Source: Podarcis cretensis (Eukaryota). From it: a stretch of DNA of 64,000 bases. The stretch is from the NCBI GenBank assembly GCA_951804945.1, contig OX638166.1:39866001-39930000 (forward strand). Reading direction: 5' to 3'. Positions 1 through 64,000 of the stretch are shown here, one piece after another. A model generated the notes under the pieces. That model was not told the DNA's origin, made no database searches, and was given only the letters and a program-made list of their open reading frames with translations. Every line of letters begins with the position of its first letter. The stretch's first letter is position 1. A program made the translations under genes and the position numbers.

Positions 1-189
1 TTCCAAAAGTATATTGCATCAGAAAGAAGGGTGAGGTTCGTCAGGTGGAATAATATAGGCAGGGTGGGTGGTGGGTATGGGCACAAGGGATGAGAATGTA
101 AAAACCTAGGACTCTGTTCTAGACCAAGTGGCCCATCCTTCCTATGCCAATCCCAAATGCTATAAGGATGTCCCTAAAATCCCTTTTAG

Positions 190-506
190 GGATGCAGGTG
201 ATGCTGTGGGTTAAACCACAGAGCCTAGGGCTTGCCGATCATAAGGTCGGCGGTTCGAATCCCCGCAACAGGGTGAGCTCCCGTTGCCCAGTCCCTGCTC
301 CTGCTAACCTAGCAGTTCGAAAGCACGTCAAAGTACAAGTAGATAAATAGGTACCACTCCAGCGGGAAGGTAAACGGCGTTTCTGTGCGCTGCTCTGATT
401 TGCCAGAAGCTTAGTCATGCTGGCCACATGACCAGGAAGCGAGATGAGCGCGCAACCCCCGAGTCGTCTGTGACTGGACCTAACGGTCAGGGGTCCCTTT
501 ACCTTT
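190..506 (+). mobile_element. Sauria SINE (lacertid type) with internal deletion
   Basis: tRNA-like head (GGTTCGAATCCCC), Sauria core, ACCTTT tail; degenerate 14-bp TSD aaaatcccttttag/aagatcccttctag. Confidence 0.92.
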
Positions 507-1820
507 AAGATCCCTTCTAGGAAGTGTAATGTGTTCTGAATTATGCTGCCCTAGGAATGTCCTGGGAATGAGGAAGGATGAAAAGATATGTCCTCAATGC
601 CGGTTTGCTTTGTGACATGTTAAAGCATCGCTGAATACATTAAAAAAAATAAGAAAAAGGAAGGCCCTGCTTGTCTTTTGGCAACTACAGTCCCACTTGC
701 ACAGAATCCCTGGTGATGTCCTCAAGGTGCGTTGCCACAGCTTAGAAGGCTTCCTGTCCCATAGCTCTGTCTGTGTGCATGGAGAAGAGAGAGGGGCAGA
801 GAGGAAGAGCCACTGTGTCTTGGTTAGTATGTCAAGCGAGGGCCAAGGAGCTCCAGGTTCAATGCCTCACTCAGCTCACTAGATGATCCACTGCCTCTCA
901 TCTTATCCTACCACACAGGGTAAAAAGAAAGGGGAAGCCGTGTAGGCCACCCTAAGGAAAGTGCAAACAAAAAGGTACTAATATGGAAGTTGGGGACTGC
1001 CAAAATCTCTTGGGGAAGTACTGGAACATGGAGGGCCACCCCTTTTATGCCTGAGGGAGTAAGTCCCACACACCCTACCGTGACTCCCACTATTAGCACA
1101 GGGTACAATGCATAAGAGCCTAAGAAGACCCTGGCTGCTGGATCAAGCCAAAGGCCCTTCTAGGACCAAATCCTGTTTCTGAAGTGGCCAGCCAGATGCT
1201 TCTGGAACGGCCACAAACATCCTCCCAGAGGTTATATTGCATGAGCCTCACCAAAATGAACAGGAGCAGACCAGGAGTGTGGTTTGCTTTGCTGTCCTTC
1301 ATGGCATCCCAAACCTACTGCCTCACTTGGCCTCACTCTGGGGGCTGCCGCTCTGGCAGAGATAGCCGGAGGCATTTTGGTGCCTGAGGGCAGGAAAGCC
1401 AAACAGAACTCACCAGGAAAATGCAAGCATAAGAACAACCATTGACATGCTGCTGCTGTTTAATGGACTGTCCCCCTCACAAGCCAGCTGAGGCAGCTGC
1501 CTCAGATTACCTCATGACAGGCCCACTTTTCCTGCCACGCTGCCCTAGGCTCTTGCTGTGTGCTAAGCTGAGCCTGCGCCCGCTTTTGGCATGCCATCGC
1601 AACTGCTCAGAAAGCTGGCCAAGCCCCTGGTGGCTGGGTGACAGGTGGGAAATGGCCAGCTTTTACACAGGCAGCCCAGAGCTTGCAGCCGTGTGGGAGA
1701 AAGTCTGTGCTGGAGGCACTAAAAGAACCATGGCTGTCATGGCCTTCAGCGGTTGTGTGAATGGTCTCACCGGTGTCAGGAAAAATGAGCAAACAGGTGG
1801 GACACCCTCAACCTTTTATT

Positions 1821-2039
1821 GCCATGCAGTGTAGTGGTTAGAGTGTCAGACTAGAACCTAGAAGATCAGGACTCAAAACATGCACACTCCCAGTCAGCCC
1901 TGAAGCTCATCGGGTGACTTTGAGCCAGTCCCTGCCTCTCAGCCTTGTAGGGTTGTGGTGGTGATAAAATGGGAGGGGAAGAGCCAGGTACACCACCTTA
2001 AGCTTATTGGAGAAAGATGGGATAGGAAGGCAATAAATA
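1821..2039 (+). mobile_element. Old tRNA-derived SINE (related copies ~6303-6527 minus, ~20460-20641 plus)
   Basis: A-box-like GTGTAGTGGTTAGAGTG, core TGACTTTGAGCCAGTC, A-rich tail. Confidence 0.65.
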
Positions 2040-2760
2040 TTCCCAGTGCTGCATCCTTCATTTAGCCCAGAGCTCCCCTCAACTACGCTGCTTCACACAC
2101 AATTGGGGTTGTTAAATATTTGGGGTAGAGGGGATGACAGGGACAGACCGTCGCTTTCTCACCCTTTCAAAGCATGTTCATGAGGAAAGTGGGGATTCCT
2201 AAGCCTGGTGAGGAGAGCAGAATAGGGGTGGGGTGGGGGTGGGATGACTCTTATTCCAGATTAGGTCATGCAGAGTAAAAGGAGTTGTTGTTTTTTCGAA
2301 CACCAGCTCCAAGAACTCGGCCCACCACCCTTGCTTCAGCCTTAATTTCTTACAGCTGGGCCCCCCCCTTGCTCTGCCACACACCCGCACTGCCCCCACC
2401 CCAACCAAGCCATAGCCTTCTTGCACCCCCCACCCCCACCCCCAGTGCTTCCTTCCTCAGCTGACTGACACCCACTGCAATATCCCTTTCCCCCAGGGCC
2501 CTGGGGAGGGTCTGGCTGGTTATTTTAAAAACCCAAAGAAATGAAACTCTCCAAATAAGGGGAAAATATGAAGCCAGGTCCCTAGGCTGGGAGTTCTTCT
2601 GTGTTGCTTGAAGGAGGAGCAGCAGTGGGGGGAAGAGGGGGGAGGGGAGGGGGAGCTGGGAAGGGAGTCAAGAGGGCCACCTATCGATAGAACCTCGGAA
2701 CTGCATGCATCTCTTTGACTAGGCACCCCCACCCCACCCTGCCAAGCCTTTTCCGTAGAG

Positions 2761-3014
2761 CAGGGGTCAGCAAACTTTTTCAGCAGGGGCCAGTCCACTG
2801 TCCCTCAGACCTTGTGGGGGGTCAGACTATATTTTGAAGGGGGGGGGAATATGAACAAATTCCTATGCCCCACAAATAACCCAGAGATGCATTTTAAATA
2901 AAAGCACACATTCTACTCATGTAAAAATATGCTGATTCCTGGACTGTCCGCGGGCCGGATTGAGAAGGCGATTGGGCCGGATATGGCCCCCGGGCCTTAG
3001 TTTGCCTACCCATG
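2761..3014. mobile_element. Non-autonomous hAT (Charlie-like) DNA transposon
   Basis: TIRs CAGGGGTCAGCAAACT / AGTTTGCCTACCCATG; 8-bp TSD ccgtagag/ccatagag. Confidence 0.85.
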
Positions 3015-3231
3015 CCATAGAGGGACTTACCTGCTCCTTGGGTTGCCATAAGGTGGAAGGGAGATGAAAGGCATTCTTTAAAGTTTATTTTCTGCACTAC
3101 AAGGAAAATGATTTCTCAGTATGAGTGCTCACCAAAGAAGCTCTATAAATCAGGACTGATGAGTAGTGGCTGCTTGGGTGGGGTAGGATCCATAATATAC
3201 TTTACAGAAGTGTCTTTGGTTCCTCTTGCTG

Positions 3232-3232
<1 letters not shown>

Positions 3233-3264
<32 letters not shown>
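3233..3264. repeat. (TG)16 microsatellite
   Basis: Direct reading. Confidence 0.95.
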
Positions 3265-3266
<2 letters not shown>

Positions 3267-3552
3267 TGCCCAGCTTGTATTTGCATGAGTGCCTTGGTAG
3301 CCAAGTCTCTTCCATGATCGGCCAAGAGCAATGCATTAAAAATTAGCATTCTGTACCAAATCTGGGTGTCCTATGGTCATCTCAGCTCCACAAGCAACCC
3401 AATCTCTTGCACTACTTTTAAGGGTTCCAAAGAGGCGGTGTGTGTGATCCAAGAGGGCACAAAGACACACACACACACACCCCTTGCAATGTTGTGGCGG
3501 GTGCTAGAGCTCAACCCATGAAACCTGTGCAGATACCTTCAGGGGCTGAGCC

Positions 3553-3821
3553 CATTGGCATAGCAAAGGGGGGACAAGGGGCAGCCCCCCCCCCCGATCC
3601 ACAAAATTATTGAGAAGCATTGAAAGTACTGTGTTAACTGAGTTTCTGCCCCCCCCCCCAGCAGAAGCCTGCCCCCTGTAATGCTTTCTCTTTGGGGGTA
3701 TATCTACCCATGATTTTCCAAAGAAAGCTCAACAACTGGGGGGGGGGGCGCAATCTCCTAAAAAATGTTCAACAACTTTGGCTCCCTCCCCCCCCCCCAA
3801 AAAATCCTGGCTACGCCCATG
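3553..3821. mobile_element. Non-autonomous hAT-type element
   Basis: TIRs CATTGGCATAGC / GCTACGCCCATG; perfect 8-bp TSD GCTGAGCC. Confidence 0.8.
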
Positions 3822-6552
3822 GCTGAGCCTGAGCGTTATCTCTGTGGCTTGAGTGCATCTCTCAGATTGTGCAGCGGGGGGGGGGGGGCACAGCTGCTTA
3901 GGGCAGCAAGATGCCCCCTGGCTGGCCAAAGGTGGCTGCTGAACCACAGTCTGGAGCTGCCTTTCCTTGGCGGTATGCCAGAGCCCCAGCATGAGCATAT
4001 TTCAGAGTCCAGTTACGTGAACCCTTTGGCACCAGTTGCCAGTGGGAAAAGCCTCGCTTGTATTGATTCCTAAATACATCACTCAGCAAACACACTGCCG
4101 GTCATCATCTATAAGCATGTTAAAGAATCAACTTTCCCTTTCTGAACGTCTGTGATGGCACACCGGGTGTTGAGTGTGCTCACGGTGACTGCAGAAGCCT
4201 GAGCTTAGGTGGGTGGGACTGCAGACTTAATGGTGAATTTGGGGCGCTTTTATGGGGCTGGGGAGCGGTGTGGAAGACAGGCCGCAAACTGCACAAAAGT
4301 ACCCCGTTCACTTCAGTGGGGGCTGATGTAGGGAAGCTTTCTGGAGGACTGTGCCTCATGTTGATTGGTAGGATGGGGAGCTAGAAGCATTGCCATGTCA
4401 AGAACCAAAATCCTTGGGGTGGCCCACTGACTGGCCTGGAAGAAGCCAATGGTGACCAAAAGCTAACTTGGACAAAATGTTTCCTGTCACTACCAAGTTC
4501 TGAAAGTGTTTGGTGAATGGATGTTTCTGCTCATATCTACTTGTTCTTCTCTAACATATTCTTACTTGCTCTGGGACTCCAGGATAGAACAGGATTTCAG
4601 GAATTTAAGATTTTATTTCCTTATGAAAGCCAGGTCCCAAGACACGAAAAAATGAACTGTAGATTTGGAGGAGGGGCTGTTCTGGAGAAGGAGCTGGGCT
4701 ATGTAGATAAGCACAGTCTTGATTCTCAAAGGCTTCTATGGGACCTCTATGGGAGAAAGTAAATAGGTGGCAATATGGGACATAGATGAGAAGGGAACTC
4801 ACCTGCTTCCGGTGACTTATTCAGGGTGTGGGTAAGAGGGAGCAGGTTTAGCCTCTATCGCAGTGGCATCCCTGAGTGTACCCTGTTACTTTCTCCCCAG
4901 ATGCTAATAAGAGCAAGTAAAACACTGCATTTTGGCATTAAGGGGGGCAAAGAAAGAGATCCTTCAGGGTGCAATGACCAGAGATGTGCACCAGCACTTG
5001 CCCCATCCCTCCATTTGCCACAACAACAGACACTTTGCTGGTACTGTAAATGAAACTGCTTTGCAAGCCTCTAAGTGGCTCTGATGCAAAAATGCCCTGA
5101 TAGAACTGTCTCTCCCAGCCACCCAACACCAACAGAAAAGGCACTGACCTGCCCACCATGACTGGGGTGTATTACTGAGAATCATTCTGAGAACTTTAGC
5201 ATATGTATTTGCACATGTATACACAGCAAACAGACAACCACCCGCTATAGCAACTTACAGATAAAATTCACACACACAGTCCCATATACAGTATGCATAC
5301 CCAGAATATGGATATAAATGATTGTGTGCATGAAAAGAATTAATTTCCTCCAATACCAACACATGGCAGTTTCCATTGTGAGTGGTGCACATTTGTTTAA
5401 ATGGTGAGGCTTTCCAACCATGAACACACAGTATGGGATCCCAATCTTTTTCTGATCACTGTTTTCATGTTGCAAGGACAACATTTGTTTAAATAATTGC
5501 ATACTGCTCATAGCTAAAAGTGCTGCATGTGCATTTGCTCATTTAAACTCTTGTGGTTTTTCTCCACTTCAATCCGCATGCAAAATGTACATTGGGGAAA
5601 AATCTGTTCCCATGATATGTGTGCATGAACAGCAGCCATACATTTCAGACGCATGGAAGCCACTTTAACCTTACTGACTGTTCCTGATACACATTTATTT
5701 CCTCTTCCTCCACTCCTGCCCTAGCTGACAAATTAGATTTCCAGAGGGGTTACAGTGCTTTAAGAAGTGCCTACTAAAACCTGAAAACTACTCTTCACCA
5801 GGAGTGCAACATTCTTAGAAGAGTGGATACACTTTTATTTTGTATCACTATCAGAGGGTGCTATTGAATGGTTCCTAGTGACATCAATAATTGCAAAATA
5901 TGGTTCTCCACACATCTGCCCCCAGGACTGCAAATCTGGAAATGTGTGTGCGTGCGCAAATACTTAGCTGAAAAAGAAGAAGGAAGCATAACATGAATTA
6001 GTTGTATGCTGTGGTATGTGCCACCAGTGATTTGACTAAGGCTGCAATCCTAATCCCACTTACCTGGGACAGTAAGCCCCATTGAATCAGTAGGGGTTAC
6101 TTTTGAGTAAGCATGGCTAGCCTTTTAACTGTAAGCAACTAACCGCATGTTGATGTCTGTTTTAAACACAAAGTGTATAATTTGCTTATAAATCCCCGCA
6201 GCTGACTTCATAGCCTAGGCAAGCTAATAAACTCTTAGTGTTGCATATGCACAACTTGGAATATAGGGGAGGTGATACTGGCTTTCCTTGTAGAGATATT
6301 GTTTATTATTACTTTATCCATTTATACATTACATTGATATCCCACCTTTCCTCCAGGGGCTCAAGGTGGCGGACATAGGTTCCCCTTGCCATTTTATTCT
6401 CGCAATAACCCTGTGAGGGAGAAAATGCTAAGAATGAGTGAGAGGCCCTAGGTCACCCTGTGAGCTTCATAGCTGAGTGGTGATTTGAACTCTTGTCTTC
6501 CACACTCTAACCACACCACCACACTGGTTGCAAGACTCACTTAATGAAAATG

Positions 6553-6787
6553 TTACAGATAGGTAGCCGTGTTGGTCTGCCATAGTCAAAACAAAATAAA
6601 AAAATTCCTTCCAGTAGCACCTTAAAGACCAACTAAGTTAGTTCTTGGTATGAGCTTTCGTGTGCATGCACACTTCTTCAGATCTGTATCTGTATCTGAA
6701 GAAGTGTGCATGCACACGAAAGCTCATACCAAGAACTAACTTAGTTGGTCTTTAAGGTGCTACTGGAAGGAATTTTTTTATTTTGTT
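6553..6787. mobile_element. Penelope-like (Neptune-type) retroelement remnant arranged as an inverted terminal-repeat pair
   Basis: Perfect 96-bp inverted arms 6588-6683/6694-6789; 12-bp direct repeat TTAATGAAAATG at 6541-6552 and 6788-6799; sequence resembles reptile Penelope termini. Confidence 0.8.
6692..6729 (+). ncRNA. Minimal type I hammerhead ribozyme motif
   Basis: Stem I GTAT/ATAC; core CTGAAGA; stem II GTGTG-CATG-CACAC; GAAA; palindromic AGCT in place of stem III; predicted cleavage after C6725. Confidence 0.72.
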
Positions 6788-7496
6788 TTAATGAAAATGC
6801 ATTATGTAATATGCTCTGAGCACTTGAAATGTGCTATATAGATGCTGCTATGTAGATGGATAATGCCTTCCAGACAGGCGCGAGGCCTGTCAAATTTAAT
6901 GTTAAATGCTGACTTCTAGGCATATTTGTCTGCAAAGAGGCTGTGTGTGAGGAATTTAACCCCCAGTCCTGATTCTTAGAAGGGACCAAGCTCTCAGAGA
7001 GAGACACAAAAGTGCAGCATGGCAATTCCTAGCTAGACCAGCAGGGGGCACCCACGTATCCTTTTCCTTCCCTAGCTAGCCCCACCCCCACCCGTGTTTC
7101 AGCTGGGGAGAAAAATGGAGGGGACAGGAACACTTAGACGTGCTCCAGTCATTCAGAGCATCCCACACTTTGTCTTCATACGCTTTCAGAACAACCCTGC
7201 ATGGTAGGCCAATAGTATTACTCCCCATATTGCAGGAGTAGGGAGAGCAAGCTGAGGCTGAGAAAGATAGGCTTGTCCAAGGCCACTGCAGTGGGAGTGC
7301 AGATGATTTGAAGCAGGCCGCCTGCCCTGGTGAAGAAACAGATCAGTCTGCGCGACTCCAAGTGCAGGAAATGGGCTGAAAGGCAATGGACATAGGCAGC
7401 ACCTCCTGCCCTCATGCTCAACCAAGTGGCCCCTCCCCTCCCTGTCAGAGCCTGTTGATGTTCCAATGCCAGGACTGGCCCTGCAACCAGCGTCTG

Positions 7497-7677
7497 AACC
7501 TGCTTGGTACCAAGTCAGGCCGTGGGTCCGTCTAACACAGGACTGCCTACACTGGCTGGCAGTGGCTCTCTTGGGTTGCAGGCAAGACACTTCTGCCAGC
7601 CTTTTCTGAAGGTCGGGGATTGAACCCAGGGCCTTGGGTGTGCAGAGCATGTGCTGCACCACTGAGCTATGGGACCC
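7497..7677 (-). mobile_element. tRNA-derived SINE
   Basis: Reverse strand reads CCATAGCTCAGTGG...GGGTTCAATCCCC followed by a non-tRNA body. Confidence 0.7.
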
Positions 7678-9589
7678 ATGTTCCTGTGGGATGGAAATGA
7701 TACTGAGTGCCATGCGGTGCTGGTGCTGGCCCAAGGGGACGGGTAGGGAGGAAGGCAAGGAGCCAGAGTCCATGACAGGCAGAGCCAACACCTGATGTGC
7801 AAGGGAGACTGTGCCCCATTTGCCCTAACTGACCAGCCTCCCCTGGTGGCACCAAACATGTGCTGTGTTCCTTTGCCACTACCACCCCGTCACTGAGTCA
7901 CTCCAGTAAGCCTCCAAGGCAACTGGAATTAGAAGAGGAATCTCTTCACAGTTAACAGGGCCAGATGTTTTCATGTCTCCCCCATCCAGACAGAGTTTAA
8001 GCACTTCTTCTAATCTTCTCTAGCAATGGGGTCCCCTTACTGCACACAGTGCTTTGTCTGATCTGCCCACGACCTTCCCCCAGCTCTGCAAGATGGGGAA
8101 GTCCCAGGGTGGGGTGCACAGGAGCTGGTACAAAATGAGAAATTTCAAAACCCGTCTCAGGAAGTCTGGGTGGGGCTGGGGCTGCTTTGACAAAGCCGTT
8201 AGGCCACTGCAGCTTGCTGAATCACAGCAATGTGGGAGAATGAGTAGGGCAGAGATGGGAGCTGGGGCAGAACCACAAACACTTCCCACTTGTAGGTGTT
8301 GCACTGCTCCTCCAGCACGAGGGACTCTTATGAAGACAGTCCTCCAACTGTCCATCCCAAAGACTGCTGTTAATACACAAACAAGACCCTGCCTGGTTCC
8401 CTCCATGCACAGAAATGCTCTGCTCTGCAATGTTTAACTCAAACTCCCATCATCCTCTGGCTGTCCTACTGGCAGGGGATGATAGGAATTTGAGTCCAAC
8501 AGCATTGAGAGGGCCGCAGGTTACTCAGCCCTCTGTTAAGGCACCCCTCCACCTTGGACCTGAGCAGGGCTTTTTTCAGCTGGAACTCAGTTCCGGCACC
8601 TCTCATGTGGGTGCCATTGCCATTATCAGAGAACAAGGTGACCTCCGACACCTCTTTTTATAGCAAAAGAGCACGGGACCTGAGGAAGTCTTATTAAGCA
8701 GAGAAGTGCTGTTCTGCAGCTGCAGACGCCCAGGCATTACCCTCTTGTAAAAACAAAAACACTGTAGTGTGCACAAAGATACATGCATGTGACTTTATTC
8801 CAGGAACTGTAGCTTGTTAAGGGTGATGGGAAGTGTAGTTCCCGGGACTCCTCTTTTGGGAAGCCATGTGCTCACCTATGTGGCTGGGCTGGGCTGCCAC
8901 TCTCCGACCTCATGGGAATTCTGGGTGGCCATCTTCACAGTGGGTGGGTGGGTGGAGGTGCTGCTTCTGAGAGTCAACATTGTCTCCCTTCCACAGTGGT
9001 TGCTCACAATCGGAATTTACCCAAAAATGCACAGGCTGCAGAACTGCTGTCACTGCAGTAGGTGGTTTGTTTTTGTTTTTTGAACCTGCTGTGTGTTTGT
9101 TAGGAAGCGTCATCCATGGCACTGTGCCAAGGGCCTCCCGGAAGTCCGGCACTGGCCTTGCCGTCTCCCAGCATCAGCTGCCTCGCTCTGCCTAATAGTA
9201 GGGCTGGCCCTGGTTGTAGCTGCACATCTCCTCCCTCAGGTCTCTCCCCGTCTCTTTAGCTTTGTGACATGGGAGTGACATAGCAAGTTGGAACAGACTG
9301 ATAAGGCCATGGCAAAACACACACACACACCTGGCCCAGTGTCAACGAGTAAGGCGGCTGAGAATGGACCACCTTGGCTCTTCTTAGCATTGTTGGTGGA
9401 GCGGGAAGAGTGAAGCAGTGATGTGGCGACACCAAGAGGCATGACTTCAGGTGGTGATGGCAGCTCAGCAGGACATGCCTTGCCCAGGTGCAGTCCCTGG
9501 CAGCTCTAGCCAAAGGGACCTTAGCTAGCCAGAGTAGACAATACCTAAGCCAAGTCACACAATAGTCCAACTGGTGGCTTCATGTGAGA

Positions 9590-9599
9590 CCATTTTTGG
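9590..9599. promoter_or_regulatory. CArG box CCATTTTTGG upstream of the CpG island
   Basis: Exact CC(A/T)6GG match ~0.5 kb 5' of the island; function not shown. Confidence 0.35.
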
Positions 9600-10129
9600 T
9601 TGGGTCTAGTTAATTTTCTACAAATCAATGCTGCCAGGGTTTCTCTTTTGTCTTAAAAATTACAGGGCCCTTAACCCTAGAACGCACATGATGTGCAAAT
9701 GTGTGTGTCTATGTCAGTCTGAGAGTGGACTTTGCACATGTTCAGAGGTACTCTAGCCTCTACCACAGATGACCCAACACAAACCATTTAGCAGAGAAGT
9801 GGAATCTTTGGCTATGAATAAAACCTGCTCCAGAACGCCTCTCCCCAAGCCACTTCCCTCTGTATGGTGGGCCCAAGGAGGCTTGTATAGTTGTAAAATA
9901 GGAAGGGAGCACGAAGGTCAACTAGTCTGACCCCAACCATGCAGGAATCTTTTGTGCTGCATGGGGGGAGGGGCTGGCACCCCCCCCCATGCAGCACAAA
10001 AGTTTGTGCAGTCATTTCTGCACAAATATCCACGTATTTTAATTATTTATACGGTAAGGATCTTTGATTATTTTTTTTTAAAATGAAGGTTGCTTCTTGT
10101 GGAAGCCCTGAGATTAAGAATCCCTCGCT

Positions 10130-12780
10130 CTACTGACGGAGCGATCCTAGAGCAGCAGCTCAGCCGTGTAGGTGTCGGAGGGGGCGCGCAGCGGAGGGAA
10201 GGCAGGCAGGCAGGCGGGCGAGCAGCTGCAAGCAGATGACAAGCCGAGACCGGCCCCGTCGCCGTGCGGTGTCGAGGGCGAGAAGGAGGGAGACACAGAG
10301 AGAGACCCTGGACCGTACCCCTCCCGGGAAGAGGAGACACCCAGGGCAACCAGAGCCCCAGTCGAGGCAAAAGAGGCGCAGGGCCGGCCGGGGCGGAAGG
10401 GGGCGGCAGGAGGGGCAGGCGAGGGGCAGCTCCCGCCGCCTGGGCCTCATTGCGCAGGAATTCGGGAGACGCGCGCTTCCTAGCCCGGGGGCATTTCTCC
10501 GGCGCCTTCCAGCTTGGGGAGGGGGGCTTCAGAGCTGCCTCCCTCATGGGGCGAGTCTCGTTTCCCTCTGGGACGGGGTGTGTGCGGGAGACACAGAGAA
10601 CAGCCGGGATCAGGGCCTTCCAGGGCGAGGGCACCTTTCCTCCCGCCTTGCCACCACAGCATCCCCCACAGCGCCTGGTGCCCGAGAAAGGAAGTGGTGG
10701 GCACGAGGGGGGGGGAGAAGGAGGCCCCACGGAAGGCGCGCCCCCCACTCTTTCCCCAGCTGCTCTCGCGCCTCTTTCGAAGGTGTGGGATGAGCGAGCT
10801 GGTCTGGCTGCGTCTGCAATTCCCAAGCAACGCCCCCCCCCTTCTCCCTTGTGATCCCTTCCCCTCGCCAAAGGGCCCCGCGAAAAGGAAAGGCCTTGGC
10901 ACCCTGCAATTCCAGGCCTATATGCTCCGGAAGAGGGACCCGAGAGGTTTAGGGCCTCGTCCACCCTGCTTCCCAAAGTAGCCTCCGGGAAGCCCTCGCC
11001 CGGGCAACCGGCCACCCGCGCCCCCTCCTCCTCCTCCTCCTCGCAGGTACACTGCTTCTGCACATGGAGGCTTCCTTGGGCTGCCGTGTCCCTTTTTGCA
11101 GATGTTCCGCTTCACTCCTTTTTCAGGACCCCTCCCTAAGCTCGCTGACCCACCTTTAAGTGGGCTAGGCACTTTTGCAGCTGTTGCCTATATATAAACT
11201 TACTCAAGAGTAGATCCCACTCCACCCCGCACTCCCAATTGGGATTGCGTGCCAAGTGAGCGTGCACAGGATTGCAGAAGCCTCGGGTCTGGGGATTCCT
11301 TCCTGCCCCGCCCGCCCGACTACCAGCTTGGAGGCGGTCGCCGCTTCTGTGGGGCTGCTGCTACCGCCTTGCCCTCCTTGGAGCCCAGTCGCTGCTGCCC
11401 CCGAGGGGGGCGTGTGTCTGGCTCTTCTGCGAGCATCGCCGTGCGCCCTTGGCCGCGCCTAACTTCACCGCCTCCCTCTCCTCTGTCGTTCTGCAGGATC
11501 CTGCGCCTTTAATCCCGGGCCCAACCTACCCAGCGCCGGGGTCCCACCCACCCCGAGCCCAGCCGTTATAATGAGCGGCTCTCAAGCGCGACTCCATCAG
11601 GCCGCAGGAGCGGGAGGCGTTGGTGGCGGCGGCGGCGGCGGAGGAGCAGGCAGCGGCAGCAACAGCAGCAGCATCCAGGGGGAGGTCGCTGCCGAGATGC
11701 CGGCCACCGAGAAGGACCTGGCGGAGGACGCGCCCTGGAAGAAGATCCAGCAGAACACCTTCACGCGCTGGTGCAACGAGCACCTGAAATGCGTCAACAA
11801 GCGCATCGCCAACTTGCAGACGGACTTGGGGGACGGGCTGCGCCTCATCGCGCTGCTCGAGGTGCTGAGCCAGAAGAAGATGGGGCGCAAGTACAACACG
11901 CGCCCCACTTTCCGGCAGATGCAGCTGGAGAACGTTTCGGTGGCGCTGGAGTTTCTGGAAAGAGAGAACATCAAGCTGGTCTCCATCGGTAAGTCCCAGC
12001 GAAAGAGGGGAGGGGGAGCGGGGGGGGGGGCGGAGAGGGCGACAAGGGGACCTGAAGGGGGCATCCTAAAAGTGGGGGAGTGCGGGGTCTTTGGAGGAGG
12101 CGGGGCGGCACCCAAGTTTGTCTCTTACGGCGGGGGGAGACTGGAAAGGCACCCCGCTCTCCTCTAGCTGGCGAGGCCCAGGTGAAGAGGAGAGGGGCGC
12201 GCTTGGCCCCTCCCGCCAAGGGGGCGTGCGGCGGGGTTGGGCAGGGGGGAGAAGGACCGCTGGCGGCGGATCGGGGCCGCCTCGGAGTTGGGGGTCCCAT
12301 TTCTGTAGTCCTGGGGTGCCTTTTGGGGAGAGTCGCGCGTGAGTTCCAGGGGGCGGAAAGCGAAGAGGCCTGGCTGGAGGGGTGGGGCGGGCGGGCGGGA
12401 GGACGCTGCATCTGGGCGGGGCGGGGAGGGTTGCAGGAGGCGGCTCCGATTTCAGGCTTTTTGTCTGGAGTCTGCAAAAAAGGGGGGAAGCCCCCTTTCC
12501 TTCAGCCCGGCCTCGGTTCGCGGTGCTGCACCCCCAGCCCCCGCCCTCCGCCCCGCGCGCCCTCCTCCATCTCTGGCCCAGCCCAGCCCGGCGCGCTCCG
12601 CTTCGGAAAGGCCCGTTAACTATTTAGGAATGGGAGGAGGGGCGGCCTGGCGCTTGCCTTCCGCTGAGCCATTTCTCGTAGATGCCTTTTGAATCGCCGG
12701 TCGAGCGAGCTCCTGACACGCCGCACGCACATTTTCCAAGCTCAAACAGTTTTGTCTTCTCCTTTTCTCCCCACCCGCCG
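10130..12780. promoter_or_regulatory. CpG island / FLNA promoter and 5'UTR region
   Basis: Abrupt rise in GC and CpG density against CpG-poor flanks; GC boxes (GGGGCGG) and ETS-like CCGGAAG; covers the first coding exon. Boundaries approximate, exon 1 not resolved. Confidence 0.85.
11571..11988 (+). CDS. FLNA: FLNA exon 2 coding part (Gly/Ser-rich N-terminus, CH1); exon begins at 11497
   Basis: Acceptor ctgtcgttctgcag|11497, ATG 11571, ends KLVSI-G|gtaagt; 418 nt. Confidence 0.96.
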
Positions 12781-15700
12781 CATCAAATTTGAATTACTGT
12801 ACAGCTACATTGAGGGGGAAAGTTGCCCGAGAAGTGGAAGTGGGATGTGGTTGAGCCAATATCTGCGCTCTCCTAGATCACTAGGGGCAGCCCTTCGAAC
12901 CCACAACCGACACCTGAGGCAAGGGGAAGCCTTTGTCTTTCTGCTCTGATTTTGGGGTAAATCTTGGGTCAGTGCAGAGTCTGGGCGAAGATTCTCTCTT
13001 AAGGAAAGGTGTCAGGAAGTTGATGGACTCTTGAGCTCTTCCAGCTGTAGTAATGCCCTAGTACATACCATCCAACATTTCTACCATGAAAATAAGGACA
13101 TCCTAAGGAAAAGTGGGACATTCTGGGGTCAAATCAGAAACTGGGATGAAATGGAGACACTTGGAGGGTCTGATAGTAGTCTGGGATATTGCTACAGTGG
13201 CACATGCTGGGGATGAACAGTAACGCAGAAAGAAGCTATGGCTCCAGATGGGGCCCTTAGCTAGGCTAGACTTTTAAGTACAGTACCCAGTTTGTGGGAG
13301 AGCCTCCTTATCTCTCCATAGATCTGGAGCTGCTCATACATAAACTATAACTAATGAACTGACTGGGTTTGTATGGAATGCTAATCCATAGTTAAAGTGA
13401 GTAAACCAACAGCCAGCAACAAACCATGGCTTATTTTTGCTAACAAAACCATAGCTAACTGTAGTTAAGGTGCTGGCCTGGGTTTGTATGCAACACCTAA
13501 CCTTAACTAAGGTTTATTTAAACCATGGTTTAACACTGTATGTAAACTAGACCATAGTATCTCACATTGGAATTGTTTACTGAGCAAAGATTGCATTCAA
13601 TTCACTGATCCTTGTATTCCCCTTGTTTTGCCATGGACCCCTAGCTCCTGAAGCAAAAGTTCAAGTACCTCCTGTTTTGGCAGAAATACAAGAAAGCAAA
13701 TGACTGTTAATTGCCCTTTGCCTTATAATAGGAGGAGCCTTTTCTTGGAAATGGGTGGTGACTCTCAGCTGCTTCCATGCTTGGGCAGCTTGAATTGGCT
13801 TGGATGCTTGGCATTTATGGTCCCAGCAAAGGGAGCCTTTTGGATAGCTTACCAGCCATCTAAGTTTGGACTGACTGGTGGTGGCTCCGCTGGTAAAAAC
13901 TCCATGCAGTAAAAGCTGTGGATGGGTGTGTCTCTGAACAATGTAACATTGGCCCTGAGCAGCCTGGCTCTTGCATTGCCTGGTAGAGGAAGTAACCGAT
14001 TCTAGTTTAGGTCTGACTCATTAATGTGGGAATCCTGGATGTCTCATTAGCTCTTCAGAAAAACCAATGGCTTATGCATACCTTGCTTTTGCAGGGAGCT
14101 TCCGGTGGCCTCTCATTCAGATTTATCATGCCTGCTCAGCCGCAGCACTGCTGAAACATCTGCTGTTCCCAGACAATTCACTGGGCCCAGACATCCCCAC
14201 TGTTGATTCAGGGTCATGAGCATCCATAGCCTGCTCTGGGGTTGGGGTTTGCCCATAGCCCTTTGTTGAGGAAGTCAACTAGACCAAACTTGGATGGAAG
14301 AAGAGTGACATGACTAAATACTGTTATAATTAAAAAAACAACACCCCACAGTCGTCTACTGCTATCCTTTGGCTCCTGGAATGGCTGGTGTCAATCCATG
14401 TTGCCAATATAAGCAGAAAGTATTTTCTGTACTGATGCCCCGGTCTCATTCCTGCTCTTTCCCACACTATCAGTTTGTAAAGACCTGGTGTCAGCTGGGA
14501 TGTGTTGACATCCCAACACATGTAGCTCCTTGTATTCACTAAAATTGGGCCTGTGACTCTGCAAGCTAAATACAACCCAGCAAGGTCTTCATAAACCTCC
14601 TGTTTTAGCTACGTTTGGCCCAGGGTTGCAAAAATGTGGCAGCGTGTTGAATGCCTGGCAGGCCTTAGTACTAGTGGGCTATGATTAGGTGGATCCTACA
14701 CAAAAGGTGTAGACCTGTGTTACCTTATGTTGGACCTGGTGTGGTTCCTTGTCCACTTGACCAGGAACTCTATATCTTGGGGTAAAGTTGGGGTAACACA
14801 CCTTGTAATACAGAGACAGCTTTCAAAGGCCTAGTTACTTTGAGTACCTCAAAGTCTTAAGTAGTTGTTCCGGTGACTATCCAGATGTACAAAACCACCT
14901 ATTATCCTGAAGCTGCAGGGTTTTTTATTATTTTAAAAAGTTCCCTATTGCCTGTTTCTGGCAGCTGCCCATGTGCGTTGCTGCAGGGACCCTTCTGTTG
15001 ATGAAACCCTCTTGGTGTATCTGTCTGGGTGTGCTCTACACGGTGGTGAGCTGGTAATGATAGGAAAATCTGGATTAGATTGACTGCTGTGGTAAACTTG
15101 CTAGATACTCAGCAATGTGGTGGCTGTGTGTAACACTTGTAAAGCTGTACTGTATGGGAAGATAAGGCCCACCGAAGGGATACTGGCTTTCATTCCAGCT
15201 CCCTGTAAGTGAGGCTCTAAACAGGCCCCATGTTGTTAGGCTCCAACTTGCATATACTCTTCCCAGTGTGGTCAAGAAGGGTGGGAGTTGTGGTCCAGCA
15301 AGAGCTGGACAGAGGGTTCTACCCCCTGCTCTGTTTGACTCCCCCTGGAGCCTGCAGAAGACCCTGAGGACAGTGGGGTATGAGAATCCTGTGTTGCCCG
15401 TCAAGACAGTGAGTCAGTCCCTGGGCCACAGACTCTGACTCAGACAAGGTCTGGCAGCAGTTGCTGAGAAGTGGAAGGAAGGGCGTGCGCACACCATAGC
15501 CATGCCTGTAGGCTAGAGATGGGTAGCCCTGTGCCTGGGTGTGCCTGTCTGTTCCTCCTCCTCCTCCTTGGGTTGGGGAGAGGAGAAGGATGGGCTGGGT
15601 GGGTCTTTTGCTCCTCTTCACAGAGAGGCAGGATGTAGGAAAGGCGGGCAGAGAGGGAGGGACCAGGCCAAACATGTGGAGGGGGCGTTCTTTTCCCTCC

Positions 15701-18700
15701 CCCTGGAAGGAGAATCCTGTTGGGACAGAGGAGCTGCTGCCTGCCGGCCACTCCATATAAGGCTAAAAAATGCTGGAGCGGTCTGCTCTGTGGCTGGGTG
15801 GGCGGTGCGGAGCCGGGTGGGGAGTGGCTGGGATGTGATGGCTTGCCTTCTCCCTGTTCCTCCCCCCCCCCATCACCACCCAGGGAAAAAAAGGGGCAGG
15901 GAAAGCATGGCGTATTTAACCCTGCCAGAGGGATGCATCTGCTCTGGCACTCCAATAACAAAAGCTCAAGCGCATGAGAGCTAATGGGAAGGGGCTCCCA
16001 TCCCAGCTGCTCCAGCCTTGACTGGGACTCTGCTCCCGGGGAGGGAGGGGACATGTGGCCTAATGTGGGTGAATCTCAGTGGCCTCTGGGTCTTAGATTC
16101 CCTTTGGCCCTCCTGTCCTCTTTGATAATGCTTGTTCTGCAGTTTATAGCTTATTCAGCTCGACAGTGTTGAATGCTCACTCTCCAGCTTTGAGACTTGC
16201 CCTGACGCCTGCCCTTTTGAATGCTCCCAGCTGCTATGGGGCTCAGTGGATATGGAGGGCAAAAGTAAAAGTGTGTGTGATGGAGAGGGAAGAATGCAGA
16301 TGGAAGCTTGGAAAATGCCTTTTTTTCAGGATGGTACTCACTCCATGTTGCCTGTAACCAGATCCTGCAATATGCTGCAAAGGAGGGAGAATAGCAGCTC
16401 CCTCTAATACTGTTGAGGGTTGTGTCATGTTAACTACTTGGAGGCCACAGACTGCTTGGGTAGGAAATGGACTGCAGCCTGTTGGGTCCAAGTGTGTATA
16501 TTGTGTTGCAGTAGCACATGTGTGGATGCTAGGAAGCTGTAGTTCAAGGGAGGGAGATCCTTTTTCACCGCGAAGGCCACATCCCCATCTAGCCAAACTA
16601 TGGGAGCCTCATGGAACTGGTGGGTGGGGCCAGAGCAGCAAATGTAAAATTTAGCTTTGTACACTAGGCTAGTAGTCGTACCTCAGGATGAATATTTTCG
16701 GGTTGTGCTCCGCGGCAACCCGGAAATAACGGAGCGCGTTACTTCCAGGTTTTGTTGCTCACACATGCGCAGATGCTCAAAATGACTTCACGCACATGCA
16801 CGGAAGCGGCAACCCACGCATGCGCAGTCGCGTCTTGCGTTTACTTCAGGATGCGAACGGGGTTCAGGAACGGATCCCGTTCGTATCCAGAGGTACCACT
16901 GTATCTACAAACACACACTCTTCTCCATCCAGTACCTGTTGAGTTTCAGTGGCAGACAGAGGCGCTTTGAGGGTTACATTTGGCCCTTGAGCCTGAGATT
17001 CTGCACCCTGTTGTAACACAAAGCAGTTCCATAGCACATGCAACAAAACACACATGCACGGTCCTGTCACTGTGGGGGTCCCTAGCCACAAGCTTTATGT
17101 AACCAGGGAGCACGTTCCCTGTAAGCATGTACCGGTAAGTATATTCTTCCAGAAGGTGCCAGATACTTAATTTCTTCCTTCATGGACCATAAAACAGAGT
17201 TGCTTGTTTTCCATACTAAAAAGACAACTAACCTGTCTAAATTATGCAAGTTAAACCATTTTTCATAATTCTGCTTCCCCCTACTGTTATGGGGTGGAGG
17301 AGCATGTAGACTCCTTCACTGGAGGTCTTTAAGCATAAAATAAATTATTATTTATACCCCGCCTATCTGGCTGGGTTGCCCCAGCCACGCTGGGTGGCTT
17401 CCAACACATATGAAAACACAATGAAACATCAAACACTGGAAACTTCCTGATACAGGGCTGCCTTCAGCTTGGGGGAGGCTGTCAGGGATGCTGTAGTTGA
17501 GATTCCTGCATTGCGCGGGGTTGGGCTAGATGACCTTGGGCTACTGCTACTTCCAGTTCTGCTGTTCTATGATTCTATATAAATGTAAAGGGCACTGAAA
17601 ACCTGACCTCAAACCACTGGAAGGTTTCTTCAGTAATTTTTATGACTTCTGTTGCATGCACACCCACACCCCACATGCACTTGCGAGAAGCCTTTTCCCA
17701 CTTCAGTGAAAACCACCTTCTTGTGTTTGTGCAGCTGCAGGAATTATTTATTACATTTGTATGCCGCCCTTTATTGGAAAATCACAGAGTACAGTGGTAC
17801 CTCGGGTTACAAATGCTTCAGGTTACAGACTCCGCTAACCCAGAAGTAGTACCTCAGGTTAAGAACAGTTTCAGGTTTAAAAGGATGTCACATAGAGGAG
17901 GGAGAAAGGTTGTTTTCTGCTGCTCCAGAGAAGCGGACACGGAGCAATGGTTCCAAACTACAAGAAAGAAGATTCCACCTAAACATTAGGAAGAACTTCC
18001 TGACAGTAAGAGCTGTTTGACAGTGGAATTTGCTGCCAAGGAGTGTGGTGGAGTCTCCTTCTTTGGAGGTCTTTAAGCAGAGGCTTGACAACCATATGTC
18101 AGGAGTGCTCTGATGGTGTTTCCTGCTTGGCAGGGAGTTGGACTCGATGGCCCTTGTGGTCTCTTCCAACTCTATGATTCTAGGTTAAGAACGGACCTCC
18201 AGAACAAATTAAGTTCTTAACCCAAGGTGCCACTGTAGTTCACCACATAAAGCACTTAGGATGTGCTTGGCTTGGTGACGTCTTGGACATGGTGTTCCAC
18301 TTCCATGTTGGGAGTCAAATGGTTGGCTTGAGGAACCACCCTGCCCCTCAGATTTTCCATCTTACACCTAGGAACAGGTTCTGTGCTTCTGAGACTAGAC
18401 CATCGCTTTGAATTCATTCTAGGTTCTCTTCTGTTGCCTTGATCTTCATCAGTCTCTTTCACTTTGTATCTGGAGGTTGATTCTTCCTTCATACCTTGTG
18501 CTCCGGAACCCATAGGATCTGTACTCTGACTTAAAAAAAATAGAATAAAAGAATGCACAACATCAAATGCATTTAAAGCAGAAGAATGCATAATAAATAG
18601 CAATAGTCAAGCAGTACAATGCTGACATTGAAAATAGCCAGGTCTTCACTGCCTGCTGAAAAAAAGGCAAACCATTACTAGGCCAGGTGGGTCTCCCTTG

Positions 18701-21700
18701 GGAGTAAATCCCATAATGGTTGTGCCACAACTGAAGGCAAGGGAATACAGGGCAGGGCCTTGGGCTGTTCCTTAGAGCCCGTGGGAGTTCAGCTTTATCC
18801 AGCTTGCCTACCCCTTGGGGTTTAGAGGAAGGTTGCTTAAGACTTGTCTGAACCTGAGCTGAGGGAGAATAGTTGGGCCCCTTTCAGCTGCTGTGTCTAG
18901 TCTCTGGAGAGGTTAATCTTGGCAGGAGGCCAGTGCATTGAAGGAATTCTTTGTTTCCCTGAATCTGGTGTGTTTACATCAATCTGCTGCTGCGCAATCC
19001 TGGCCAGGCCTCTTTCTACTACTGCTGCTGCTGCTGCTTTCTCTTCTGTTGTTTCTAACCATATACAAAGGGTGGGATTCCTTCATACAGTTTCACCAAG
19101 CGGCTCTTGGGTAGTGTCTCCTCCACATCATGTACACTTCCCATCCCTATCTTCCTTTGCTCCAAATTCCCTCCATGACATCTTCTGACTCGCCAATTTC
19201 TTCTTTTGAGTCGGCACGCAGTCAGCGCAGCAGAACACCTGAATTAAGGGCTGCCTGAGTGATGCTTTTGCTTTGCAACATTTCTGCTTTTTCTTGCTTC
19301 AAGACCTCAAGGTAACAAAAATCTATGTTTGGTAACAGCCCACATACTGTGGGATTCATGGCAGTATGTTGCAAACAAAAATTGTAGGAGAATCTACATA
19401 AGAGATACATATATGGGCATAGAAATAAATAAAGTGGGGCCAACAAAGGGCATGGGGCAGAAGAACATAGCTCTCCCCCCACCCCCAGGCTTCATTGGCT
19501 GCATTTCTTTATGGCCTTGTAGCAAAACGGGGCTTAACTGTGGGGGCCATTTTACACATGCATGTTTAGTACTGGATTTTTTCAGCACTTGTTGACTTGC
19601 TCCTGAATAGACTCACTGGTAATAATTTTGTGTTTTAGTATTCCTTTACTTAAATTTGTGGCAAAAATGCTGTAGCCGTTAAAATGAACTGAACTGCAAG
19701 CAGATAATGTTATTAAAACAAAACAAATTAAAAGGCCTGTGCAAATAAAATGATGTTTACCTAGTCCCTGAAACTCAATTAAGGGTTGGCACCAGATACG
19801 GTGAGCTGCCGAGGGCATTCTAGAGTTTGGGCATCACCTCTTGAAGGATCCCTGGATACAGTCGACTTTACCTCAGGAGGAGGGCAAGGGAGAGAATGAC
19901 TCTTATGACCTGTTTCAAGTATTTCCAATATTCTAAGGGAAAAGGCTGTTAGGTACAGGAGCAGACACTTTTATACCACTTTAACAGTCATGGTGTCCCC
20001 CAAAGAATATTGGGGACTGTAGTTTGTTAAGGCCGCTAAGATCACTATTCCCCTCACAGACCTACTGTTTACCAGTCAATCCCTCTTCCCAAATAACTCT
20101 GGGAGTTGTAGTTCTGTGAGGGAAATGAGGTCACGCAACTGCATCCTTAACAAACGTCATTTCCTAGGATTCTTAGGGGGATGTACCATATATAGTGTAT
20201 AATGCCGGTGGCTCCTTACTTCCAAGGAAGTGTACCTGAGTCTGATTCACAGCTACAGTAATACTCATCTCACTGTCATGTTGCCAAAGTAGGGGGACAT
20301 TGTTGTCACCACCCTTTGCAAGGAAAAGGAGAAAATGAAGCAAAGCTATCTATAGCCACTAAGCTCAATACAGTCCAGTCAGCTTCTGGTGCTTTCAGAT
20401 TTATCAGGTTTTAAACTAGTTTGCATAAAGTTTGACTGCCATCCTGAGTGGCTGGAGAACTGTATTCGCATCAGATTCAAATCTCTACTCAGTCATGAAA
20501 GCTTACTGGGTGATCTTGAGACCAGCATGCCCTCACAGCCAAAACTACCTCACAGGGTTGTTGTAATGAAACTTGAGGGAGTATGGACCATGTATGCCAC
20601 CCAAAATTCCCTGGATGAAGCAGGGGATAAAAATAATAAATAGAACCCGCAGCAAGAACAATACGTCAAGTATCAATTGCAACTTGTTTATTTTCTGTTG
20701 TCACTGTTATTTTCAGATAAGGTTAGGAAGTGTAGATGTGGAAGAGACACTACCAAAGAGACTTGAGACTGTATAAAGGAAAGCCATTCTTTGTACATGG
20801 TTGGTGGCAATGATGGCGTCTAAAGTGACAGGGAGTGGCCAATGAGTGAAAAAGGCATGGTAATAACCAGCACACACAGGCCACTTTAAAAATCATTTTT
20901 AAGTTTCTTCAAACATGTTACCTGCAGTCAAATTATGGCCATTCTTCATCAAAATCCCTCCCACCAACTTCTTCAGGCCTCTAAGGACAGAGTCTCTTGC
21001 TAGAAGCTTGTTCTATAGGTCTGGGATCTATTGAGGAGGTGAGAAAAGGAGGGAGTGGACTTATTACTTGGTGGAAACTGCCTGCAGGCTTCCTCTTGGG
21101 TTTCCTTTGGTGTAGAGACTGGCCTTCCTCCTACTAAAGGAGAGAATTCCGAGGGGAGAAGGCCTAGGATGTTTCTGAGTGGGGCTCGTCTTCCCTGAAA
21201 GTCCAGACCACTGTCCTCTTTTGCGAATGCTGAACTGTGCTTCTGACTCTCAGACAGCAAAGCTATTGTGGATGGGAATCTAAAGCTGATCCTGGGCCTG
21301 ATCTGGACGCTCATCCTGCACTACTCTATCTCCATGCCCATGTGGGATGAGGAAGATGACGAAGAGGCCAAGAAACAAACCCCCAAGCAGCGACTGCTGG
21401 GCTGGATCCAAAACAAACTGCCTCAATTGCCCATCACCAACTTCAGCAAGGACTGGCAGAGCGGCCGGGCACTAGGCGCTCTGGTTGACAGCTGTGCCCC
21501 AGGTAAGCGAAGGAGCAGCACTGTTCATGTGGGGCTGGGAGGGTGAACTTGAGAGGTTTGCAGGAGGGCTCTTCTGACTTGCTCACATGGGTGCTGGAGG
21601 CCAGCACTACTTCCTGTGTTAGTTGACCCATAGATCAGGAGTAGCCAATTAGGATCCCTTCAGATGTTTCTGAACTACAACTCTTGTCATCCTTGACCAT

Positions 21701-24700
21701 GGCCATGCTGGCTGGGGCTGATGGGAGTTGGAGTACATCATCATCTGGAGGGCACCAGCATTGGCTATCCTTGTCATTGATGCCAACTCCATCTTGGCCC
21801 TGGGTCTAATATTCCGCTGAGGGTTTGGGATGCCTGTGTTGGAGTGGCCTGTGCTGGATGCCTGCTCCTTTGGCTTTATTTCTACCTTCTGTTGTGGACG
21901 GATGCTACAGTGCCCCAGAGCACTGTTCCAGAGATCTGTATGGAGGAAGTGTCACTACTGTGTGTGACTGACAAAGAGCTGGGACTCTCTCTCAAATAGG
22001 TCTGTGCCCTGACTGGGATTCGTGGGATGCTAGCAAACCTGTCAACAATGCCCGGGAGGCCATGCAGCAAGCGGATGACTGGCTGGGCATCCCACAGGTA
22101 AGCAGCACAGATACTTGGTCTGTGCTATACAGAACTTTGTGTTAAGCTGAACTCTGCTCTGGGTAGGTGTATTGGCAAAAGTGTTTACTGCTTCCAGTTA
22201 TGGCCAGGGGCAAGTGAGCAATGTGGAGTCCGAAGGTGTGTTATCCCTTGACCCCCACCCCAGGATGCTGCTTAGATTTCCCAGAAATGCTTAAAATAGT
22301 TACATTCTAGGGCCCCCTCTGCAGCCTTTAGGGCTAGAAGTCTGCTTTTTGAAAAACAAGCACTGGGCTTCTTGGGAGGCTGCATCCTGTGCTGGCTCTG
22401 TACTTGACTCCTGGCGTGTGAGAGGTAAATTTGGCTCTCCTTTGCTGTCTCCAGCTATTTGCCTTCTTTCCTCTGTAGGTGATCACTCCTGAAGAGATTG
22501 TGGACCCCAATGTTGATGAGCACTCGGTCATGACATACCTCTCCCAGTTCCCCAAAGCTAAGCTAAAGCCAGGAGCCCCCCTTAGGCCCAAACTGAACCC
22601 CAAGAAAGCCAGAGCTTATGGCCCAGGTGAGTCCAGGACTTCTTAAACAATTGGGAGATTGACCACAGTGGGGGCAGGTGGGTGTTGACAAGGGATCTTT
22701 CCTAGGACGGCGTTCTTCAACCTTGGGTCCCCAGATGTGGTTAGACTGCAGCTTCCATAGTCCTGCTATTTTAGCCAATGGGATGATGGGAGTAGTAGCC
22801 CAACAATCTCAGGGGACCCAGGGTGTCGTGAATAGAATAGCTGCCTCATAGGGCTCGACTCAAAGGTGTTTGTACTTGGGTGGCACTGTGGGTTAAACCA
22901 CAGAGCCTAGGACTTGCCGATCAGAAGGCCGGCAGTTTGAATCCCCGTGACGGGGTGAGCTCCCGTTGCTCGGTCCCAGCTCCTGCCAACCTAGCAGTTC
23001 GAAAGCACGTCAAAGTGCAAGTAGATAAATAGGTACCACTCTGGCGGGAAGGTAAACGGCATTTCTGTGTGCTGCTCTGGTTCACCAGAAGCAGCTTAGT
23101 CATGCTGGCCACATGACCTGGAAGCTGTACGATGGCTCCCTTGGCCAATAAAGTGAGATTGAGCGCCATAACCCCAGAGTCAGCCACGACTGGACCTAAT
23201 GGTCAGGGGTCCCTTTACCTTTATGTTTTTTTAACCTCTTCCTTGCAACACCCTGTGATCGCCTTGTGATGGTTTGCTCTGTACCATCTCTGTGGCTCTC
23301 CCATCAGCTCTAGCTAGCATGTGTTGGCTTTCCTGAGGTCATCCAGGCTGTACAGTGGAGATGATGCTAGAACCACTGCTGTACAAATTGATGGCATCAC
23401 GGGCCAGGGGGTGGTACAGTTACTACTGTATCTGATCATTTCACAGGCATTGAGCCCACAGGCAACATGGTGAAGAAGAAGGCAGAGTTCACCGTTGAAA
23501 CGATCAGTGCTGGCCAGGGAGAAGTGCTAGTCTATGTGGAGGACCCTGCTGGACATCGGGAAGAAGTGAGTCCCCCTGGGAGTGTGTCCTTAGAGGTCTG
23601 GATGGCCAGGCATTGAGACGGAAGAGTTATGGGGGGTGTTTTGGGTGGGTTGTACCATGCCAACCACTACTGAACTTCCTCTGTCTGTCCTCAAGGCGAA
23701 GGTCATTGCCAACAATGACAAGAACCGGACGTTCTCTGTGTGGTATGTGCCAAAGGTGACAGGAATCCACAAGGTAAGAGTCTGTATATCGTGTAGGTGA
23801 TTGGGAGAAAATTCTGGAACTGGGCCTTCATCTCAGTGATCAACATTTGACGACCTTCACTTTTTGCTCCAGGTGACGGTACTGTTTGCTGGGCAGCACA
23901 TTGCCAAGAGCCCCTTTGAGGTGAATGTGGACAAATCGCACGGGGATGCCAGCAAGGTCACTGCCCAGGGTCCTGGCCTGGAGCCTGTGGGCAACATTGC
24001 CAACAAGACCACCTACTTTGAGATCTTCACTGCTGGTCAGTGGATGGGGGCGGGGTGCTGGTTCTGAGAGGGTGGAAGGGTGTTGGCCAGCTGAAGCCTG
24101 GACGCAGCTTGAAAGCAAATGACGTAGTTGGCTGGTTTCTTAGAAACTTGTTATAAATAGTTTAGCCACCATTCCCCAACCTGGTGCATTCTAGGACCAC
24201 AGCTCCCATCAACCCCAGCATTCTTGGCCCCAATGGTCAGAGGATGGGAACTGCAGTCCAGCAACACTGGGGGGGAGGGAGTACTGTGTTGGGGACACCC
24301 GAATTGTTGGCAATGAATAAACTGTTGTTGGAGAACTTTTCTCACTATGAACTGAGTAATTGTGTTGGAGGCTTCAATTTCTCGCCAAAGTGGAACCTTT
24401 CTAGCTCTCCTGCTTTCGGAGTTGCTTGTCAAAGCATCATGTCTTCAGAGACTAAGAGCTCTGGGTAGGTGGGCTTCCAAGTTGGGAACAAGTCAGGCTA
24501 CACATAGCATTTTTGAGTGTCCAGTGCTTCACATAAGATTGTTGGAAGGATTACAGAGAATACCAAAAGGAAGAGATTGTGAGTGAGTAGCTTGCCTAAG
24601 GCTGTCCGTGGAGGAGGGCAGCTTAGTTGGCTTAACAGCCCCACTCTGACTCCTTCAAGGTAGGCTGTGGCTGGAGGAACTAAGGCCTGCTGTCCAGGCC

Positions 24701-27700
24701 TTAGTTGGGCAACATTTTGGTGAAGTTTATGCCTGTTGCTTCAGCATGCCATAGAGTAGGAGGCAGAATGATCAGACATTTATATTAGGAATATACAGTT
24801 TCATGACTCCACGTCTTCTTAACTTTCATATGTGTAATTGTGAATTCAGAACTGCCCTGAGTAATATTGTATTCAACGTGGCAGGATATGAAACAAAACA
24901 ATGATTCAGAGTACACAGTAGAGCTTGCTTTGAGATCAGTCATCCTTGATTCTCTTATCCAGGAATGTCACCCTCTCTCCTTGCCTGCCTTGAAACTCTC
25001 GGCTCTTCTCCCTTCAGGCAAAAGGCAACTTCCTTGTCCCAACAGCCCTTTGCAAACAATTGGTCTCTTGTCTTGGCGTTTCATTTTTATTTATAGCTGG
25101 ATGTTAGAACAGTCTCCTCTGAACTCTTGAGGCTGAAGATGAGTACCTTTGCTTCCAGACTAGTTGCTGCCTAAGCAAGTCTGTCTGAATTGCTGGCCTC
25201 ATCTTCCAAGCATGAAAGGTCTCCCACTGAATCCTAGCTGAAGCCTATCCAGTGCTAAGTAGAGCATAACTTGCAGCCCACAGTAACTGGAGCAAACAAA
25301 TCTTCCATTTCTTTGCTTTCAGAAATGGGTCTGTTACCAAAGGCTGAAGCATAGCGAAGTTTTAACTTGGGGACATTGTGGTGTTTTCTCCACTAGCTAG
25401 AAAGAAGCTGCAAACAAACTTTAAGGCTGCTCTTAAATGTCTTTAATTGCTAGGTGCATGGCTACAGGGTGCACTAAGCATGGAAGGTAGGGATGCAGTA
25501 TAAATAGCACTTGAATTCTGTTCTTAAAATGCTGCCCCAAGAAACCTGCAATTCCTACGTAAATTAAATAGAGCAAGCAAAACTTGTATAATGTTTCTCT
25601 TGCATAGCACTGCTAACGACAGAAAATGCCAAGGAGCTGTGCAGGGCTTAATCTTTTCCCTGGAAACTCATTGCTGAGTTCTTGGTCCAGATCAAAGGCC
25701 TTCCTGTAATTGAATACTTAAGGTTGCATGCACTATCTCCACCTAACACCTGCCTCTCTTCATCTTACCCTAATCCCTCCCCCCAGGTGCTGGTGTTGGG
25801 GAAATCGAGGTAATCATCCAAGATCCGACTGGCAAGAAAGGGACAGTGGAGCAGCAGCTGGAGGATAAAGGCAATAGCACCTACCGCTGCACCTACAAGC
25901 CCACTCTGGAGGGCACCTACACCATCTACATCACCTTTGGGGGCATCCCCATCCCCCGCAGCCCATATACGGTCACCATTGGCCAGGGTGAGTCTCCCAT
26001 CTGGCACGGGGCTTGTTGGTGGGGTCTCTTTTAACCTTAACACCACTGCTGCTGCTTGGTTTCCTCTTTGTGACCAGAAGGGGGGTGGTTCTTTGTTCTG
26101 CTCCTAACGCTTCTCCTCTCCTCTCTGCCTACCTCCACCTGTCCTGGCCCAGCTCTCCTCTGCTCTGTCCTCTCTTCCTCTGAAGAGCCATCTCCCTGGA
26201 TCTCTGCTGGCACTCATCTCCTCCCAGCTGCTCGGCGCCTGGATCCAGGGCCAATGGTATTTCACTCTTGGCAGGTGTGGGTGGGGACCTGTGGCAAGGG
26301 TGCATGTTGCTTCTGTCCAGGGGAGCAGTCTATGGGCTTGAGATCCGGCCTCCCTCTCATGGGTGGAGCTAGTTGAATGCCTGGCGTGTTAATGATGGCA
26401 AAGACCCACCCAGTTGGGAAAACTGGAGTTCTACTTGGACTCGATAGGGACGCTCACCCTCTCTCTGCTGCTACAGCATGCAACCCAAATGCCTGCCGGG
26501 CCGTGGGTCGAGGCCTCCAGCCCAAAGGTGTCCGAGTGAAGGAGACAGCAGATTTCAAGGTCTACACAAAAGGCGCTGGCAGCGGAGAGCTCAAAGTGAC
26601 AATAAAAGGCCCAAGTAAGTCCAGTGTGTGTGTGTTTGTCTTCCCCACCCTCTGTGTTTCAGACATGGGAGGGTGGGATTTGCACTTAACCCAGAAGCTC
26701 TGCCTTTTGGCCTGGAAGTGCTATAGTCTAATTACTCTGTGTGGGAAATGTTGGAAGCCTGATGACACTTTGCATAGGCTCAGAGGCATTCGGGGTGCAG
26801 CTGCTGCACATGTCTTAAAGCAGACCCCTAGCTTGTGTGGTAATGCCCCTTTGGAAGGCAAGCAGTACACTGCAAAGCCCATCTGGCTAGTGCATGCCCA
26901 GATCTGTTTGGGGGAACATGAAGAAACTGCAGAGCAGTGTTCAAAACACCCATTGTTCTAAGCACATTTTGTGACAGGGAATTTCATTAGTGCGAGAGGT
27001 TTCTGAGCTCTGGGCGCAGAACTGTGCCTAAGATTTCAGATTAAAACTGCAGAGTGGAAAGAAAGGAGGACTTTTTTCTGCCTCCCCACTTCCAGCTACT
27101 CTCTGAAGACTGGAGAAGAGACCCTCTTAAGAATATTAGGGGGTGGGCAGGGGAAGGCTAGACCATCTTCAGCTTTGTATTGTTATAAAAAAGTGTGCCT
27201 AGCCATTCCTTTGTTGCGCCTATAACCTAGGTTTAAGGTGCCATTTAGCTCCTAGCCTTCATAACTCGGTTTCTAACACGGCTGCAGAGTTATTTATTAC
27301 CAATGGGGGAACAGGCTGATTGCACAGGAGGCTGTTGCTTCTGCTGTGCTGGAGCATCCATTGATGGGGACGTGGTGATTTGGGCTCCACTGACTCTCAG
27401 ACATGGCAAGCTCTAGAATCTCTTTGAAGCCTAAGAAGCTATCAATCGTGCTTGCTTGCCCATGGGCTGTTTTAAAATTCTTGGGTTTTACAGCAGGAAG
27501 TTCTTCTGGTGCAAGTGTAATTGGTCTATAGGAGGGGCTGATGGTGGCATTTGTACTTTGTGCAAGCATGGAAATGTGCTGAGGCAAGGAAGCAAAGCAG
27601 TAAATTGAGTGGCTGTTGTGGAGTCATGGCGGGGCAAGCAGAGCCACAAACCACTGTAGAAAACATAATTGGGTTCTTGTCTGGGCTGGAAGGAGAGGCT

Positions 27701-30700
27701 GCTGCAATGCAGAGAGGTATGTGAATGATGGAGGAGCTGGATTTTGACAGTTCTAACCCTGGGTTCAAACCGCAAGCATTCAAAGCAGAGGTTGGGTAAC
27801 TAGGCCCCAGGCAGATTTCAGGAGCCTGAGACATTTGTCAGAGCTGAAGATCTCTCCCAGCTGGAAGATAACATCTTGAGAATGTGACTGCATTTTATTC
27901 CCTTGGAGGCTCTAGCCTGCAAAGAGCCCTCAAGGGATGCCTGGGTTTGTCGGTGGTGGGGAGCAGAGCGCAGTATAATGTTACGACATCTAGGACTCTT
28001 TGGAGCTGCCAAACGCAAGCTGTACTTAAGCTGGTTGCAGCTGTGTGTCAGTGTTTTGATCCAGGCCCCTTCCATGGGGCTTTGGTGTAAGTAAGGCTGC
28101 AGTTTCTAGAGAAGTGTGGTGGGGGAATTGAATGCAAATGGGCACCAGGGTGGGGGGAGACCAGAGTCCCACCCACCAGCCCCACCTCCTTGCCAATGTG
28201 AGGATGGTAAGAAGCTGCTGGTTCCTTTAGCTCAATACTGTCTAGCCAGGGGTGGGGAATCTTTTTGACCAAACCCTGTGGGCGAACCTGTCAAAGTTGA
28301 CCAGCAGGAGCAAAGGGAGATAGCGGTCAAGTGTGATCGAACCCCCTGCACATTAGCTGATGTGCTAGAGTTCAGTCCCACTTTCTGCAGGGAATCTAGC
28401 TGAGTCTTTACCTGCCTCACACCTGACATTGCATATGGTGTCAGGTGTGGGCAGGTGGGCATGCTTTGGGGAAATGGCCTGGTAGGACAGATTTCGCCCA
28501 TGAGCCAGAGGTTCCCCACCCCTGGTCTGAACTGATGGGCAGTGACTCACCAGGATTTTAGACAGGGCATCCCTGGAGACACCAGGATTTGAACTAGGGA
28601 CCTGCATGCATGCAGAGCAGATGCTCTTCCACCTGTGAAGCACTCCCAGTGGTAACCTATACTTGTTCTTGGCAGCATTCCCAATTGTATTCTCTTGCCT
28701 TTCCTCCAGGGTGCTCAGAATAGTGTGCATAAGAGTTGAATCCTCCTTTTTGTCCTCTATTATTTGGGAGTAAGACTGGGATAGTGACTGAGATCAGGTA
28801 TATTCCGTGTGCTTCATGGACCCAGTGGGCATTTGACCCTAGTAGCTCTCCCTGGGAGCCGCACTGAGACGTGTGATAAACATGATGTACAAGAACTCAT
28901 TGGCTAATCTTCTGCAAGGTGAGGGCATGCATGCATGATCTTCCTTGGTAATATGTAACTGGCAGGTATATGGGTTTTGTTTTGCTTTTTCTGTATGTTG
29001 TGAAGTTCCTTCCGCTCTCAACCACCATAATCTCTTCCCACAGAAGGACTTGAGGAACGTGTCAAGCAGAAGGACCTGGGTGATGGGGTGTATGGTTTTG
29101 AGTACTACCCCACAGTTCCTGGCAACTACACAGTCACAATCACTTGGGGTGGGCAGCATATCCCCCGCAGGTAAGAAGCAGGAAGGCTGGGGAAGAACTA
29201 TTTCCACCTGAAAGAGAGGAAGGAGGGGATGCTTGCTGAGACTCAGGGAGATTAAAGGGTGCCTTGAATCTCTTCCTTGCCTTGATCCTTCTAGCATTCA
29301 ATTTGATGGTCTCAGCTGTAGAGTTTTCATTTCATTTATATTTGAATAAAAATTTAGATACTACTTTTCAGTCCTAAATAGAGGTCCCCAAACACCTTAT
29401 TTCTGAGGCCTTTTAGTATGTGCCTCCCTCCCCAGGGGAGGTCTGGAGGGCGGCAGCTTGAGAACGGCCCTTTTCGGTGGTGGCTCCCTGCTTGTGGAAT
29501 TCTCTCCCCAGGGAGGCATTCCTGGTTACCCTCTCTATCAGTTTATGGCAACAGGCAAAAACTTTTATTTCTGCCCATTTGTTGCATCTTCCTTGCTCAT
29601 CTTCTAGACCTGTCTTTTTATATCTGATTGGTGTGTTTTTAGGTTTCTGATCTGGTTATGGTTTTTTATACTTGGTTGAAATCTTTGCTTTATAATTCAC
29701 TTTGGTCCAGTTTCCATGAAAAAAGCAACTAACATGCTGTGAACCACCCTGGGAGCTTTGGATCAAGGGTGGTGTACAAATTAAATAAATGTAAGAAATA
29801 AAATAAACAGACCATACAACTAAAATCCTAGGTAAAATACACTTAAAAACAGAGCAGATTGGGGCTTTGATTGCAATTAACCAACAGGAGAGCCGGCATG
29901 GCTTCCAGAGGGGGTGGAGATCTAGCGTTGGTGCAATAGGTCTCCTCTTCTGGGAGAATGAGTGTTCTCTTTCAGCCTGCAGATTTAGATGTTTCCGTGT
30001 TTTGCGCAATTCCCTGAGGGGTGAGAGGGGCAAACACAATCTGCTACTCAAGAGATTTATAACTAGGCAAACAGACTAGGTAGGATTAATTAGGGACCTG
30101 TTGTATTTTTGGGGATGGGTGGCTGTCCATTCACAGCAATAGTGCACACAGCCTGACCAAGGCATTTGCTGCTTAAGTGGAGCAATTGATGACTCCGCCT
30201 CCAAGCCTAAGTGCTCAATCAGCCAAGCTGTTTTGGCACCGGAGGCAGAAAATCCCACAAGGGCCACTCCTTCTTTCCCTGGCAGTGTACAACTTAGCTG
30301 TAATAAATTAACCATTTGCAGTCCTTTTGTGACACACAAAACCAGCTGGCCCCTCAGTCTACCAAATGATAGGGCTGGTAGACTGATACCTCCTCATGTG
30401 ATGACTTGCAAGTGTGCTAGCTGCACTGCTGGAGCAAACTGGAGCAGGCAAGTTTCATTAGCAAATCGGCCTGTTAAAACAATCCATTTTATCTTAAGGC
30501 TGAGATTGAACATTAATGTTTTTTATTCCCCCCCCCACCCGCTTTTTTTTTTTTTTTTTAGCCCATTTGAGGTAAAAGTGGGAACGGAATGTACAAACCA
30601 GAAGGTGCGGGCCTGGGGGCCAGGCTTGGAAGGAGGTGTGGTCGGCAAGTCTGCTGATTTCGTGGTGGAAGCCATTGGTGATGACGTTGGCACGCTAGGT

Positions 30701-33700
30701 AACCGGCAAAGTTGGGAGAGGACCAGTGGCTTGGCGTTTATGGGATTGGTGTTTACGCAATGCGTAACTGACTTGGGGAATTCATTGTCACGGTGTGGTG
30801 GCCTCCTAGCTTAGATGGCTCCAAAGCTAAAACAGATTTCTGAAGGACGCGCTTCTCAGTCAGCATTGGCCTTGACGCTAAATGGAGCCTCCAGGTTCCT
30901 GGATGGTATGACTTGGTGTTCAGGGAAAAGGGACAGTCAGGGAACCACTAACATCCTTACCTGGGATCTCTTTGCCTGAGAAAGCCCACCTGCCCCTTCA
31001 GCTGCAGTCGCCTTGGGCAGTTTAAGGCCTTTGCTTAGGTGGAGCTTTGTTTAGCCACCTTTTTTACTTTTACCTTGTCTGTGTATTCAAAAATTGTTTA
31101 AATGACTTTCATTTGGTTCTAAGCAGCCTTCAGAACCCGTGTAGGATTAGTAGTCAGCCTTAGACACCGATATGCTATCAGTGTTTAAGCTAAATACAGG
31201 CATCTGCAGTCTTCAGGATAACGTAACTGTTGTCTAGTGGCTGGGATAGGCATTTCCGAGTGTTGGTTTAACTGTGAACTAATGCCTGGTTCTGCATGTG
31301 CTCCTGGCAGGCTTCTCTGTGGAGGGTCCCTCACAGGCCAAGATTGAGTGTGATGACAAGGGCGATGGCTCCTGCAATGTGCGCTATTGGCCGCAGGAGC
31401 CAGGCGAATATGCAGTCCATGTGCTCTGCAACAACGAAGACATCAAGCTCAGCCCCTTCATGGCGGAAATCAAAGCTGCTCCCAAGGACTTCTACCCAGA
31501 GAAGGTAAGTGTCTGCATGAAGGAGACTCCTTTTGGGATGGTGCATCCTGGCACTCTTGTGTGTCTATGTATAATGCTATGAGGGAAGAAGAACTGAGAA
31601 CCAGTAACTGGCCCATGTTGGTGGCTTGAGAGCTCGTCACGACCGCGTCCGAAGGAGTGTCTTGCCAACTGCTCTTCCTGGTGTGAGCATATGCATTGTT
31701 GGAAAGCTGATCTTGGCTGTAAAGGTTTTAGGCCTTATGACTGTGGAAGAGCTTGGGGTAGTTGGAGGTCACAGTTAAGGGAAGGGCTCAGTGGTGCTTC
31801 TGGTTGAGGAGTGGCAATGGTAGAAAAAAGGTCTTCAAGCACATTGTCCATTTTGGCAAACTCAACTTTTATTTTGATTTGCTGTCAGCCAGTGGGGTTC
31901 TGCTGTCCTTCTCCCCACCACCAAGTGCTCCAGGTGGGGATTGTGCAAGACTAGCTCAAACTACATGGGAGTAGCATCCCCAAAAAACATTTCCAGCATG
32001 GAGTCGTGTGCTTGGCACAGTTCTCACAACCTCAAGTGTTGTGTCCATGCTCCAGCCACTCCTGCTGAATGAAGGGACCCCCACCCACCATTTTCTAGCT
32101 GTAAACCTTATGATGACCAGTGCAGTATGTTCTAACTGTGCAGAAGTTGCTTTGGAGTTCACACCTCTCTTCCAACCCCTCTCCAGGTCAAAGCCCATGG
32201 TCCAGGCTTGGAGAAAACGGGCGTTGCAGTCAACAAGCCAGCTGAGTTCACAGTAGATGCCAAGAGTGGTGGAAAGGCTCCTCTCAAGGTGCAAGTACAG
32301 GTGAGACTTGGTGCTTGTACTACGGAGGGGGCATAGCTTTATCTTGTGCTGTCGCTATGAAGAGTGGGAGAAGAGGCTTCCAGAATGCTGATCTTACCAC
32401 AGAGGACTACTAAGGAAGTGTGCTGGATGCTAAGCTGCTCCTGTTTTTGTTTCTCCGTTGCAGGACTCTGAAGGATCCCCTGTGGATGTCTCTGTGAAGG
32501 ACAATGGCAATGGCACCTACAGCTGCTCCTACCTGCCCAAGAAGCCCGTAAAGCACACAGCGATGGTGTCGTGGGGCGGAGTCAACATCCCCAACAGTCC
32601 CTACAGGGTTGGTGTTCTCTGTATTCCACCCTACCCCCAAATCACACTCTGAGAGCAAAGGACGGATGGATAGCTTAGTTGGTTAGAGCGTGGTGCTGAT
32701 AACACTAAGGTTGTATATTCCTGCATTGCAGGGGGTTGCACTAGATAATCCTCAGGGACCCTTCCAACTTTGTGCTCCTTTGTGTCTTTCCCTTACCAAG
32801 TAGCTAAATAAACTTATTTCCCCTTGCAAGCAGATAGCTAGGTCAGGTGTAGACTATAGCTGTCTGTGTGCAGAGTCTTACTGGGCTGGTGTGCTTGTTG
32901 TGTAGATTTTACTAATCACATGTTACATCACTCTAGGTCAACGTTGGCGCTGGCAGCCACCCCAACAAAGTGAAAGTGTATGGTCCTGGTGTGGCAAAGA
33001 CTGGCCTGAAGGCTCACGAGCCAACCTACTTCACAGTGGACTGTGCAGAAGCTGGGCAGGGTGAGTCTAGAAGGGCTTCTGTCACCTGGAGTCCAGGCCA
33101 AGAAGCCCTAGGGCAGGACTGGTCATGCTGGAAGCACAGCTCTGATAAAGCTAGTTGTCTTCTGTTGATGCCCCCCCAACAGAGCTGGAGGGGGAAGCTC
33201 AGATGTTGCTCCGTTCTGGAGGAAGACACTGTGTCCAGAACTGCAGGGGGCTTGCTCTGGCCCACTGCCCCAGAATGGAGACCATATACAGTGGGCCCGC
33301 AACTTACACTCACATTACATACACAATCGCAACCTATGCGGGTGGGTGAGAGAATAAATAAATGATCAGGGCAGGTCTCAGGAGGGTCCTGGGATGCTCC
33401 CTTCCCAGAGCCCAGGATGCAGCCCTCTGCCTTGTTGAGGTGGTGGTTTCCTGACTTTGCACTACTTTTCTTTGTGTGTGGACAACTGCAACTGGAACCG
33501 AGCCCTTGGGCCAACTCTAATGAGCTTCACCAGGTCCTTGTCCATGGCCTTCCTACAGCCTCTACCTTTCAAAATAGCAAAACAAGAGTCTCTGTAACAA
33601 ATTCTGACAGTTGAAACCCATTCACTTTTCATTCTTTGAAGCCACAAAAGCTTATGCCATAATGAATTTGTCTGTCTGTCTAAAGACTGTCACAAGACTT

Positions 33701-36700
33701 CATTGTACTGTATTTGTTCCCAACAAGCTGGTGCAGCTACCCTTCTGTGTATTTTTTTTTACCTTTTTTGAGACTCCTCTAAAATATATCCCAGTGGCTT
33801 TAGCCCCCAATGGCTAAGTGGAGTGTCCATGTTGGAAGCACTGCCCTTCTGGCCCCATAAGCGGCTTGTGTCATTGTACATGTTGCCTACTATTGGGGAG
33901 AGAGGATGCTGCACTTCGCATCAGAGTTTGTCTGCCACATTGTGTGTTCTTCTGTTGGAGTGGCTGGAGCAACCCAGACAGATGGGTGGGCTTACAAGTA
34001 ATTACAAGTGGTGGGGATTGTCAGTTAAGTGGGAGTAGAGAAGAAACTATTTTTCATTGAAGGGTCTCTCTCCCTCTTCTTCTGCTGACAGCTAAGGAAA
34101 CAATAGACAAAGTTGTGCAATCTGTTCCTGCTCCCTCTGCAGAGATCAGCCGCTCCCTTCTTTATTGCCCAGTTCAGCAGATCCTTTTGTATCCTAATAG
34201 CTGTTGCTTACTGCCTCATTTAATGTTTAGAAGCGCTGACCCTTTAGAGTTCCTGTAATTGGGAGGGCTCTCCAGGGCTACGCATCCTACAGTGCGGGGT
34301 GAGGGAGAGGTAAGGAGAAAGGGAAGAGCCATGCTTCTCCTGACCCCCAACACTCACTCATTCACTCACTCACTCACTCACTCACTCTTGTGCTTGGACC
34401 AGTGACATAGCGTTGGTTGCCGGCACCTGGGGAGAGCGCTTGCCAGCCCAACCCTCACCACCAACGCCGCCAGAGCAAAGCAAGGCTGCCCTGAGATGCC
34501 TGCCTGCCTGCCTGCGCAGAGGGGATCCTGGCCAGGGGGGATCCTTGGCGAGTGGAGAGAAGCACTGAGGTCAAAAATTGTGCGCCTGGGGCCATGGCAC
34601 CCCTGGCTTGGGCCACACCAAACCATGGCTTTAAGGTCTCCAAACATACTTTAAGGCTTCCAGGCTTCCCAACACCTGCTTTTGCTCCCTGCTTGGCATT
34701 TCATCTTCTAGCTACAGTGGCCTGCAAAAGTGGAGCAACAGCTATCAACTGTGCCTTATCTGTTTCAGTGTCAATGCTAAATGATAGCTAAACTTCCTTC
34801 ACCATTGTCTTGCATTAGATCTGAGTCAGGCCACACTCTAATACTGTTTAAGTGTGTCCCTGAACAGTCATTGGCAATGAGATGAGCAGTCCTTGTTTGT
34901 TTTTATCATCATTCTCTTTCCCTCAAGGCCTCTTCCCTGTTCGTTGCTGACTGCTCCTCTGTCCATGAGACACAACAAGGGCATTGTTGCATACGAAGCT
35001 AGAAGTGCCTTGAGTTATTTACCCACTCCATTGACATGTATGGCTTGCTACATTTTCTTTGCTGTCATTTTGACAGTTGTGGTTTTCCCAAAGGGTTCAG
35101 GGCATTATAGTTTGTGGAGGATGCCAAGAAACCTATAGCCCTCCCTTGCAGAAATCACAGCCCACACCCCAGCAAGCCTGGATGCTATAGGACAGAATGC
35201 TGGCCTCTGTTGCCAAACTGAAACCTGGTCATGAAGACTCTTCCTCTCTACTTCAGTGGACTCCTGAAACTACTTGGAATCACTTTCTTTTGTGTTCAGT
35301 AGGGCTTACTTTCAGGTCAAGGTTGCATAGTACTGCTGCCTTAGGTCATGATCTCACACTGCATTTCCATCAGAGGCCAAGAATGATTATGATTATTCCC
35401 TGCTCTTCACTCCAGCTGCAAACCTTTGGAGCCAGTCAGTAGCTAGGTGTTACTTGAGTACCCACCTGTTGCCTTCAGTATTAGAGACCTGCTATACCAG
35501 GAATGCGCGTGGCGCTGTGGGTTAAACCATAGAGCCTAGGACTTGCCGATCAGAAGGTTGGCGGTTTGAATCCCCGCAACAGGGTGAGCTCCCGTTGCTC
35601 GGTCCCTGCTCCTGCCAACCTAGCAGTTCGAAAGCACGTCAAAGTGCAAGTAGATAAATAGGTACCGCTCCGGCAGGAAGGTAAATGGCATTTCCGTGCA
35701 CTGCTCTGGTTCGCCAGAAGTGGCTTAGTCATGCTGGCCACATGACCTGGAAGCTATACGCCAGCTCCCTCGGCCAATAAAGCGAGATGAGTGCCGCAAC
35801 CCCAGAGTCGGTCACAACTGGACCTAATGGTCAGGGGTCCCTTTACCTTTACCTTTACACCAGGAACAGGGAACTTGTGATCCTCCAGATCAGCAGGTCT
35901 CAACCTGTGGGTCCCCAGATGATGTTGGACTACAACTCCCATCATCCCTGAGCTCTGGCCTTGCTAACTAGGGGTGATGGGAGCTGTAGTTCAACAACAT
36001 CTGGGGATCCACAGGTTGAGAAAGGCTGCTCCAGATGGTGATGTTGGACTACAACTCTCATCTTCCCTGACCACTAGCTGTTTTGATTGCGGCTGATGGG
36101 AGTGGAAGTTAAGTGCCACCTATAGGGCCACAGGTTCCGCATCTCTGTGCTGCACCTTTGGGAAGGCCACAATAAAGCAACTGGGTTCCAGTTAAAGCTG
36201 CTGTCTCACTCCCACTTTTTACTTCTTAAAAGGTGACGTGAGCATTGGCATCAAGTGTGCACCAGGCGTTGTGGGCCCAGCAGAGGCAGACATAGACTTT
36301 GACATCATTCGGAATGACAATGACACCTTCACAGTCAAGTACACCCCCCGTGGTGCTGGCAGCTACACTATTATGGTGCTTTTTGCTGACCAGGTAAGAG
36401 CTCCTCTTACTGCAGAAGGGTGGGGGTGGGGAGGAGGCAACAAGGGTGTAGGAAGCAGTGTTTTCACTTGCTTCATGTTCACCTGCAGGCCACCCCCACC
36501 AGCCCCATCAGAATCAAGGTGGATCCCTCACATGATGCCAGCAAAGTCAAGGCCGAGGGACCTGGACTCAACAGGAGTGGTGAGCTGGGGGACGCTCTGT
36601 AAATGGGGGTGAATTGGGGCTGAACTTATGGCTAGGTATCAGGATCCTTGGAGCCTAAGCTGGAGCAAGGATGACTAAAATTCCCCCCAAAGGTACCTGT

Positions 36701-39700
36701 TTCTCTTAAAATTTGTGCAGGAGCTTTGAAGCTCCAACTCTTTAGACCCACTGATTCCCATACTTAGAAGTATGCATGACTCTGGATCCAGGACGGTGCT
36801 TGTGTTATGGACCGCCAAATAGTGGGGGCATGATTTATCAATCCTTAGTGGGATGGGGCTTTGTTAGTCCTCAGTACTCCTTGAGTAGCATTTCTATCCC
36901 TCCCTCCCACACTGATAGGATCCTGCGAGTAACCAGGGATTATTGGGAATGCTCCCAGGAGGTCACATGGGGGGGAAGGGGCTGTGGTTGGGTTACAGGC
37001 CTTCCTTCCTCTACTGTCCAAAGTTTCTCTCAAGTTTATGAGGAGAGGGCATCTAAGGGCATTCTCCCTCCAGTGTTGTCCCATCTCTTAGGCAGAAATC
37101 CTCAACCACCCCTTTGGAAGTCAAGAGTGGATGGTGTGAGGAAGGAAATGGGAATACTGAGCCTCTAGTATGGACAGCTGAAGGCAGCTGACAAAAGCAT
37201 TTTATTGAGTGTCCCAATTTGCAAAATTGGTAGAACTCAAACCTAGGCAAGAGATGGCTTTGGGCGAATGGTTTGTGTCCTAAACTGGATGATTGGGGTG
37301 GGGGGATTTCGGTAAGCATTGTACTAAGGAGCTTATTAGAAAAGTTGTTTAACTTTCACCTCCCTTCACTACAGGTGTGGAGATAGGCAAACCAACCTAC
37401 TTCACAGTCAACACAAAGGCAGCTGGCAAGGCTAAGCTGGATGTCCAGTTCACTGGCCCGGCCAAAGGAGAGGCTGTTAGAGACTCTGAAATAATTGACC
37501 ACCATGACAACACTTATACTGTCAAATACACCCCTGTGCAGCAGGTGAGTGATGGGGAGGAGACATGGGATCTTAAGGGCTCTCTTATCCCTGAGGCAAG
37601 ATTTCTTAGTCAGTAGCAGACTTCATCCCAGAATACACAAAGCCAGCTAGGATCTGGCGTCTTCAAACTCTAATAAGAGCAAGGAAAGAGGAACCTTGGA
37701 ATGGCAGCTTTAGGCAAATAGGATGGTTTGTGGCTTGCATTTAGGGTTGGTGTTCTAGCCTAGTCTTGTCCTGGAGGTGCTGTATGCAATGTCTCCCCCT
37801 CCCCTCACGGAGGAGCCCTTGCTAAGTGTTGGGAGGTGTTGCTGTCCAGATACAGGCTTACAGTCTCAGTTAAAGTAGTCTTTAAAATCTACTCAGGTAA
37901 GAAACTAGATTTGGCTGTGGCTTGGAGTTGGCAGGATGAGGGCGGGAGAAGGCTGTCTCTTTATCACTCAAAAATGGTGTCTTTAAGTGATGACAGTCAT
38001 GGTTCTTGACTTTCAGGGTAACATTGGAGTGAATGTTACATATGGAGGAGACCACATCCCCAAAAGCCCTTTCAGTGTGGGAGTGGCACCCACCCTGGAC
38101 CTCGGCAAGATCAAGATCTCTGGACTTGGCGACAGTATGTATCCCAGTGACTTAAATGCATTTATGACATCATTATAGCATACTTTTGGCCAGCATGAGG
38201 GCTACAAACCTGCTTCTAAAACAGGCATATGGATCTCCAGATTTTTGCACAGTAACAGGACGGGCTCTTTGTGAAGTCATCCTGGCTCTGGTTGCATCAC
38301 TGCATGCCTCTATTATTTCATCTGTTCAAAATTTCAAGCTGCGGTCTTTCTTGGCTGGTATACCCAAAGAAAATGTCTTTAAAATGTAAAAGTCTTTGCT
38401 CATTAGACTAAGCCTAATTTTATAAAAGCAGCACAAGAGTCAAATTTGGGAATAAGGTAAGATAGCTCTAGTAAAGGTATTGTGTTCCTACAAGTTATAA
38501 TTTGATCTAAACCCACCCTTAAATTAGTTAGTTTGTCTCTGCCCCCCTCCTTTCAAATGAAGATTGAGTTGAACTAGTTCAGTCTTCCCCCAACTTGGTG
38601 TTTTCCAGATGTTTTCAACTACAATGTGCTTGGGGCGAACCATGTTGTAGTCCAAAACATCTGGAGGGCACCAGATGTGGAGGAGGGTGATGCCTGAACT
38701 GTACAGCTGCTGTTTACACAACCCTTGTTGGGTTTCTTAAAAAAAAAAAGATTATTAAAAGGTAACCACCTAATAAAAAAATGATCTATCACACACTTAA
38801 AGGTCTACTCTGCTTCTCTGCAGCCATTGGCTTGTCTGAAGTAGGTCGGCCATGTCAACTTAATCCCTGAGGATTACAATACAGCCAGTGTTTGCAACTG
38901 GCTGGTAAAGCCTTCTGGGATCAGACCAAGAGCCCATCTGTTCCAGCATCCCTTGGGAGGTTTTGGCCCCTGCAAAGCAGATCCAGGCAGCACAGAAGAA
39001 ATGTCCACACTGAGAAGTCTTGCATTAATAGGGTTTTGCAGGCCTGCAATTTTGCAGAGCAAATGTAGAATAGTTTTGCTCTGTTGCTTGCTGTCTTGGG
39101 TTTATGAGTTCCAGGAGGCATTGTCCTTCAAGCATACTCACTTTTGCAAATGTACTTTTACAGCCATAAAAACTAGTGTGGGACCTTTCCTGAGTCTTGG
39201 GGCCAAATCACATTGCCCTTAAAACACACAGAGTTCTGCCCAAAATGGCGGCAGCAGCACATCTAGCACTCCTGGTTCTCATCCGCATCCTCTCCCCCAG
39301 CAGCAACTCACCCATTAGAACTTGCCCTGGGGTTTCAGTCAGCTGCATTTTTGCCAACCCAGCTCCCGCCATCCTCTTCACCAGCCTGTGATGTGAAGCA
39401 GCGACATCATAATTTTATTTGTATGCTTCCCTCCTCCTACAAAAAAATCAAAGCAGCTTTTGCAGCCTAGGAAACTGGAATGCATCTCAATCAGTTGTCA
39501 CAAGAACAATTTCACGGCAAAAGAAAATCGCAATGGCAAATATAACAGTGTACAAAACCCATAATTGCAGTGCTATAAATATAACAAGATTACATTAACA
39601 CCACATTTCCTGGCAATAGCAGAAATAACAAGGGGAGCTGGGGGGTTTCCCCTTAGTCCTAGCAAATGCACCTCCCATGATGTTGCCTGTTGTGGCAGGG

Positions 39701-42700
39701 CTAGCAAGCCTGCTGCATGTTAAGGGTGAAGCTCAATGCAATGGCCTTTGGAGTGGCAGCTGTGCGAGTCTGCAGAATGATTCTAAGCTATTGCAGCAGC
39801 ATTCTCCTTCTGCCCATCTCCACCCTCCCCCTTGACACATTGCAGTTTCTGTGCTATGCATGTGTGTACATTCCTCCCCATACCATGTGGCAGAGCCTCC
39901 ACACAATAAAAATCCCTGTCAACCCATCTGTGCTACCAACATCAGCAAGCTTTAAACTGGTCTTGTGGAGTCTTGCCCCAACAAGATTGGGGGCATTTTG
40001 ACACACAGGCAATCATCTACTACACCCCCCCAGGAAGGGTTTTGGGGTTCCATGGAGGTCAAACCATGACTGGAAAATTCCCCATTTTTAGATGCCTCCC
40101 AAGTGGCAGCTGGATTAAATTCTTTGCTTCCTGGAGACCTGCCAGGGCCAAATGATTGGAAGCACTCCAAGGGCTTTGTTTTTTTCAGGAAACATTAGTC
40201 ATGCCAGTATTTCTCCCTCCCCACACACAACTTAACCCCAGCCACAGAGTATTGTCACCTTCTCTAGGCCTTAGGAAGTGGTGCCATAAATCTGAGAAAC
40301 CGCTATCTAGGAATCCAGCAGATGGTTCTGTCTTTGCAATTCTTAAACCGCTCTCTATAGGGCAGGCAGGGCAGTGTACTTGGGGGTAGGAATACATGGC
40401 CCGGAAGAAGAGGATCTCTCCCCTCCTTTTTTAATTCAAAGGGCCAAATACACTTAAGATCTGACACAAACATGCACACGGATGTATACCCCCACTCTAC
40501 CCCCCGCACATTGTTTTTTGCAGAAGTGGAAGTGGGCAAGGACCAGGAGTTCACCGTCAAGTCCAAGGGGGCTGGTGGCCAAGGCAAGGTGGCTGCCAAG
40601 ATCACAGGCCCCTCCAGCAAGCCTGTGCCCTGCAAGGTGGAGCCAGGCCTCAGCTCTGACAACAGCGTGGTGAAGTTCATCCCCCGGGAAGAGGGGCCTT
40701 ATGAAGTAGACGTGACCTATGATGGTGTGCCAGTCCCAGGCAGCCCCTTCCCTGTGGAGGCTGTACCCCCCACCAACCCATCCAAGGTAGGAGCTCCTCA
40801 CACACACACACACCCCAGTTAACATGACAGAGGGATTGGGCCTTGTTGGCTGATTCATAGTCTCTGTGTGGAGGCGCAGAACAGCCGTCTGCTCACCACC
40901 TCCTGTGTTCTAGAACTCTGTGCGGTTTCTTGCAGCATGTATGTGGTGGTGGTCTCATGGGGCATGCACAGAGTGCCCTGTTTTTGAAGTGTCTTTCCTC
41001 ACTGAATTTGTTTTGTCCTAAATCTTGACTTTTCTTCCTGTCTCAAACCTTCCATTCTTGTAACTTCACAGTACAATAACATTCTGACCTAGCCAGCAAG
41101 CTCTAGCCATTTCATGTACTTAGACCAAGCCAAGCGGGCCTGGTTAGGGGGCATACGGAGGCCCTGTGGACAGGAAACCTCTATTATGCAGACAGCAAAC
41201 CCTTAAGAGTCTAGATTAATCTGACGGTGTGGGTGTTGGTTCTTCCAGTGGGTGGGGGGGCTTAAATATTTGTGTGTGTGCACATGCCTAATAAAGTGTA
41301 TGTGTGACCATAGTAGGAGAGATGCATCCTCTCCCTGGGCAAATTAGTGCTTGAGTTTCCAAAAATACCCTAAAACCTGAATGCCCTTAATTCTTCTTTT
41401 CTGAAAAGGAGGGCTTGTCTAGTAGTGCAGACGAGTCGAGGTGGGGGCTGTACTGACTAATTTCTGGGTGGGGGAGCCTGCTGTTCTCCTCCATATGTTG
41501 TAAGACCCCAAGTCCTATCATCCCTGACCATTGGCCATGCTGGCTGCTGGGACTGCTAGGAGCTGGGAGTAAAATGGCACCTGGAAGACGGGCCCCGGTC
41601 CCCCATCCTCCCTGGACTAGAGCCTTCTCATTGCTGTGTTAACTTGTCTCTGGGTGGTTGCCGCTGTAGATGGAGATCTGCACACACCTCCATGAACTCA
41701 GTCACTCAGAGCTCTGCATAGATCTGAAGGGGCAAGTTGACCATTTAGAAAGCATTTATCTTCATCTGGGTGCAGCAAATAGTCACCTTTTGAAGGTGGG
41801 AGGGTTTGCCTTGATAAATCATTTTTATTTAAAGGTCTTGTTTGATGGGCCAAAATGACCATGGAGCATTCTTCTTCTGTCTTCTCTTTCCTTGTTCCCC
41901 CTGCCCTTGGCCTGTCCCAGGTGAAGGCCTATGGACCAGGCCTGAAGGGCGGCTTGGCTGGCGCTCCTGCCCCCTTTACCATAGATACCAAAGGGGCTGG
42001 CAACGGAGGCCTTGGCCTGACTGTGGAGGGCCCTTGTGAGGCCAAGATCGAGTGCCTGGACAATGGAGATGGCACCTGCTCCGTCTCTTACCTGCCCACG
42101 GAGCCTGGCGAATACAACATCAACATCCTCTTTGCTGACACCCATGTGCCGGGCTCTCCCTTCAAAGCCCAGGTGCTGCCTGGCTTTGATCCGTCCAAAG
42201 TGAAGTGTTCTGGGCCAGGGCTGGAGCACGCCACGGTGGGGCAGGCGGGAGAGTTCAGCGTGGACTGCTCCAGCGCCGGCAGCGCAGAGCTCACCATTGA
42301 GATCATTTCGGAAAGCGGCACACAGGCTGAGGTCCACGTGCGGGATAACGGCGATGGCACCTACACCATCACTTACATCCCTCTCTGCCCGGGGGTCTAC
42401 ACCATCACAATCAAATACGGTGGGCAGCCTGTGCCAAACTTCCCCAGCAAGCTCAACGTGGAACCAGCTGTGGACACGTCTGGAGTTAAAGTCTACGGGC
42501 CCGGAGTGGAAGGCAAAGGTGAGGCTGGCTGGGCCCTCTCGGAAGAGTGTCCCAGTGGGACTTGGCGTTGAGTAGTCTGCAGCCTGTCCTAGGAAGTTTA
42601 TGGCTTGGGTTTGGAAAGGAGAAAGGGAATTGCTGTGACAAATTTGTGCCAGCCTAATTTGAATTTACATGGCTTGCCTGAGCTGCAGGAGGAAAACGTA

Positions 42701-45700
42701 ATTGCCCGTCTGTATTTTTGGGAATAATTTTGTTCCCCCCTAGTTATAGGGTAGAGGCATTGGAAGTTTCAAACAACCCTCTTGGGGCTTCCTTCAGATT
42801 TCACCAGGCATTATCCTTATAGAAATTTTCGTCACAGACAGAAGGGGTAAAAAATCAAACCTGTTATATTCTGGTGACAAGTGGGCACAGGATGCTGGCA
42901 AACCATTTTGTCCTGAGCCTGGGACTTCATAATAAGGGGACTGGAGGTGTAGGCTAGGGAGGAGAGTAATTGTGTGTGGGGTGGGTGGGTGTGTGGGTGT
43001 GAAGACCCTTCATGTCAAGCTTGGCTGTGATAGATGGTCTCCATCTTGCCCTGAACATGTCTTATTTGGCCTGGGGATACGTCTGGCGATGGGTGCAAAC
43101 ACCTTGGGGCTTTGGCTCAGACCCACATTCCAAATTACTTTCCCAGGTGATGCTGGATACAGTGCAGGGCCTCAGGTCATTCATGAAACAGGATGCAAAA
43201 AGAGACTGGGTTGGGAGAGTCCTGTTGTGCAGCCTCCTTCTGTATTCTGTGACTTCTGACCCTGCTTGTGCTCACCAGGTGTGTTCCGTGAAGCCACCAC
43301 AGAGTTCAGCGTAGATGCACGAGCCCTGACTAAGGCTGGAGGCCCTCATGTCAAGACGAGAGTCTCCAATCCCTCAGGAAACCTGACTGAGAGCTATGTG
43401 CGTGATAATGGGGATGGGACCTACAATGTGGAGTACACTCCATATGAAGATGGTGAGAGAGCTGTGCAATGGCAGGGAGGGGTGTTCATGGTGTGGGGAG
43501 CCCCCTTGGGTACTGATGGTGCAGACCCTAATGGAGGGGCTGTGGATTTCCAAAATCCTATTCAACGCTTGCCTCACAAGCCTGCCCTTTTTGCTTTGAA
43601 AATGTGCCCAGTTTCATGGGCAATTAATGCTGTTGTTCAGTCTTCAGTGTTGGTCACCTGAGACTTCTGTCCCTAGCATTGGGCAAGATGAGCTGACCTC
43701 CTTTTTGGAAACTGTAGAGAGTGAAAATGTGTGTGTAGCATGCACACATGCTCTTTAATCATGACTGTTAAGCATGTGCTCCATCAAACATTTTTGCCTC
43801 ATATATCAAAATGTTTTGGGTTGCTTGAGCCTGGGCATTAAGGGAATAGTGCTAGAGGTGTGAGCTTGGCTGCCACCAGACTGCGCACACCTGAGGTCAC
43901 AGGAGGGCTTCCGCAATGCATAGGCTTTGAAGTTCGAGGCATAGCACCCAAGAGCTTTCCCCCTTCTTCCTCTTCAGGTGTCCACTCTATTGATGTGACT
44001 TACAATGGCAGCCCTGTGCCGAGCAGCCCCTTCCGCGTGCCAGTAACAGAAGGATGTGACCCCACAAGGGTTCGAGTGCATGGTCCTGGCATCCAAAGTG
44101 GGACCACCAACAAGCCCAACAAATTCACGGTGGAGACCAGGTAAAACTGGAGAGAGACCAAGGAGGATTGCTGTGCAAAGGGGCCTGAGAAGGGCATTGC
44201 TGCCTGGTTTGGGCAGCCGACCAGGCCTGCTCCCTTGGGGGGTGCAGCCCAGCCCTCAAAAGAAGCTGTGCTAATCTGGAATGGGCAGGAAGGAGGTCAT
44301 CTGCCACCCTCTAATGGATCACCTTGGTGACTGCTAGGAATCTTGCAGGAATGCTGGGCTTTAATATGCAATAGCAAAAAGTAAATTAAAAGTTTTGTGC
44401 TTTTTATAATATTGCAGGCGAAGCACCTTTAGTAAAGGTTTTATTCTTTTAGTGTTTTGAATCTTAGTCAGTTGCTTTTGTGTGGTAAGTGACAAATGTA
44501 ATAAATGTGAAAAGCATCTCTTTAATGAGATGAGATCTTGTCCAGCTTTTTGTGGTCATAGTAATGCAGCACTGAGCTAGTTGGAGAAGCAGCCTGGAAA
44601 ATGAAGTCGGCTCCTAGCAGTAGCACTTCTAACTTCTAAAGGTGGTGAGAACATAAGAAAAAATGCTCTCTCAGTTGGGATTCCTTTGCTTTGCATCGTA
44701 TCTGCTCCCTTCATGGCCCAAAGATTGGTGTTAAAAGGATAAGCAGGAAAACATGGTTGGAAGGGCAGATAAGACTAGGCAGGCTGTGATCTGATCCAGC
44801 CACCCAAGCTCTTAAGTAGACAAAACAAGATAGCATACTTAAGGTACAACTAATCCTTAAGGCAACCAAAATGGCTTCTTGCTCTGTGAATTTTAAAATG
44901 CATTGGCCTGTGGGGATTTTAGCTTTTTAAGAGTTCACACAAGATTCATTGGCCCACCCCAGAACTGTTCTTAATGGAAGCACTTCCACTTCCACTGCAC
45001 TTCTAAGTTGCTTGAACAGGAGCTTCCTAGTTCACTTCCTCGATCTTCTTTGCCTGAGGCAATGAGTCTGTGGCGACTCCCACTATCACAGGCTTTGATT
45101 TGTTGATCAATTGGGGCCTTTTAGAGTCAAAACTGGTTTCTTCTTCTACAGGGGTGCTGGTTCTGGTGGACTGGGCCTAGCTGTTGAAGGTCCCTCTGAA
45201 GCAAAGATGTCATGCACTGACAACAAAGATGGCAGCTGTTCTGTGGAATACATTCCCTATGAACCTGGCACCTACAACCTCAACGTCACTTATGGTGGCC
45301 ACCAAGTGCCAGGTACCGATTGGGGCTGGGTTGTGCGTGTGGCAGTGGTAGGCAGGAAGTGGCAGGGGCAACTGATTTATAGGTTGGTGTTGGTGGTATC
45401 TTCTGTCGCTCTTGGCATACATGGCCCTGGAGAGGGAGAGGGAGCCTCTGGCCCATGGTCCTAGTGAGGACTAACCTGGCCCACAATAGTTTCCCCTGAG
45501 TCCTGCCCACCTGCCCATCATACAGCATTTGGTGTGAGGCAGGTAAAGATGCGTCTTCCTGCCTAAAGTGGGATTTGACTGAATTGCTGTTGGGGATTGC
45601 AATGTTTTGTGCCTTTGGCCAAGTGCTTTGATTTTGCACTGCCTGGGCAAAGGAAACACATTGCCAGCTGCCATGGTGACATCAGGTGATTGACACCTGG

Positions 45701-48700
45701 GTGGCCCTGTGCACCTGCCAAAATGGCTGACAAGGTCTGGGTGACCTAAGGATCTGGTCCACTGACCTGAAAATATTGCTCTTCCCTTGGCTCCACAATT
45801 CAATTGTTGCTCTTGATTTTTCACCACTTTGGTGTTTTCTTTTTTGCGGGCAGGGCACTGGTGGAAATTTAGGCTGCCTTTCTAGCCAAAAGAGAGGCAT
45901 ATAGTCCCATTAGCCTCTCCTGGCACCTAAATAATGAAAGCAAGATTTCAAACTGCCCAAGGTTCTTTGGCCTAAATATTCTGCAAAACAAGTTCATATC
46001 CATCTCTGTTTTGCGTTCTTGGTGCACTTCTTCAGCTCTCCTCTGAGTAATCTCCAGCAAAGCAGGAGTGGGCTGGGCCTGCAGGATGGTGTAATGCTTA
46101 GTGTGGGATCAGAGGCTGCGGACCGTAGGGCATGCCACATAGGGGTGGGGGACCTGTGACTCCCCAACTCCCATCATTGCTGAGGATTGGTCATGCTGCC
46201 TGTGGCCCTTCCAGCTCTACAATTCTATGGTTTTATGATTGTATGCTTCACTTGAGTCCCCTGGAAGATCAAAGAGACAGGCAATTGGATTGCAAATAGG
46301 ACTTGCTGGTTAGGAAAGTTGGCCTCCTGAAACATAAGCGTGGGTGGGACTCAAAAGCAAGAGACTTCTTCTAAAACTGCATTTGATGTAAGGAGTGTGT
46401 GCTTTACCTGAAACCCTGCAGTGGTTTCTGGGCTCAAATCCAACTTTTTTCATCGCCTTCTCTCTCTCTCTCTGCATAGGGAGCCCCTTCAAAGTGCCTG
46501 TGCATGATGTGATAGATTCATCTAAAGTTAAATGTTCAGGCCCTGGCCTGACTCCAGGTGTTGTCAGAGCCAATGTCCCCCAGTCCTTCACGGTTGACAC
46601 CAGCAAGGCAGGTGTGGCACCCCTCCAGGTCAAAGTTCAGGGCCCTAAAGGTAAGCAAATCTCGGCTTGACTAGACCAGTAGTTCCTTCCTGGGGCTTGG
46701 CTCTTCTCTCACCTGTTGAACTCTTCCTGCAGGAGTGGTGGAGCCTGTAGATGTGGTGGACAATGCTGACGGGACTCAGACCGCGAGCTACGTGCCAAGC
46801 CGGGAAGGCCCATACAGCATTGCTGTGCACTATGGAGATGAGGAGGTGCCCCGCAGGTATGGGCTGTGGGTTGGCGCTGTAGGCCAGAGGGAAGACAGTG
46901 AGACTCTGAAGCCTCCTTAGGACAGAAGCTTGGTACACTGAACATTCATAAGAAAGCTTCTAGCCTCTCTGAGCCAAGGCAGAGACTCTAACAGTGATGG
47001 CTGCTTTTTGACGTTTCCAAAGCTTCAGATGATTTCGCCATTTACTAGAAATCCAAAGTGTTTGTAAACCCAGCACTTGAGAATCTGAGGCTTGGGGACT
47101 TGCCTCTCAGGATAATGTTTTTAAAGTTGCATTGAACACGTTGGGCAAGTTGTTTGAGAGAGGGCCTCTGCAAATCTTTTAAAGACTCCCATGTAATCAA
47201 TGTTGGAAGCAAAACCTCATGCCACAGATCTTTTTGTCTCTTGCTGTTGACAGGCAAATTGTGTCAGAGCAAAAACTGGCACAAGACTTGAAAGCTTTTC
47301 CTGGAACACTGAGCCCAGTGTACAGTGTCTTGCACTTACCAGTTGTTTCTGCCGAACGTGCTGTTCTGTCAATGGGAACTTCTCATTGGTAGAGGATTCC
47401 ATCAGGCTGCAGTGGCCTCAGATTGGTATACGATGCCTTTATTCTGTGTAAGAGAAAGATGAGTAGCCCTTAATGATCCTGTGGGGGAACACCTGTGCAC
47501 CCTGGAATTGAGGGATGGGGGTGTGGTCATTTCTGTCATTTCTGCCTAACATTAACAGAGGCACTTCTCTCCCTCCCTCTTTTATATGCTCACAGTCCGT
47601 TCAAGGTTAAGGTTCTTCCCACACATGATGCCAGCAAGGTAAAGGCTAGTGGCCCAGGGCTGAACACAACAGGTGTGCCAGCCAGCCTGCCTGTGGAGTT
47701 CACAATTGATGCCAAGGATGCTGGAGAGGGCTTGCTGGCCGTCCAGATCACCGTAAGTGGAACAATGTCCGAAGGGGAGATGAATGCAGGTTGGGGGTTG
47801 TTGTGAGAAGTCCTTCAGGGCAGAGGGGTCGGTTCCACGGTAGATACTTGGGGGGAGAAATCAATGGGAGATGATGTGGAAAAGACTGGGACAAGTCTGA
47901 AGGTACACATAAGCTGCAGTCAGGTGGACTGTGAGCTCCTTCATTCATTCATGTGGTGACACTGCCTTGTGACAACATCCTCACTGATTTCTATAAGCCC
48001 TATGGTTGCATAGCCATACTTGCTGTCTTGTACAGAGGTGGGAGCTTTGATAGCATTTCCAAATGGCAGAAAATGCTGCCTTGTTCATTTTCCAGAGCTT
48101 TCTGCCCTTGACTCAGGCTACCCTTCTCATCCTATACTTAGAAGGGCCACCAACTCTGCACTTGGTGAGAGTCTCTTGACTCCTGAGTATCCCACTGCAG
48201 CAAGACAGTAGATTTCAGTACTCATTTTGAACCAGAGGTCTATAGTGGTGGCAAGCCTTAAGCTGAGCTTGCATCTAAAGCATAACAAAGGTTTTATGTA
48301 GGTCACTGACCAATTTCACAACTCCTCCTTGGTAATCCCAGTTTATTCATGCCTTGCTCAGCCCCCCACCCCCCTTTTTAAACATAAAATGTCCTTTCAG
48401 TGCTTTCCTATGTAACAGCAAGAAATGCTTGTGGCGGCGGCTGTCTTCTTGTGCCATACTGGGTTCAAGTGGGTTTTCACTCATACAAATTCCTGTCAGA
48501 TTCTCGTGACCATAACAACTTTGGGGCAGGGACCTAGGTTTTGAATGGCTCCTGCAGTTGCCGCCTCTTAACTTGAAATGCTTGCCTTCCTTCTAAACCC
48601 CCCTTCCTGTGCTGTGCCGTGGCCAGGATCCTGAGGGCAAGCCCAAGAAAGCCACCATCCGTGACAACCAGGATGGCACCTACACTGTGTCGTATGTCCC

Positions 48701-51700
48701 AGACATGACCGGCCGGTACACTATCCTCATCAAGTACGGTGGGGATGAGATCCCCTACTCGCCGTACCGCATCCGGGCCCTGCCCACTGGCGACGCCAGC
48801 AAGTGCACCGTCACAGGTGAGCGCTCCTCCCAGGTGAGGGTCTTGTGGGGGCGAGGGCTGCTGGAGGGTGGGGTGAGCCACGCTAAAATAATGCCACGCC
48901 CTCCCACCACATCGACTGCTTTTTGCCGGGCACATCCGGCCACACCGCTCACCCACTGTGGGGAGGGAAATGCTACATTGCCTACGTTCTCCTGTGTTTT
49001 ATTTTAATTGTGCACTGTTCCGTGTGATTCTTGTCTCACTCTGATTACCCTTGCTCTTTGCCCTTTCACCTCAGTGTCGATTGGAGGTCATGGGCTAGGT
49101 AAGCAGCTTGCTGATGGCTTCCTTCCCCCACCCCAAGTATGCCTGCCTGCCTGCCTGCTCTCGCTGCTTCCTTTTCCGCTGCATGGTCTCACACTGGCAT
49201 TGGGCTCCACCTCTGCCCCAGGTCAGAGAGGAGAGGGCAGCCAGGCTTCCCTGTCCAAAGGGCTGGTTGGACTGCTCCATCTGGAAGGGACCTCTTGTTC
49301 TCAAAGCAGGTGCCTGCTGAAAACTGGGTCAGTTGCTAATATAGAACTTCACTGGACCTGGATAAAAGCTGCCATTTCCCTGGCTAGGCTATAAAAGAAG
49401 CATATGTATTCCTTGGTCTGTTAAAACCTTGCCAGGACCAAAATGATCAGGTGGGCGCTTAAAGTGCAGTGCCACTTATTTGTCAGTTAAAGCTTCTAGT
49501 TCAGGGATTGGGGGGGGGAGGCTGTGGCACTTGCAGTGTTGCACCTCCTCCCAGGCATAGCCAGCATGGCCCAGTGGTCAGGGATGATGAGAATTGTAGT
49601 CCCTATATCTGAAGGGACACAGCCCTGCTTTAGTTGTTGATGTTTGTTTTGGGCTTTTAAAAAAATTATCTCCCCTGCACTTGCTGCTAAACAAGAACTG
49701 TTTTCAGTAGCTCCCTTTGATACCTGTTCCACTTTCAGCAAACATGTGATGAGTTTGAATGATAGGACTTGTGCCAGCATAAGGAATGCCAGCTTTACAA
49801 GTAGCGCACGTGAAAACAGTTGGGGCCTGTACTTTGTCTTAACCCATTATGGACTATTGAAATCAGTAGTGGCTCTTCAGGGTCCCAGGCAAAGGCCTTT
49901 TGCAGACCTGCTAGAGAAGCTGTTCCTTGAAGCAAAGTTGCTAGGGGTCAAAACAGGGTCCTTCCTTTCTTTTTCATTTTTCAGTTTTTTACTTGAGATG
50001 AGCCACTAGTTTGCCCCTGCTAGAACATATTCACTTTTTGCTTCTTCCAGCAAGATAGGATTGCTGTGAACTAAGCCTCTGCTTCAGAGGCAGAAAAGAG
50101 ACAACTTTTGGGGAGGGGGAGGGAGAGCTGGAAGCCGTGCATTTTCTCCAACCCTAGCCATTGATATGAAGCAAGGAGGTGGATCTGAATGTTAGTGGTG
50201 GGTTGGATTATGGCTGTCATGGTACATTTCCCCCTTCCACCCCCTTCTATCCACCCTCCCTGCCTCCCCAAATAGTCCTCTCCTACCCTTTGCCTCCCTC
50301 TCTATCTTCCATCTCCTGCTGTGCTTGCCTAATGAGGGGCGTGAGCTTGTGAATCAGGAAATGGATCAGGTACATGCATGTTTCTTAGCTCTGTGGGGAA
50401 GGCTTCTGTCTACAGGCAGGCATGTTGCAAGCATTGTGGTGGCTCAGGGAACCACCGAAGTTTGTGGGAGTCCTGTTGATGTTGTCTTGGCTTTCCACAA
50501 GAAGTGTGCTTCAGGGGTCTGTATCAGGCACGTGAACGGATTTTGTTTGCCACATTTCTATACTGTCAAATAGCTTGAAAACTCTGAGCAGTTCACAAGA
50601 ATAAGAGGCTGAAACTGTAACACATAGAAATCTAAAACAACTACAGAATAGATTATTATTATTATTTATTTATTTATTTATACCCTGCCCTTCCCAGCCA
50701 AGACCGGGCTCAGGGCGGCTCACACCAAGTATAAAACAATTGATTAAAATACAACTTAAAAACAAGATTAAAATACAACATTAAAATGCAGCCTCATTTC
50801 AGTAGAAACTCAAATCAAAAACAAAAATGTTATCAAACCAAAGCAAGAGCAACAGAGCAGCAACACTTCTTTTGAATGCAAAGGCCCTGGGAGCATTGAA
50901 ATGTCTTTTCCTATCATCCAAAAGATCAGTGCACGTGCCAGGCGAGTCTTTTTGGAGAGGGCATTCCGCAGCCCAGGTGCCCCCACTGGAAAGGTCATCG
51001 GGGTGAATTCCTGGCAGCAGCTTCAGACCAGGGAAACTGATAAGTGGTTGCCATCTTCAGGGAAGCTCGGTTCCCTACCCCAAGTGTAAGGGGAAAATAA
51101 CACCTCATGGTCTTCCTGAGCAGATTAGAGGAGTCATAAGCTGCAGATAGAGCCCGAGACCACAGTGAAGAAACATCATTATTTATTCAATTTATTTACT
51201 GTCCTTTATTAATGACACATTACAGAACATCAGTGATAAAAACATAATAAAAAGCATACTGGCAGACAGCCTAATAATAAAATAGTCATCATAATAACAT
51301 TCCTTCCCCCCCCCCCTGCATTTTTCCAGGCTGTGGGCCATAGCCATAGGCCTGGGTAAAGAGGAATGTTTTTGCCTGGTGCCTAAACATGCACTATTTC
51401 ATCTCCCCTCCCCCGACTTGCATCCTCCATGCAGCTTGACAGGCAAACTGGTAGCCCACGGCTTGTCTTTGCTATCCAGAGGGCTTAGGAGTTAAATTTG
51501 GCTGGACATAAATCTAAACATTTTCCCTTCCTAGCACTCATTCCCAAAAACACACTCTCATAGCCAGCACTAGGGGCCCAGTTTTTATTACTGTGTGTGT
51601 AGCTTTGATCATGATTTGCCATTTTACAATAGGAACCTAAGCCAACAATAGAAATCTTGATTCAGCTTGAACTTGATGTTGATGTGATGGGGGGGGGGAG

Positions 51701-54700
51701 AACCCAAACATGATATTTACAGCAGCTTCTCTGTTTGTTAACAGTGTTGTTGCTTTTGGAAATCTCTTTAAGCCAGAGCCCTCTCTGTAAGAAGGATTAA
51801 CCCATTGTGGTGCCTTCCAGATCTTGTTGGGCAAACTCCCATTGGCTCCAGTTTCTGTGGCCATTGGTCAGGTAGGATGGGAGCTCAAGGGCACCATGCT
51901 GGCTGCCTCAGGTTAACCCTTTAAGCTAGTTTGAAAGTCTGTGGCTCAAAATCTCCTCTTGTGCTTTGATTGCATAGGGTTCGTTCTTCAGTGAGAACAA
52001 GCTCTTCCTTGGCATTAGCCGATCCCTAGTCACACAAAGCTGTAACATCCCTTGCTTTATGAACAACCAATGCTGCTGCTGCTGGGGTCCAATCATGGCT
52101 TTAGTTGCCTTAACTCCATCTTGCTTTAGTCCTTTTAAAAAAATGTTATGTTATCTGACTGTTTCCTTGGGGGGCTTGGTGTCAGATGGCAAGAGTTGGG
52201 TCTGATCCAGCTCCCAGCCTCCTGTGCAAGCTGGAAGGGTTTTTTGACCCCCACCTCAACACAATTGGCATGGGGGGCTCTGACAGCCTCTCCTCTGCAC
52301 CTCAACCACCTTCTCCCTTGCATGAGCACATCTGAAAATGGGAGTGAGCCATTGAGGTGCATTGGAGAAGAGTGTCTGGTAGATAGTGGTGGGTGGGTGG
52401 GTAACATATCTTGCCTGAGTTCTAAACATTGTCCTGCCAAAAACTTAACTGCTGACCAGGCTTTGGTATTGGCTGGAACAGCCATCATTTTGAGCCAATT
52501 GTGGTGTCTGCAAATGCAGGCCTCTCATGTGAATGCAGGTATTCCTGGAAAGAGCTTGCGTGAGGTGCACCAGCAAGTGTGAACTGGCCCTAGTGTTCCA
52601 GCCTGTGTTTTCCTACTTGCAGAGTTTCCTTTCATTCTCTGTCATCCATTGTAAAAGCCTTTGGCTTTATACAATAAAACTGATCACTAGTACTTGCAAC
52701 TGAATGGGTGAATATAGTCCCTTGGTAAGGTGCTCTGTTTTGACCTACAGTGGCTTAATTCATCTATGCAATATTGGTCCTCCCACAATTTGGTCAACCT
52801 GCCCTCTGTCTCAAAGTCCCCATGAGGCCATGTCAGCTGGTATAAGAGGCTGGGAGCTTAGGGAGACCCATGGTGCATGATGGGAAGGAGTTGGGAATTG
52901 GACTCAAGTTCTCCATTCCTCATTGGCTTTCCCTTCTGCCAGGAGCCGGCATTGGGCCCACCATCCAAATTGGTGAGGAGACGGTGATCACGGTGGATGC
53001 CAAGGCTGCTGGGAAGGGCAAGGTGACTTGCACAGTATGCACTCCTGATGGCACAGAGGTGGACGTGGATGTGGTGGAAAATGAGGACGGCACCTTTGAC
53101 ATCTTCTACACGGCGCCCCAGCCAGGCAAATATGTCATCTGTGTGCGCTTCGGAGGAGAGCACATTCCCAACAGTCCTTTCCAGGTTACGGTGAGTCTTG
53201 GGGTGACCAGGGAGCAGTATGTGGCCAGAGGTGTCTGGTTCTGCAAAGGGCTTAATGGCTAGCACGGTGCTGATGTTGGAAGGCTCATAAATGTGTGCAA
53301 GGTCAAGTCTTGTCCTGCGGTAGTTCTGCCTCCTTTAAATGAGTGATAATGGAACTTCCTGCCATATTGACTTAGAAGCCCAGAACTGTGGTGGTGAGAT
53401 GATTTTACCTGAAAGAGCAGGGGCAGTATTAGCAAAGGAGCTCGGTCTTTGTTTCGGATACTTCTTGTGTGTCTGTCCCAAAACTTGTGACATGTTAGAT
53501 GGAACACTCCTCCTGCCACTGAGTTTGGATCTAAGCCCTGGGCTACATCTGAGCTGGTTAACACAAATGAACATAAATACATACATACATACATGGGAAG
53601 TGGGAGGTGTGTCCCCTTGTCAAAAAAAAGCTCATGTGCATTCTAGATCTGAGAATTATACGTTCTGGGCTCTGCTTGTTTGCTCTAGGGTTGCATGTTC
53701 TCAATGGCAAAAATCCAAAATCCTGCAGAAAGGAGGCTCTGTTCAGACTAATTGGGTTTTTTTGGGTTTTTTTAGAAGAAATTGCATCCATGATCAGAAA
53801 TATAGTGGTTGTTCCCCGTTCCCCCAAAATAGAGGGTGTCATAAGAGCACAGGCAGAGGGAGAAGTTCTGTGCAGTGCAGCATAGCATATAGAATGCTCC
53901 CAGCTGCTTGAAACAAAAGCTGCTGAAAACTCCACCTCAGCCTCAGATTTTGCCACATTGCAGTCTTGGGGGTTGGACACATTATTTTAAACAGATCATT
54001 TATTTTAAACAGTTTGCTTCAGAATAATCAAGTGGGCAGCCCCCTGCTCACTCCTGTGGAGGATACATGTGCATTGGGTGGCAGAAAAAGCTGTGCTGCT
54101 CTGATGTATAGATTGTTTGTTTATCTTGTTATTTCATAAAATTTATACACCCCTTGATGGTAAAAACAATCTATATTTGCTCCCTCTGCTCTTATTTGTG
54201 TGGTGAGGAGATCAAGTAAAAGGGATCATTACTCAGAAGTAGCAGAATTCTCATCTGCAGATGGGAAATTGCATTTTTGAAGGCTTCTCCATGTACACTC
54301 CCTGTACATGCCCCAGAAATGTACACGCCATTTCTGGGGGGACCTGGGTGCCGAGGCACCCACAAAATTTTCACTGGGTCCCGGGGGGGGGGCACCCCAA
54401 TGCAGCGCACGCATGACATTTCATGGTGCACCAAGGCACAGTGGGGCTCGTTGCAGCCACAGGAGGGACCGTTGGGCCATGTGATGACATGCGTGTAATG
54501 TGCTGGGCACCCACAACGTGAGGTGGAACCTGGTGTACGTGTACAGCAGCATGTGATTTTAGTGTACCCCTCTGTCTAATGATCTTCTGTGCTACTACTT
54601 TTGAAAAAAATAGGGTTCCTTGAAATGGTGCAAATTCTACTGACTGAGGGCTTATCCACACTTACTTTTTCTTCCAGGCATAAGCGTACTTAAAAACTTG

Positions 54701-57700
54701 TATGTCAGAGTGTTTTTCTCTCACCTTGCCCTGGAGCTTTCTCCACAAAAACCCGCTCTTTAGTGCTCAATCGGAGCAAAGGTCGATTTGGGTTTCCTGC
54801 GGATTGCCGTTTGCTCCAATTGAGCTTTAAAGCAGTGGCAGACCTTGGGGTCCCAAATTTCAGCGTCCCCCTCTGCAACACCAAAATTTGGCGCACTCCC
54901 CACCTCTTGCCTCTTTCATTCTGTGTAATAGTTGTGCTCCCAAGGCTCCATGCCCAGGGCAGCCAAATCGGCCTTGCTCCCCTAAACCTGCTTCTGTTTA
55001 AAGAGTGGGTGTCCGTGGGGAAAAGTCGTGAGCAAAAAGAAGATGCTTGGACACCATGCCTAGAGAAAGTGGAGGGAAAGTAAGTGTGGATAAGCCCGTA
55101 TTTTGCACAATATGTTTATCTGGAGCCCAGCAACAAATCTGTTACATTCAAATTGCATTGATGTGAATGATCCAAAAAATGTGTGTTGTTGTTTTTTTAA
55201 AAAAAATGTGAGCTAGGAACTTGCATACAAATGTTACATGCACGCACACACACAAAACTTGTCCTGCTGTAACATGTGACTCATTGGTTGGCTTTTGTAG
55301 ACCCAGCCTTCCTGTTTAATGCATTACTCACTCTTTCCAGGTTCCAATGCAAAAGGAACCCTCTGGCTCAGTCACAGAACGTGGAGGAAGGGAGGAAGCG
55401 GTTGGGAAGGGACAGTGTCCCTTATTTCTTTATGGGCATTGTCTTGTGTGTGTTAGAAACAAGCAAGCAAACGTCCCTCCGCCAGGGAAGTTTTGACTCA
55501 GTGGAAAGCATTTTTGAACCTGATTTCTTCCTCTTCCTCTCTTACCCCACCTCATAGCCAAGAAACTGGAGTCTCTCCACTTGAGCACAGATTTCTTGCA
55601 CAACTGAACTTCTGCTTTAACTCTGTTAAAAGCATCACCAGCAACAAAAACCCGCTAATATTTTTCTTCCCCACCTCCATTTCATCCTCAACATTTTTAT
55701 AGCACTTGCAGTCAGCGCTGGGCATCTTTACTTGGAAATTTACTGAGTTCAGTAGACCTAGATGAGTCTCAGAAAAAATCGCCTAGGATCGCAACCAGGA
55801 CTGGCCCAGAACATTTTTCTCCCTGAGGCTCTGAGTGTGTGTTGTGTGTGTTCTTTTCCCCTAGTTCTGCTGTAATTCAGTACCACATCACAGTAGTAGC
55901 TTATACCCATGAATTACAGAATTTCAGAGTTGGAAGGGACCCCAAGGGTTATCTAGTCCAACCCCCTGCAATGCAGGATCAAGGTTCCCCATCCAATTGG
56001 AAACCATACCGGACCCTGCTTAGCTTTGCAAATATGCTAGCACCTACCTTATTACCCAGACTTTTCTGGAGCTCTCCTGCCCCACCCCGCCCCCTACAAA
56101 GTGTCTCTGCAGAATAAATAAGTCCTGCCTATCTTAACTCTTCTAGTCATTTATTTGCATCCACTTCATGCAGGCTTCTTAAAATGGCACAATCCCTCCC
56201 TAGGGAATAGAATGGCTATGATAGAAAATCCAGATCATAATTCATTCAGCAGGGTATTCTCCCCCCCCCCCCAACACCTCCAGCTCTATCCCGGAGAGCT
56301 ATAAGGTGTGTGTGACCATCCCATAAAATAGCCAGAAGACTTTTTAGCATTGCAGTTTCCTGTGTTTTTTGTATGCAAAAGGAGAAACCCCATTCTCAGC
56401 CCACAGGCCACATTTTGGGGCTGTCTCTCTGCCCTAGACATAAATTGGCACCATGTTGCAACATGTGCGTTTCAGGCAATGAGATCATTATTTTGCGTTG
56501 GCAAACAGAATTGGTTTCCTTGTGCAGGCTTGGTCATACAATACTTCAGCTACATGCAAACTTGAAATACTTTGCACCAGAGTGTGTGGCTTCTATAATT
56601 GTGGACATTATTTTTGGGTGGTGGCTCACAGGGGTGCTGTCACTCCCCATCACCTTTTTCCTGGTGTACCTGTGTTATAGCACAGTTAGACTTTCTGAAC
56701 ATCTAATCTTAGGTTTCCTTTGAAAAGCAAGTTCCTAGCTCCATTGATTGTTGGCTACTTTTTTGGGGGGGGGGGGATTCCAGATTGAAGCCCTTTCTGA
56801 AGCAAATAATTCTGCAAAACAATCAAAGGTGCCCTATGTTGCCATATTGCTGTGGGAGATATGTGTGGGATACTATCCTCTGGCAAAGAGCTAGTATCTG
56901 AGAGAAGATTGGATTGTTTTGTGCAATAATGACCGAGCACTGAAGGTTTCTCCTTTAAAAAAAAAATTATTTACTGTTTTTGCAATGGGGCTGGACTTGT
57001 CCCGGGGAGATGATGAATATGGGATGACATGATGGCAGCAGGCTTGCCAGAATGGACCACTGGCCTGTTTCCCCTGTTCCTGTGGTTTTAAGTTCTGAAA
57101 TGGAAGCACGGCAGGGTTGTCCTGGCCCTGAGCCGGCCTCTCCACTGGTCCGTTCTAACACTCTTGCCCCATTCCCGCCACAGGCCCTGGATGGCGAGCG
57201 CACGACCCCCCAGCAGATGGCCCAGCCGATGCGGGCCCCACCCTACGCATATCCACCTGGTGCACAGCAGCCCTGGGGACCGGCAGTAACAGTTCAGTTT
57301 CTTGGAGGAAAAGCTAGCCCAGGGCATTCTGGGTGGGGGGAGCACCCCATGGAATTCAGCCGCCTCTGCTTTGCGCTGTTTGCCACTGCTTGGGAGGGGG
57401 GAGCTGGTTTTCTGCTTGAGGTCGCAAGATCAAAGGTTCCCTGCTCCTTTAAACAAAAACATCTGGTGGCAGGGTTAGATTATGAACCCACATCTGGAAA
57501 CTGCAGATGGGTTAGAATGTGCGCCAAGAAATGGAAACCCACTCCCAGGAAAGGCTCCAGCACTTGCCTTTGCCCTGAGAGTTGTTGAAACTGATGTTCA
57601 AATTGTTTTTTTCCATTTTTGGTGATTCTTGGTGGAAACAGAATAATCTAACCCAGGGTTTCCCAAACTTGGATCTCCAGCTGTTTTTGGATTACAATTC

Positions 57701-58346
57701 CCATGATCCCTGAGCACCTGCTAGCTAAGGGTGATGGAAGTTGTAGTCCAACAAGAGCTGGAGACCCAAGTTTGGGAAACCCGGATCTAACCCAAATGAT
57801 CTCTTCTGCCAGAGCTCCTGAGGAGCATCTGCTAGTTGGGTTTCCTTCCCAGGAGCAGCAGCAGCAGCAGCAACCTCCTCCTTTTCTCTGGAATTCCTGA
57901 GGCCTTCTGCACACAAAGCAGGTTGCCTGTCACTGAGCTACAGGTCTCTCTCCTTGGCGTTACAGGCAAGCTGTGAATCTGTTTGCGCTTGCAGCCGAAC
58001 TAGACACAGTGCCATTCACAAAACTCGCAGTTGTTTGTTTGTTTCCAAAGTGAAGAGTAAGCAAGGGGGGCCACCAACCCAGACCAAAACTACGGTGGGG
58101 GCAAAGGGCTAATGGTCCCACGTCCCCTGGGTCTAGGATCTGGAGGAAGCCTCATCAGGAGGAGATGGCCTAGAGGACATTCCTTCACTGAATGGGAAAG
58201 TCACTAAGTTTCAAGACCACCTTTTCTGAGGCAGCAACTTTAAAAAAAAAGAACTGAGCCAGGAGACGATTCACCATTTCCCCAAACTTTGTGATTTTGG
58301 GCTTACAATCCTTGGAAATAGCTGTCTTTTATTGAGCAGCTGTGAG

Positions 58347-58388
<42 letters not shown>

Positions 58389-61300
58389 ACACACACACAC
58401 ACACACACACACGGTGTCCAACGCTAGAAGTCGTGTCAACTAGGAAGAGAATCAGAGCAGAATCAACGCAGTTTGAAACTCTGCTTCCTTTGCTTGTGCA
58501 GAAAGCTTTTGTGGGGTGGGGCAGTGGCTCTGCTCCTGCAAGTGCCCCACAAGAACCCAAGCAGTGGGCTTTGTGGCTCTTTTGGGTGGTCTGTCTGATG
58601 CCCTGTGCAGGCTCTTCATCACTTCTCTCTCTTGCCCCCAACTTTGCTTTGAGGCTAACGCAGGTGGGCTGCTTTCAGAAGCAACTTTATGGGCACCTCT
58701 TCTCCCCCACCCTTGCTTGGCCTCTCCCACACCTGAATTCCAAGGGGGGAAGAGACCCCCCAGAATGTGACCGGATCGGGGCTTTTCCCAGGGTGTCTTT
58801 GTCTTTGAGGTCACATCCCTTTCTCTCTTGATGCCAGGGAGGGGGGCCATCTGTGCTTTGTATGTTGTCCTTGTCAGTACCTCCATTCTTTTTGGGGGGC
58901 GGCGGGGGGGGGGGTCTGCCAAGTCATATCTCAGGCAGGTTGTGTGATGTTCACCTTTCCAGGATGCAAAGAAGGATGCTTCTCTGTTCCCTGGGCGTGG
59001 GCATGGCTAGCATTTGTCCTGGGCAGACACAATTGGGAGTCTTACTTGGCTTGCATCCTTGTAACTGCTGATAGACATATCTCGGGGGGGGGGGGGAGGT
59101 GGGCCTTCCATATATTGTTGTTGGCCTCCCATCAGCAGCAGCTGGAACAGTCAGTACTTGGGGATGATGGGAGTTGTAGTCCAGCAATATCTGGAGGGTC
59201 ACACAGGTTCCCCAGCTGTGCCGCAACAGCTGGCTGCACATCAGTGGGATTCCACTCCAGTGAAACACAGCCACATTTGGGACAATCAGTGCCAAACAAA
59301 TGGGGGCAGTGCAGCATGGGTGGGTGTGTTGTAGAGTAGTAACTCCTTTCTGCATTAGTTCCTTGCAGTGCTGACCTTTTCAGCTGATGATAATAAAACT
59401 GGCATTCACTTTCTCTCCTGTGGATGAAATATTCAGCTACCAAATGACAGGGCCATGGGGGTGGGGACAGAATGAGCTGCACAGAAGCAACTGCCCTACT
59501 TTCCACTTGTTGTGCAACTCCCAGATACTACAGTGAATGCCACCCCATTGGGAATGCTTCCTGTAACAGCTCTAAAACCAAACCAAACTCCCTCAGCTTC
59601 TGTTTAAGCCCACCATGAAATAGAAAGGGGGCAGGGGGAATAAGTGTCATCTCTCCAGAAATGTGTTCTGGAACTAGGAACAAAATCAAAATTGAGTTCT
59701 GGCTCTTGCCAGCTTGAGTGTGTTGAGTCCCAGGACCTCTTTCTGCACTGAGCAGCTTTTGGAATGGCTCTCTCGGTATGTAAAATGACTGCTGAGCTCC
59801 ACTTCAGAACCCAGCATTGTGCTTAGTTCAAGAATCTGACTCCAAAACTCTCCCAAGCCGATGTTTGCAATACAAACTTACCAAAGCAAACCTGAAATTT
59901 AAAAGCATTTAAAGGGAAGAAGGTCCACCAAATCCATTTTTATGCAACAGCTCAGATGGCTTGCTGGCCAGCTTGCCTGTCTACACGCTCTTTCTCTCCC
60001 CCCCCCCCCCGACTGTCTGGTACCTGGTGGCTTTTCAAGATCTGTCTTTGTCTGCTCCATGTTCCATCGCTGTTTATGAACTCCTGCCATTTCTTCCCAT
60101 CCCTCCTTGTCTTGTCTGGCTCTCGAAAAAGCAAAACTGATTCTCACTGCGGTGTTGGGTTTGGGGGTGCCTCTGTCTTTTCCAGGCAACAGACCGTCCT
60201 GTTAATGGACTGGATGCCGGACTGCGGCCTTTCGACTTGGTCATTCCTTTTACCATCAAGAAAGGAGAGATCACAGGTAATGGGATGGGAGGGGGATGTG
60301 ATCAAAGTGGTTTAGGACTCTGCCTTTTACAGAGGTCAGGGCAATAGTTTATAGCCAGGCTGTGTTTTGAGCAGTATGCTTGGAGCACAGAATGTAAATG
60401 GAGGCAAAACTCAGCTTCCTGATCTCTGTTAAGTTCCTAGTCCTTAAGGTAGATTGTGAAGCATATGGCAGCGTCTGGCAAGATCAGAGGGCTGCCTGAA
60501 TAACTGTTTATAGTGGCTAGGGTGGGGGCTTCAGTGCCCTGTCTGTTTTTTGTTTTGCCTTCTCCATAACTAGCATAAGTAGAATAAACTCTAGAAGGTT
60601 TTATGCAGATTCTGGTTCTCTTGATAAAGGATATGGGTTATCTGGGTGCAGAACGTTTGATGCAGAACACCAAACTTTCCTAGTTTGCTTCAGTACAGTC
60701 TGAAAATATAGCTGTAGCACTTGCTGTTACATGCCTGGTATATAAGGATTTGGATATAGATCTTAATCATGTCTCCATCCTTGGTAGCATATTTTTATCT
60801 CTAAGAGTCATGGAGCTGGAAGGGCCCCAAAGTCTAACCTCTTAGTCCAACCTATGCAGGTCTAACCATCTAGAAAGCTTATCTACTTCCTCACCTCAAA
60901 TTAATAATCTGTTGATGGCGTAGCAAATAGAGCTTTGCCAAACCAGTTCAGTTTTTCAAACTCCTAGGATTGCAGCATATTAAATGTCTCTCCTTTCAAC
61001 AGCTCTATGAAAGGTAGATGGAATTACAGCTTTACATGAATCCAGTGGCCTAGCTAAGCCCAGTGAATTGTGGACCAGTGATTTTAATCCAGGTCCCCTT
61101 AAAATGTCCTCTCTGGGGTCCTTGCAAAAAACAGATTCCTGGGTCCTTGCATTCCTACACTGGTGAACAGAACCCACCAACTTAAAAGAGCTTTATGTGG
61201 TTTCCTCCCTCCCCACAGGTGAGGTGCGCATGCCCTCTGGCAAGGTGGCAAAGCCAGACATCACAGACAACAAGGATGGCACAGTGACAGTGCGCTACGC

Positions 61301-64000
61301 CCCCACAGAGGCTGGCTTGCATGAGATGGACATCCGTTACGACAACATGCACATCCCAGGTAACACACACAAAAAGGTGTTTGGCTCTGAGATTACCAAG
61401 CTCACATTGGTTGGAGCAACTAAATGTGCGCTAGTAGGTATCTAAAAGATGTTGATGCCATACCCTCCTCCCACCTCCATAGGTAGCCCACTGCAGTTCT
61501 ATGTGGACTATGTCAACAGTGGCCACGTGACTGCTTATGGACCGGGACTCATCCATGGGGTTGTCAACAAGCCAGCAGTCTTCACCGTCAACACAAAAGA
61601 TGCAGGAGAAGGTGAGTCCGCAAGGCCCACTTGGTGCTTGGAACTGCTCCTGCCCTCTGGTTTTCTGGCCATTTGGGCAAGGCTGTTGATGCTTCTCTTC
61701 TGTGTAAATGCACACAGCAACTACCTGATCCCTCCATTCCTTGCTGCAGGGAAGCAGCAGCAAAAATAGGCTTAGGGTTGTGTGCTCTTCTTAACAAATC
61801 TGTCATTAAGATGCCTAGCAAAACCAAATATGCAACTTGTATAGTCACACACACTTTCTTGGGGGGGGGGTCTGCCTTGATTTTCAGCACAGGAGCACAC
61901 TGCCCTATTTTGGGGCTGGCTCAGTTACTGGGGCACTAGGGCTAATGGCTCTTCCCGTGCTTGACGTCTGATGTTCTGCTTGTTTCCAGGCGGCCTCTCT
62001 CTGGCCATCGAAGGCCCCTCCAAGGCTGAGATTGGCTGCACTGATAACCAGGATGGCACTTGCACAGTGTCGTATCTTCCTGTTCTGCCTGGCGACTACA
62101 ACATATTGGTGAAATACAATGACAAACACATCCCAGGAAGTCCCTTCACTGCCAAGATTACTGGTGAGATCTGGGGCTGGCCCACCTGGGCTAATTAAGG
62201 AAAGAAGGGGGCGGGTGGTAAGCTCACACTGAAGGGGAAGGAGAAGGTAGGCTGCAGGCCCACCTTGACGGCACAATGCCTGCCTTTCTCTGCTTCTGCA
62301 GGAGATGACACGATGCGCATGTCCCATCTCAAAGTGGGCTCCTCTGCCGACATCCCCTTGAACATCACTGAGACGGACCTGAGCCAGCTGACGGCCACTG
62401 TGATCCCACCTTCTGGTCGTGAGGAGCCTTGTCTGCTCAAACACCTACGCAATGGGCATGTTGGTGAGTGACCGAGAAGACCTCCGCTTTTCTGCTTATA
62501 TCTCAAGCCGATTGGCAGAGCTCATGGGTAGAAGAAAAGTTTATATAGGTATAACGATTCTCTTTTGCTTCTTCCTTTCCACCCCATCTTTCTGTAGGAA
62601 TTTCTTTTGTCCCCAAAGAGATTGGAGAGCACATTGTGAACATCAAGAAGAATGGGCTGCACATCCCCAACAGCCCCATCACAGTGATGATCAGCCAGTC
62701 TGAAATTGGCGATGCCAGCCGCGTCAGGGTCTCTGGCCCAGGGCTCAGCGAGGGACGGACATTTGAACCTTCAGAGTTCATTATTGACACAAGAGATGCT
62801 GGTATGCAGGTTTATAATCCTTTGGTTCAAAGACAAGGGCTACTTGCCATGGTGGCTGTCCTGTCGGAGGGAGTTTGCCTCAAATGAGGACCAGTTGCTG
62901 GGAGTGGCAGGTGGGGCGAGTGCTGGCAAGCTTCCTTTGGGCATCTGGTTGACCACTGTTGGGCTAAGGTGGGCCCTCTGGCTTGATCCATCAGGGCTCT
63001 TTAGTTCTTATTCTTGGGGAGCAATACACCAGAAACACAAATCACTAAGTCAATAAGATCCTTGGTTTGTTTTCATCTCTTCTACCCCACTGATCCAATG
63101 TGTTTCACCATGATGATGCTGGCTATTTGTCCTCCAGCTGACAAGCCCCATCTTTGGCTAGCCTGATGTTCAGGAATAGACATAGGAAAGGTAGCATACT
63201 GGTGTTCTACTGCTCCATGCATACTAGTTACAACCCTATGTGCATAGGTGTTTAGAGAAGCCCTTCTTGAAAAGTGGACCATGTGACTTTTGCAGGATGT
63301 ACTGTTATGTGAGCAAGGTAGACTAAAGAGTAAGAAGGAGGGTGCAAAAAGAGGAGATTGCAAAAAGAATTCGGAATCCCTGGAGGAAGTGGGATCCCTG
63401 AAGTGCATCTCAGTGGCAGAGCTCTCAAGTGCTTTTCACTCTGGCAACTGTTTCCAAAGCACAGTGTGTGTTCATATGTACGTGCCTGTATGCACATGTA
63501 TAGCTCATGGTAAAGGTAAAGGGACCCCTGACCATTAGGTTCAGTCATGGCCGACTCTGGGGTTGCGGCGCTCATCTCGCTTTATTGGCTGAGGGAGCCG
63601 ATGTGCAGCTTCTGGGTCATGTGGCCAGCATGACTAAGCTGCTTCTGGCAAACCAGAGCAGCACACGGAAACGCCGTTTACCTTCCCGCAAGAGCGGTAC
63701 CTATTTATCTACTTGCACTTTGGCGTGCTTTCGAACTGCTAGGTTGGCAGCAGGAGGGACCGAGCAATGGGAGCTCACCCCGTCGCGGGGATTCGAACTG
63801 CCAACCTTCTGATCGGCAAGTCCTAGGCTCTGTGGTTTAACCCACAGCGCCACCCGCGTCCCCTATAGCTCATGGTGGTGATGTCCAAACATATAACAAA
63901 GCCCTCTTATTACAAACTGCCTCTCTCTTAGGTTATGGTGGGCTGAGCTTGTCCATTGAAGGCCCCAGTAAGGTCGACATCAATACTGAGGACCTAGAGG
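11571..64000 (+). CDS. FLNA: Filamin A gene, spliced CDS (exons 2-39 in human numbering, 3' end beyond window)
   Basis: Translation includes [31 protein letters not shown] (CH1), [43 protein letters not shown] (FLNA-type CH2) and serial filamin Ig repeats. 38 exons join in frame at GT-AG sites. Confidence 0.98.
15753..15762. promoter_or_regulatory. CArG box (SRF site) CCATATAAGG in intron 2
   Basis: Exact CC(A/T)6GG within a GC-rich, apparently non-repetitive intronic block. Confidence 0.6.
16673..16901. mobile_element. Tc1/mariner (Tigger-like) MITE
   Basis: Right TIR TCCAGAGGTACCACTG followed by TA; degenerate left TIR TAGTCGTACCTCAGGA. Confidence 0.75.
17300..17580 (+). mobile_element. 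CR1 3' fragment with an antisense LINE (probably L2) 3' tail inserted at ~17341-17470
   Basis: CR1 tail TTCTATGATTCTAT; embedded reverse GGCGGGGTATAAATAATAA-type tail. Confidence 0.65.
17792..18235. mobile_element. Tc1/mariner MITE interrupted by a CR1 fragment
   Basis: TA|CAGTGGTACCTCGGGTTA ... TAACCCAAGGTGCCACTG|TA. Confidence 0.85.
17878..18182 (+). mobile_element. CR1 LINE 3' fragment (ORF2 end plus 3'UTR)
   Basis: Typical CR1 ending ...CTTCCAACTCTATGATTCTA, preceded by ORF2 C-terminal remnant. Confidence 0.85.
21254..21502 (+). CDS. FLNA: FLNA exon 3 (CH1/CH2)
   Basis: ctcag|[29 protein letters not shown]...DSCAP|gtaagc; 249 nt. Confidence 0.97.
22000..22097 (+). CDS. FLNA: FLNA exon 4 (CH2)
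   Basis: aatag|[33 protein letters not shown]|gtaagc; 98 nt. Confidence 0.97.
22479..22626 (+). CDS. FLNA: FLNA exon 5
   Basis: tgtag|[49 protein letters not shown]|gtgagt; 148 nt. Confidence 0.97.
22878..23223 (+). mobile_element. Sauria SINE in intron 5
   Basis: Closely similar to the other three copies; ends GGGGTCCCTTTACCTTTA. Confidence 0.92.
23447..23565 (+). CDS. FLNA: FLNA exon 6 (Ig1)
   Basis: cacag|[40 protein letters not shown]|gtgagt; 119 nt. Confidence 0.96.
23696..23773 (+). CDS. FLNA: FLNA exon 7
   Basis: tcaag|[26 protein letters not shown]|gtaaga; 78 nt. Confidence 0.96.
23873..24035 (+). CDS. FLNA: FLNA exon 8
   Basis: tccag|[17 protein letters not shown]...TTYFEIFTA|gtcagt; 163 nt. 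Confidence 0.96.
25787..25987 (+). CDS. FLNA: FLNA exon 9 (Ig2)
   Basis: cccag|[18 protein letters not shown]...SPYTVTIGQ|gtgagt; 201 nt. Confidence 0.96.
26153..26274 (+). other. FLNA: Candidate poison (NMD) cassette exon in intron 9; most plausible core 26186-26256
   Basis: Branch point CTCCTAAC at 26101, long CU-rich tract, acceptors before 26153/26186/26228, donors after 26256 and 26274, TGCATG at 26301-26306. Same intron and similar offset as the mammalian FLNA poison exon. Confidence 0.65.
26477..26614 (+). CDS. FLNA: FLNA exon 10 (Ig3)
   Basis: tacag|[46 protein letters not shown]|gtaagt; 138 nt. Confidence 0.96.
29044..29170 (+). CDS. FLNA: FLNA exon 11
   Basis: cacag|[42 protein letters not shown]|gtaaga; 127 nt. 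Confidence 0.95.
29420..29810 (+). mobile_element. Degraded LINE (L2-like) 3' fragment
   Basis: GTGAACCACCCTGGGAGC...GGGTGGTGTACAAAT followed by an AAAT-rich tail. Confidence 0.5.
30562..30698 (+). CDS. FLNA: FLNA exon 12
   Basis: polyT-ag|[46 protein letters not shown]|gtaacc; 137 nt. Confidence 0.96.
31311..31504 (+). CDS. FLNA: FLNA exon 13 (Ig4)
   Basis: ggcag|[22 protein letters not shown]...KDFYPEK|gtaagt; 194 nt. Confidence 0.96.
32187..32300 (+). CDS. FLNA: FLNA exon 14 (Ig5)
   Basis: tccag|[38 protein letters not shown]|gtgaga; 114 nt. Confidence 0.96.
32464..32607 (+). CDS. FLNA: FLNA exon 15
   Basis: tgcag|[21 protein letters not shown]...IPNSPYR|gttggt; 144 nt. Confidence 0.95.
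32664..32770 (+). mobile_element. Short tRNA-headed SINE with CR1-derived tail
   Basis: TAGCTTAGTTGGTTAGAGCGTGGTGCTGATAAC head plus TTCCTGCATTGCAGGGGGTTG...CTTCCAACT tail. Confidence 0.65.
32937..33060 (+). CDS. FLNA: FLNA exon 16 (Ig6)
   Basis: tctag|[41 protein letters not shown]|gtgagt; 124 nt. Confidence 0.96.
34351..34387. repeat. (CACT)n tetranucleotide repeat
   Basis: Direct reading, one interruption. Confidence 0.9.
35500..35856 (+). mobile_element. Sauria SINE in intron 16
   Basis: Full-length copy, (ACCTTT)2 tail, TSD-like ta(t/c)accaggaa. Confidence 0.92.
35891..36028. mobile_element. Hairpin hAT MITE nested in an older MITE (35861-36147)
   Basis: Inverted ends TCTCAACCTGTGG / CCACAGGTTGAGA; perfect 8-bp TSD CTCCAGAT. 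Confidence 0.85.
36233..36393 (+). CDS. FLNA: FLNA exon 17
   Basis: aaaag|[39 protein letters not shown]...LFADQ|gtaaga; 161 nt. Confidence 0.96.
36489..36579 (+). CDS. FLNA: FLNA exon 18
   Basis: tgcag|[30 protein letters not shown]|gtgagc; 91 nt. Confidence 0.96.
37375..37544 (+). CDS. FLNA: FLNA exon 19 (Ig7)
   Basis: tacag|[19 protein letters not shown]...VKYTPVQQ|gtgagt; 170 nt. Confidence 0.96.
38017..38134 (+). CDS. FLNA: FLNA exon 20
   Basis: ttcag|[39 protein letters not shown]|gtatgt; 118 nt. Confidence 0.96.
40524..40786 (+). CDS. FLNA: FLNA exon 21 (Ig8)
   Basis: tgcag|[21 protein letters not shown]...PPTNPSK|gtagga; 263 nt. Confidence 0.96.
41921..42518 (+). CDS. FLNA: FLNA exon 22 (Ig9-10)
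   Basis: cccag|[14 protein letters not shown]...[11 protein letters not shown]|gtgagg; 598 nt. Confidence 0.97.
43279..43452 (+). CDS. FLNA: FLNA exon 23 (Ig11)
   Basis: accag|[18 protein letters not shown]...EYTPYED|gtgaga; 174 nt. Confidence 0.96.
43978..44140 (+). CDS. FLNA: FLNA exon 24
   Basis: ttcag|[19 protein letters not shown]...NKFTVETR|gtaaaa; 163 nt. Confidence 0.96.
45152..45312 (+). CDS. FLNA: FLNA exon 25 (Ig12)
   Basis: tacag|[21 protein letters not shown]...YGGHQVP|gtaccg; 161 nt. Confidence 0.96.
46480..46650 (+). CDS. FLNA: FLNA exon 26 (Ig13)
   Basis: catag|[23 protein letters not shown]...VKVQGPK|gtaagc; 171 nt. Confidence 0.96.
46733..46856 (+). CDS. FLNA: FLNA exon 27
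   Basis: tgcag|[41 protein letters not shown]|gtatgg; 124 nt. Confidence 0.96.
47596..47752 (+). CDS. FLNA: FLNA exon 28 (Ig14)
   Basis: cacag|[22 protein letters not shown]...LAVQIT|gtaagt; 157 nt. Confidence 0.96.
48627..48816 (+). CDS. FLNA: FLNA exon 29
   Basis: gccag|[23 protein letters not shown]...GDASKCTVT|gtgagc; 190 nt. Confidence 0.96.
49075..49098 (+). CDS. FLNA: FLNA exon 30, 24-nt alternatively spliced microexon (VSIGGHGL)
   Basis: cctcag|TGTCGATTGGAGGTCATGGGCTAG|gtaagc; same peptide as the human 8-aa cassette. Confidence 0.95.
   Translation, partial: CRLEVMG
52943..53190 (+). CDS. FLNA: FLNA exon 31 (Ig15)
   Basis: gccag|[28 protein letters not shown]...IPNSPFQVT|gtgagt; 248 nt. 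Confidence 0.97.
54648..55097. mobile_element. Palindromic MITE (PIF/Harbinger-like ends) with a nested insertion at 54833-54996
   Basis: 21-bp perfect TIR GGGCTTATCCACACTTACTTT; the internal arms pair once the insertion flanked by TTTAAAG repeats is removed. Confidence 0.75.
57184..57285 (+). CDS. FLNA: FLNA exon 32 (hinge 1); 3' boundary inferred
   Basis: cacag|[31 protein letters not shown](GPA)|gtaaca; resembles human ALAGDQPSVQPPLRSQQLAPQYTYAQGGQQTW; no GT directly after the W codon. Confidence 0.82.
57654..57784. mobile_element. Hairpin hAT MITE
   Basis: TIR CAGGGTTTCCCAAACTTGG / CCAAGTTTGGGAAACCCGG; perfect 8-bp TSD ATCTAACC. Confidence 0.88.
58350..58412. repeat. Compound (CT)n(CA)n microsatellite
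   Basis: Direct reading. Confidence 0.95.
60186..60276 (+). CDS. FLNA: FLNA exon 33 (end of hinge 1 / Ig16)
   Basis: tccag|[30 protein letters not shown]|gtaatg; 91 nt. Confidence 0.95.
61219..61359 (+). CDS. FLNA: FLNA exon 34 (Ig16)
   Basis: cacag|[21 protein letters not shown]...YDNMHIP|gtaaca; 141 nt. Confidence 0.96.
61483..61611 (+). CDS. FLNA: FLNA exon 35
   Basis: catag|[22 protein letters not shown]...NTKDAGE|gtgagt; 129 nt. Confidence 0.96.
61990..62163 (+). CDS. FLNA: FLNA exon 36 (Ig17)
   Basis: tccag|[17 protein letters not shown]...SPFTAKIT|gtgaga; 174 nt. Confidence 0.96.
62302..62463 (+). CDS. FLNA: FLNA exon 37 (Ig18)
   Basis: tgcag|[22 protein letters not shown]...LRNGHV|gtgagt; 162 nt. 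Confidence 0.96.
62598..62801 (+). CDS. FLNA: FLNA exon 38
   Basis: tgtag|[20 protein letters not shown]...FIIDTRDA|gtatgc; 204 nt. Confidence 0.96.
63512..63863 (-). mobile_element. Sauria SINE in intron 38, antisense
   Basis: Full-length reverse copy starting GGGACGCGGGTGGCGCTG; perfect 13-bp TSD TATAGCTCATGGT at 63499-63511 and 63864-63876. Confidence 0.95.
63932..64000 (+). CDS. FLNA: FLNA exon 39, 5' part (Ig19; truncated by window end)
   Basis: cttag|[23 protein letters not shown]... Confidence 0.95.

Follow-up and report, generated by a model that had tools for sequence, protein, structure and literature searches.

The window, by which the whole 64,000-nt stretch of Podarcis cretensis DNA that was analysed is meant, carries FLNA, its actin-binding-domain exon encoding 82 of 84 residues identical to human FLNA (179 bits, versus 160 for FLNB). 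Two further filamin loci in the P. cretensis genome were assigned to FLNB and FLNC by their peptides. The part of FLNA considered here comprises:

25787..25987, + strand: FLNA exon 9 (human numbering), 201 nt as in human, ending in phase 1; placed by tblastn to human residues about 410-477 and by junction reads.
25988..26476, + strand: intron 9, 489 nt, bounded by 16 skip-junction reads from two runs.
26477..26614, + strand: FLNA exon 10, 138 nt, equal to the human length; placed by tblastn and junction reads.

According to the supplement of PMC13078869, intron 9 is 537 nt long in human and 552 nt in mouse. The sequence-only reading of this DNA had taken part of the lizard intron for a reptile counterpart of the mammalian FLNA poison exon. 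It had listed CTCCTAAC at 26101, three AG, two GT and a TGCATG at 26301, all of which a check of the sequence found in place. The features that follow from these motifs are:

26101..26108, + strand: predicted distant branch point, with its A at 26107, 79 nt upstream of the exon; two reading frames of reptile records allow CTAAC at the aligned site.
26109..26185, + strand: CU-rich tract, a predicted PTBP1-binding silencer and pyrimidine tract, recognised by its CU counts and conserved in reptile records.
26151..26152, + strand: upstream CAG acceptor, giving a 104-nt exon with the same frameshift; kept in reptile records, without a mammalian match (profile score -2.2 vs 20.3).
26186..26256, + strand: predicted poison exon, putative orthologue of mammalian exon N; 71 nt (3n+2), AAG acceptor, weak donor, first in the profile ranking, with codon identity in reptiles.
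26275..26276, + strand: possible second donor, giving an 89-nt form with the same frameshift; not kept in reptile record P0008.
26301..26306, + strand: TGCATG hexamer, possibly there by chance; the aligned site of P0008 is without it.
26537..26539, + strand: TGA of the shifted frame, in exon 10, 75 nt upstream of the exon 10/11 junction.

Like exon N orthologues, the candidate exon is found in the FLNA intron flanked by the 201-nt exon 9 and the 138-nt exon 10, and the stretch of intron 9 that holds it is single-copy in its own genome. Its AAG acceptor is unexceptional for FLNA because two constitutive exons of the gene, at 23696 and 36233 in the window, appear to use AAG acceptors as well.

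The tract upstream of the exon is unusual in the window. The 100 nt before 26186 contain 19 CU 4-mers and 5 CTCTYY motifs, versus 0 to 8 CU 4-mers before each of 20 constitutive acceptors picked by eye. At least 19 CU 4-mers were present in just 0.2% of sampled 100-nt segments, all but one of them within a CT-rich stretch near 58300. That stretch (about 58270-58460), probably a simple repeat, is the sole other place in the window to equal the tract in CU 4-mers. On the + strand of the window there are four places where a branch point precedes a tract that is free of AG and at least 80% pyrimidine. PTBP1-repressed neuronal exons are recognised by CU-rich clusters that lie after the branch point and before the acceptor; intron 9 has such clusters, and the tract is kept in reptiles. 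Folding of 26090-26310 gave a z of -1.84, with 7 of 200 shuffles equally stable, and a stable RNA structure was not used as evidence.

The claim that all six acceptor/donor combinations share one frameshift was borne out: each of the six pairs has a 3n+2 length and reaches the stop TGA 26537-26539. Nonsense-mediated decay (NMD) is triggered by a stop more than 50 to 55 nt upstream of a later junction, and this TGA, 75 nt before the next junction, lies where the stop of a poison (AS-NMD) exon is expected. Retained intron 9 would meet a stop at 26032.

Poison exon N of mammalian FLNA/Flna is reportedly the subject of Zhang et al. 2016 in Cell. Review passages describe the Flna poison exon as PTBP1-repressed and included in neurons, one of them calling it highly conserved in mammals, and mention a similar exon in Flnb. 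PMC13078869 gives an exon of 57 nt after 222 nt of intron in human FLNA (57 nt also in a preprint) and 57 nt after 230 nt in mouse, where Ptbp1 knockdown raises inclusion by 0.21 PSI and 5 CTCTYY and CLIP peaks lie upstream. The PhastCons value of the mouse Flna exon is only 0.23 (PMC11188260).

Mammalian sequences for comparison were protein records, gene calls that read from exon 9 into intron 9, so that other species are represented by peptides, not DNA. They span the exon in all three frames, the coding frame ending in LSPSEELAPAV and a stop or in close variants. The human exon begins at +223, as deduced from four records with the human exon-9 peptide and in agreement with the published coordinate, and its length is 57 nt in 15 of the 15 mammal-type records that show both ends. 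Since start and length equal the published values, the exon of these records is taken to be exon N, which has an in-frame stop at its seventh codon. In four mammal-type records (P0105, P0107, P0173 and P0174) the usual exon-N stop reads Trp and there are two frame shifts; by eye their exons would be 55 to 56 nt long and still disruptive.

Both ends of exon N have a likeness in the lizard intron. At the acceptor, the mammalian peptide ending in LSPSEELAPAV aligns with the window peptide at 26186, and at the donor mammalian QGQRY aligns with QGQWY at 26256. A three-frame profile was built from 13 of the 20 mammal-type records (five stop before the exon; P0105 and P0107 were dropped for indels against the anchors) and applied, with AG and GT left out of the score, to all AG/GT pairs on both strands of the window. 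With block limits set after the likeness was seen, records that are not mutually independent and a target fixed beforehand by the sequence-only reading, the 26186/26256 pair scored 20.3 and ranked first of 63,166 pairs (runner-up 9.3), the 26188 pair scoring 3.4 and the 26153 pair -2.2. In all ten settings of the full profile 26186/26256 ranked first of 102 pairs within intron 9 and between 1 and 49 of 63,070 in the window. Scoring of exonic positions alone gave window-wide ranks of 42 to 44, and reduced profiles gave lower ranks, the lowest being 6248 of 63,070 with a single peptide as the profile. Taken one at a time, mammalian peptides give weak matches: for the 15 tested, 0 to 55 of 60 shuffles reached the score, and P0103 (0/60) aligned elsewhere. 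The best local matches of single peptides were 5/7 at the donor in one frame and 3/5 at the acceptor in another, mostly within the shuffle range. Between the two splice sites, the lizard and mammalian exon sequences give a poor alignment. From the peptides, the acceptor and donor of 26186-26256 are homologous to the sites of exon N, and just this one of the six proposed exon forms, all of which are in place, matches the mammalian exon.

The shifted-frame translation of the exon, used as a query, gave 0/16 candidates and no matches among 1.84 billion representatives. A scan of 193 stretches for vertebrate FLNA DNA in metagenomes yielded one locus, which was unrelated.

Conservation over branch point, tract and exon had been proposed as a check, and a peak was found in reptile protein records. 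The reptile-type set consists of five records that read through exon 9 into intron 9, found by exon 9 protein searches; in P0006 and P0007 the exon-9 peptide is identical to that of garter snake FLNA. All five align to intron 9 of the window at 34 to 122 bits, and in each 0/60 shuffles matched the score. Codon identity rises from 13-17 of 31-34 in the 5' part of the intron to 18-22 of 28-29 across the branch point and the tract and 18-19 of 21-23 in the exon (four records reaching it, including 19/23 and 19/21), and downstream of the donor it is 7/24 (one record). From branch point to donor, 37/50 codons are identical in P0008 versus 22/58 in the flanks (Fisher p 0.0002), and 41/51 in P0006 versus 13/31 (Fisher p 0.0006). 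The exon of P0008 is 9 nt shorter, 62 nt, and still 3n+2. Turtle, crocodile or bird read-through was not recognised among the protein matches.

Neither the 26274 donor nor the TGCATG is kept at the aligned sites of P0008, the sole reptile record that reaches them. There are 34 copies of TGCATG in the window and 4% of 100-nt segments contain one, so its occurrence does not go beyond chance. In review passages, RBFOX is connected with Ninein, whereas Flna is connected with PTBP1. By the comparison with P0008, the TGCATG is not the conserved downstream UGCAUG of RBFOX-activated exons.

The sequence-only reading also argued from position. The acceptor at +198 had been likened to +180 of the same intron, and human variants near c.1429+180 are said to cause periventricular heterotopia. 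The human exon, 57 nt with an internal stop, starts at +223, and +180 is not an exon start. A literature search for FLNA 1429+182 found nothing, one FLNA splice-variant paper being without mention of it. What stands of the proposed counterpart is the homology of both splice sites and the conservation in reptiles.

We consider it likely that the segment 26186-26256 represents poison exon N of mammalian FLNA in squamates, as its orthologue, and works as in mammals. The DNA and the aligned peptides show the position, the homology of both splice sites, the conservation in reptiles and the stop to which an included exon would lead. Inclusion of the lizard exon, its neuronal specificity, PTBP1 binding and decay would follow by analogy with the mammalian orthologue, whose binding and repression by PTBP1 and inclusion in neurons are shown for mouse and human. 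Where PTBP1 is high, in progenitors and most non-neural cells, it would occupy the long CU tract that separates the weak AAG acceptor from its distant branch point, and skipping of the exon would result. As PTBP1 falls in neurons, the 71-nt exon would be included and would shift the frame, so that translation would break off after about 520 residues, at TGA 26537 of exon 10. The mRNA with the exon would then undergo nonsense-mediated decay, leaving less filamin A.

The lizard exon shares with exon N the intron, the matching acceptor and donor, the long upstream CU tract (5 CTCTYY in mouse Flna, 5 in lizard), the AAG acceptor, the weak donor and an NMD-type stop. In contrast, it is 71 nt long, has no internal stop and frameshifts to a stop in exon 10, whereas exon N is 57 nt long with an in-frame stop at codon 7, a form absent in the lizard. 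It starts at +199 of intron 9, versus +223 in human and +231 in mouse. There is an extra upstream CAG in the lizard, absent from the mammalian match, and lizard expression and PTBP1 control are presumed from the mammalian case. The way the stop is made apparently differs by lineage, being inside the 57-nt exon in most mammal records and by frameshift in the reptile records. A review passage reports stronger repression by non-mammalian PTBP1, which may lower inclusion of the lizard exon.

For RNA evidence, four of the 24 listed runs, of unknown tissue, were mapped, and the RNA status of the two contig runs was guessed. The two raw-read runs contain 9 and 7 skip junctions from exon 9 to exon 10, with zero depth in the exon and intron. 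Their reads (X23 and X24) differ from the window in exon 10 by A>C at 26535 and C>T at 26583, likely alleles or a close species; the A>C variant leaves TGA 26537-26539 intact. The two contig runs gave unspliced intron pieces, 26035-26339 and 26167-26399, at a depth of 2 to 3, exonic contigs being missing. Contigs of X1 and X5 show T>C at 26329, likewise probably allelic or from a close species. No inclusion junction was found in these four runs of unknown tissue; rare variants are lost from contigs, and the included form would be masked by decay.

These contigs, which cross the splice sites unspliced, and the want of inclusion junctions would fit a second explanation, in which squamates have the same ancestral element and mainly retain intron 9, with its stop at 26032, or keep a silent repressed relic. 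We regard this as unlikely. Conservation is highest over branch point, tract and exon, falling to 7/24 codons after the donor, and both splice sites match the mammalian exon. Moreover, the contigs have a depth of only 2 to 3 with no control intron, lose rare variants and come from runs whose RNA status is guessed.

A third explanation is also quite unlikely: the spliced exon would still poison FLNA, but its main site of use would be a different tissue low in PTBP1 (heart or muscle, for instance), or its predominant form would be the one of 104 or 89 nt. Other tissues come into question because the paralogous human FLNB exon is included at 23 to 40% in heart and 7 to 90% in brain (PMC6952364 supplement). 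Of the longer forms, the 104-nt one would use the 26153 CAG, the first AG past the branch point and kept in reptile records, and the 89-nt one a donor with a better consensus match (7/9 at 26274, versus 6/9 at 26256). However, the mammalian match is limited to 26186/26256 (20.3, versus -2.2 for 26153) and P0008 is without the 26274 donor; the stop is identical in these forms, hence the outcome would be the same.

Use of the GAG before 26188, which does give a stop-free in-frame exon of 69 nt (87 nt with the second donor) as the sequence-only reading had said, is very unlikely: the 23 extra residues, close to where two Ig repeats meet, would resemble the in-frame proline-rich exon of FLNC at the paralogous intron, and the AAGAG tandem fits snake-type and some mammal-type peptides, but GAG is found at 0/20 constitutive acceptors of this gene picked by eye (AAG at 2/20), human and mouse use the first AG, giving 57 nt, some mammal-type records read GRT without a second AG, and the profile score is 3.4 versus 20.3.

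The orthologue of exon N has possible relatives in other filamin genes. In mammals, the FLNB/Flnb exon in the paralogous intron (98 nt in PMC13078869, between 198- and 138-nt exons) is described as PTBP1-repressed and NMD-inducing, and is 3n+2 like the lizard FLNA exon. The paralogous introns of P. cretensis, in the putative FLNB and FLNC, hold:

L011:2898-2985 (G000:C2), intron +384 to +471: candidate 88-nt FLNB exon, with a branch-point-like site, pyrimidine tract, CAG acceptor, GTAAGA donor and internal stop.
L012 reverse complement 4358-4462 (G000:C10): in-frame proline-rich FLNC exon in an 8.4-kb paralogous intron, 80% identical to the gecko FLNC insert.

Five TGCATG lie at +765 to +1332 of the putative FLNB intron, downstream of the candidate 88-nt exon. 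The best scores of the mammalian profile in the lizard FLNB and FLNC introns were at most -7.6 and 6.2, respectively. Likeness between the FLNA exon region and the FLNB intron with its 88-nt candidate was not significant (4/100 shuffles reached the score), and the match to the FLNC intron was a simple pyrimidine repeat. The FLNC proline-rich insert (gecko P0030, fish P0051 and shark P0076, and also the P. cretensis genome) is an extra exon at the same intron position as the FLNA exon; it is in frame and coding, without convincing sequence likeness to it. Searching the literature for 'filamin C' with 'exon 9a' found nothing on this insert.

Among 19 named, mostly shortened vertebrate filamin models, two exit the normal sequence after exon 9 via a frameshifting cassette. 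Between FLNA exons 9 and 10, the Ascaphus truei model P0010 has a 97-nt cassette (3n+1) and the Pampus punctatissimus model P0092 an 80-nt one (3n+2), both leading to an early end. The ends of these frog and fish cassettes showed no likeness to those of the lizard and mammal exons (p 0.16 to 0.92). Together with the FLNB candidate and the FLNC insert, they suggest an old cassette slot; common descent is not proven. It is a tentative proposal, and a rather doubtful one, that a PTBP-gated intron 9 cassette predates the vertebrate filamin duplication. In FLNA and FLNB it would then have persisted throughout bony vertebrates as a means of switching the gene off in neurons, the FLNC slot would have become a coding insert, and selection would keep the poison while length, sequence and route to the stop change (an internal stop within 57 nt in most mammals; a frameshift by 71 or 62 nt in reptiles; 97 nt in the frog and 80 nt in the fish model).

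On sequence grounds, the lizard exon is genuinely orthologous to a known switch, and what is new is the different stop mechanism. No description of a reptile FLNA poison exon was found in the literature searched, which was mostly judged from listings and did not include Zhang 2016, its supplement or VastDB. The finding extends a known mechanism and adds no new one. It would illustrate cleanly how a poison function can persist through a change in the mechanism of the stop. The positions shared with reptiles would mark intronic positions around the human exon that are under long-term constraint, which bears on the reading of deep-intronic FLNA variants.

If the lizard exon is the orthologue of exon N, the switch predates the mammal/reptile split; a review puts the mammal-bird split at about 310 Mya. 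With an orthologue in squamates, FLNA would already have been switched off between progenitor and neuron in the amniote ancestor, before the layered neocortex. If the cassette did arise before the filamin duplication, the mammalian cortex would be much younger than the shut-off of filamin in new neurons.
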